This document shows, piece by piece, positions 1-64,000 of a DNA stretch of 64,000 nt. Location of the stretch: assembly GCA_028023455.1 (NCBI GenBank), contig JAQFVV010000007.1:11160001-11224000 (forward strand). Direction: 5' to 3'. The position numbers were made by a program, and so were the translations under genes. The notes beneath the pieces were generated by a model. That model searched no databases. It had not been told where the DNA came from and saw nothing but the letters and a program-made list of their open reading frames with translations. The DNA comes from Epiperipatus broadwayi (taxonomy: Eukaryota; Animalia; Onychophora). Numbering within the stretch: position 1 is the first letter of the stretch; each line of letters begins with the position of its first letter.

Positions 1-19
1 TAACGTTACTTATAGCAAT

Positions 20-900
20 TTTTTAACGTTATCGTCATGAATGATTTTATCCATGTATTATTGCAAAATAAGTTGCAGCTTGGCCTCATGATTCTAATTG
101 CAAGTGATTCACCTTATTTAATTTTATTAATTCCAATATTGTTATTGATAGGGGGTTCATGTGATTTTTATGATGGATTGGAATAGTTTTCAGCAGAGAC
201 ATTTTGAAGCTTGAATTTTTTTCGTTGTTCTCCATAGTTTTTCTATAATTTTTCCAAAGTATTCAGAATTGCTCTCTTGTGAAGATATTCAAGGCCATTT
301 GGAAGAACTGAACAGTAGATTGATTTAGTCTGTATTTTATGTGTTGTCTCCAAGTGTTTCCTATTTTTCAACTTATCTACCACAAGTTGGATTTCTCAAT
401 ATTGTATTCCTAAAATACTATTCATATTTGAATTCTAGACTTTACAATTAATTCCTAATTGTACCTTTTAATTAAAATTTTTATTACACTCAACTTTTCT
501 GATTGAATAAGAGAGTCTGGTTGTTGGGAGGGGCTCCAGAGGCCTAAATTCTGGTTCTTTTGAGGGGGAGGGCTTGGATGAAGGTGCTGTGGGGATCATT
601 ACTAACATTGATTTTCTCATTCACAAGAAGGAGAAAAACACTATTCAGAGTGTTTTTTTTTAGCGTCATTGTTATAAACAATTTTATCCAAGTATTATTG
701 CAAAGTAATCTGCAGTTTGGCCTAATGATTTTAATTGCAAGTGATTCACCCTATATAAATTTATTATTTCTAATGTTATTATCTCCAAGTGTTTTTCTAT
801 TCTCAACTTATCCATTGCAAATTGGATTTCTCAATATTGTACTCCTAAAATTCTACTCATATTTAAACTTTAGACTTTACAAATAATTCCTAGTTGTAAC
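20..900 (-). mobile_element. Two diverged fragments (about 20-470 and 655-900) of an L1/Tx1-clade ORF2 post-RT region
   Basis: Direct repeat visible on + (gcaagtgattcacc; ctccaagtgttt...ctagactttacaa in both copies). The second copy lacks about 200 bp. Minus-strand translation across stops gives ILGVQY, NTWR, G-ITCN and AKLQITLQ, resembling the L1/Tx1 pattern KILGV...W...GRITxIKSLxxAKL. Confidence 0.5.
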
Positions 901-2243
901 ATTCATTTGTCTTTAATGATTAATCTTCTCATGGATTAATGCTTTGAGTTTCCATGGGTTGATCAATTTCTGGAAATGCCATGGACAAAAAAAAATTCAG
1001 TGTGTTATTTCAAATCTCCATATTACACTATGTAACCCAATATCTACCTTGTAAAACATTTTATACACAATAAAGTCTCTCTTTTATAAAAAAAATAAAT
1101 AAGAATTTTGAAAATGGCCACATTTTTATAATTACACGATACTATTTCATTTATTTGCCAACAAGTGTCATGTTTTTTAACTGCAAATGTCCACATTTTA
1201 AAACTGTTTTACGCTTTCCTAAATTTATACCCTATTTTATAATAAATACAAAGTACATATTTTATACATTTACATGTATAGCAGAAATTATTTTTGCTTG
1301 TTTTTACAATATAAAATTAATAAAAAGTTACCTAAGAACTTTTATGACTAAGTAAATATCCAGTTTAACATAATTGTCTATTTATTAAACACAAACTCTA
1401 TGAAATTTTAAATTTCAATGATATAATTAATGATTTTGCAAAATAAAAAGAAAGAAAAGTAAATTTTGTGAAAGAATTGGATTTCACTGTAAATTTTGAG
1501 GCGGTAAACATGCAAGTACTTATATGTTAGATTATTTTTATCATCTAGAATTAATTGTTGAATAGATACTTATCAAAAGCATTCAAGTGTTAGCAATAGC
1601 ATATGGGTTTGGGTATAACATAACATTTTGAGTGGTATTATTTTCTCTCTTGAAGTGATGATAGAATAACAATACTAGTATGGGAATAAAATATAGGATC
1701 TTTAAATTCATGAATACTGGATTTAAAGTGGCATTAGTTGTTTAGAAAATAACCTTAAATTCAATATTTGGGAATCTAAAGATCCCAAATCCAATTATGT
1801 TATTGGTCGGGTGAGCTAGTAACACTTAAATAAGAGAGGGGAATAATACCACTTGAAATATTGTATGATATATTAACCAAAGTGCTATTACTAATAGGTG
1901 AATATATTTGAAAAGTTTACATAAAGTTTGAATTTTTTTAAAGAAATATATCCATTAAATCCAGATAATGAAAATAGTCCATCATACACCTACAAGTAAA
2001 ATGTCACCATTACACATTTTCAGCCAAGCAATAATCATACGATTATTTACTTTTTTAAATATTTAATTATCAGTTTATTATTGTTACCAGCATATAAAAA
2101 TTATAAATTATAATTTATTAGAACCTAAATCATAATGTTTTCAACAGACTGATTTTTGTCCCATGCCTTGAAAACTTCAGAGATGGCATTACTTGGCATT
2201 TCTTTTCCCCTTTTTAACTTAAAAAGTAGTAACTTGATATGTT

Positions 2244-2347
2244 TTTTTTCTCATGTGTCATAGCATCAGCCGGGAAGCGAACCCACTAACCCGGGACAAC
2301 TGCTTATAAAGCAGCTGTTACTGACCTCTCGACCACCAATGATTGAC
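2244..2347 (-). mobile_element. tRNA-Gly(TCC)-derived short SINE/retropseudogene with A-tail and 13-bp TSD
   Basis: Minus strand reads TCATTGGTGGTCGAGAGGTCAGTAACAGCTGCTTTATAAGCAGTTGTCCCGGGTT[AGTGGGTT]CGCTTCCCGGCTGATGC, which follows the eukaryotic tRNA-Gly(TCC) pattern (AGCTGCCTTCCAAGCAGTTGACCCGGGTTCGATTCCCGG) with A/B boxes. It ends in TGAG+A-run. The TSD aacttgatatgtt lies at 2231-2243 and 2348-2360. Confidence 0.8.
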
Positions 2348-5300
2348 AACTTGATATGTTAATCACTAAAAATTAAAAAAATATTTATTGTAGTTAATCT
2401 TGTTGCAAAAAAATACATTTATTTTCAATTTTTACAGTATATGAATAAGATAAATAAAATGAAAGGTTAGAGGGCAAAATGGAAAACTAATTTTATTTAA
2501 TTGTTACAATTTTATTTACCATTATCAAACTCACTCCACTCACAATTTTGACACCATCCACCTCAGATAAATACAGAAATGATTATTATTAATCGTTTCC
2601 TAAACTAGACATTATCTCTAGCACAGATATAAACTTTAAACCTGTTAATGATTAATATATCTGATTTTTTAAAAGACAGATTAACAAATTATTAATTATA
2701 AAGGAGTACGCTCTTTTAGATGATAGATTTTTTAATAGTTTTATTAAGTCCTTCAATTCTGTTAATTTGTCCATAAATTTGGTAGTTATTAGTTATGTGG
2801 TTCATAATTTGTGGTAACTATCTACAAAGGTCGGTGTCTATTAACTTTCATTAAATAAGCAGATGAGACAATTCCTCAGTGATTAAACTTAGCTGTCTTT
2901 AGGATTGGAGATGGAAAAAAAAACATTTGTCTCAACCTTTATAAAAATTCTACTTTTATGCTATGGTTTTCGATTGTTTGAAAATATTTTTGGTTGAGCA
3001 TTTTAAAGAGTATCACAATTTGATGTAAATCTTAAATGTGAGCCTATATTTTGAATTATATGTAAATATAATTCACTTATTAGCTTTTAATAAATTTTCT
3101 GTGAGACAACTTTTTTTGTAATAATTGGTAGAGGAATTTAGAAGAAAAAGAAACTGCCGAAGAATAGATTTGAAGAAGCAAGTAATATTTTTAATAATAT
3201 TATGCGTATATACAAATGCAATGCAAATGTGTATGCAATAAATATTAAAATTAATATTTGTAATTTACATTTAATATTTATTTTAAATTTTAAGTAGCAG
3301 ACGTTTTAAAGATGTGGAAGATTTGCAAATAGAAAATAAGAAGTATAATTGTTGAATGATTAGGATATGTTCATTCACTATAAAAGGGTATACAAGTTTG
3401 ACAAGCTATGAAATAAGAATTTCAGATTAAAAATCATGTGCCTTTATGATCTTATATGCTAGCCATTTTTGTTGTTTATCATGCTAAACATGAAATGAAA
3501 ATAGTTTTAGAATTATAATATATATATATAACATGCAATATTAAAACTCATAACACCATGCAATAATTTTTTTAAAATACTCTCTAATTTAGCATAAGTC
3601 AAACAGCTGTAAGCGAATCAATTAAAACATATTTAGATACAATACACACTTGATTTAAAAATTTATTCTTTTGTAATTCAATTATATATTATTTTCTTCT
3701 TTTTTGAAGTAGTATAATAAACGATTATTAATGAACACATATGCAAAAAAAGGTAGAATTAAAAAAAAAATCCAGCTTTATTACTGCTTAGCATGCTTTC
3801 AATATATTATGTATATCATATTCATAGCTTATAGTAATATGACTCATAATATAAACTATGAATGTGATATACATGATATACTGAAAGCATGATATGCAGT
3901 AATAAAGCTAAATATTTTTTAAAAATCTACCTTTTTTGCACATGTGTTAATTAACAGTCATTTATTATATTAATCTTTTCTATCCAAAGCGTTTTAATCA
4001 ATTTTCTATATTAATAAATGATGCAAAAAATAAATAGATGCTTTATTTTTGTTAAATTTTAATTTATGCTAGGTTAGATAGAATCTCAAAATATTTATTG
4101 TATAGTGTTGTGAGTTTTAAATTCGAATGTTACATATAACAGTTAGAAATTATTAATTGTTATTGATATTGGAATTATCTAAGTGTTGAATGATTTCTAA
4201 TGACTGTATATATTGAACTGTTTTACATACATATGATTCAAATATATTGACAGTTGGTAATATTTAAAAAAGCTTTGACCCATTCATATTTTGGAAGACA
4301 AAAGAAATGTCTTTTGGCCAATTCGCCCTCTGTTGAATTCTTTTGTAAATATTATACGTTAAAATGCATGTAAAATGGTATATTTTATTATAATAAATGT
4401 TTTTCTTAAGATTTTGCATTAAAAGGCATGAAATTCAAAATTGCCACTCTTATAATAGACATAAGCCTCATCCTGACATGTTCAGCCATTATCTGTTGCC
4501 AAGGCTGTAAAACATTCAGCGTTTTACAACATTGTAGTTTCCAATGATGCAAAAACATGTTTATTTGCTAATTTATTACACTTTTAGATATTTTTTTAAA
4601 AATAATTTACACTATATTTATTAGATATCAAGAAATATAAATTATTAATAACTTAGTTTGACTTGAAATATTTTATTTTTATAAATATAATGTTATATTA
4701 GCATCTAATGTAAGAATAGCCTGAAGCAAATTAGAAAACTAGTATTGACGTAAACAATCTACTTTATATTTACGAGTAAGAAAATATCCAATTTTTGCAA
4801 TGAATATTCAAAAAATTTAAACTTTTAAAGTATAATTCATTAGATATAAGAGAAATAAATAAATATTCATTTCGATGTTTCATTGATTTTATAAACTGAA
4901 AATAATCTTTCTAGAAACAATGATGTGTAAAGTCTTTGTTTTGATTACATCTTAATTTTTTTAATATTTACAGAAACAAAATGTGAACATTTAAAATTTA
5001 TTTCAGTAGTAAACAAAAATATCTATCAAATGCAGTCAAATTAATTTTTTTCTGATAAGTAATAATCATTTTATCATATATTTTACATTGATGTTTGAGA
5101 CAAAAAAAAACTATCAGAAATAGCAAAATTCAGTAGGATTAAAAAAAGTAAAATTTAAAGATCATTTAAAAGAGCAATTTTTTTTTTGGTTAGTATGCTT
5201 TACTTTTTTAGATAAAGTACAGAGAAAGTTATTTGTGTTTTGAATTATTTATTTAATTAAAAAAAAATAAAAATTAAAATTGCAGATAAATAAAAAAAAA

Positions 5301-6451
5301 GACGTTTCCAACATAAAAGATTAGGATCAGAAAAAACCTTTTAAATTATAATTAAAGATGGCCACAATAATTTATAAAAAAGAAACTTTGTAATTAAAAA
5401 TATAAAATAAATATGCAAGATTATCATTTTGTATTCTGATAAAAAACAAAAGATAACATATGCACAGAAGTCTAAAAACTGACCCAAGATTATAAAAGGG
5501 CAGAAAAACTTCAAACTATGTCTTATCTGTTTTTTCTTGGCTGGTTCTGGATTACACTCTATGCTGAAATAATTTGTCATGCAGGAGTGGACTGGAGCTT
5601 TTACTGACACCATTCACCATGAAGACAGCAACCCAAAAAGCTTTCATGACTAGCCTTAGGATGGACCAAGAACAGTTTAAAACAAAGACTATGAGCTCTT
5701 ATAACCCAGGAAATAAACACACTACAAAACTTATCAGTAAGTCACAATATTCTTATTCATACCCAATTGTGTCTACTTGTTGTTTGCAAACTAAATTTAA
5801 CTATAAAACTAATGAGAAGCTTCAAATACCAATATAGACATTATTCAATGAACCTTCTAGAAGAAATTTAATTATAACATAAACTTCAAATATTTGATTA
5901 GTATTATTTGGATTAGCATGTGGAAATTCTTTCTAGCATATTAATAATTCTCATTTAAATATGATAATTTGTTATAATAAAAATATTCATATTTAATAAT
6001 CATTTTCATTGTGCGTTATTAATTTTAAGTTTATTAGATTTATTGTTAATAAATTGCATGAAAAATGAATGTTACCTTTGCCAATATGCTTGTTTTATAG
6101 TTAAACCCTGGGAAAAATTCATATAAAAGCTTTAACATAGCAAAAAAATGTAATTCTTGATTTTCTAAATTATTTGCTTCGTAAGTCACGATGTGATGTG
6201 ATGCAATGGATCAGTGAATTCTTGTGTAGAATTCTGGTACCCATTCTAAATAAATTAAAAAACTGATTCCACTGGCAGTGCACATTGCAATAAATAGTAG
6301 GCAAGAAATATAGCAGTTCTCGAGATACCCAGACTCATAAATGATATGAATATATTTTCTTTTTCATAGCTTGATTAACTTGCCTTTCTAGTGCATAAAA
6401 AAAGAACAAAATTAAACTGTGAATGTTAAAATAAACAGTGGACAAAACAAT

Positions 6452-6484
<33 letters not shown>

Positions 6485-6839
6485 AAGCACTGGAGGTATT
6501 CTATTATAAATAAACTATATTATATGTAATAAAATACATTCTATTTGAGTATATTGGCAATTCTCAATTATTGCAGTAGTAGTAAATCTTTTGTCATTGA
6601 TATGCTGTATCGAAAATCTAGTTCAGGAAAGGAACAAATATTGTTTTATATCAAAGATGTATTATTATAATAGTTGATAATTGTCTACATAGAATATATT
6701 TTAATATATATATCCATTGGAAAAAAATATTAAAAAGGCACAAAAATTCATACTCACAAAGTTTGCTTAATACATTAATCTTTTCACCATTTCAAAAGTG
6801 CTACCATAAAACATAAGTAATGATATTAACATTAGTAAT

Positions 6840-7520
6840 ATTATATACCTCAATGTAGCACTTCACAATATATTACACATTTACTAAATTCTCTCTCCTT
6901 ATCAAGATCACTATGAAGTTTGTACAAATGTGGTCTATTAGCCTTGGACATGAAGTGAATCCTTCATTTTTTGAAGCCCTTTTGATAAAGAAATTTTCTA
7001 GAACATATAAAATGATAAAATCTGGCAGAAATTGATTTGTTTGAAGGTGTACTCATACATATATTTTATTGATTCTGTTTTTAAATATTGTAATATAATA
7101 TTCAAAGAACATTTTGTATTCTTAAGCCTATTACATTTGGCAGTTTTTTTTACTTCAATTTCCTGTAAATAATTTATTTAAATTTCTTCTTTCTTATATT
7201 TATACATTATAGTATATAAAAATATGAAATGTACATTAATACTGTGATGCTGAATCTGTAGACTACTTTTTTACAATCACACACATCCAATAATGTTAGC
7301 ATTCTATAGTAAATAAGGTGATAGTTTTTAAGCATCAGAATAAAACTTTTGAATATATCGCATATTGTTTTGTGCACTTTCGGAAAAATTAGTTTTTGTA
7401 TTATCAAGCCATGTTTCAACTATCAAATTGCAGTTGACTAAACTTTTTCTTTTTACACACTGATTAATAAAATTTAATTGCATATGTTTTATGCAGAATC
7501 TACAAATATTATTCAAATCA
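6840..7520 (-). mobile_element. Degenerate LINE apurinic-like endonuclease fragment
   Basis: Minus-strand frames contain LIVETWL, VVYR and LIDHICTN, matching the APE motifs ETW, vYR and DHi. Many stops. Confidence 0.45.
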
Positions 7521-8912
7521 AATGTGTTCAGCAGTCATAGATATATGATGTTTTTATTAGCATTCTTATTATATACATCAGTTGATATTTTTTGCTGCTG
7601 TCAATAAATAAATCCTATCTGAGTAAACAAACTAAGAAATTACTTTACGATTTTTTAAAATAATTACTAAATATTACTTTTTGATTAGTATAATGCATTT
7701 TAACAAATTATGAGCTTCATCAACTTAATGAATATTTTTTCTGTAATGTAATTTTGACTACATCTTTCTCACACAAGGTAGGGACTGATGTGAATACCTT
7801 GCTGAGGGATGTAATCATAAATATGTGACCAAATATATGACTCTCTTGTCTAATAAATGACTAATAAAAATTATTTATATACTATGAGATTATTTGAAAA
7901 TTCTTTCATTATGTGAAAACATTCTTGACCGTTCTCTGGATTTGAAGTCTAGAACACAATGGGTAGATTAATGCAACAATCCATTAAACTAGAAAGCCTT
8001 AGTGCATTAGTTAGCTTAATTTTATGCAGTGATAGTGAAAAAATTTGAAGATCAAGATTATGCAGCTTAAAATTCTTATGAACTTCTGCACAATAAAACA
8101 TTCAATTAATTTTGCCCTGTGAGATTTAGTAACCATAGTGGAGTTGCAGTTTCTGGAGGTTGAGGTCCATGAGTCATGTTGCTCTTAATTCATTACCAGA
8201 ATTCAAACTTTTTATGAATTTTAATGGAATAAATCATTTGATTACTTTTTTAGTATACTTTATAGTAATGAACAATATAATGACTAATATTACATATGAT
8301 GATTTTCTTTTTCAGTTTAGTACATGGAAAAAGTGAAGGCATGTAACAGCTTTATCTTAAAATATATTATATAACTGCAAAATATTCACTCACAGTTATT
8401 ACTCTTTTTTGATGAATAAAAAGTGTGATTTTTTAATTCTGTAGAGGACACCACTAATGTGAAGACATATAAACAAATTCTTTTCTTAAATATTGTTACA
8501 TATATTACACATATAGGGTCGTGATTAGATGCATCCTTGTATATGACTAACATTCAAATAATATATTTAAGTTATTAGTTTGGTTACAACACAGGTTTTG
8601 TGAGGTTATAAGGTATTTGATAATAAATTGTATCACACAGATACTGTGAATTCCAAAGTCACTGTTGGTATAGTTGTCAAAAATATTTATGCTTTGAACT
8701 CAGCAGTATTGTTTGTGATAATTGTCACAAATATTTTGCAAAGTTAATCTTTGAATGTTCAGATTAATTAATGTTAAAGATAGTTTTGGGTTGTATTTTT
8801 ATTTTTGTTAGTAATATCTGCAATTCTATTGTTTGAAAATAATATTTTTATATTTATTTGTTTAATCATTTTATATTGTAATAAATAAAAAATAATCATG
8901 TATTTTATTATA

Positions 8913-9199
8913 TAATCATTAAAAGCCAGTGAACACTTTGATAATCCAAATATCAATAATAATCAACAATTTCAAACTGTTATCAAGGTAAGGCAACCTC
9001 TTTTAACAGCAAAGGTCAATACTTAGACAATCCCAATATTAATAATAAACAATTTCAAACTGTTGTCAAAGCAACCTCCTTTCAACAATAAAGTTGGCAT
9101 TGTTTACTGTTAAAAGGAAGTTGCCTTGGCAACAGTTTGAAATTGTTGATTGTTATTGATATTGGGATTGTCTAAGTGTTTACTGGCTTTTAATGATTA
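8913..9199. mobile_element. Palindromic MITE-like element with about 100-bp inverted arms and one extra internal arm copy
   Basis: The left end taatcattaaaagccagt is the reverse complement of the right end actggcttttaatgatta, and both ends are TA-flanked. The internal arm repeat is acttagacaatcccaatatt...ctgttgtcaaagcaacc. Partial copies lie near 4140-4205, 29205-29290, 32770-32855 and 41110-41190. Confidence 0.75.
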
Positions 9200-10059
9200 C
9201 TTACAAACCCATTTAGACTTGAACATTATTACACTTTTCATTATATAAATCTAATAACTGCAAATTTTCAATCTTTTTACATTTTTTTCATATTTCAGCA
9301 ACATACAAGCAATGTATACTCTGGGATGCACTTGACCTATAGTGCAATTTTATTGATGCCACTTTTAGAGGGTTAAATAGCAAATGGATCATTAATTTTT
9401 AACTATTAGCATAATTGAAATATTGAAGAGATCTGCATGGTTATTTTTAATCTTCAATAACATTTGATATTTCTTATTAATTATTTAATAAAGAAAACCG
9501 ATAGCATCTCTTTTCCTAATAGGATAGGTCATGAAGTATTAATAACAAAAATAATATATTTATTTTCATTTCATATAGATATTTATTATTAAGAAAATGA
9601 CTTTAATGGATTTATCACATCTTCATTTTTATTCCAGTTGCTTATTTAAATTCTTATAAGATGTTGTGAAATAATTTCAGATGTATTTACCTAATAAAGC
9701 AAGTTTATTTTATTAGCACTTATACAAGTAATAGTTTTACTATAATGCATGTAGCATCATTGAATGCTAAAATAAGCCTAGAATTACTGGTTGCTAAGTT
9801 TTATCACATATACAAAATATATAAAAGTTAGCAAAAAATGAAATTGGCCCAGTAAGTGATGAACGAAGATTGGAGGGAGGGAAAGCAGACATGCATTTAA
9901 TAAAATGTAATCAAGTCACAATGTGGTAAAATATAACATTTTTTTTACTCATTACATGTGAGGATGCATATCCCATAATAGATAGTCATTATTGTGTCTC
10001 ATTGCAGATCATCATGCATTTATACCCTGAATGTTCATTTACATTCTTTAAACCACTAA

Positions 10060-10345
10060 AAATCACATGATCACCATTTCTTATGCTTGCTCATAACTGT
10101 TACCAAAACATGCAAAACTCTCTATAGATAAAAGGTGGCTCATGGAGGGTTGCATTAGATCCTAAGATCTAGATGCAGTGCTCTCTCATTGACAAAATCC
10201 ACAAGCTAGAAACTAGTCTGGGAATATTGAATGAGTAGGCACTATATAGGAATTTTATGCACAAGTCTTTTAGCATCCATTTATTACTCTAGCTTGCACC
10301 GAGTGGCACTACTGTATGAAGAGTTTTGCCTGTTTTAATTACATT
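10060..10345. repeat. Diverged copy of the 12095-12345 segment
   Basis: Shared colinear blocks atgatcaccatt, gcttgctcataactgttac, ccacaagctagaaa, gattttatgcac and tgtatgaagagttt. Confidence 0.75.
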
Positions 10346-11699
10346 CTTTATTAATCAAAAGAAATTTGCAGCAGAAACATTTTCAATTATTTACTGAGAC
10401 TACTGTAAATGTTGTATAGTGGAACAAAAGTTTTTAAAAAGATTGAGAAAGTATCAATCAAATTGTTCCTCAAATATCGATTTCAAGTGATTAAAACATT
10501 GTGATTTGAATTGTGACACATCTCTAAGGAGTTGAATGCCTACTCAGAAACTAAAAATAGTTAAATAAAAAAGAGTGTTAGGCATAATGTCATGTTTTAT
10601 GTACTGGATCTTATATGCAATAGTTGTATTTAAACTTTAAAAAAAGTGTATGGATTGCTACAGTGGCAGACTGCTGAGTTTAAATCCCATGAGTGGCAGT
10701 CTGGGTCTGGCATTTCTGGTGATCCAAATTTTTATGAATTCATGAGCAATACAAATAATTGATTATTATTAGGGATACATTCTTCTCATGTGGAGAATTT
10801 AAGTGATCACATCTTAACAGTATACAAATTTTTGAGAAATGGGCTCATATTTTTTTAATGAATATTTTAAATATAAATTTATCTAAATTAACTAATGATT
10901 TGCAAATAATTGTACATTTAAAAATAGTTATTATGTATGTAAATAGTATTAGTAAATCCATCAACTTAAGTCAAGATTTTTAAAATAAATATTTTTGCTA
11001 TGCTTATATTGTTGTTATTTAGTGGATTCTCAAATATATTTATTAGTTACAACATGCAATTCCTCAAATTGTAGTAATACATACAATTTCTTTATATGTC
11101 GTCTTTGCTATTTTAACTATCAAATAAATTTAGAAAATTGGGATAAATTAGATGCAGTTTATTGCATTTGAAAGATAAACTTTTTTGTTTTTTGGATAAT
11201 GTACATAAAATATCAGAATACTTTGTAATGTTTTCATATCTATCAGAGATCATAAAAGTTTAAAATAAAAAGGTAAACCAATTTTAAATCATCTATTGAA
11301 AATTTAAGATGTTCTCAGAAGGTCTTTGCAGTGGAGAAATATAAATAATAATACTCACTATGGTAATTAATGCCTATCTGGTGAAATAAGTTTTCCTCTA
11401 GTTATATTGAGCTAGATGTAAATTTACTATCCATTAATGAGAAAGGTAGCTTAATTCTTTATGAGCCAGATGTCTGGCAAATTTTATATTCCTATTCAAA
11501 CATAGTGATTATAGAAAGCATTTATGCTACCCATTATAAAATATAAAATGCTTGAACATTGTATTAATTAAGAAAAAGGCATGTAGTAACTATCTCTATT
11601 GACTTCTGGATAATTCAGACTGTTTTTGAGCCAAAATAATATAAATATAACATTGTTATTAATTCATTTTAAGCTTAGGTTTAATAATGAACTTGTCCA

Positions 11700-12380
11700 G
11701 ACTACAGTGCTTTCTAGATTAAATTCACAATATGTATTGACAGGCCAAGGAAACAACAATACTAAACAAATAGCCAATGTGTCTGAGACAGATCAATGAA
11801 ATAACTAGACTAATAAAATAAATCTGATTGTTCACATTAAGGTAGAAAATCCTCCCTACAAAGCCAAGATATACTGGAGAGAAAGAAATTTTTTTTAGTA
11901 AGTTACAATCATCTCAGCAAATTACATGTCTGCAATTACTCTAACAATAATGTACATTACTCATTTACAGAAAGCTATCAGAGAAGCCCAAGTTTCAAAA
12001 AATAACAACTATCTGAAAGCAGTATCAGACTTTGCAAAAGGCAAATCAATGTGACTGGAAGTTTCTATACTTGTTAGAATATGTCTGACAGTCTTCATTA
12101 CATGATCACCATTACACGCTTGCTCATAACTGTTACTAAAACAGGAAAAACTCTCCATACAGTAATACCACTTGGATCCAAGACTCCTCACTGATGAAAG
12201 CCACAAGCTAGAAATTAGTTTGGTGATGTTTGATGAGTAGACAATAGATAAAGATTTTATGCACTGGCCTTCTGGCATCCATTGATTACTCTGGCTTGCA
12301 CTGAGTGGAACTATTGTATGAAGAGTTTCGCTTATTTTAATAACATTATTCATCCTGATAATTATTTTTGATAACAAATA
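11700..12380 (+). mobile_element. Possible very old hAT (Buster/Charlie-like) transposase fossil
   Basis: Frames give KPRYTGEKEIF, YSNNNV, LEVSILVR and TKTGKTL; the 10.3-kb copy gives SLHRVAHCMKSF. These loosely resemble KPHTIGE, LSNNTV, QLxxFVR, TTGEDIF and HCxxHxEALxxK. Weak. Confidence 0.3.
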
Positions 12381-14329
12381 TCTGCTGTAATCTCTCTAAA
12401 TATAATAAATGGCGAACTTTTATAACTGTTTATAATTATATTATTACTAGAAATACATACAATAAATATTTTGACATTACTTCAATTGTAGTTCAGTTAT
12501 TTATTAGTTAGAAACATTATTTTCTGGCATGAAAACATATATACACAACAAATATATCTGATACATGAGGATGTATGTTTATGTATATATTCGCTGTGTA
12601 TATATATATATATTGTGTTATATTATTTTGATTTTTATAGTTTTATTGTTGTATTTGTTTTTTTATTCTATGAAGCTCGCATCTTTACATTGACTTTCTT
12701 TTTGTTTTGAGTCTTTAAATTATATCTAGACTTATTGGCTTACCAGTACCTATTAAAGTATAAATTAGTTCTACCGTTTTATAAATCATTTGGCATGCAA
12801 GTAATTTACCACTCCCAAACAGTTTGCCATAAACTTTGGTCTTTTACAGATTGTAATTTTTATTTTTGATTGTTCGTAATAACTCACTTTTCCTTTATAA
12901 TGAATCGTGTGTTTCCAAAATTAACATGTAATATGATTATCTAAAACAATTTTCCTGCACTTAAAAGTTATCAATAATTTACGCACAAATTAACTTTTAT
13001 TTTAAAAGATAATAACACACACATAGAAAATTGTAATGATCTGCAATATTATAAATATCGTGTAATTTAAAAATGTTAGCACGGAACTTTTTCAGAGTTT
13101 GAGAAAAGAAAATCTATAACTTTAAAGATATACTGGAGAGAATTACGGTTAAAGAATTAGAAAATGTGTGCTTGCTTTGAACTTCAAATTTAATTTTATA
13201 AAACCATTTTAGAAATACTGAACTTGTACGTTTTATACATTCTGAGATAGGATTGTGATATCTGTAAGAGCAAGGTTCCAAACTATTAAACTGTCAAAAA
13301 TACATTTGATATTCTAAACAAGAAAGATATTAATATTCTAAAGCACTTCTGCAAACAAAGTTAATCGCACATTTAGATGGTTTCTGTTTTAAATGGAAAA
13401 TTTGATTAAAGAAAGCCAGTTCTTATGCAAGTCAGAATGTGTGTTTGTATATATGTCGAGAATTTAAAAGGAAGAAGTAAAAAAAAAGAATATTTATTTG
13501 TCTTGAAAATCATGTGCTGTTTGAGCACCAAAAGGACAGATTGAAATTTGATCCAAATACTTTTAGCTTTAGTGCCACCACACTCAAATATTTTATTATC
13601 ATTTTTTGCTTGATAAGTCATATGACATCTTAATACAAAAAGTGACGGTTGATGCTTTGTTTCAAAAATCAGAAAATTTAGGTTAATGGTGTTGTAATGT
13701 TATTACACCTTAGAGTTTGTGAAAAAAGTGACATGCTAGAAATCATAGTTATATGTAATAAACATTTAACTTTTTATCATATATTTGTGTTGCTTGATTA
13801 TTATTATCATCACTTTCAAATGTTATTGATTAAATACTAATTCATTTGCTTCTTCTACTGGTTTTCCTCCTCATTGTTCAAACAGACTTTGTAATTTATC
13901 CATATATCTCTCATATGATCTCTTTTTAGTCTTTTACCATTTGTTTAATTTAGTTTAATATCATATTTATTAGCAAATAGTTATTACTCTAATGGTCAAT
14001 GGATAACCTGTAATTGATATTAGGGATAATTATTAACTACAGATTAAGTTGTAGTTTCCAACTATGATCTTATTTATTTATTTTGTAATTTCTGTTAATA
14101 AAGGTTTAGTTTTTTGTACCATAAGTGATTTTTATATTATTTTTAATTTTTTAATTATTATGTTTATTATCTAGTTTTATATTTGTATTTTTAGATATTT
14201 TATTTACATAAAAATGAATTTTTAATCAATTGGCAGGTCTTTAATGTTTAAATTAAAATTATTACATGTTTCCTTTCACCTGATTATATGGTCATTCACA
14301 CGCAGTTTTTATAACATTTAACTGTCTGG

Positions 14330-14700
14330 GAATCATTTTTGACTAATATAATTTCACAGTAAGTTAAAGATTTTTCCAAATTTCATCAAGTTTTTTTCAT
14401 CAGTATTTTCTCCTCCACACAACTTCACCAATTTTATTATTGTATATAGTTCCATCTCATTTGTGTATTTTTTCATAAGTCATTTGCAATATTTTGAGAG
14501 CCAGTTTAACACTTCAACTGTCCATCTATTTCCATCTCATTTGTGTATTTTTCCTATGTCATTTACAATATTTTGCAATCCAGTTTAACTCTTCAATTGT
14601 CCATGTATTATAATCTCTACTCACAATATGTGCCCATTTTCATTTAAGCCACAATTCTTTCACTGGTATTAACAATACCTATCCTGTCAAGCACATATTT
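14330..14700 (-). mobile_element. RTE-clade LINE 3' fragment with an internal 80-bp tandem duplication (14450-14605)
   Basis: Minus strand gives WAHIVSRDYNTWTIEELNW...RKNTQMRW, similar to RTE WAGHxxRxxDxRWT...W...RW. ttccatctcatttgtgtatttttc starts at 14450 and 14530. Confidence 0.55.
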
Positions 14701-15780
14701 CATTTTATCCCTTTTTATCATTACATATATTTCTCCATACTTTCTTGTGTGATCTGAAATCTCTGTACTGTGTTTATATTAAATGCTCATATCGTAGCTT
14801 CATTTGTAAAAAAATGCTAAAATATATCTGTTAAAAACTTTTCTTTCTAATATATCAGATAATAATTATCCGAAATTCTAATTATTACATTGCAGTAAAA
14901 AGGTATAATATATTTTCGCACTTTCTAATGAAAGGTGTCATAATGTAAGGCATATCAAAAAATATTATCATATATATATACAAACTTAATTTTTGTACAT
15001 TTTATTTATATCTTTGACCTTCATAAAAAAGTAAAGTCTAAACTAAATTTTTGAAGATATTTTGACAAAAAATATACATTATTGATGTATTTGAAAAAGA
15101 AAAAGAAAACTGTTAAAAGTTATCAGTATAAACAGAAGAAAAATGACAACTTTGAAAATAAAAAAATCAATTTTTAAAATCCAGTCAAATTTTACTTAAA
15201 ATGTTTCACATTTTTTCATAAATATACTTTGCATATACATATGCATGTACACATTTTTACACATCAGAAAAATTTTATACTATCGAGTCATAAATAAACT
15301 TGGAAAAATTTAAAAAATAGTTTTTATTTTTAATAAAAAGCTATTTCATTATATATATAAGATTTGAAATACCAGACACTCTTATACCTAGAGCCTAATT
15401 GTAAATATAGGGAAGTTGAACGCAGACTTTCAACCCCCTACACTGTCCACACTATCTCATACTACTGATACACATGATCACACACATGTAGAAAAGCAGT
15501 GCATATTAATAGCTGAAGTTTAAATCTTAAATATATCTATCACTTTCCCACTACAACATTCTTTCAGCAGCACTGCCTTGACCATACCATTCAGATTTTA
15601 TTTATAAGATAGCACTGCTGAAAAAATATAGCAGTAGGGAAGATACAGATTTAATCAACCACACTATAAATATGTGATATTGCTAATATTAAGTTTAATT
15701 CTCTCTGTCTACATAAATTTGACAATATTTTTAAAGCATTGAAGTTTAAAAAAAAGTAAGTAATTTTTGTTGTATGCATG

Positions 15781-15992
15781 TTTCTGTCATTATGTGGTGT
15801 CATCATCAACCTATAAATTAGTTGAGGCCCACCAAATATTACAACATTTAATTTGTTATAAAATGTGGATATAAATTTAGCACATTTTTAATATTAAACT
15901 GGAGATTGTAAGTGAAGTTAAATATAAATTGTTTTCCTATTGTTGGAGGGACCTCAACTAATTGCTATTGATGCCATTGTGTAATGACAAAA
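15781..15992. repeat. Small inverted-repeat (MITE-like) element
   Basis: Left arm tttctgtcatta...aattagttgaggcccaccaa pairs imperfectly with right arm ttggagggacctcaactaatt...taatgacaaaa. Confidence 0.6.
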
Positions 15993-16192
15993 GTGTGTAT
16001 CCAGTGATGATTGGTTAATTTTTTCATCAAACATTTTCTGGTTAAAAGATTATGGAAAATTCTATATGTAGGATACAGTTAAAATTAACATCTATACTAT
16101 ATATATATGTCAACAGATGGCATTCTACCAAAAATACCATCAAGCGTATGTTTACATAAACGTCAGAGCATGCATTCACTATCTCTAACTTT

Positions 16193-16252
16193 AATTCCAC
16201 TTTCAGATCATGATTTCAAGCTATTTGCTATCATCAGTGAAAGACAGGAATT
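16193..16252 (-). ncRNA. Type I hammerhead ribozyme motif (best-preserved copy)
   Basis: Minus strand reads AATTCC-TGT-CTTTCA CTGATGA T-AGC-AAATA-GCT-T GAAA T-CATG-A TC / TGAAAG-T-GGAATT. Stem I is 6+6 bp around an internal loop, the CUGAUGA and GAAA core is intact, stem III is palindromic (ATCATGAT) and the cleavage triplet is AUC. Pair 10.1-11.1 is a non-canonical U-U. Confidence 0.75.
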
Positions 16253-16737
16253 TTAGAAACTAGATCTAAACACAAACTCTGAGCATTTATGAAACAGTTT
16301 CTATTCAGCTTGCAAGTGTGAATCTTTTAGACACGTAATGTCTTCAAACTCAGCATAGCAAGCCAGATAGCTTGAAATCATGATCTGAAAGTGGAATTAA
16401 AGTTAGAGATAGTGAATGCATGCTCTGACATTTATGTAAACATACGCTTGATGGTGTTTTTGGTAGAATGCCATCTGTTGACGTAAATACAAGTGTTAGC
16501 AAGTTTTTAACTTGTTTTTTGTTTTTCATAATTGTACCTTTGAGATCTTTCTAGCAATGATATATATTGCAGAGGCTTCTACTATGTGGTGATGCTGAAC
16601 TGAGATTAGACCCATATAGCTATCTGGCTTGCTATGCTCAGTTTGAAGACATTACGTCTCTAAAAGATTCACACATGCAAGCTGAATAGAAACTGTTTCA
16701 TAAATGCTCAGAGTTTGGGTTTAGATCTAGTTTCTAA

Positions 16738-16797
16738 AATTCCTGTCTTTCACTGATTATAGCAAATAGCTTGAAATCATAATCTGAAAGTGGAATT
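16738..16797 (+). ncRNA. Hammerhead motif copy, probably inactive
   Basis: Same fold, but the core reads CTGATTA (G8 to T) and stem III reads TCATAA, which breaks the palindrome. Confidence 0.6.
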
Positions 16798-17136
16798 AAA
16801 GTTAGAGATAGTGAATGCATGCTCTGACATTTATGTAAACATATGCTTGACGGTGTTTTTGGTAGAATGCCATCTGTTGACATAAATACAAGCGTTAGCA
16901 AGTTTTTAACTTGTTTTTTGTTTTTCATAAATGTACCTTTGAAGTTTTTCTAGCAATGATATATATTGCAGAGGCTTCTACTATGTGGTGTTGCTGAACT
17001 GAGATCAGACCCATATAGCTATCTGGTTTGCTATGCTGAGTTTGAAGACATTATGTGTCTAAAAGATTCACACTTGCAAGCTGAATAGAAACTGTTTCAT
17101 AAATGCTCAGAGTTTGTGTTTAGATCTAGTTTCTAA

Positions 17137-17196
17137 AATTCCTGTCTTTCACTGATGATAGCAAATAGCTTGAAATCATGATTTGAAAGTGGAATT
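17137..17196 (+). ncRNA. Hammerhead motif copy with AUU triplet
   Basis: aattcctgtctttca CTGATGA tagcaaatagctt GAAA tcatga TT tgaaagtggaatt. The core is intact, with C17 changed to U. Confidence 0.65.
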
Positions 17197-17644
17197 AAAG
17201 TTAGAGATAGTGAATGCATGCTCTGATGTTTATGTAAACGTACGCTTGATGGTGTTTTTGGTAGATGCCATCTGTTGACATAAATACAAGCATTAGCACG
17301 TTTTTAACTTGTTTTTTTGTATTTTATATATATTACCAAATATGCTTAGGCTAAAATATAAATTAAATGGAAGCAATTGATCTCAAAGAGCTAAGAATGT
17401 TTATGCTCGTACATCATAAATGTAAAGAAGAAAAGGGTGGCTATTCTTTTCTTCAGCTTTGATATTATTTAAACAAATATTTATTGTTGATACTGATAAT
17501 AAGATATTCAATTCATTTAATGACCATAATTTAAATACAGCATCTATCACACTGAATTCATAGTTAAGTATTATAAGGGAAACATATACTTCTAGTTTTA
17601 AATGCATTATAATACCAATGTAAAGTTAGTGTTATAAGTATAAA

Positions 17645-18710
17645 TTATAAAGAGAAGGGTATAAATCTTTTCCACAGATCACTTTAAATGTTTATAATAG
17701 CCAAATGATGTTAGATTCTTGACTATAGAGAGAAGTTTCAAACCTTGACATAAGATAGGGACTTATTAATGATAAGAATGGCTGTCTGTTTTTAATCTAT
17801 ATTTACATTTATATAGGCCAATCTAAAGCATCTTGATTTGAGAACATAAAAATGTTACTTCATAATTAAATCCACTATTTCATTTTTGACAAATTAACAT
17901 GTGAAATCTTGTGATTTACAATGAGTTGAAGTTACAATTTTTTTAATGGAAATATCGAAACTATTCTAAAGTTCTAATGATTTAACAAGCACACAGGCAA
18001 TGTGTAATATCAAAAGAAAAAGGCTTTAACATTTTCCACAGGTGCTTTAAACATTTATAATAGCCAAATGGTTATAGTTTTTTGACTATAGATTCTTGAC
18101 ACAGGGATTTTATAAAGATAAGAATGGCCATCTTATCTTTTAATGTAATTCACATTTATATAGGCCATTCTGAAGCATTTTGATTTGAGAGTGTGAAGAT
18201 GTTCCTCACTTCACAGTTAAATCCTTCAATAGTAAAAAGTCTACATCATTTGACTATTATAAACATTTAAAGTGCCTGTGGAAAAAGTTATAATGTTTCC
18301 CTTTTATAAATACATACTGCCTGTGTGCTTGATAAATAATTAGAACATTAGATTAGTTTTTATATTTCCATTAAAAAATTCATAACTTTAACTTGTAATC
18401 ACAAGATTTCACATATTAATTTGTCAAAAAGGGAATAGTTAATTTAAATATAAAATGAATAGCATCATCATTCTCTCAAATCACGATGCTTTAGTTTGAC
18501 CTATGTAAATGTCAATTTAGGTTAAAGATAATATGTCCATTCTTATCTTTATAAAGTCCCTATTTTCTGTTGAGGTTTGAGAGTTTGTTTAATAATCAAA
18601 AAACTACATTGCTTGATTATTATAAATGTTTGAAGTATTTGTTGAAAAGGTTAAAGCCTTTTTCTTTATAACTACATATTGTCTGTGTGCTTGAGAAATA
18701 ATTAGAACAA
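17645..18710. repeat. Older, about 363-bp diverged repeat arranged as direct, partial direct, inverted, partial inverted
   Basis: ttttccacag at 17668 and 18032. Reverse-orientation tg(c/t)ctgtgtgcttga at 18318 and 18680 matches aagcacacaggca near 17987. Orientation switches near 18225. Confidence 0.8.
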
Positions 18711-18793
18711 ATATAAATATATTACATATTACATATGTTTAGCCTAAAATATGTTATTTAAATGTAAACTATTTTACCATATGTAATACAGTT

Positions 18794-19075
18794 AAATAAA
18801 TGCTACAACTAGTATAAGATTATACTATTGTTGCTAACATTTATTTTAACCTGCAACAACTAAAACCCTTATATGATACTGGTATAAATTTTCATTTGCT
18901 GTGATTTCATGAATTTTTTACATTTAATTATCTCTAACAAAATTAAAATAAATGCTACAACTACTATAAGATTATACTATTATTGTTAACATTTTTTTAA
19001 ATTATCAACAATTACAACTGACATGTGATACTAGTAAAAATTTTAATATGCCGTGATTTCATATAATTTTTTTCA
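18794..19075. repeat. 152-bp tandem duplication
   Basis: aaataaatgctacaacta(g/c)tataagattatactatt starts at 18794 and 18946. Confidence 0.8.
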
Positions 19076-19639
19076 AAATTTTTGATTAATGTATTTACTA
19101 ATATTTAATTATTATATATATTAAACCATAAGTGTGCATGGCTGATTGGTTTATGTGTGCATCACATGATGCTATTCAATGCTTAAAGTGAAACAAGAGA
19201 ATATTATTTGTCTGTTGTCAAGATAACAATCAGATTATAATTGGAAAATTTATTGTGAGGTTTTAACATCTTAGATTGATTTTGATTAAAAACCAATTGA
19301 TTGGAAACTAAGATTAAAACTGTCTAGAAGTTTAAATAAACTTTATTAAACAGATCAGGATAAACTACTTGCAGGTACATTAATAATCATTTTTACAACA
19401 TACTAACAAATTATTATACAATACTTTTAAATGGAATGGCCATACATTTTCCATTTATTATCTGAGTGTTGCCTTGGCAACATATTGATAATATTCTATT
19501 GGTTTAGTTTATGTATTGACTGGAATTTTAACTTTTAAATGCTATTCAGTATTGTATGCATGTTGTAAGTAGGCTATAACTATCATTTAGTTTTAATACT
19601 GATATATCAAATACTATAAGGTTTATTCCAGAATTTTTT

Positions 19640-19642
<3 letters not shown>

Positions 19643-19736
<94 letters not shown>
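19643..19736. repeat. Perfect (TA)n microsatellite, about 47 units
   Basis: Seen directly. Confidence 0.95.
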
Positions 19737-19737
<1 letters not shown>

Positions 19738-21059
19738 CTCTTAAGTAGGCTTTTGTGGAAACCCTGAGAAAATATTTTTATTGAGAAGAATCATTGATAA
19801 GATCAATGATAATCTTTTAAAAGATTCTGATCTCTCTATGCAAATATTCTTCTCAGAAATAGCTAGGTAATATTATTAATCTTTCTCAGGCAATTCTGAA
19901 AACTATTGTGGTGATTTTCATAAGAGACATACAAGACAATATATACATTTTTGTGTAGTCTTCATGCTTTTTTTATTCCAATAATTTTACCAATAAAAAA
20001 ATAATTGATACAAAATGTATAAATTTTGTTTAGTTAACTAGTGGGAAGATTAAATATTAGCTAAAGGTTTTTATAATTCCAGAGAAATATCAAGTCTTCT
20101 TCTCTTTTGTACTTGCATTGTGGAAAGTTTATTTTTCTACTCACAATAATTTTACCAAGTTAATTAGGCCAAAATGGGTAAGAAGTTTACGTTTGTTAAT
20201 AGCTTTGTCAAATATGAATATATCAACAACATTATCACGAGATCTCTCGTATTACTTATTCATATGTTTCACCCAAACTAATAACCACCAACTCTAAACT
20301 ATGGTGCAGAGTTACAAAATAACAATCTCCAGATTGATCTGCTTCTAGTTATTGTCTTATCAGTGAAGGGTAGGATAAAAGTTGAAACTAATTTTCAGAT
20401 TATTGACGTCAATAATATAATGGAGTAAAAGTGTGTTGCTAGACATATAAGCACATTAGGGTCTACCTTTGAATCCTACTCTCTTTCTCTCTCTCTATAA
20501 ATATAATATGTATGAAAACTTTTTTCTTATTAATATAAATCTAAATCAAATAAAATATTTTTTTTTAAAAAATAATGAATTGTGTAAGCAGTTCACGGGG
20601 TCGAAATACATAATATTTATTAAGGATTAGAAAGTGTGCGAGACAGAAGATAATCCATTTAGAAAATGCTCCAGTTTAGCACTCAACTTCAGCTATTCAA
20701 ACCAAAATACAAGGGAAGCAATCAAAATCCCAAAATGATGTTCACATTTCTAAAAAGAAAAATCACTTTAGTGAGAAATTCCAAAATATTTGAATATGTC
20801 TCAGAAGTACAAATTAGTTTTATTTAATTATCAATCAAATTAAGATTGATAAATTCAAAATTATTTTTTATTCATACACATGAATACACATGCAGTTGAT
20901 AAAAAAGATTTATATATATAATATTCAAATAGAAATATAGTGTCTATACTAAACTTAATGTAACTAAATTTAATAGAATTAGAATGGTCTTGAACTCAGA
21001 TTTTCAAGCCCTTCTGTGTATTTAAATGGACGTATTAAGGTTCTATATATAAGGGGTCA

Positions 21060-21300
21060 GAATGACTTAAAGTCAACATGGGTATGACAATAATATTGGC
21101 ATTAACCAGGGCTTTGAGTGTTCCATCATCGGATTTTCAATGATATGGATGACTGACGAATTGGAGATTGGAAAAGATTGAAGCTTGTTCATTAAAGTTT
21201 GAAGATTTGTCGTCTTAATTTAAATGGAGAACCAATAATATCTATGTGCGAGAGATGGTAACCTGGACCAATTGCTGATTGTGGGTTCAGCACAAAATAT
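21060..21300 (+). mobile_element. Possible RTE-like reverse transcriptase fragment
   Basis: Frame reads NIGINQGFECSIIGFSMIWMTDEL, similar to GxxQGxxLSPxLFxxxMDxLT. Confidence 0.4.
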
Positions 21301-21639
21301 ATATATTGGAGATCATTTGTCTTTTTATGTGTATGAATATCAGTTGTATAAGGTAAATTGGATAGATGTAGTGAGCTTGAAAGTCTGAGTTCAATACCCT
21401 TCTAAATATATATAAAGAAAGAAGATGGATTCGAATATCAGATTGACAAATTTGAAGAAAAATGAAAACAAATTTACCAAAATAGACAAACTGAACATCT
21501 ATTAAATAAATTAATAATGGAATTATTTAATATTAGAAGTTTGTAGAAGTCGAGCAAAGAGCAAAGGAGCAGGATGAGAATTTTTGAATTTTGAAATCAA
21601 GAATCTGCCACTCTACTCTTCATAAAATGATCCAGAGCA

Positions 21640-21958
21640 TTATATATGATATTAATATCATTTATTTTCTTTACCACTTTTTACAATGCTTTTTTCAAAT
21701 TCACTATTGACAGTTTCAACTGACCCAACAATCTTCTTTAGAACTAAAACAAACACAATACAAATACATGAATACAAATATACATGAACATATAATTTTA
21801 TATATTATGTTTTCATGTATATTTGTAGTCATGTATTTGCATTGTTTTTGTTATAGTTCTGAAGAAGATCACTGGTGCAGTCAAAACTCTCAATAGTGGA
21901 TTGTAAAAAGACATTGTAGAAAGTAATAAAGAATACAGATTATATTAATATTATATGG
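21640..21958. repeat. Long imperfect palindrome (about 150-bp arms) carrying a degenerate CTGAAGA...GAAAC motif; third partial copy at 22335-22390
   Basis: ctattgacagtttcaactgacccaacaatcttctttagaac is the approximate reverse complement of gttctgaagaagatcactggtgcagtcaaaactctcaatag. The arms extend out to tatattaatat. Confidence 0.8.
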
Positions 21959-23344
21959 ATTTTTGCAATGCAATAAAAAAAAGCCATTATATATGCTTAT
22001 AATTGCAGAATATACCTATAAGTAATTTACTAACAACACGTCTATTAAATATCTGATATATAGCTCAAGAATCATAAAAATAAATATTTTAGGCTGATGA
22101 ATTCATCTTTTCTCAAGTAATATAACTAATATTTATATGCCTTAAAATTAAAACTAACAGAAACTAATTAAGTCTTGAGTGTAGCACCTACTCATTTTTT
22201 TTAAAGATATAAATTGTTTTGATAGTACAATTTTTCTAAAATGGCCATGTACAACACTTCTTCTTTCACTCATATTGTATTATTTTTATTAAATCTTTAT
22301 TTAAAAAAAAAACAACAACTCCCAATTCTTTTGATGCACTTTTGTCAATGACAGTTTTGACTGACAGATAGTCTTCTTCAGGTCTAAAAAAATATTGTAT
22401 TACAATTATTCTTTACATAAACAGATAAAACTTTATTTAATATATATATGAAATTTATATATATATGAAAGAGAATTAAAACTCAATTGTTTTAAAATTG
22501 AAGAAGTCTGATAATTAATCAAACTTGTCATAAACTGAATGAAATACAAAATGTGAATTACAAAGTATGTGAGCCTTACATAGTTTTAAGCCATATTAAA
22601 AGTCACAAAGTTTAAAGGACTTACATATTTAATTGCTTTTTCTTTGAAACATTGAAATAAACCCATTTATTTCTAAAATACAAATAGTTTAGAACATTTA
22701 ATGCCTATAAGATAACTCATAAAAGATCAAAATAAATTAGTTACAATTATGTGTATACTATTTCTGTCTAAACCAATAGAACTTATATTTATTGACACAC
22801 TAAACATTTCAAATAATATCATATTAATGTTGTTTTGTTAAAAGTTTTATTTTTAATGTCTTTAACTCAAAAATTCTGAAACTAATTAAGAAATTAAGAA
22901 TGTTGATTTACTTTAATGCATGTAAAAATACACAATTTTTATACCACAGTAACATTTAAACATCTACCGAACTGACATTCAATTATAAATTGATAAAAAG
23001 TAAAAACAATATTTTATTTAATTGTGAAAATGGGATATAATAAGCCTTTCTCATTGTTTTTAATTTCAAATATATTAATTGATTTTGCTTTATGTGCATT
23101 ATGGATCATAAGTAAAATATAATGATTCAAAGTTGTGCCAATTTCAATCTCATGCTGTGTTAATGGTTTTTTGTTGACAATGTAATCGGTAATTAAACTT
23201 TGAGATGATAATTTTACTAATTGTTTATAAAGATCGCGTTATCCAGACTGTTATGTCTAGCTGTTAGGGAATGCACTTCCACGAGTGCAATTATATATAT
23301 ATAACATGTTTCCACGATTGTTTTAATAATGACTAACAATTAAA

Positions 23345-23665
23345 TTTTCTTTTATACATATATATATGGAGAAACGTTTAGACAGAAAAAAGTTACAAGT
23401 AAAAATATTTAAGAACTTTTAAAGATACATTCTTTTTAAGTAGAAATTAAAAGTTCTTGAATATTTTTACTTGTAACTTTTTTCTGTCTAAAACTTTCTC
23501 CATAATATATATGTGTATAAACAAAAATATAAACATACACATTTTAAAGATATATTCTTTTTTAGTAGAAATTAAAAGTTCTTAAATATTTTTACTTGTA
23601 ACTTTTTTCTGTCTAAAAGTTTCTCTATGTATATATATATATGTATAAAAGAAAATATAAACCTA
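23345..23665. repeat. 125-bp tandem pair plus inverted partial copy, next to a Penelope-like 3' end (possible pLTR array)
   Basis: aaagata(c/t)attcttttt...gtaacttttttctgtctaaaa starts at 23421 and 23546. 23345-23420 is the reverse complement of part of it. Confidence 0.8.
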
Positions 23666-23699
23666 CATATACATAACACAGACATACAACTATTCAGCT

Positions 23700-24470
23700 C
23701 TCGTTTGAATTTAAGAGCTCATTCATAATTCATTTCATTAACAAAAAATGATTTTTTAATTGATTAGAAAGTTGAAGACTTTCTCGAATCATTTTTTCTG
23801 TGAAATGAACAGGTTCCCCTTCTATTTCATTATCTTTTTCTAAATCTTCTAAGGTATCTAAATTTACTGCCAAACCTTTTTCCAACAGGCATTTAAACTA
23901 TATAAAATTTAATGTGTGTATATAAAACAGGGCAAATCCTGATTTTAAGTGAAATATGAACTTCTTTATTACATAAAAGAAGACCACACAAAAATATATT
24001 AAGAAGAAACATCAATTGCATAACTTCAAAATTGCATTTAAAAAATCCTTACAGATCCAGGTGTATTTACAAAGATTATCATTTCTGAATAAGAAGGACT
24101 TCAAACCTGCCATTTTGTGTGACATTGGTACTCTTGATGTATATGGAATATAGCCTCTTTTTGCAATTGCTTTAATAGTCATATAGTAATCCAGTTTACA
24201 TCTATTTCTAGTTATCAAGAAACTGAATGCACATTAAATTTTCATCTATTTTGATCCATTTTAAGCCATTTATATTATTTAATTCTTTAAACAAATCTTT
24301 AATTGTATTTGCCTTGCTGCATACAAACATATCATCAACATATCGATAATATACAATAATATTTTTTTGATAACATTTCTTTTTCATAATATTTTTTTCA
24401 TAAGTGGAAATTACAAATTTGAGCAACTGTAGACAGACCCATTGGCCAGCCATTACCCATTTTCTAAAAA
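23700..24470 (-). mobile_element. Penelope-like retroelement (PLE) fossil, RT to C-terminus
   Basis: ORF 24208-24453 contains YYRYVDDMF and IQFLD. ORF 24012-24218 contains YIPYTSRVPMSHK. Further downstream, EKMIRESLQL resembles the GIY-YIG C-terminal RESxxI motif. Confidence 0.75.
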
Positions 24471-24879
24471 TCCTTCTTAAAAAAATGCATAAATATTTTT
24501 ATCAAAAAAGCTCAATGTTTTAACTATAAATTTTATTATTTTCACATAAACATTTTTTAAATTTAATGTGTCAGAAATAATTTCAATAGAAACCATCGAT
24601 TGATTGATCCATACATTTCACTTATGTCTAAGGTACATATTACATCATTAACATCAATAATAACATCATAAATTTTACTAACAAAATCAAATGATGAATA
24701 TATTATATATTTACTAAAACCAAGAATTTCTTGTTTATTTCTAAAATGTGATTGTGAAGATAAAATTATTACTCAAATAAATAATCTTAATTTTATGAAA
24801 GTTAATAAATATAGAAAATTTGCATATTCAATTTATCAATAATATTTTTAAAAAAGTGAAAACTAATGTGATTGACATG

Positions 24880-25680
24880 AGGGTTACAAGCCTTTCAGAA
24901 TCACTAAGGAAGCCAGAAGCAGAAACCAGTTTGGGATTGGAGATATTCTAAAAAGCTGGTTAAAAGCTATTGGCAAGGATATCATATAACATTTGTAATA
25001 CAAGCTTATTAATTTTATAGACTATCTGCTGGGTTGTTTCTGTGAGCAGTTTATCTTTAAAATTGTTGAGTAGATTGTTCAATAAAGGGGGAGAACAAAA
25101 TGTATCTTTAGAACATTCCTTTTAGTTTTTGAGAGACTTTTGGGATATATGGAAGGCTTATCCATTTTTTATCCCTACTAGCTTGAAGGTATACAGATTT
25201 ATAGACTATGTTGACTGTGTTAAAATTTTTGTCTTTGTTATATCTTAAATTTTGTAATTATGTAGGGTATATCTGAGTGTTGTTTTTCCTGTCCATTTCA
25301 AGTTTACATAATTTTAAATTTCTATATAAAAATCCTTTGAGACCAGCATATGTGTGAGTCATAAGTGCTAGTTACTTAGAATGAATTGCTTCTCCTATGT
25401 TTATGGTTTCAATGCCATTTTATAGTTGTAAGGTGTCATGTTGCTTCTGAACATACAGATCCAGAAATTTGACACCCTGCTTTTTTCCTTTTTTTCAATA
25501 GTTAATGATAAATTCCAAATTATAATAGTTAAGCTTAAAGAAGACATTTGTTCTAATTCTTGATGAATTTTTGTAATTTGTATATCAATTGCCAAACTAA
25601 AATGCCATCCATACATTTAACATATAATGCATTAGAAGCCAGGGCAAACAATTTTGAGTGGAACCATATCTTCCATCTTT
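24880..25680 (-). mobile_element. Second Penelope-like fossil
   Basis: Minus-strand frames give LTIEKKEK, KFLDLYV and WISLPYIPKVS, typical of the PLE RT thumb/linker region. Frameshifted. Confidence 0.6.
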
Positions 25681-28107
25681 GAAAAACATAAACCACTTAC
25701 AATGTCACTGAATTGGTATTGTTCAGGTGTGGACTGCTTTCTTGCATTTATATATAGTGCAGTAATTTGATCTACAAATATCAAACATTCTGCAGTTCCA
25801 CTTTTAACATTATTTCTATTTAGATAAATATATCAATGATTACTACTAATAATTTATTAGAATAAATATGTATATCTCTTTTCCAGACATAGATTATTAT
25901 ATCTGCTTTTTAGATAAACATAAACACATGATGTCATTAGTCCAAATTTATCTCTCTTTTTTTAATATCTTTTTAATATCTGAAAAAGAAATAAACTTCA
26001 AGATACATCTTATGATGAACCACTATTCTCTCTTTGCCTAGGTTATAATTTCTTATTTATTTCACCATTTATTCAGTGTTTATCATTATTAAATATATTA
26101 CAATTTTATTTATAAATTTCAAACATTTTGTATTCACATTGTGATGTCATCTATTTTAGATAAATTTTGGGTGTTTTAGACCAAATTGTAATGATTTGGT
26201 ATTGATAAATATGAAACAAACAATAAAAACACATGTGAGAGAGATTGTGGCACTGGCTAACTGAAAAGTGTTAGCTTTGCATGAAATGAATTTTGAAAGA
26301 TCATTAATTTTTATCAAATATTATTATTCATATATTTTAAGAGTATTTGGTAGAATGAAAATTGTAATACAAATAAAAAAAAGGAATAGAAATTGAATTA
26401 AATGTATGATGTAGTTATGATCTATTAAAGTGAAAAATAAATATATAATCTTTAATTGGTTTAAATTTTCTAGAAACCACGAAAATCTTTAGCCTAAATA
26501 AATAATTGAATTGTTTATTGGTTGGAAGTTTATAAGAAGTTAAAATAGCTGAGGTTCCAATACTGAAAATGACCTGAAAGCCATACACTCCAGTGTCAGA
26601 TATATTAACACTTCACTAAACCACGCAGGAGATTGTTTAATCTGATACATGATTAATAATAATAGTTTATGTGTTTATCAAAAGTGGCTGGTGTCAAAGT
26701 TATGAGTTGAGAAAATTTGGCACTTTTAGATCAAATTATATCAATTCGACATTCTTAAAGACTAAAAAAAAATACAATAAGTGTCAAAAATCACGACTTG
26801 AGATAACTGAAGAGTACTGACACTGAATGAAATACATATTGCTGCTTATTTATTATTATTTTTAGATCTCTTTATTCACACGTTTGAATAATAAACAATG
26901 GATTGATATTAAATATATATTATACATTTTATTCTTTAAAAATATTAATTTTATTTTATTTTTTATATAATATTTAAATTATATGAGTTATCAAAATATA
27001 CTAACAAATAAAGATATTAATTTGTTTTATTTTTCATTATATATATATATATTATTAATCATTTGCAGTTTCTCCTATAATAATGCTGCTTTTGCTCCTT
27101 CCCCTCAAACTAAAGTTATGTGAAAAGATAGTGCTATCCAGTTATATGATAGCACTTGGATATAATTTTTTTTTATAATTTCATTGTCAAAAGAAAATTT
27201 GGATTATTAAAAAATTGATAAGATTTTTTTAGGAGTAGTACACATAATGATGTCTGTGTGAAGAACTCTCTGCCTCCATTACCCTGTTTACTGATGAGGA
27301 AAAGTCTTCAAACATCACCTCTGAACATTTTGTTTGTTACTATTTTTCAATACATAGTCTTCATTTTATTTTATTTTTTTTCTCTGGGAACAATTTCTGC
27401 AAACTTTAAAATTGATGGGATTTTTTATTATTATTATTCCTGAAAGGTCACTTCAAGTTGTAATTGGAGAAATGTTTCTTATAAAAGACTTTGGAGTTCA
27501 TAAAGAGTTTGGAACTTTCATTACAACTTTAAGAGCTGCAATTGGAAAATTTGTTTCACTTTTTTTTCCACTACGATCTAAAGTGCAAGATGAGGTTCCA
27601 ATTATGATTTACGTTACCTCTTTTCATTAGATTTTAAATGTGTGTCCTAGTGCGGTTTAATTTGCCCGTTATTGCAAAAATTGCAGAAACGTGTTCTTTT
27701 ATTTGGCTAAGCTCTGGAAGGTTTGTGTAGTTCTTTTCCATCTGAGTGCACCCAAGTGAAATCAACTGGTACGCGATGTTGCCAGCCCAGAGCAGGCAGT
27801 TCAAAGGAAGCAATTTGCCTACAAATTCACCACAAAATTAATAAAAATGAATTATCTTATATATTTTTATTTCCATTAAAAACTGTTTTTGTGATTAAAA
27901 AAAAGATATTTTTTTAGGTTTTGTTTAACTTGATTTGTTATTTAATATTTTAACACCCCCCTTCTCCCACACATTTAAGTTATGATTATAATTATATAGT
28001 GATAGTTTCGATTTCTATAGTTATCCGTCTTCCTCTTTAAAAAGCAAAAAAAAGTAAAATGTACAATATAAACAATGTTAGATGTTGATTTTGTTTACAT
28101 ATTTATG

Positions 28108-28206
28108 TAATATAGGGGATTTGCGACGTCATGTGCATCGGTTGTGTGAGATAGAGTGGATTGCTGAAGGGAGTTAGAAAGTCTGTGTTGAAATCCCCCT
28201 ATATTA
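28108..28206. mobile_element. 99-bp MITE with TAATATAGGGG terminal inverted repeats
   Basis: taatataggggattt pairs with aaatccccctatatta. Related copies in the opposite orientation lie at about 15405-15490 and 55490-55575 (gaac(t/g)cagacttt...ccacactatctcat...gatacacatga). Confidence 0.7.
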
Positions 28207-31200
28207 TTACATCTAGACTCCAGGTATATAAAATATATTTGTATTTAAAATTTTACATATACATGTATATAAAAGTCATATGGCTTTATTGCTTGAGAGT
28301 TCAAAGAATTTCGAGCGCCAGATCTCCGGATCCCAGGTCGGACACTTTATAATTGTATCAGGCTGCACAGGTTATTTACACATCATGCACATAATCAATA
28401 TCAGATTATTTTGTGCCATAGTTCAAAGGCTGTATACTTGAATCCCCTCTACCTCCAAAACGTTGCCATCCTTGATTCTAAAAAACAAATATTTTGTTGA
28501 AATAATAAAAAGCACAAAATTAATAAACTTTCATAAAAGCATGTACTTGTATAAATGTGCCATTTTTAAATATCAATATTATACCTCTCATCTGTACTCC
28601 AGGCAGCTGCATAGGTTGCCTAATGTTAGTGTTGTCCCTGATTATACAGTCAATTGTAATATTTTTATCGTTTAATTCTAAGAACATTGCATGGATGTTA
28701 ATTAAAATAAGTAGTAGTGAGTGTTATATAATATATCTTTTAAATATATATATATCCGTATTTTTTATACGTATTGAATTATTAGACAGATGTATATTAA
28801 AATAAATAATTAAATGGCTTTGTTGCTTGAGTGCTTATCAGGAGTATGCGCAGTAGAAGTGTCAGAATTAGAATCCATCCAAAAATCTTAGCTCCAGAGT
28901 CCGATACTTTACTGCTGTATTAAACCAGACTACATAGGGGTGTATTCAAAGATATTCAAAAATATGTACTTTTTATAATTTAAATTTAGATCATTTAAAT
29001 TTGAAGTTTTATTAATGACTCAGTTAATTTAAATTTTGCCTTTACTTGAAGTTGTTTTATATAAACGTTGCCTTTATATATTTACAACATAACTAGTTTA
29101 AGATGAAACATCTTTTTCCGATCATTGCTTAATAATTACAACTAAATGATATTATTGTTGAAATGGATGGTTTTGTTGATATGTGGTGTTCTTGTCATAT
29201 ATATATATAACCATTAGAAACCAGTTACCACTTAGACAATCCCGATATAGATAAAAATCTAGGATTTTAAACTGTTGTCAAGGCAACCTGTGGAATCCAT
29301 CTTTATTATTTTCTCATATATTTATATAGACATTAAAGATTGCAACTTGATACACACATATACGCAGTAAAGATATTTTATATGTTTATATACGTACATA
29401 TGATAAAATTAAGTTGGCAAAATTATGAACATTATGATAAGAATAATAATAAATAGAAATATAATAATGCACTTGTGAAAAAATAGTCCTGAGTAATAAA
29501 TTGAGAAAAGAAAGAAAAAAAAGAGAGATGGCATTTACTTACGCATAAAGATTTCTATAATCTAAGTATAAACATATGTATATGTCATAAGTCAATGACT
29601 CTAAAAAAAAATTCTATATTTCTTCATTCATTTTGTAATAAAAAGTGATCACAGTAATATACAAAAGATATAAAGCTTACTGATATTAAATTCATAAATG
29701 CATATTGTGTATGTCTTCCTGTGCAAATAATATAAAACCATTATATTTTGCTGTTTTTGTTATTATGATAAACTGATAAAAGGTTTTCTAAAAACTAATT
29801 AAATCAAGGTACTGCTATCTATTACCAGACTTATAATAAACTCACACTACCAACTGCATCCACACTAAACAAATAATGAAATGGCTGGTTAATTTTGAAT
29901 GATCAGTGAACTATATTTGATAAAGTAATATCTTCTACTGCTTTATGGTTACATGGTAATGATACATAAAAGAATAAGTATTTTAGCTTAAAAACTTTTT
30001 ATTTGACTGCTCTACATCCCCCTTACTGTTGAATTAGGTGCTGAATATATATTTCATCTTTCCATTTCCTAAAAAAATTATAGTAGTCTTGAGAGAGAAA
30101 GATTTTTGGATTATTTGCCAGCTGAGAAAAAAATCAAATTTAATTTGATAAATTTAGATAATTTATGATTAGAATGCCACTTTGATGTCAAATATTATAT
30201 TGCTGCTATAAAAATGAACCCTCAAAAATATTGCTTTTCTTTAAAGCTTAACTTATTAATACTTAATTATTTACTTCACATTAGTTTAGATTTTATTCTT
30301 GAACTAAGACTAGTTAAATACTCATTTACTGATCAATAATCAGATATCTAACTGTATTAATGAACAAGCTATTTGCCAAACTTCCTAGACATCTATTTAA
30401 TAATTCAGTTTTTCTAAAAAATATTCCTAAATTTTGACCAAGTTTGAACCCCATAATGTTGAAATGCAGTTGAAGATATTAATGTGTATAATATGATGAG
30501 TTTCTTAAATTTATGTGACTGCATTGCAATATTTTTTAACTTCTTTTTTAAAAAAAAAATAATTCTATCATATTTTGATAGATAATGTATCAATGTTAGC
30601 TTAAATTCTGCCATTGTTTTTCAAGCTGGGCTTGTTTGTCTAAGGAAGGATTTAAACTAAAAAGTGTGTAGCAGCAATATTATTTCTAGCCTAATGCTTA
30701 AGATAAATGATACTGGTATGCCCCCATATTTGTTGATCATGAGAATGAAAAAAATACTTTGAAATACATGATTTCTGTAAAAGGAATTAAGACTATTCTA
30801 CCTTTTGTAATCCATAAATACACATCACAGAAAATTATGAGAAATCCTCACTGATGCAAACATTAGTATAAACAAAGTATAAAATATGAAATAATATTTA
30901 TTAACAGATTTAATCCTTCTGACAAACTTATAATGCCCTGTATGGTTTGACACATTATTAAAAAGACATTATTCTGGAGCTCAAAGTCCATAGATTACAG
31001 ATCAGCACTGCCACTTCAAGTGTTTAAACTTTTTATGAGTTATTGAACTATAAGCTATTGAATTTTATTTTAATCTGTGTGATTTTGTGCAGATACTAGA
31101 TTCAAAATTAATGGATCATACCTCAGCTCTATCACTTCTGCTTTAGATGCTCAAACTTCTTTTGAACTTCTGAGCAAAAACTATTTTGATTATTAGTTTT

Positions 31201-31379
31201 CTTCAAAGAGATAATTAAATATACTATTGTACTTGAACACTTAATAGAAGAGTAATACGAAGACTTCAAACCACTCAATAAAGTATGGAGAGAAACAAAG
31301 AAGAAAGGATTAAAAAGGAAATACATGGTTGAGAAAACGAGCAAATCTTACTAATATTATTGATAGCATTAAGAAATTA

Positions 31380-31600
31380 ATGAAGGGCTGGATTGACTAT
31401 ATTCTTAGAAGAGGTGATAATAGATGGACCATAGAAATCGCAAACTGTATCCAATGACACCGTAATGAAATAAAGAAATATTCTGATGTGATTTGGAGAA
31501 GAGAGGTTAGAGAGAAGAAATTGAATTAAACGTGGAGAGACTTTCATCCTGCTGTGGATCGACAAAGACTGAAAATAATATGACGATGATTACATATAAA
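31380..31600 (+). mobile_element. RTE-clade LINE 3' end; related 3' end at 34130-34310
   Basis: DYILRRGDNRWTIEI and GETFILLW, followed by a gacgatgat tail. The second copy reads AGDQRRWIEHGETIL. Confidence 0.55.
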
Positions 31601-31949
31601 TATAAAGTTATTTTAAATCTTCAAAAATTTCAATCAGATTTTTTTTAGAAATTATAGGGGCTGAAGGCATAATCTTAATCACTAAGATAATACAAGATTA
31701 ATCGCAAAAATGGTTTAAGAACCTACAAACTATTAAGCTTAAATAATCACGTATATAATACTCAAATATATATATGCTTACACACTTTTAATTTCAAATA
31801 ATTAACGTGGCACTTTTTTTTTTAATTTTCAAATTTTATTTTAGTGTGCTTAATTTGTGCAATAAAATTTTATCCTTATTGATGGAGAGGGGAAGGGTGA
31901 ATTGATTAATAATATGTATTTTTTTTTAGTTATTTTTGAGTCAGATTAT

Positions 31950-32620
31950 AATGGGAAACAAAACCTCTGAAAAGCTTTTTGCCTCAGAGGGCCACTTTCA
32001 CCTTGAATTGATGAAATGGAAACACTTTTGATATTCCAATCATTTATGATGAAGACATGGCAAATGCATTAAATGGAAACCCTCCCTCTCATATGGAAAA
32101 TTTACTTAGTGTTGCCTCTGCTCTTTGGGAGAGCGAAAAAAAATAAAAATGCATTTATTTTTTCTTTATTTTTTTTAGCCATCTAATAATTTACCTACTA
32201 TCATCTTTTTATCAATTTATATGTCTATTTATCTACAATCATCTATATTTACTTATCTACATATACATATATAATAAAACAATTAAAGGGACCTTTTGCA
32301 ATGACCTCTGCTTCATCTGTTTTTCAAAAGAGTCCTGAAAGAGAGGATTCCACACATGAAGATAATCAATTGTCTAATAATGCTTTTTTTAAAAATGTTT
32401 TTCCATTGTTACATTTTTTTTTTAATTTTGAAAATAAAAGAAGCCATAATTTTGTTAATATTAACATTTATTTATTTTCTTTAATATACAAATTCTTCAG
32501 TAAAAGATTGATTTACACATCAGTTATCTTTGGACAAGGTCTTTCCAATCCCTTTTTCAGAAGTGACCCAGGATCTTTCACGTATTAATGGAGTATGCAT
32601 ACCACTAAATCCAGATGTCA
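31950..32620 (+). mobile_element. Possible Ty3/gypsy reverse transcriptase fossil
   Basis: GPFAMTSASSVFQK (32289-32330) resembles MPFGLxxAxxxFQR. Upstream ALNGNPPSHMENLL...SALW loosely resembles LN...P..EELL...SxxW. Confidence 0.4.
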
Positions 32621-35600
32621 ATTACCCACTTACAAAAAAATACCAAAATTTGTTAGAGTTAATCTATCAAAAAAAGTAGATATAAAAATCTTCACGAAAT
32701 TTTATCCATATTTAGTAGGCGGATATGTTAATTATTATGCTACATGACCATTTTATTTCTATACATATCATTAAAACTAATTAACACTTAGATCATCCCA
32801 ATATCAATACCAATCAACAATCTCAATCTGTTGACAAGGTAACTTTCTTTTAACAATAAAGATGGAATCTTATATATATATAATGATAAAATACTCTATG
32901 ACGCAATGAAATTGACTTTTAATACTTAATGTATACAGTCTGCATATTTAAAATGGGTGTGTATACGAATTTTTTCTGAAATTTTCATTTAATTTCTTAC
33001 TCAATTTATTTTTTACATTAAAAAATATTATAGAAGCAAAATCATTTTAATGTGTTTTTTTTTTGCCATTATATTTTAAATTTAAATGAATCTACATGTC
33101 ACACTTATATTATTGCTACCTTGAACTTTCTATTCAGACTGTGTTTTTTACCTAAATGACTTTGTTTCTATTATTCTTTTATTATTTTTTAGAAGTCTGA
33201 AAAATGAATCAATTTTAATAACTAAGCAATTTTTTTTTATATTTTTTCTCGTCTCTCTCTGTCTCTCGCTGTTATTTAACATAATATATATGTATATATA
33301 TACCATATAAATTAATGTTTGGCATTCAAAACATAAATTGGTTGTAAACATAGATAATATCTATTACAAAAGGAATCAAATAAATCCATACTTAAATACG
33401 ATCTAAGGTAGTATAGAATAAATATATATATATATATTCCAGTCTTTAGCAAAATATCAGATTTTGTAATTTAAGATTCATGCATCACGGTGTAATGCCA
33501 TTTCTAGTATTCAAATCCCTTATAAACTCCCAACAATAAACCAACAGATTACTTATACGCTTAATAAGTTACTGTAAGTAAAATCAGGTGAGTCAAATAT
33601 CTTTCCAGATTTCCTTCACAAATTATAAAAAAAATGGATATGAGAAAAATATATTGGGCTAGGCAACAGAAAGTTGATTAGAACTTTTATAATCTTTCCT
33701 TAGTTTGTTGTCTACATGAGAATAAATAGATAGCCATTTGCCAACTAACAATCAAATGATCGCCTAAGTGCTTATTGAATGAGTTGATAAAAAATTATTC
33801 ACAATTCACAGTTTAGAAACAGTTTTCAAGTGAATACCACCAGATTCATATTGAGGATAAATAAATCATGTTATTATACCACAAGACTTGAACAATACTT
33901 CAAAAATATATCTAAAATATTTCAAGACTGATTAATTGATTATTTTCATATTAAAATGTAATGGCAGTAATTTAGTTTTTTCAAGTATCACATGACTTTG
34001 AAAATAGTCAATTACAGGCTTAAGAGCCTCATATTATAAAGAGCTGATATTTTTCTCTCACACCCATAATATGGACTTCAATGGCTGAACCTTGGGAATT
34101 TTTCTAAATTGTGAGTGGGGTTTGGGTATGAGTTAGTTATCCACTATTAATAAAAGACCCAGAAAGAGACCACATGTGAAAAGGATGGATAAAATAAGAA
34201 AGTGTGTAGGGGTGATGTAGAGAAAAGAGGCTGGAGATCAGAGAAGATGGATTGAACATGGAGAGACCATCCTGTAGTGGATTGATAATGGTTGACAATG
34301 AATGATGAATCAATAAACAAATTTCAGATTTTTAGCTAGAAAATAATAAATCTAAGATTAATCAAAGTGGTCAAATGAGGGTTAAAGCACTGGCTGTAAA
34401 TTCAACATTATTATTGAATAATGATTCAGTCATCATAATCTACTGATGTGTTATATTTATGTGAGTTCTGAGTCAAGAGTTAGAATTGTGATTAAAATAT
34501 AACTAAGATTTTATGGTTTTCAGCAAAAAACGTAAAAAATAAAAGTGCTGTTTTAACAGTAAGAAATACAAATATAAAGTTATAAATATATAAAACCCTA
34601 TGTGGTTAGGCATAATGGTAAAACAGCAGCTTCTGGATTTCAAGATTCAAGGATAATATCCATCCAATTGGCAATCAAACGTTTTATGAACTCCTAGAAA
34701 ATAAAGTCTTTTGATTATTTTACTTTTTATAAAAATCAACAAAAACATTACAATATTAAAAAAGTGGAGAAGTGAACCCATATTTTATTGACATAAAAAA
34801 TATTCATTATTTTACAAAACATTCTAAACATAAGACATTATTAAAATTTACTATATACCTATAAATATTAAAGGCTGTATAAATTATATTGAGTATAACA
34901 AGGAATAAAAAATAACTCTACCAACAATAACATATTATAGTTTGTGGTTCCATAATTCCGATTTATATATATGCATTGATGTGATCAGAGTTGGAAAAGG
35001 GGAAATTAAATATCTGAAAAGTAGGTTTGGAGGATTAGAAAAAACAATGGAAAAAAGATTTCATCTGGAGGATTGTGAAAAGATGATTTTAAAATTTTTA
35101 ATATATATATTATGTTTTGGACAAATTATGATTGAAAATATTTAAAAGTTAATTCTGTAGAAGATAGAAGATCATAAAGATGGTGGAAAATGTTAAAATA
35201 TGTTTTATTTTTTGAAGGAAGAAAGGATGTCTTACAGATATTTTTCCATCAACTTTTTTGCCAACTATTTTATGAAAATGTGACGATATACTAGCTTGAC
35301 TAACATTAGGCAGTTGATTATAATACAGACTATCCACCTTCACTGCATTCTTTTGGTATTTATCATTCTCAGGGCCGGTGGAAGTGGGCATGCAATGCAT
35401 GCTAGGCATGCGGGCACTGGCAGAAGGAGGCGCCATCACTGAGAGATTAGCATCTGAAAAAGAAGGCGCCATCCCTGAGAAATTAAAACTCTACTAACAA
35501 AAATACTCACATTTGAAGAATATTATTCTCAAATGTTTATTTACAAAAATTATTGAGAGTAGATTATTGAAAATCATATGAAGTCATATTATATCTTATT

Positions 35601-36563
35601 AAATGACACACACAAGCAGGCCTGCACACAAGCTCTGCTTAATATTAAAAATATAAAACAATCAAATCTATTATTTATCATGAACAATAAACTAAACATA
35701 AAGTTTATTATATTACAAATTTCATATTGTAATGTTTATAAGATAGTAAACTATAAGTAACTTTCTGCTAGCAAATATATAAATAAACACACACTAAAAG
35801 TATTATAAATTAGAACTTATGTATGTATATGCATATATATATATATATTAGATCATGTACATAATTTTGAAATCGTAAGAAACGATTATAATATTGCAAA
35901 ATAAAACATTTTCTAATTTTTTATTTAAATAATAATTTGATATAAATATTCGAACGTGTATGTAATATATATTATAGGTATAATTCCAGTAAACTTAATA
36001 TAATTTTCAGTTTACTTTTTATTTTATATATTTTAATCGTTGTCAAAAGTCTATTTTTTCTGCATACTAATTAGGTTTGCAAATTAATTACATACGTTTG
36101 CTTATGATGTTTATCGCAAATTTTAAAATCTTAGTAAGAACTTGTAAACAATAATTATAATCCCAGGAAATTTTCTATTGAAATCGCAAATCAGGCCTGG
36201 CAGGCCACCTGTGTTAATTAGAAAAATATATGATAACAAAAGAAAATCTTGCCAATGGTAAAACTAAAATGTTCAATAAAGCGTAAAAAACTGGACACTT
36301 GAGTTATTTTAAAACCTGACCATTTTTAATGTCAATGGCTGAATATTTTTAATTTATTAGCTGCCTTTTTTAGGTAAACAAGTTAAACAACTTCTTCCCC
36401 TCCGCGTATAGAGTTTTGTATTTTGGTGCAAGAAGTAATTTGTGTTGGACATCTAAATTAGCGATATATAATCTTAAGTATTAAGATACATGATGTAAAT
36501 ATATAAATTAGAGTCCGTATTTATTTATTTATTACATTTGAAAATTATTTTAAAGTGGCGTTC

Positions 36564-39066
36564 ATGAGTAAAAGTAATATGGAATCAAAAACTAAGAAAA
36601 AACTATCCAGTGCACAAAATCGTAAACGCCAAGCTGAAAAAATAGCAAACATTAAAAAACAAAGTGGATCACTTAATAAATATCTTAAAATATCAACTGC
36701 TTCTGAAATAGCTTATACTCAACAAGAACCAGAACCGTGCACATCATCTAGATCACATTCACAGGGAACTGTTGAAAATATTGAACAAGATTTTAGTAAG
36801 AAACAGTTAAGTGACAACAAAGTCATTGTGCCAATATCATATCAAATGTGTACAAATTTAGAAGATCCAGCTGAATGGAATAAAATCGATGACAAACTAC
36901 GTGTTATTTTAGTAGAAATGGGGCCTGTTCAAAAGAAAGATATTATATATCCGAACGATGTACATGGCCGTAAATTTTCTGATGTATATTATAATAGAAA
37001 AATGGAAAACGGAGAAGTAGTTTTTCGAAAATGGCTTATTTATTCTGAAATTTTGAACTCTGTGTTTTGCTTTTGTTGCAAAGTTTTTGGATCTACTGAA
37101 TCTAGCCTCATAGAAGGATACAATAATTGGAGAAATTTAAGTACAACTTTACACAGACATGAAACTAGTATGGTTCACATGAAAAGTTTATTGAATTGGA
37201 ATGAACTTGAGAAAAGATTAAAAAACAAAATTACTATTGATGGTCAATCTCAAAATTTATATGAAATGGAAAAGAAACATTGGAGGAGTGTTTTGGAACG
37301 GCTGATTGAAATTATCAAATTCCTTGGAGGTCAAAATTTAGCATTTCGCGGATCATCTGATAAATTATACGAAAAAAATAACGGAATTTTTTTAAAATTA
37401 ATTGAATTATTTGTGAAGTTTGATCTCGTTATGGAAAATCATGTTGAGAGGGCCCTAGATCAAAACAATAGAGTACATTATTTGAGCAAAGATAGCCAAA
37501 ATGAATTATTGGAAATTTTAAGTACAGCAATTAGGGAAACAATTTTATTATCGATAAAGAAATCCAAATATTATTCTATTATTTTAGATTGTACACCAGA
37601 TGCAAGTAAAACTGAACAAATGACCATAATTATTCGCTTTGTTTTTTGTAATAATGGAACGGTTAAAATTAGAGAAAACTTTTTAGGTTTCATAGATATA
37701 ACAGATTCCACTGGACGAGGTTTATGTACAACAATAATTGAACAACTGGAAAAATGGAAGATTCCCATTGAAGACATGCGTGGTCAAGGGTATGATAATG
37801 GGGCCAACATGAAAGGCAAAAAGGCTGGACTTCAAAATTTGATTTTAACCAAAAACCCTCGTGCATTTTACGTACCATGTGCTGCTCATTCTTTAAACTT
37901 AATCATAAACGATGCCGCCAAAGTCAATGTAGATACAATTGGTTTTTTTGCAATTGTTCAAAAAATATACAATTTTTTTTCATCATCTTATAAACGGTGG
38001 TCAATCCTTTTAAAATTTATTAAAACTTTAACTCTAAAACAACCATCAGAAACACGATGGGAAAGCAGAATTGATGCAATCCGGCCTCTACGGTATCAGT
38101 TGGGTGAAATTTATGATGCACTCTATGAAATAATGAACAACGAATCTTTTAATAGAGAAATTCAACATGAAGCTCAATCACTCTGCACTAACCTTAAGGA
38201 TTACAAATTTATTTGTTCTTTAATAATTTGGCATGATATATTAAATAGAATAAATCCTGTCAGTAAAATGCTCCAAAATGTAAATATGAATGCTTCACTT
38301 GCTTTAGAATCGATCGCAAATCTAAATACATTTTTACAAGAATATCGATCAGATTCAAATTTCAAAAACATTCTCAAAATTGCAGATGAACTTAGCGAAG
38401 AGGTTGATGGAGAGAAAGAATTTAAAACTGCCAAAGAAGTTCGACAACGGAAAAAAACTCGTCAATTTGATTACGAGCATCAGGACGAAACACCTCAAAT
38501 ACCTGAAGAAAAATTTAAAATAAACATGTTTTTTACACTTTTAGATGTAGCGATTAATTCTTTAACAGAACGCTTTGAACTCCTCGAAGCATGTTATAAT
38601 AATTTCAATTTTCTATATAAAATATCAGAAATTAATAAGAGCGAGTTACAAGCAAAATGCAAAGATTTAGAAAATATTTTGAAATTTGATAACAGTAAAG
38701 ATATTAATGCTACAGATTTATTCGACTGAATTATGTGCTTTTCGAGATATTTTTCAAAAGGATTTTTTAAATTCTCAAAACCCTTTCGAAACACTTAATT
38801 TTATAGTTTCTAATAATTTATCTATGCCAAACTTATCAATAGCTTTAAGAATATTATTAACATTACCTGTTAGTGTTGCAAGCGGTGAACGCTCTTTTTC
38901 TAAGTTAAAATTAATTAAAACTTACTTGAGAACAACTATGTCACAAAAACGGCTTGTTAATTTGGCATTAATTGCTATTGAAAATGATATTTGTGCAGAA
39001 CTGGAAATAAATACAATCATATCAAGGTTTATTAATATGAAGTCAAGGAGTATAAAATTATTATAA
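36564..39066 (+). pseudogene. hAT transposase (ZMYM1-like, DUF4371-type core plus hAT C-terminal dimerisation domain) with one frameshift
   Basis: ATG at 36564. Motifs present: WLIYS..VFCFCC, LAFRG, ILDCTPD, GQGYDNGANM, CAAHSLNL, TRWESR and SVASGERSFSKLK. One extra base near 38720-38727 separates ORF 36555-38729 from ORF 38686-39066. Confidence 0.9.
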
Positions 39067-39212
39067 TTATAACATGTTTTGTAATGCATTTACTTTTTTT
39101 AACTGTATTTTCTTTTTTTTTAATATTAAAAATTATTTATTTACATTGCCTTGTTTGTTTCCCTTAGAAAGATTTTGTACACTAATATTTATAACATGTA
39201 GGTGGTATACAT

Positions 39213-39870
39213 TAAAGTGACCAGATTTTAACATTGGTAAAACGGGACACCATTGACCGGGGGGCGGCTGATTAAAAATTTGGTTTATATGGAGCGTTTA
39301 TATAGATATAGCGTACATTAATAATAATAAATTAAATATGTATGTTTGTAATATTATCTTTTTTTAAAATTATTTCATTTATAAATTGTAAATTTATTAT
39401 TAAATTTGCTAATATTTGCATAAATTTAGAGGTTAGAAAAATTAGCAAAAATTTTAAAAATAATGGGTTTGTTAAAAACAGACAGTGACGCAAATAATAA
39501 ATATGAAATTTTAAAAAAAAAAAATATTTGAGATTAAAATATGTAAATGTTTTTCGAAAATTATTTTAAACATTTAAATATTTTAATCTCAAACATTATT
39601 TTTTTTAAATTTATTATATATATATATTTGAATCACTCTGTCTATTTTTAACAAACACATTATTTTTAAAATTTCTGCAAATTTTTCTAACATCTAAATT
39701 TGCCGTGTTAAATTATATATTATTTCATACAAACCGTTTGTATGAAATAATATATAATTTAACAATCAATTTTATGCTATTTTTGATATCAAAAATAGCA
39801 TTACATCGTGCATTCTTTCTAAAAATCATGACTTTTTTAAAACGCCATGGGACACGGTCGGGTCACCTTA
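39213..39870. mobile_element. Nested non-autonomous hAT-type MITE (658 bp) with an internal hairpin
   Basis: TIRs TAAAGTGACCAGA and (reverse complement) TAAGGTGACCCGA, with subterminal GGGACAC. TSD gtatacat (39205-39212) / gtaaacat (39871-39878) matches at 7 of 8 positions. Internal inverted arms at about 39421-39548 and 39571-39700. Confidence 0.85.
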
Positions 39871-41302
39871 GTAAACATACATATTGACAGGGGCGCCAAA
39901 ATCAAATTTGCATGCGGGTGCCTAGTACCCAGTGCCAGCCCTGATCATTCTTATAAGGTCTGGCCACAGAAGTTGATCTAATTGTACATGACTGCTCCAA
40001 AACTGTAATAATTCTATAATAATGTTTAGTGGATATGAAAATGTGATGTAAACATAAAGTGGCTAATTAAATGAACAATTCTATAAGATAATAATTTTGC
40101 CATAAAAGATATTTACTGAGTTCTCCCCAAAAAGTAATATAGTTAATAATAATTTCTTGTATTTTTAAGTAGAAAAACTATTTCTCAGATTTTAATTAGA
40201 GCAGAATTTAAAAACCGAATTTATCGTTTAATTATGAGTACATATTCCTGACACAACTTGTGTCTAGAAATTAAATCCATAATAAAATAATCTTACCACA
40301 AGTTCAATAATTATAAAACAATTAAACTTTAGCCAACCAGTCTAACTATGAAGTTATTGGTCAGGAAATGGGTTTAGTAGTTGTCATAATCTAAAGATTA
40401 AATTCCCAGATTAATCTAATGTAGTCAGAAGAGTGACAATATATAATTATAAAAATGGAAAAAAATATGTGACAGTTTTAACTCTTGCTGAAAAAAGGTG
40501 TCATCTTATTTTTCTTGTCACTGAGTCTTTTCATTAGTCTGTTTTGTCAAAGAAGGAAATATCTTTTCCCAATGCTAAAAACTATGGCAATAAGTATTTG
40601 ACTGATCATTTGTCTTAAGGTGTTTTAGTATGGATTTTATATATATATATATATGACTCTATCAACCACTATTGAATGTATAATGTCTTTTGGAAAATGC
40701 AAACATTATTTAATTATGACTGTTGCCTTTGGCAGAATAGCCTAGTTGGTTAGAATGTTACCTTAAATTCATGTTCATTAATGCCATTTTCTTGCCTTAT
40801 GCTGAAAACATCAAAACAATAAGAGAGATCAGAATCTACTAATAGCAAAACTGACATTTCATTTCCATTGCAGGAAAAGTTATTAAAATGTGTATTATCT
40901 AGTGTGTACTTAATTATGATGAAATTGTGACATCTTGCTAATTTATTTAACAAATGCAAATGATTGCACACACTTATACTAAAATATTTTTGTAGATGTG
41001 TTCAATTTCTTATTAATAGTTGCATAATTAGTTTTTAATTTTGTTTATATTATAATTTTAGTTTATATATTCATATCATGTACATAGAAAAATATCTGTG
41101 ATGTATTATTGAAAGGAGGTTTCCTTGACAACAGGTTGAGCTTGTTGGTTATTATTGATGTTATGTGTGTTGACTGTTTTTAATGATTATATATATATAT
41201 ATATATATAGTGAATTGTACAACAAATATGCAGTTTAGAAATAATATGTATTCTATTATAATTAAAAGTTATCAACAAATTATTAGCTATTATATGTAAT
41301 GC

Positions 41303-41305
<3 letters not shown>

Positions 41306-41388
<83 letters not shown>

Positions 41389-41397
41389 ATATATATA
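41306..41397. repeat. Interrupted (TA)n microsatellite
   Basis: Seen directly. Confidence 0.9.
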
Positions 41398-41924
41398 AGA
41401 GTCTTGGAACAAAACAATGGATATAGTGAGTTCACTCAATGCCAGATTTAGATGTAAACTAAACAAGCTACACCATAGGGCCTGGCAATTTGCAAGAGCC
41501 TCAAACAATTCCTATTTTTTTTTTATAAATGCAATTTTCTTTTAATATATTTAAACATTTTTTTATCTAGAATTTTTTTAATATTATAAATATTATTTTG
41601 GGTATATATTTCCCAGGTTTTTATTTATTTTAACTTATTGTAGCCTATTTAAATAAAATAAAATAATCATCTTGATATATATAAACTTTCATCTTTTATT
41701 AACATGGGTCATTTCAGTCTCTCTCTCAGTGTAAGCTGTAATGTAAATATATATTATATATCCTTTGTCATTACTTGTTAAGAGTAAAATATAAATATTA
41801 AAATAATAATTATTTTTTCTTTTTTTTTTTCACATATTCAATGGTGGTGAGTAGCCAGTATGGTATTCTATGTTATCTACAATATATAAAAAATTATATA
41901 TATATGACTTGCTTTATTGAATAT

Positions 41925-42060
41925 ATATATTGAAACAGTCAGTTTTATACACTTGCCTGTTTCACATATTTTATCCCCACACATCTATCTATGCCAGGTT
42001 TAAACCCTCTCAGAGTACCCATTTAAACAACCTTAAATTACTATATATGCAAAATCACGT
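41925..42060. repeat. Dispersed repeat with an inverted partner at 63600-63735
   Basis: cacttgcctgtttcacata...tatgccaggtttaaacc...acccatttaaacaacc is the reverse complement of ggttgtttaaatgggt...ggtttaaacctggcata...tatgtgaaacaggcaagtg. Confidence 0.8.
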
Positions 42061-42599
42061 ATATATATATATATATATATATGCAAACAGTAAGTCTGTA
42101 ATTTAATAGTATATGTATATATTACAGATATGTATCCATTTTATAAATATTTCTAGTTTAAAAAATATTTTAGTTTAAATTATTTAGCCAATTTTATTGT
42201 TATGTTATTGAAATCGCATATGTGTATAAGCCATTTCCGTTGTTATTCTGCATGTATGGTAATAAAATTAGTTTTCTACTAATTATTAAAGTAATTTTTC
42301 CAAAGTAACTTTTAATTTTTGTAAACAACTCTTAAATAGAGTGAATTTGGTTTTGTAAATATAAAATGTTAATAACAATTCGCAGAATTTTATAGCATTA
42401 TCACAATAAATTGCAGGTGGGAAAGAGTAGAAAAACAAAATCTAAATTAGTTGTCATAATTAAAAATTTTTTTCTAAAATAAATAAATGGGTTTTTCTAC
42501 TAGTTGTGGCTATTACATATATTTTTCTAAAATAAATGCGGACAAGCTTGTAAAATTAAACAGGTGGCCAGAGTTAGAAAGATATAAATACTTAAAGTT

Positions 42600-44200
42600 T
42601 TGTCACCAAGGATCGATCAGATATATAATAAGTGAATTGTAACCAGAACCCACATTTGTTTCACCTTTAAAATGATGGAGTAGAGCAGGCAATCACTCAC
42701 CGCATCTCTCCTTGCAGTGAATGGAGAACTTTGGTCCGATAAAATATAATGCCACACACCAGCAAAGCTGGCCATGGAAAAACCTCCATTAACTTTAAAT
42801 CATCACCAAAAGTGTCAACTTATTGTCATCTCAAGTGCCCAGAACTATCTGCAATGAAGACAACAGAATGATAAATTGATAAATTTTTATTCAGAGCTCT
42901 GTTCATTTACTGTGACTTTCAATTCTTTTTTTTAAAATCTGGCTATTTATTAAATCTGCCTTTCCCAAACATGTTTCCTAAAATCTGCAAAGAAAACTGT
43001 TAAATGCTAATGTTTAAATTTTGCCTGATTGTAAAACTTGTGATATTGAATTCTCTGTTAAAATGTAAAACTCTAATAATATATTTTAAACTAAATGTAA
43101 TGTATAATTTTCTGCAGTCTTTTATGCCTATTTCTAATCTATCCAATTTATTCTAAAATTTTATCATTTTGATATAATATGTATTTAATATGCGAAATAA
43201 CTCAAAACCACAAGTATAAATTTCAAACCTTTGCAATAATAAATATTAAATAATTGAATTAGTATTTTTATCACTCGCTGTTTCGAGATCATGTTATTAT
43301 TTTACTGATTAAATTTTGGGTATTAATATTACAATAATCAGTCATTCTCTAGTTAAAATTGTAGTTGCTTAATTATAATTATGAATTATAACTATTTATA
43401 TATGTAACTCATACATCATAGGAACTAGCCACAGAGATATTCTCAAAGGATATTTTAATGTTTTATTTGTAATTACCCTGCAGATATGCTTTGTCCTCCT
43501 TAGATTTATATATGTTGAGATGCAGGTGATAATATTAAACTAGGTTACTAATTAATTTAGTCCCTAAATAGTATATTTAAAATACTAAATTAGAGAAATG
43601 GGTTGTATAGATATGCAAATAGACGCTATCTATTTTTAAGGCATGATAATATAATTTTATGTATTTGCATTATATATATGTATAAGTTACGGATGTGTCC
43701 TTACTAAGAATGCAATGTACAATTATCTGCTCACTGCATGATTCTTGATGAGTTGCTGGTGGAGGTCACACTTATCCACTTAGTTTGGGTAAAGCACACA
43801 CTTTTAGAACTAGGGCACAAGGACCTAGATTATTCATAATTAATGCTTATCCGACTTCCTGAACTACTAATGTTCCTATTTGTAGCAAGTTGAGTAGTTG
43901 TAGGGCAACTGAGCCTTTGGAGGCTGAATCCCATGAATAATGATCCATTCGCACCTTCTAGCTTTATTAATATTTTAATATGTGCCATAGAGTATATAGG
44001 TAAACCTATCATAAAGCAGGTTTTCTCTCTCTTTATATTAAATGCATATCTAGCATCAGTGTATATCCTAATCTAGGTTAACACACTAACCTGTGTATCT
44101 CTGAGCCTAATTATGTGCTCAACTTAACTTTGATTAGATAGATGCCACAGGAGTGCTATTAAGTTAATTATATAACTTTGGCTATAAAGTTCCGTATGAT
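42600..44200 (-). mobile_element. Ty3/gypsy-type pol fossil (RNase H then integrase)
   Basis: IYTDARYAF at about 44040-44066 is an RNase H motif. LLVMILKLMEVFP and YILSDQSSPFTAR at about 42710-42830 are integrase core motifs. The order is RH then IN. No LTRs recognised. Confidence 0.55.
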
Positions 44201-44849
44201 TTAGCAGACTTCAAAAGAACTATAAAATTGGCATATTAATTTAGGCATAAACTCCCATAGCACACTATATTTTATTGAACACTTATGAGATAACATAAAT
44301 GCCTGTGAGTGTAATCTCTCATGTTCTCATTATATAATGGTGTATATTTTGATTTAATATTTATTATTGTTTTATAAAATTAATAATATTTGCAATTATA
44401 ACTCGTTTTCATATCTTTATTGTCTGTGAGTTCATTTTTATCCAACTCTAGATTTAATTGCACATACATCATTTTATCTATATGTAGATCATTCTATTAA
44501 GTTCTATAATTAATTACTTAGTCATATGTGTGTATATCTGACCAAATCAGTGTTAAATTAACTAATTTATGATTCTTATTGTTCTACCCTGGGTGACTGC
44601 TGGACCATGGATAAATTGAATGTTTGTGTAAGTTGAGAAATGTCATCCATAGGGTGTTAGATCATTGAGCAGAGGTGAAAGGATTGAATGTTGGCCGGAT
44701 TCTGGATGCCAGCATCCATATACTATCAGCTTTAGTGTATTTTGCCTGTGTTCTATATTTTGTTACGTGGAAGGACAATTCTTACCGTTACAATATATAT
44801 TATTTTTTATGTTTATAATCTTTTATTTTCTACCATTTATTTTTGGTAT

Positions 44850-47115
44850 TACATTTGAAAGCAGATACAAGAATAAAAAAAGGAAACAGCAGCTTGTAAA
44901 TGAAGCTCTAAACATTGCCAAAACTCGACAGATATATCACCCAAGGAAACAGAAAATTATCCACAAACCCAAGAAGATCAGTTAAGTCCAAAACAACAAC
45001 AGCCTATTGACTCTGATACTGGGATCATAGAGTCTGGAATATCAGTTGACAGGAATATTGAAACTTATCCCAGTGTGAGTGTGGTTGCTGTTGAAAAATT
45101 GTAATTTATAAATGAAACAATAAAATTCATGAAACTCAATGATATTGATCATGGGGTGTCCTCACTGAGAATGAACTCTCACACCAGATTTTAAAGTAGT
45201 CCATTAGAGGGTAAACACTGGAGTGGTTCATTTAAAACTCTAATAATTCATTGAAATATCAGGTAAGCTATTGTTCAAAAGGTCTTTAGCAATACAGAAA
45301 AGTTAATAGTGAAGCATAGGATTGGGAATGGCTTGTGTACTATACAACAACTGGTTGTGTTTATTGCTTTGTCTGCAAGCTGTTTTCAATATCAACTGTA
45401 GCACTAGCTTCTGATTGATTTTCTGACTGGCAAAATCTCACAGTAATTCAAAGTCATAAAAACTCTGATGACCATACAAGAGCTTTGCTTCCATACTTGA
45501 CAAAAAGTGTGCTTCTATGTTAGATTTATGGCTAGCAAAACAAACAAAAGAATAACAACTTTACTGGAAGAATGGGCTTGCCTATGTTATTGCAGTGATA
45601 TGCACATTAGAAGAATGGGGGCTGGCTTTTAGGGAGACAATAAGACCTTCAATCACCAAAGACTGGCATCTACCTTGATTTGTTAGAATTGATTGCTAAG
45701 TTTGATTCATTTACTTCCAACCACATAAAGTAATATGAAAACAAAAGATCAGAGTTCGCTTCATATTTATTAAAAAGAGTAGGGGGTAAACATGTGCAGC
45801 TTATGGCTATAAAGCATTTTACTTCAGTTTGGCTATAGAGTCTATGCTAGATCTTTCCCATGTGGATTAACTAACTGTTACAGTAAGAGATATATCACCT
45901 TGTGATAATTTACCTGTGGAACCCATTAACTTTTCTAGAGTTGGAAATTCACAGTGGTGTAGGTATGGCTGGTATGGTGATGGATTATTCAAGTAAGGGC
46001 TGCAAATAATTTTTCATTAAATGCTGAGGACAGACCTATGATAGTGCAGAAAATATGGTTGATAATTATTATGTAATGCAACAAATATCTTAGAGATAAA
46101 CAAGAATGTTATCTATATTTCATGTGCTGGATGTTTGCTAAATCTTGGCAGCCATGTTGCTGTAGATTGCTATTTAGATGCAGTAATCTTTTTTGCTGTT
46201 TTTTAAGACTTGCACACTTTCTTTTCATCTTTTATAAAGAGGTTGTTTGTAATGTTATCTTCTTTGAAAATAGACTCAGCTACCAGTTTCTGATACTAGG
46301 TGAGAAACAAATGTCAAAACAATGTCTGCCATATATGTTAGTTATAAGCCAATCATAGATGTTCTAAAGACACATTTATGCTGATGAGAATGAAAAAGGA
46401 GCTACAAGACTCATGTTCTGGAAGAATTTTACAATACCAGTTTGACTCTGTAGGATCCAAATATTGCACTTATTACATGTGCAAATCTGGACATCACTTT
46501 TTCATGGTGTTTAAAATATCAACAAAATTTTGATGACATTGAAAAAGAATCTACATCTAGTTTGCCTGATGTAGAATATAATTCTACAGAAAAAAGAAAA
46601 AGTGTGAGAAAAAACAAGCCAATGATGGAGCCACACATGATGTTGATGAGAAGTTTCTCCAAGAGACAAATTTCAAATGAAATCCTTTATTCATATCATA
46701 GACAGCCTTCAGACAAATTTGGCAAGAAGAGTAACAGCTTTCATAATTATGTTGCAAACAAAATTTTAATTTTTAGTTGATTTAGAAATGTCAGAGTCAG
46801 CTATATAAAGCAGTAGGTACTTTAATGAAAGAGTACCCTCATGATGTTGATATTAACCTCATGAGTGATCTGAGGCACTTCTATGATAATAACAAGCATA
46901 ATTATTCTGAAACAGAACAAATTTAATCCAAAGATCTGTATCAAATTATCTTTCAAGACAAGGTTCAGTTAGTTTTTTCTAATGATGAAACAATATTATG
47001 TCTATTACTGTGTGTAATGCTAACAAATTGTTCAGGAGAAAGATCATTTTCATAGCTAAAGAGAATAAAAAATGAACTGAAAGCATCTATGTCTTAGAAA
47101 AATTGTCTGCACTTA
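44850..47115 (+). pseudogene. Heavily decayed hAT transposase, 5' part
   Basis: KRKQQL at the N-terminus, EWLVY..TGCVYCFVCKLF, LAFR, LLELIAKFD, QTYDSAENM, CAGCLLNL and NCSGERSFS*LKRIKN. Many stops. Termini not found. Confidence 0.8.
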
Positions 47116-49881
47116 ACACAGTAGGTGGAGCTTCTTCTAGAAAGAAGATCACTTGCTTCACAGATCTCTTGTCAAGACTTTAAAAAGTCAGGTTTCCTGC
47201 TATCAGAGGTATTCCCTATGTGTATTTGTCCCTTTAAAGAACATTATTTGCTGTTTGTATGCCTTTTCATTCACAATTATCAGTTTTTAGTGTATTTCAT
47301 CATTATTTCACTGCATCTACTATCTGATTATCTACAATAGATTATCATATTCTTCCCCCCTGTTTGATGGGTAGGTTCACTGTTCTATGTACCATAGAGG
47401 GTTTTATTTCCTCCTAGACCCTTGACTTCATTTCCTCTCCAGTCAAAACTTTTTTTACCAACTTTTTTTTATGTATTGTTCCAATTATTTATGTCATTAA
47501 AATGATCTTCTTTTCTCACCCTCCTTTCTGGGGTAGCAAACTGCCTTAATTTTTAATCAATTTTTGTATTAACCAACTATAATTAACATCAGCAATCTCT
47601 CCAGTGTGAAATTACTTCATTTTTTTAAAATCAAATTCTTTAGATTTCACTTCAATTTTTTTCTTTATATAATCTGTAACTCTTCCAAACAGTTTAAAGA
47701 TGGCCACCGGCCCTAGCAGCAAATATGTGCAAAAACATATTTCACAAGAACAAAAATCTTCAAAACTTCCAAAAAATGTTAACTAAATTAAACTCCAGAG
47801 AAACTTTCAGCACAGAATCTATTTCAGGATCTCCATCTCCAGACCCTCTGGATTTTCCTCCCCTACAAGGTGAGGCTTACCCCATCAAAGGCAAGAAACA
47901 ATTCCAAAAAAGTAATCTCACCAATCAAAAGGTTGCTCCAAACAAAACTGGGAACATTAAAAACTCCTCCACTATAAAGGGCAAAAAACAGCCTGCTACA
48001 CCTAATTTTAATACAGAAACCTCAGCCAACTCTGATTTCTCTAAAAATTTAACACACAATAACTACACCAAAGATGATGCTACTCATAATTCCCCATCTC
48101 AATCTATGAGTACAACCAAGTCTGCCAATACTACTCCCACTATTATCAGTCACACTATAGAGCAATCCTTTATTTAAAAACCATCACCACAGCAAGTCTT
48201 TGCTAACTCCTATGCTCGGGTTGCATCCAGCAACTTACCAAAAAGTCCTAATAGAACCACAATGCAAACACCACAAGTGAAGCTCCTTCAAACTCTGTGG
48301 GGCCTTGATGAGGACAATCCGAACAATCATGATTCAGCCACCTCTGATACCTTCATTCCTAATAAACAACTCACACCAGAGAATCACACTGATCTCGGAA
48401 CAATTTAACCAAACAATTCCACTGCCCCTCCTCAAGTCACTTCTTTGCTACCAGAGTGACAGCTCTGTCATTCTAGCGGTTACAGATCTACATTGTGGAC
48501 ATCATAAATTTCCAACACAGCAGCTCTATGACCTTATCAAACTCCACAAGCTGAGTATCTACATAAAATCCTCACCTTTCCTAATGACCGATACATGGCA
48601 TTAGAGTTTCACAACACAATACAAAGACAAGCCTTCAAAAACAGATACAAATTTTTAAACAATATGTTCATGGTTCCAATAGACACCAATAGACCATGCA
48701 TACTTAAGGGGTTTATCAAAAACTGCCACATAGGTATGCAGAGGCAGAACCTACAGAAATATCTCGAGGCATTCAGACAAGTTACCTCATTTGAGTACCT
48801 TAGGGATCCTCTCACCAATGGTCTTACCTTCACCAACACAGCCTTATTTCAATTCATCCTTAAAAAAGGTCTAGAAGAAAGCATTCCCACAATAATAGCA
48901 GCTAAACTAGCACCTTTGGTCATTTTAATTAAGGGGATGAGGCCACAATGTTTCACCTGCAAAGACTGCAATCACCTTAATCGGGACGGCCCTCAAAAAA
49001 TAAATGCAACTCTTGCCAGAAAGAAAAAGGCCTAAACCACATTGTGCTCCGCACAGCCCCAATAAATTTGAACATCCTCCTTCAGCTAATCTCTCACCTC
49101 CACCTCACTTCAATTCAATTTTTCAGCATTCAGCCACCCTCTCACCTTTCAGTAAGATTCCAGCTTCCTCTAGGCCACATAATTTTGGTCTCACTCACAG
49201 CACACCACTCTCAGTTACAGCTTGCTCACAGGACCCTCTTTCCTTAATAGATATGAACCCTCATTCAAAACTCATAAATCATCCTGTCTGAGTCTACCAA
49301 CTCTGGCCCTTCCGCCACTAACAAGAAACATCAGAAGCATGCATGCCATAACCCATCAGATAGTGACACCAACTCTGACAGGCAGATTTCCATCCTTGAT
49401 CTTCCTGGTAAAATCATAATGGATCCTTTTCCTGAACCAAGGGCAAGTCTCAGACATTCAGAACACACAAGGAAAAAAAAGAATTCTTTCAGTGAAAAAT
49501 TCTCTGGCTTCAACCCGGGCCTCGTCACCCTCCTCTCTTCGCACTCTCTCACCTTCCTTTGCTGAATTTTTCTCGGACAGTGGTTCATCAAGTAACATCA
49601 AGAATGAATCATTGTGCAATTCTGGCAGGAGAAGCAAGAACTGTACTCCTCATATCTCTCCCATCCCAGCTCATCCTCGCTCACCATAAAATTTCCGTAT
49701 TCCTACCTTTTTCTAAGATGTGCTTTTCTAACCAGCCTGAACTACACACCATTTCCCCTGTCCAATTCCCATTCCCTTTTTACATGTATCCTTCCCCTCT
49801 TACCATTTTGTTCCTGAAATTTTATTTGTTTCATTGTATCTGGTTTTTTTTTTGATGAATAAACATCTCATCACTGAGAAA
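47116..49881 (+). mobile_element. ORF1-only (HAL1-like) non-LTR retroelement, 2766 bp, with 18-bp TSD and A-tail
   Basis: TSD AAAAATTGTCTGCACTTA at 47098-47115 and 49882-49899 splits the hAT C-terminal domain (EKLSAL|SIMSIE). The 3' end has a T-rich UTR, AATAAA and TGAG+A-run. It encodes only an ORF1-like protein; I recognised no EN or RT motifs. Confidence 0.85.
47700..49035 (+). pseudogene. L1/Tx1-type ORF1 (gag-like): low-complexity N-terminus, RRM-like region, degenerate CCHC knuckle
   Basis: ATG GCC at 47700. DFPPL motif; QKYLEAFRQVTSFEYLRDPLT..LTFTNTALFQF; KGMRPQCFTCKDCNHLNRDGP (CX2CX4HX4C with the last C changed to G). S/P-rich frames continue to about 49690. Frameshifted. Confidence 0.7.
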
Positions 49882-49990
49882 AAAAATTGTCTGCACTTAG
49901 CATTATGAGTATAGAAATTGACATGTTATGCAGCATGTCTTTTGATGACATATTCAATGATTTTATATTTGAGAAATCAAGAAAATTATT
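49882..49990 (+). pseudogene. Resumed C-terminus of the decayed hAT transposase
   Basis: KLSALSIMSIEIDMLCSMSFDDIFNDFIFEKSRKL directly after the TSD. Confidence 0.85.
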
Positions 49991-50382
49991 AATGTTTTAA
50001 GTTGGAACATAATGCCTTTTAGAGGATTATATAATTTCTGTATTTTGCAAACATTTAATAAAATTTAAAAGACATTATATTTCCCTTATGTTTTAAAGTT
50101 TTTATTTGAGAAAGACTATTCGTTTAATTAGTAAAACCATGATTATAATAAACATTTTGTAAACAATTTTTGATTTTGCTTGAATTTTTGTTATTATATT
50201 ATATATTTTATTGCTATATTTATATGTGAGTTTTTATATTAATATTAGTCTAAAGGTGGTCAATGCAAATGTAGTCTGTGAATACTGTTCGAATGATTAA
50301 TAATAGCATTGCATTTATACACATATAAATAAAGATAAGGTCTGAATTTCAAACATCATGATCAAGAGACACTCCTCTTGGC

Positions 50383-53300
50383 CAGGCCCGGATTTAAGGT
50401 GATTGGAGCAATTGGGCCCAATCAGGCCCCACACTTGAAGGAGCCCTGCACCACCACCAAAATTAACAAAAAGTTATTTTTCGAAATTTAAAGCAAATTG
50501 CTTTTGACGATAAAGGATAAATTATAAATTATTCAAATAATTAAAAATATATTTATTTTAAGTTCACATTGATGAATGAGATTTATTAGTGTGTTTATTA
50601 TAATATATATATACATTATAATATAGAAAACGGATACCCGTAAATGTCTTTTTTGACTAATGTTTAATTAATCGGATAGTACTCTTTCTCAATTATTCTA
50701 TTATATATGCGTCTTATTCAGCACACTCACATTCATTTTTTGGCATTAGTCATTGTTGCGCTGCACTCGCTATTAAGTAGATGTGGTTACTATCAAATGT
50801 CAATTGTTTATTGGATTTGCAGTTCTCTACTCTTCTAATCATTTTAATTATTAATGTCATATTTTGTGACTATAATTACTAATTGTTAAAAAGGGTAAGT
50901 ACTAATTATATTACATAATATTTATTAATAAGAAATTATATTTAAAATTAAAAATTTAAGCATATTTTGTAATTAAAAATGGATTTAATTTTATCATCAG
51001 ATGTTGAATCCACTGAAATGAGAAAGAGATGTGGGAAGAAAATATAATAGTGGTAGTCTAAAAAGGAAATTAAGTGCAAAAAGGAAAATTGAAAGTGAAA
51101 AACTCAGATGTGCTTTGAACAAATTTTTAAAAATAGATAATGATGACAAAGGTGAAGAGGAAGAAATTGACAAAAATGAAGAAGAAAATGATGATAAAGA
51201 TGAAGAAGAACAGGTAAAAAATAAACAAGAAACACAATTACACAGACCAGAACTGGAAAAAGCAAATTTTGGAATGAAAAAGGAAAAACTGAATATAACT
51301 GATGATCCCGCTTCTTGGCCCGAGATTATTACTCAACAAAAAATTAAAAAAGGTCCTACAAAAATTATCTTAAATGAGTTTCCGCGCCAAGAGGATGGAA
51401 CACCCATTTTAAAAGTGCATCTGAAAAGAAAGCTTATGATTGGTGAAATAATAAGCCGTCCTTGGATAATATATTCTGAATCAGAAGACAGAATATTTTG
51501 TTTTTATTGTCGGCTATTCAATATGGGTGCCTCAATTGCTCTAGCCACTGTAGGATTTAATAACTGGTCAAATATATATAATAGATTAGCCACACATGGA
51601 AAATCAAAAAATCATTTGGTAGCTATGTTAAAATGTACAGAGCTTCAAAAAAGACTATCTGCTGAACAAACAATAAATAATGTTCAACAGAAGTTGTTGA
51701 ACCAAGAAAAAGTTCGTTTGTATAAGATATTTGAAAGATTATTAAGTGTAGTTCAGTTTTTAGCTGAATGAAATATCGCGTTTAGAGGATCCATCGAAAA
51801 CCTAGGTGATGCACGAAATGGAAATTTTCTAGGAATACTTGAATTACTTGAAAAATTTGACCCAGTAATGCAGGATCATATACAAAGAATCACCACAAAA
51901 CAAATACACCAAAGTTATTTAAGCAAAGCAATACAAAATGATAATAAACTTAATAGGCAATATATTAAAAAATAAAATTATTGATAGAATAAAATATGGA
52001 AAATATTTTGCTGTGATTCTGGATTGTACTTCAGATGTCAGTCATCAAGAAAAAATGTCTCCTAGCATCAGATATGTTTCGGATAGAACATTACCAGGCT
52101 CGAATATCGCTATATATGAACAATTTATCAAATTTATACATGTAGAGAGCAGCACAGGAGAAAATCTATTTTTTGTGTTAAAGAAAGAAATTCAAAGTTT
52201 AGGGCTTGACATCAACAATATAAGAGGGCAAGGATATGACAATGGTTCAAACATGTCTCCAGTGTTCAAGCTAGACTCTTAAAAGAAAATCCAAGGGCAT
52301 TTTCTACTCCTTGTGTTTGTCACAATTATAATCTAGTATTGGGAGATGTAGAAAAAATTTTCTCAGAAGCTTTAACCTTCTTTGGTATTCTCCAACACCT
52401 ATAGGTTTTGTTTTTGGCATCTTCAAAAAGATGGTTAGTACTTCTCAAATATGTAAAAGAACTTACTGTGAAGCCTCTTTGCAATACAGGTGGGAATGTC
52501 AGATTCAAAGCATAAAAGCAGTGAGATACCAAATAGGTGAATTTTATGATGCTCTTTACGAAATATCAGAAATTTCCAAAGGTCCACAAATTAAAAGCGA
52601 GGCAGAATCTCTTGGAAATGCAATGAAAGACTAATTTTTTGGTACGATTTATTGTTCCAAGTCAATTATGTAAGCAAGGAACTTAAAGGTAAATCTGTAG
52701 ATGTATCCATTGTACTTTCTTCATTTGAAAAACTTTTAAAATGGTTAAGTGACTACAGAAATACTGGATTTGAACAAGTTTTAGTTCAAGCAAAAACTCT
52801 TGCAGAAGATTTGGAAATATCTAGAGAATTTCAAAATAAAAGGCTTTGGAAAAGGAAAAAAAAACATTTCAATTATGAAGGTGATGATGAACCTATTGTA
52901 GATCCAATAAATGCATACAAGATATCTTTTTTTAATTTTGTTTCAGATAAAGCTACAGAATCACTAAAAAATCGTTTTGAGAAATTGAAAAATCATAATG
53001 ACTTATTTGGGTTTCTGGGAAAATTTCAAAATATGAAAAAAGAAGCACTTCAAAACATGCAGCTAAATTAGAAATTTCTCTAACAGATTCTAAGTTCACA
53101 GAAAATGATGCACTAATAGTGAAGGAAGCTGATATAGATGGAAAAATGTTAGTTGAAGAAATGGAAGCTTTAAAATTTATCATTCCATCAGAATTTTTTG
53201 AAAATCCATTTAAAATGTTTAAATTTTTATCGGAAAATGATAGAGCAACGGCATTTCCAAACTTGTTTATTGCTCTCCGAATATATTTAACAATTCCAGT

Positions 53301-53703
53301 GAGCATTGCTTCTGGAGAGAGCTCATTTTCCAGGCTAAAACTAATAAAAAACTATCTGAGATTGATAATGAATCAGGATAGATTAAATAGTTTAGCCATT
53401 ATGTCGATTGAAAGTGAAGAAGCAAGAAAATTGGATTTTCAAACTATTTTAAAAGAATTTACAGAACAAAAACTTAGAAATATGTAAATTCATATATTCA
53501 TATTCAATGATGTACATTTATATTCAATAAAATGAAATTGTTTTTGTATTTTGTACATTTTTATTTTTTAATATATGTAGAAGTTTACCTATCTTATGAT
53601 CCATGATATTTGATTTATATATATATTGAATTTGCAATTTATTTAAATATTTAATATATAGAGGGCCCCACAAAAAAAATCCGATCGGGCCCCGCATTCC
53701 TAA
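50383..53703 (+). mobile_element. Decayed hAT transposon with left TIR; right TIR not found
   Basis: Left end CAGGCCCGGATTTAAGG with GGGCCC subterminal repeats. Right subterminal GGGCCCC repeats at 53662-53693. No matching terminal ...GGGCCTG or TSD seen. Confidence 0.85.
51031..53487 (+). pseudogene. hAT transposase (ZMYM1-like) with several stops and frameshifts
   Basis: PWIIYSESEDRIFCFYC, AFRG, ILDCTSD, RGQGYDNGSNM, RWE, and VSIASGESSFSRLK (ER changed to ES) across ORFs 51031-51771, 51938-52282, 52431-52634, 52652-53071 and 53119-53487. Confidence 0.9.
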
Positions 53704-56700
53704 GGTACTGTTGCTGAAAAAACAACGTTTAGAGTGGAAGGGTGATTTGACATTATATATAGAACAGAAAAATATCTACACCTGTTAAACCTAGTATAAG
53801 GTTTCATGCACAGACCGAATAAAACTGAAAAGATAAAAATCCAATCAGGCTTAGAGCTTGTTTCAAATAGTTGGTTCATAAGCAAACTAAATAGTTATCC
53901 AATATTGATTGGTAAACAGGTCTCCATCATTCAGATTCTATCAAGAATGGAAAAGCATTTAATTACTGATTCTTTTTATACAATTGATATGCATGTTTTT
54001 TGTGTCTTCTTTTTTCTTTAGAATGCCTATTAGAAAGAAGATCGTTTTTTTAATGATCTATTTAAAACTGGATCAATTTTTATATATATGCATATTATTA
54101 TTAGAAGAGTTGCAGTATAGGTATAAAAACAATAAATTGTGGTTCCATGCATCGCAGAAGAATATATCTTCTACTTATATATTCATTTTTCAAGACAGGT
54201 TATATCCTATAGTTAATTTATGAATTATTTAAATAATAATAAAAAAAATTAAATAATATATAAGTACGGCTTTCTTTTCTTTTTTTATTTGCAAAACTTA
54301 AACTTTTTTAAAGCTTGTTGTTTGGAAGTTGTAGAAAACTAAAATTCGTTACAACTTTTATCTGTGAACTTATGACCTTAAACGACATTATTAAGAAGTA
54401 ATCGAACGGATCTGTTCATTGTGGAGAAATTTGAAGGGTCAAGTTGTTTACAAGCATAGGCAGTATCTAGTTCCCGGTCTTAGTATCAGTAATGGAGGCT
54501 GTTATCCCTGCAACAGAAAATCTTTAAGTATTACAACAGTCAAATATTTATTGTAAATCCTCATTAAGATGCAGGAGGTAAATAAAATGATGAATCCGCC
54601 GTGCTCTAGAATGGCTGGGTCACTTGTCTGGATCCAGCTGATAACACATCACCAATGAATTTTTCTGAGTAGATGATGTCTGTTCGGAGATCGCTAATAT
54701 TGTTCTCTGACTTATATTTCATTCTTTAATAATGATGCTTACGCTCCTGCTTAAATCTAACATTTACTCTGACAATTCGAATTGATTTGCTTTGTTGTTT
54801 GATAAATATTTACAAAATATTTTGGAAACTTATTTTATTTTTAAAACGTTCACAATACTATGAGCATTACCATAAACGCGTGTGTGTATATATATACCAA
54901 ATATGTTTCAATAATATTATTTACAATTTATTATCTACATATAAAACAGCGTATAAGTAGTTCATTTAAAAAAAAATATTATTCCAGCGAATTTTAACAA
55001 TTTCAGCCTGGATAGAAATTCTATATGTAATATACATGTATTTAGGTAATATGACTTTTGCATACAAATAAAATCAGAAGGCTGAGGCCATCTGATTATT
55101 TTACAAAATGGCCTTACTATTACTGACCTGACAGTCACAGTGATTTTTTGTGGGTCGCTAAAATATAAGGTTTTAGCCCATTTTGAATGTATGAGAGAAC
55201 AATATGCTGATATTCTTGACAGAAACTTCATCCTGTGAAATAACTCTGCCCTCTTTATCGTGTAGAAGAATCACCTGCCATCACTCACCAACTTCTGGCT
55301 GTTAGCCTTCAGATACATAGTTTTACTTTTTAATTTTGAATAGTTTACTTTGTAAGGTTTTTTTTAAAGATCGCTGACCAATAGTCATCATAATAATTAT
55401 TTAGTCATTGATTGTAGAGGATAAGTTAGCTATTATTAACTAAATATTTGAAATACTAACACTCTTCACATACCTGAAGCTTAGTTGTAAATACAGGGAT
55501 TTGAACTCAGACTTTTAAGCATCCTTCAATTATCCACACTATCTCATGCAACTGATACACATGACCACACACATGTAGAAAAGATAAATAATCACCTATA
55601 CATGTATTTCATGTTAAACCAGCTCTCATCAGTTGGTCCAGATTATCATCTCCCACACATATATATAATCAGTGCCCAGTTTATATTCAGATAGCAAATC
55701 TTTATACTTTAATGGATAAGCTTCAATCTTCTCCAACCTCCAACTTTTCAGAGATCCATACCATTGAAAATCTGATTCTGTAAAGCCCAAATCCCAATAT
55801 TATTAGTTTGAGTTCAAATCCCCTATATTTACTATTATTAACTACAAAATAAAACAAATCAAGAAAGTATAAAATTCTTTATTGGCTGCATTATATTCAA
55901 TAACCCATTATATTGACTTCAAAGCCACATATGATAGGATTGAATAATCAATAGACAATTAAATGATAATACAAAAAAAGGATTCTGAAAGTTTGATCAT
56001 TGCCTATTATCCATTGATCATGAGTAAATAATAGTAAAATGTAGTTATTGAAAATAAAGTAAAAAGCCATGTGCTGTTTTGGTGTTAAAATCTTTAGTTT
56101 TTGAATAACCTGGCTTTGCTTTTCATCCTTATTTCTTTGTAGAGATATCTTGAGAGGTCTTAGTTTTACAGTGGATAGTATCACTGTCTTGTCTTAAATA
56201 GTATAATAGGAGTAAATCTTTCAATTAGTACTTGAAAGTTTTCTGTAATACTTTTTTTATTAAGATAAAATTTTGTTTACCAAAAATGGTTTGTTGCTTA
56301 GGAGTTCATAAGAAGTTTGAGCATGGGAGTAACAGATCTGGGCTGCAATTCATGGTCCTAAAAAGTTTTTGCTTTTTACAATATATCAAAATATTAAGGT
56401 GTGGGTAGACATCCATAAACATGTGTTTAGGCAATTTAATGAGTAAAGATTTTCCTTGTATTATTTTTTATTTCAAGATTTGAAAATTGTAATATCAAAT
56501 TAAAGAAAATGAAGGCAATAGCAAACTATTGTTAACCATAACATGTATTCATACTAAAATGGGAATTAAATAAAAAAAAATTCAAAGTTCTAAATCCTTT
56601 AACATTGTTAAATATAAGCAGAGGGGGTGTTGTTTCACTAAAGTACAGCTGCTTGTAGTGTGTATATAAAGATCAAGAGACCCTATCATTATTAGCTTAC

Positions 56701-59700
56701 TAACACATCTATATAAATATATAAGTGATAGGCAAAATCGTACCGTTTCTTAGACTACTGGATTGATAATATAAAAGAATTAAAAATCAGCCTAGATACA
56801 TAAAAGCACGAAATCCAATATTATATCTAAACCCTTTACTAATGAGGACCATGGATATTTTTATAATTAATTAAATAAAAATAGCATTTAATTTGTACAC
56901 GCCTACAGTATATGTATATGCAGACACATTTGTTTTTCGGTATGTTTTCACTAAATTCTGGTTAAAAAAAATTTAAACATGTTCTCTGAAGTGAAAGGTT
57001 TTAATTTATTTCTTAATTCACACTCTCTGATCTAATATTTGATAAAGAAAATCATCCATCAAAAGTGGACAGAGGAAACCTTATAAATGCATTTGAATGT
57101 CATATTCTTTTTCATATTGCAGAAATCTTAACATTAATGATGTGAAAAGAGTATTAAGTAATAAAATGGCGTGTCAGAGGGATTCAGTAACCTCTATGTA
57201 ATCGCATCGATAATCTTTTTTTTGTTATATAAACACACCATTTCATTTATTTATTTTCTATTGATAAAATATGTTTAATTTTGTGTAAATAATTAAACGC
57301 ACGGTGTGTGTCTGTGATATCATATAATACATATTTTTTGAGAGCATTTTATTAAATTAATGGTTTAACTTTAACTATTAAAATAGCAGCATCCCAAACA
57401 CTAAAAAATTTAAACTAAAAGAGGTCTAATATATTGCGATTTTATGAAAAAATAATGGTTACATGCCCACTGCTTTTTTTTTTACAACTGTCCTCCTATA
57501 AAAAGAACTCCTTAGCAATATTATGACATATATTATAGTAGCAAATTATTTACTTCTTCCCTTTACATTTGATAACATCAACAACTTTTTCTTACTCTAG
57601 CATCGTCTACTGTCAGCCTGAATGATTAATAGAATAGTTTCCATTTTAATACTGCTCTCCGTTTATTATAATGTATATTACAATATTTTTTAAAAATATT
57701 TTTACTTTTTAATTTCACAATAACTTCTCAGTTTAAAAAATAAAATAATTAATTGCTTGAAAGATCATGTGATGCTTGAATGTTAAATCCATCAGATTGA
57801 ACATTAATCTCGAAACTTTTAACTCTAGAGTGCATCACTTTTCCACTGCACTTGATTTCATGTATTGCTTTTATAGTACCATTCAAAAAGAAGAAACAAA
57901 GATCAACCTTAAATTTTACTAATAAAATAAAAATAAAGGAGATGTTATATTAATAGAATTATATTTGACAGATTAATATAATTTTGGAATGCATAATTAT
58001 CATTCTTTTGCTTTTCTATTTCTTTTTTCTAAGGCTTCTTCTACTAGTCTTTCTAATCTTTTTTATTCGATTCCATTTTTAGGTCTATTTTTATCATAGT
58101 TTTTACTAATGATTCCAATTACTAAATACAAAAAAATTCTATTTTTGAGTCATTCTTATGAAATATTCTTATAAGTATCCATTATACTATACTAAATTTT
58201 CTTGCATCTTTTCTTTTACTACTATAGTTTTTAAATCTTTTTTTTTCAAATAGTCATATAACAATTGTTACTTTTTTTTAATGTCTATTATTCCTTTTTC
58301 TCATCTCTCTTAGATATACTTCTCAAAATATGATCTAATTTGTATACCTTTTGTCTCAAAGACACATTTTAAATTCCTAGAAGTAAGATGTTTATGGGTA
58401 TTTTTTATATTTTAGTAATAAAATTACAAACTTAGAAATTGTTTGTTTGTTTGCCTGAATTAAATCTTGTAACTGAATTTTAATACATTTTTTATCAGAT
58501 GGATTTCTCATAAATTTGGTACATTTCAATGGTAATACCTTTTGATACTAAAGTATTTCATGGTTGTTCAGTCTAACAGTAGTATCAAGTAGAATTTCAA
58601 AAGGTGTGATATTGGTTCAGTAAATTTTCAGTGATGCACCCTAGATGGCAGTATAATTTTTAAAAAAATAATATATACTATCATTGAATATTCATTGAAA
58701 AGCACTTACAATTAATTAAATTAGAAAGAAAATGAACAAAGAACGAATTATCTAATTAAAACTTGTTTTTTTTAAATTGTTGCTTTAATAAAAAATAAAT
58801 AAATTTGTAAACAATTTTGAACCTGTGTGAATTTTATTTCAAAAACTAGAAATGCGATAACATTGTTTACATCCATAGTTTGTAAATTTAAATATGAGTA
58901 ACTAAAATGTTTATTATAATAATTCATAATTAAAAAGTAAAACATAACATATACAAAATTATTTTATAAAAAAATACCACTTATTTTATTCGAGGATTAA
59001 TGTGCTAAAAGTCAAAAAATAATTTTTTCTTGGATCATAATTTGGATTGGCATATTTAATTTAAAATAAAAGTCTGGGGGGGGGGTACCCATAAATTAAT
59101 TAATTCAATCACTATTTTTAAAACTAGTGATTGAAATAATTAATTTATACATATCCTACACTTTTATTTTAAATTAAATATACCAATGTAAGTTGTGGCC
59201 TAAGTAAAAAATATTTTTTGATTTTTAGTGCATTTGTTCTTAAATGAAACCATTTTTTTTTAAATAAAATATTTTATATATATTATTTTCTTTTAGACTC
59301 TCTCTCCCTCTTTGTTTTTTTTTTTAAAAAATGACAGTATATTAAAAAATAAACCTTTTTTAGGCAGTGGGAAAATCAAAATAATGGCATCTCCAATTTT
59401 TCTTTGTTGTACTGTGTAATTAGATAATATGATTATGTTCAAAAATAATTATGGCAGTTTTGTTGATTGAACTAATTTAAAGAAAAAGGTACTATAAAGT
59501 AGAAAAAGAGATAGAAAATGATGAAATAAGTAATTATTGAGTAAAGTTAATGATGGATAATCAAATGATCCAAAGAAAAGAGCAGGATATTGTATAAAAG
59601 ATAAACCTATAAAGTTAATATATCTGTGGAAAGAAAATTTAGAATAATTCTTTAAAAATATGGATTGCTTTATAAATTACATATGTTTTTTAAAAAATTG

Positions 59701-60559
59701 CAATAATTTCCTTTTTGACTTTAGTAGTGATTAGATAACAACACCTGAATCACTCTTTTACATATATGGAACCAACTTTTATTTTAAGTGTTCTTACAAA
59801 ATTATGGATTTTATTATCATATTTTAAAGTAAAACTATATTTCAGTAGCGTACTGTAACTGCAATAAAATAAATTAGAAGTCTTTTAAATAAAGAAAAAG
59901 TAATATTGAAGTATTCATACAATGATATTTCCTCTATCTTTAGTATAATCTCTAATACTGTTTGTGATGCATTGATTATTTTTTTATTTACTGTATGTTT
60001 GATTATTATAATCATTAGATTTTATTTTATTTCCAGCATTATATTACTAACAATAATTTGAATTGAATCAATATTTTTCACTTTTTTTTTTTAATATGTC
60101 AATCTTATAAAGCAGAGTTTAATAAAAGATATATTTTTATTTATTGTATATATATATTAAAATATTTTAAAGAATGTGAAAATATCTTGTCTATTTTACT
60201 TTAGAAAAATCACAGTCAGTGATATAGATAGTGATCAATAAAAACTATAGACACTTTTTGCATCTAAATGGGAAATTTTTAAATGCAATCTGTTATTTTT
60301 GGAGATAAAGTGTTATGGTAAACATATACATGCTTAAAGAAACGGTTTCACAACTATTGTTATTTTCCTTTTTATAATAGATTCTTCCATAAAGAGTTGA
60401 ATGTTATAATTTTTTTACTGGTCCCTGTGAGTATGATTTTTTTAAAAACAAAATAAAACAGATATTTCCACATTCTTAAAAATATTTCAACAATAATGTA
60501 TGTTTAAAACTATTACTTTATAATATATATGTAAATAATAAATAACTCCAATTATATGT

Positions 60560-60915
60560 AGCTGAAGAGAAATACCTGAAAATACCAATGAGTTATATAA
60601 TGTAAATAAATTCAGCAAGAGATAGATGATATCACCTGTCTTTTAGCACTTGTTCTTATGTACGTTTAGTTTATATGGTGATTATTTTCATTTCTTCTAT
60701 AAATATATATAATCAATTTAATCAAATTCACTACCTTTATTAACCAAACATGCAAAGTTTAAAATTAAGTTTTTATTACCTTGTTTAATATTATGTAAAT
60801 AAACTAAGCACATTAAAGAACAAATGCTAAAAGACAGGTTGTACTATCTAACTTTTGAAGAGTTTATTTACACTATGTCACTCACTGGAAGCTCCGGTTA
60901 TTCTGCTTAGTTATA
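60560..60915. repeat. Imperfect inverted repeat (MITE-like or foldback)
   Basis: cacctgtcttttagcacttgttctt pairs with aagaacaaatgctaaaagacaggttg, and the pairing continues outward with more mismatches. Confidence 0.7.
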
Positions 60916-61559
60916 TATATATATTATTTGCATGCATGACCTATTGCATCTGCAGATAAAGTAAATTAATCATTTTCTAAAAGAAAATCTGATGATGAAA
61001 TTACTGAACAAGATATCATGTGTTTCAGTAGAACATAATTCACATATATACTGGTCTCCAGATCAGTTGTCTCATTTACTAGAACAAAAATTTATATTAA
61101 AGAAAAGGTTAAGAATCTATTTTTAACAAAGATAAGATAACAAATTAATAAAAGAAACTGAGGCAATATTGGTCTATAATAGAAGTGTTACGTTCTACTT
61201 AATTTCTACATAAATTTGCTGTTAAATAGTATTTAAAGAATATATCTAAAATTTAAATTGACAACACATTTTTGAATAAACTAGATAGCATATGATAACC
61301 TCACAAAATAGCTAATAAGAGAAGAAAAATGGCCGATTATTACACAATGTTTATTAGAAAGAGAATTGAGGTGTATGTTAATTTAAATATTTTGGTGGCT
61401 TTTTTTAAGTACAAAGGATGACTTAGATGTTGAGGTATCACACAGAGTCCAATTAAGTACTGCTACTTTTAACAAATTAATAATTATAATGTTTCATTAC
61501 AATGAAGTCACATCAAATAAATTTTCTGTATATAAAGTGTCTGTATTATGAGTTTTGGT

Positions 61560-61930
61560 CACTATATTAAAATAACATAAAGGCATTCAAAATTTACTTT
61601 AAAAATGGCTGGATCAGAAGATGAATCAATAAGTTTTTCAACTAGATGAATGTTATACTACAGAGTCTACCCTTGTAGAATCACATTTCCATTGGACTGG
61701 ACATGTGAAATAAATGAATAATGCAAGACTTTGTAAATTGATGTATTACAGTGGACATGAGCATTGTTTCATGAGAGAAACAAATCCTATTTGCATTATG
61801 AAGATCATCTCGAAGACATTGTAAAGAAGTGCAATGCTAATTGTTTTCATGAGAAAAAACATTGCAGAGATTTAAAAAAAAAAACTATTGGAGAGCTATC
61901 ATTACACATGCCTTTAAATTTTAGAAAGGA
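61560..61930 (+). mobile_element. RTE-clade LINE C-terminal fragment
   Basis: FHWTGHVK*MNNARLCKLMYY and LHYEDHLEDIVKKC, similar to LRWxGHVxRMxxxRLPKxxxY and RYKDxLK. Confidence 0.5.
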
Positions 61931-62849
61931 AAAAAAAATTGCAAGTATCTTCTGCTGGTTGTGTTAATGAAGGTAAAGATGCAGACATTAATGAAAAATA
62001 ATTACAACTACATTTCTATATAAAATATATTTTATCATCATGAAAATGACCATTCTAATTCCAGAAAGAACAAGTAGGCAAATAACTGAACTTTGCAATG
62101 ATTATATAAATCAATCTATGCATCACAATTAGGTTTACATATATCACATGTTCACTTTTGAACACTTTTGTTATCTATTAAAACTTTTGTTATACCTGAT
62201 CAATTAAGTGAATCAAGCTTGAACTATAGTTGTTTTTACATAACTGCACATATCATTTACAATAAATAATTATTCAATACTTAAAATTATTGTCAATGTA
62301 TTGTTGACATAAATAATGCAATCAACATAATAATCCAATGTCTTGTTTTCACTAATTCTCAAATAAAAATTCTGTAAGGACTTTAAAGATCTCAAATAAT
62401 ATGAGGCTGTGACTATGCAAAAAGATACTCCCATAAGTTAATTTAGGGATAAAGATTGGTTTATTGTAATATATAATATACTTCTGTGGAAAAGTAGTTC
62501 TAATTTAATAAAATGCAAAATTTAATTACCATAGGCTTTATTGTAAATGCATTATATATTTATCTTATCTGAAATGAATTCAGGATTAAGCCTAAATAAA
62601 TACTGGAGCCAACATTTCTTAATTTTTTGTTTGCCACTTTAACCATGACATTTTGAATATTAATTTTTTTTTACAGTACACATCTGGTTTTAGCACATGC
62701 AATCATTAGATTACTACAAAATGATTGTAAATTTTTATGTAAGTCATTGTCAATTTTTCAAGCAATGTAAAAGTTGTAGTTGGCAATATTAATGTTATAT
62801 CATCTGTAAAATATAAGATGTTTCAATGAAGAAGACTGATTTTTTTATC

Positions 62850-63140
62850 ATTATTTTCAATCACTATTAATCCACTAGGGTAAAGGTATTGCCAAGATTA
62901 ATCCACTCTTCAATATATAACTTTTCTATATCATAAGAAGCTTTATTATGTCATACATGTTCCTCAAATGTGGTCTCTCTCTATGTCTTTTATAATCTTT
63001 TGAGATACTATTTAAGATCATTCATCTATTATCCTCATTTTAGCAATATATTCAGCCCAACTCCATTTCAGTCCCTTATTCTTTCATTCCTGTAAATGAT
63101 AACCATTTGTTCATTTACCATTGTATTTCATTGTTGATAT
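62850..63140 (-). mobile_element. RTE-clade LINE C-terminal fragment
   Basis: LKWSWAEYIAKM, similar to LKWxWAGHIAR. Confidence 0.45.
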
Positions 63141-64000
63141 CTGATTATTTTTACAAGCTTGACCATAGTTGAAAAAAAACCCCATTATTTTAGAAAAACA
63201 TATTTAATTACTAAAACAAATTAAGATTTTGTTTTTCTACCTCTTCCCTGTAGTTTGTTATTACAACTCTATAAAATTCTGAGAATTGTCATTAAATTTT
63301 GGATTTATAAAATTATGTTTACGCTATTTTAAGACTATTGTGTGACCTAATTTAAAAATTGTTTACAAGTAAAACTAAAAGCTGCTTTTATAATTAGTAT
63401 AAAACTAATTTTATTACTATGTATGTAGAATAACAATATCGGAAACGTGTCTATATACATATGTAATTTCAATAAAGTAACCGTAAAATTGACTAATAAT
63501 TTAAGACTAAAATATTTTTAAACTAGAAATCTTTTAAAATGAACACATATCTGTAATATATAGATATTTTATTAAATTACAGACATACCATTTGCATACA
63601 TATGTGTGATTCCACATATATAGTAAGTTATGGTTGTTTAAATGGGTAGTCTAAGAGGTTTAAACCTGGCATAGAGATAGGTATGGGGGTAAAGTATGTG
63701 AAACAGGCAAGTGGATTAAACTGACTGTTTCATATCCTCAAATGTACTTAAAAAACAAATAAAAATGCCTTTACTTAATTTTGGATTATATACAATGATC
63801 ACTCTTGGTATTCATATAAATGTCTAGTTTTAAATTTTACTCCTGTCTAAACTCTCATGCTCCATCCCATAAAGAAAACTTATATAAAATAGAAATAGAT
63901 AAAAAAACACTTCTATCTAAAATAATTAGAACATACTATTTAGAAAAAGAAAATTATATTTATAAAGTGATAAAAACAAATATAAAAGAAATCATATGGT

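Follow-up and report, generated by a model that had tools for sequence, protein, structure and literature searches.

Probable insertion by Penelope-type reverse transcription of a 399-nt hammerhead-bearing retroelement in the onychophoran Epiperipatus broadwayi

What kind of element is a 399-nt tandem repeat that carries a hammerhead ribozyme motif, and how did it come to lie where it does? We address this question at one locus in a window of 64,000 nucleotides, by which we mean the whole stretch of DNA that was analysed (Epiperipatus broadwayi assembly GCA_028023455.1, contig JAQFVV010000007.1, positions 11,160,001 to 11,224,000). The host assembly is AT-rich and measures 5.6 Gb, and local GC content is about 26%. 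Our reading is that positions 16102-17328 of the window are very probably a single insertion of a 399-nt non-autonomous retroelement without an ORF, belonging to the kind known as metazoan non-LTR retrozymes and placed by target-primed reverse transcription of the type used by Penelope-like elements (PLEs). A first-pass annotation had reported a 399-bp tandem repeat, and the repeat is real: Tandem Repeats Finder returns a period of 399 nt, with 2.4 copies and 94% matches, at 16367-17317. The span first given was 16106-17320; the end of the element lies at 17328 and not at 17320, and an inverted partial unit at 16102-16372 had been overlooked.

The element has two arms, an inverted one of 271 nt and after it a direct one of about 960 nt, and is bordered by TA-rich DNA on both sides. 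The left target flank (16094-16105) is a remnant of a TA-rich microsatellite; on the minus strand the left end of the element reads ...CCATCTGTTGACATA and then TATATA..., and because of this TA microhomology the boundary between flank and element is ambiguous within 16102-16106. The inverted arm (16102-16372, minus strand) is a partial unit that covers unit positions 233-399 and then 1-104 and has its outer end at reverse transcription (RT) start site A (unit position ~100, ...GTTGACATA). Its complementarity to the direct units is 96-98%, and its identity with the family consensus 97-99%. The two arms meet head to head at 16364-16372, where the inverted arm stops at 16372 and the direct repeat register begins at 16364, with a short overlap of ATAGCT microhomology. 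By repeat finding and comparison with the consensus, the direct arm (16373-17328, plus strand) resolves into a 5'-truncated unit, full units at 16386-16784 and 16785-17183 (96.5% and 97.2% identical to the consensus, respectively) and a 145-nt terminal part (93.8%), which finishes at RT start site B (unit position ~147), here mutated to ...GTATTTTATA. The right target flank, again TA-rich as read directly from the letters, occupies 17329-17336. Since its full units are 96.5-97.2% identical to the consensus, or about 3% away from it, the copy in the window is older than most. The longest ORF within the array has 64 aa, and the profile of the unit (399 nt, tandem, low in GC, without ORF and without LTR, PBS or PPT, with one type I hammerhead each) is that of metazoan non-LTR retrozymes.

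The consensus hammerhead is of type I, with a helix I of two segments around an internal loop, a helix II of 3 bp on a U.U base, and a helix III of 2 bp with a palindromic CAUG cap. On the minus strand, the motif at 16193-16252 is perfect and equals the family consensus exactly, with cleavage predicted after the C at 16206. On the plus strand, the copy at 17137-17196 has its catalytic core and helices intact and carries U at position 17 (17183) where the consensus has C, cleavage being predicted after 17183; junction contigs of four out of four sequencing runs have C at this place. The copy at 16738-16797 is inactivated, with G8>U at 16758 and a G>A change at 16781 that breaks the palindrome of helix III. 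At the cleavage site 16385 only the 3' half is found (16373-16398), because the inversion junction cuts the motif there. The conserved core (C3 U4 G5 A6 N7 G8 A9, G12 A13 A14, A15.1-U16.1, H17) is present in the consensus, at 16193-16252 and, with U as H17, at 17137-17196; it is broken by G8>U at 16738-16797 and absent at 16373-16398. Two of the three plus-strand ribozyme sites are dead, and since just one plus-strand ribozyme has an intact core, the locus alone cannot release a 399-nt monomer. The statement that each unit contains an intact motif is accordingly right for the sequence that was written out, which is the family consensus, but wrong for the plus-strand copies of the window, of which one is a half, one has G8>U and one has U17. 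The cleavage phase first proposed, after 16385, 16784 and 17183, is correct, and the U.U at 10.1-11.1 described for all full copies proves to be a family trait.

Searched with a generic descriptor of type I hammerheads, the window gives 3 matches against 0.15 expected, a 20-fold excess, the third match being a relic of another family at ~12191. The search with the Rfam hammerhead models that had been recommended returned nothing in the window at the gathering score or at E<=10. The sole strong Rfam match there, to MIR5048 at 16137-16454, was rejected as a miRNA, because it is simply the hairpin into which the two arms fold.

The unit in the window represents a family, here called family 1, which is abundant and young. 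A first-look search of the genome, of the kind that had been suggested for copy number, gives at least 1,683 candidate loci of the 399-nt unit, and the copies are 95-98% identical to the window unit. Across 63 full units from 27 loci, mean divergence from the family's own consensus is 1.6%, mostly at CpG sites, and non-CpG divergence is 0.7-1.0%; of 101 hammerhead copies taken from 27 loci, 56 match the consensus motif without a change. Among dead copies the non-CpG divergence of the hammerhead (0.7%) and of the rest of the unit (1.0%) show no clear difference, as expected under neutral decay after insertion. Family 2 has a unit of 414 nt, is ~79% identical to family 1 and occurs at no fewer than 1,514 candidate loci, and family 3 has a unit of ~420 nt, is ~70% identical to family 1 and, with at least 2,993 candidate loci whose copies are 91-93% alike, is the most numerous of the three. 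A fourth hammerhead family was found in sampled loci, and has left a relic at 12175-12349 of the window.

Is the hammerhead fold real? We compared the families in an alignment of three families only, so that the comparison has low statistical power. With this limit, 93.8% of alignment cells pair, whereas sliding the 3' partners lowers the figure to 29-46%. Pair 20-64 and pair 50-57 change on both sides, from UA to CG, and two further pairs turn into wobble pairs. Each family has a perfect palindrome of its own as helix III (UCAUGA, UCAGCUGA and CCAAUUGG), and distal helix I has been re-made in each (AAUUCC/GGAAUU, CUCC/GGAG and GACCC/GGGUU). At the level of sequence, the comparison shows that compensatory changes preserve the predicted hammerhead fold in the two sister families, so the stem covariation that had been named as a check is seen between the three families. 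Moreover, the compensatory changes and re-invented palindromes across families that are 20-30% apart argue for selection on master copies. Position 10.1-11.1 is U.U in family 1, G.U in family 2 and a canonical G-C in family 3; family 1 lacks the canonical G10.1-C11.1 pair, and its U.U is expected to weaken catalysis. The core of family 3 carries A9>U. None of the Rfam hammerhead models of clan CL00010 matched families 1 and 2 at the gathering score or E<=10, and the family 3 motif has a sub-threshold match to Hammerhead_HH9 (30.5 bits against a cut-off of 52 bits, E ~1e-4).

Folding predictions do not favour the ribozyme fold of the monomer. The monomer hammerhead fold has -5 kcal/mol against -15 for the minimum free energy (MFE) structure in ViennaRNA, and in the MFE structure the core pairs with the helix III strand. 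Such a penalty on the predicted monomer fold is what a dimer-dependent or transient ribozyme would be expected to show, though it is no proof of one. The axolotl ribozyme HHR_Amex2 resembles the 399-nt family in its U.U mismatch under helix II and in its 2-bp helix III with a tetraloop cap, and it cleaves weakly as a monomer (22% in one hour) and efficiently as a dimer (PMC7229834). Folded as a circle, the whole unit is predicted to reach -124 kcal/mol with 72% of it paired (z = -8), a strong self-pairing like that of the retrozyme circles described (PMC7229834).

The strongest evidence on how these elements moved comes from the anatomy of their insertions. Genome-wide, nearly every insertion is head to head, with an inverted arm and then a direct arm. 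For closer inspection we used 27 non-overlapping insertions of families 1 and 2 that have both ends inside the locus; all 27 have this order with a variable inner junction, and all consist exclusively of 399- or 414-nt units without an ORF. With unit positions counted from the cleavage site, the outer ends fall at two fixed sites, separated by 47 nt, namely ...GTTGACATA (~100) and ...TTTTTCATA (~147, or ~158 in family 2). The end pairs are heterotypic in 21 insertions and homotypic in none, the remaining 6 being unclassifiable by motif (binomial p = 5e-7). TA repeats abut 51 of the 54 outer ends, and the same two junctions with TA repeats are present in contigs of an independent sequencing run. 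A search of sequencing runs located the family in runs from two organisms, none of the listed runs being recorded as RNA; four of them, in the form of Logan contigs that look like DNA, include junctions with TA flanks at unit positions 104 and 145. The inner ends lie within ~70 nt of each other in unit coordinates in 11 of 19 insertions, a hand count with a weak excess. Variants within arrays are mostly confined to one unit (435 single, 84 partial and 21 array-wide), and the partial ones that were inspected are mostly at CpG-related sites. Furthermore, the arms read straight through the cleavage sites, and for this reason we take the template to have been uncleaved (multimeric) RNA or a religated circle.

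This anatomy has a counterpart in PLEs. Their insertions comprise partial tandems with an inverted 5'-truncated copy and a tail of 30-40 bp at one end only, with a bias towards (TA)n (Craig et al. 2021, PMC8557442); in vitro, both target strands are cut and extended, and reverse transcription begins at a pair of neighbouring internal sites, with the tail corresponding to the interval that separates them (Frangieh et al. 2024, PMC11167929). The 399-nt element is like them in its partial tandem plus inverted 5'-truncated copy, its tail at one end only, the extension of both target strands and its AT-rich or (TA)n targets, and comparison with both studies supports the anatomy as diagnostic of PLE target-primed reverse transcription (PMC8557442, PMC11167929). 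In both, a hammerhead lies upstream of the RT starts, the first start being ~85-92 nt after the cleavage site in the Anolis PLE and ~100 nt after it in the 399-nt element (PMC11167929). There are also differences, since the 399-nt element encodes nothing, has a tail of 47 nt (~56 nt in family 2) compared with 30-40 bp, and contains a full type I motif whereas PLEs contain a minimal hammerhead variant. Priming apparently uses CAUA/(TA)n microhomology in the 399-nt element, whereas the start site of the Anolis PLE is non-homologous to its target (PMC11167929).

Autonomous PLEs coexist with this dispersed multi-copy retrozyme family in the genome. The PLE fossils that had been placed 6-9 kb away correspond to a broken relic with the RT motif RYVDDMF (24060-25467, minus strand, with a small inverted piece at 24732-24876), which is not part of the insertion and lies 6.7-8.1 kb downstream of it. 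Its closeness is meaningless by itself, because it is one of at least 24,631 candidate RT matches of its family in the genome. Intact PLE ORFs extend up to 775 aa. Pfam gave no match for the 775- and 722-aa ORFs, so their identity rests on sequence motifs and on their Atlas neighbours, which carry RVT_1, HTH_animal and GIY-YIG; the abundant PLE of this genome is an RT plus C-terminal GIY-YIG element. Copies of this PLE end at two sites 46 nt apart, both reading ...TTACATATAT against (TA)n, a geometry like that of the retrozyme. Local alignment of the 399-nt unit with the sampled 3' UTR and spacer of one PLE family scored 23, compared with 22 +/- 2.8 for shuffles, and detected no similarity to that family beyond the terminal CATA(TA)n; the partnership is consequently drawn from the shared end signature only. 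We propose that the abundant PLE family is the mobilising machinery. The original suggestion of a non-autonomous ribozyme retroelement, with a type I hammerhead that acts as a dimer and probably moved by a PLE reverse transcriptase, gains support from the large young family, the fold kept by compensatory changes and the insertion anatomy.

These observations are compatible with the following sequence of events. A PLE ribonucleoprotein would cut both strands of a (TA)n target and would use each of the 3' ends to prime reverse transcription of the retrozyme RNA, starting at two internal CAUA sites that lie next to each other. Each cDNA would span one to several unit lengths on a multimeric or circular template, passing the ribozyme sites, and the two cDNAs would be joined at a variable point. 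Transcription, cleavage and circular RNA of the 399-nt element are what we infer by analogy with tested retrozymes, in which case transcripts of intact arrays would self-cleave through paired (double) hammerheads and the 399-nt monomers would be circularised by a host RNA ligase. A bolder idea, which we put forward only tentatively and think rather unlikely to be correct, is that the arrays are born in one step, with a dimeric PLE ribonucleoprotein priming both (TA)n strands on one circular 399-nt RNA, at neighbouring CAUA sites 47 nt apart, and the two reverse transcriptases chasing each other round it (rolling-circle reverse transcription). If this were true, the one-of-each rule (21 of 21) and the nearby inner ends would be genomic evidence, the first of its kind, that initiation on a circle is coordinated between two sites and both strands, and the tandem form of animal retrozymes would be directly explained.

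Type I hammerheads in tandem or SINE-like repeats of 330-500 bp are known from newt satellite 2, Schistosoma Sm-alpha and the cave-cricket repeat pDo500, where helix III is weak, so that cleavage of multimeric transcripts by double hammerheads is favoured. These repeats differ from the 399-nt family in host and are unrelated to it in sequence. The Rfam hammerhead models were probably built from repeats of this type, and they leave the 399-nt family unscored. The closest kind to the element described here are the metazoan non-LTR retrozymes (Cervera & de la Pena 2020, PMC7229834), especially the axolotl Rtz_353 / HHR_Amex2 family and the mussel family of 350-390 bp. Like the 399-nt element, they lack ORFs, are low in GC and occur beside PLEs, and each unit of these tandem repeats of 170-400 bp bears a single type I hammerhead (PMC7229834). 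As each family is specific to its species, homology in sequence is not expected. For those families, circular RNA, self-cleavage and ligation have been demonstrated, whereas for the 399-nt element they are predictions; on the other hand, head-to-head arms, two fixed ends and (TA)n targeting are not described for them (PMC7229834). The LTR retrozymes of plants (PMC4918200) are similar to the metazoan kind in being non-autonomous, in bearing hammerheads and in having a circular RNA intermediate. They are unlike the 399-nt element in that their hammerheads are of type III and sit in LTRs, that a PBS, a PPT and TSDs of 4 bp are present, and that Gypsy LTR elements mobilise them.

How far does the spread of these elements depend on the ribozyme? 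It is conceivable that the unit is simply a short non-coding repeat mobilised by PLEs, for whose spread the hammerhead is unneeded; the template would then be unprocessed multimeric transcripts, with no circle, and the motif would either ride along as a legacy of a PLE pseudo-LTR or act at some step other than templating. Hammerhead mutants of the Anolis PLE insert normally in vitro, and not one RNA-seq read stops at the cleavage site of this element (PMC11167929). The arms of the retrozyme insertions cross the cleavage sites uninterrupted, which speaks for such transcripts, although a religated circle would likewise read through the site. Family 3 has A9>U in its core and yet occupies its thousands of candidate loci, folding predictions disfavour the monomer ribozyme, and the comparison of dead copies given above offers no clear sign that the hammerhead has changed less than the remainder of the unit. 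Against this stand the fold preserved across the divergent families, with its re-invented palindromes, and the abundant circular RNAs that tested animal retrozymes of the same design yield (PMC7229834). We consider a spread without need of the hammerhead a serious possibility, though we lean against this account as a whole. Whether or not it is right, the necessity of the ribozyme for spread is doubtful, because it is dispensable in the Anolis PLE in vitro and because the most numerous family is the one in which A9 is mutated.

Two further accounts would deny the element its standing as an independent retrozyme lineage or as a retroelement at all. The repeat could derive from an autonomous PLE family outside our sample, either as its pseudo-LTR or through internal deletion. 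Xenopus retrozymes are sister to PLE pLTRs (bioRxiv 10.64898/2026.07.22.740005), the insertions have a PLE-like tandem and inverted architecture with a tail, and one PLE family alone was compared with the unit. We nevertheless hold this to be quite unlikely, given that the insertions of families 1 and 2 with both ends (27 of 27) are made of pure 399- or 414-nt units with no ORF, and that the unit has no similarity to the UTR of the abundant PLE. The single retrozyme-like repeat that lies beside a PLE ORF (locus L065) was rejected as a pLTR, because it is a separate insertion of family 3 that possesses an inverted arm and a (TA)n end of its own; this copy has lost the ribozyme segment. The other account takes the element for an ordinary satellite or fold-back repeat that multiplied as DNA, through unequal crossing-over or DNA transposition, and whose hammerhead-like motif is due to chance or is a fossil. 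Fold-back elements also show tandem plus inverted repeats, the Rfam hammerhead models are silent on the window, and the long hairpin of the arms attracts a spurious miRNA-family match, but thousands of dispersed short insertions are not long arrays, and the two fixed outer ends, strictly one of each, with variable inner junctions and (TA)n targets are the signature of PLE target-primed reverse transcription and not of terminal-inverted-repeat transposition. At the same time the hammerhead motif is 20-fold over chance and covaries, which makes amplification of an ordinary repeat very improbable in our judgement.

Read as a retrozyme inserted by PLE-type target-primed reverse transcription, the 399-nt element is a metazoan non-LTR retrozyme and so of a known kind; its PLE-style insertion anatomy is not described in the retrozyme papers used for comparison, PMC7229834 among them. 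Earlier ties between retrozymes and PLEs consisted of co-occurrence and pLTR homology, to which this family adds a link in the anatomy of insertion. It is a young family with thousands of near-identical insertions that bear the complete PLE signature, with both strands primed, two starts used one each, a tail and (TA)n targets, and an anatomy so clear in a young family is of moderate interest to specialists. For annotation, it explains fold-back and tandem repeats that are liable to be miscalled as satellites or miRNA hairpins. Finally, the genome of E. broadwayi is a good natural data set for the choice of start site by PLE reverse transcriptases, for the use of a circle versus a multimer as template, and for the role of the hammerhead in the spread of these elements.

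At the inner junctions in loci of family 1, the 399-nt-unit family of the window insertion (L001-L030), and of its 414-nt-unit sister, family 2 (L043-L062), the inverted arm and the direct arm often end no more than ~70 nt apart on the unit (11 of 19, counted by hand). Several of the direct arms in these loci begin near position 104, and several of the inverted arms near position 143, adjoining the two start sites, the fixed outer ends of the arms (unit positions ~100 and ~147) that abut (TA)n. The positions of these junctions hint at two polymerases colliding on one template. Penelope-like elements (PLEs), the inferred mobilisers of the retrozymes, share this type of target: a perfect (TA)47 microsatellite at window 19643-19736, 2.3 kb from the retrozyme insertion, is of the kind used by retrozymes and PLEs alike. 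At L065, a family-3 insertion (~420-nt unit; L065:3760-4370), in which a hammerhead segment of roughly 63 nt has been replaced or deleted, sits directly upstream of a 701-aa PLE ORF, and both elements seem to have inserted at one TA-rich target.

The bulk of the variation within family 1 consists of C>T or G>A changes at CpG sites, which implies CpG methylation of these retrozyme repeats. In the ribozyme, 8 of 101 copies carry C at N7 (family-1 consensus position 372; CUGACGA). The resulting CpG includes G8, which would be lost if the site decayed on its G side. In sequencing run X2 (organism B), the ribozyme and the next ~55 nt (window 16785-16840 and 17135-17183) reach depths of 22,000-78,000 versus ~1,000-6,000 for the remaining unit, that is, 10-70 times as much. 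A variant with two changes, A>T at 16819 and A>G at 16829, accounts for the high depth, which could reflect either expansion of a related family or a short RNA fragment present in abundance.

A relic of a fourth hammerhead-bearing family, roughly 170 nt long, lies at window 12175-12349 and shares 80-84% identity with copies at L043, L036, L042, L029 and L020. In this family helix II is underlain by an A.A mismatch, and helix III is a single base pair capped by the palindrome CUAG, a newt-like dimer type; the window copy, with its hammerhead-like motif at ~12185-12232 (plus strand), is degenerate. The window also holds two plus-strand hAT-superfamily DNA transposons, one (36555-39066) with a 724-aa ORF bearing DUF4371 and, in another reading frame, a hAT dimerisation domain, the other (51031-53487) split into several ORFs but likewise encoding that dimerisation domain. 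At L044, ~0.5 kb from a family-2 array, a minus-strand tRNA-like match (2538-2609; Rfam 36.4 bits, above the gathering score of 29) may represent either a tRNA gene or a SINE derived from a tRNA.

Rfam returned a below-threshold MIR5048 match on the minus strand at window 16137-16454 (61.9 bits versus 160; E = 1e-12), which arises from the long hairpin that pairing of the inverted arm with the direct arm would produce. If read through by transcripts, head-to-head insertions would yield long RNA duplexes, from which small RNAs could plausibly be made.
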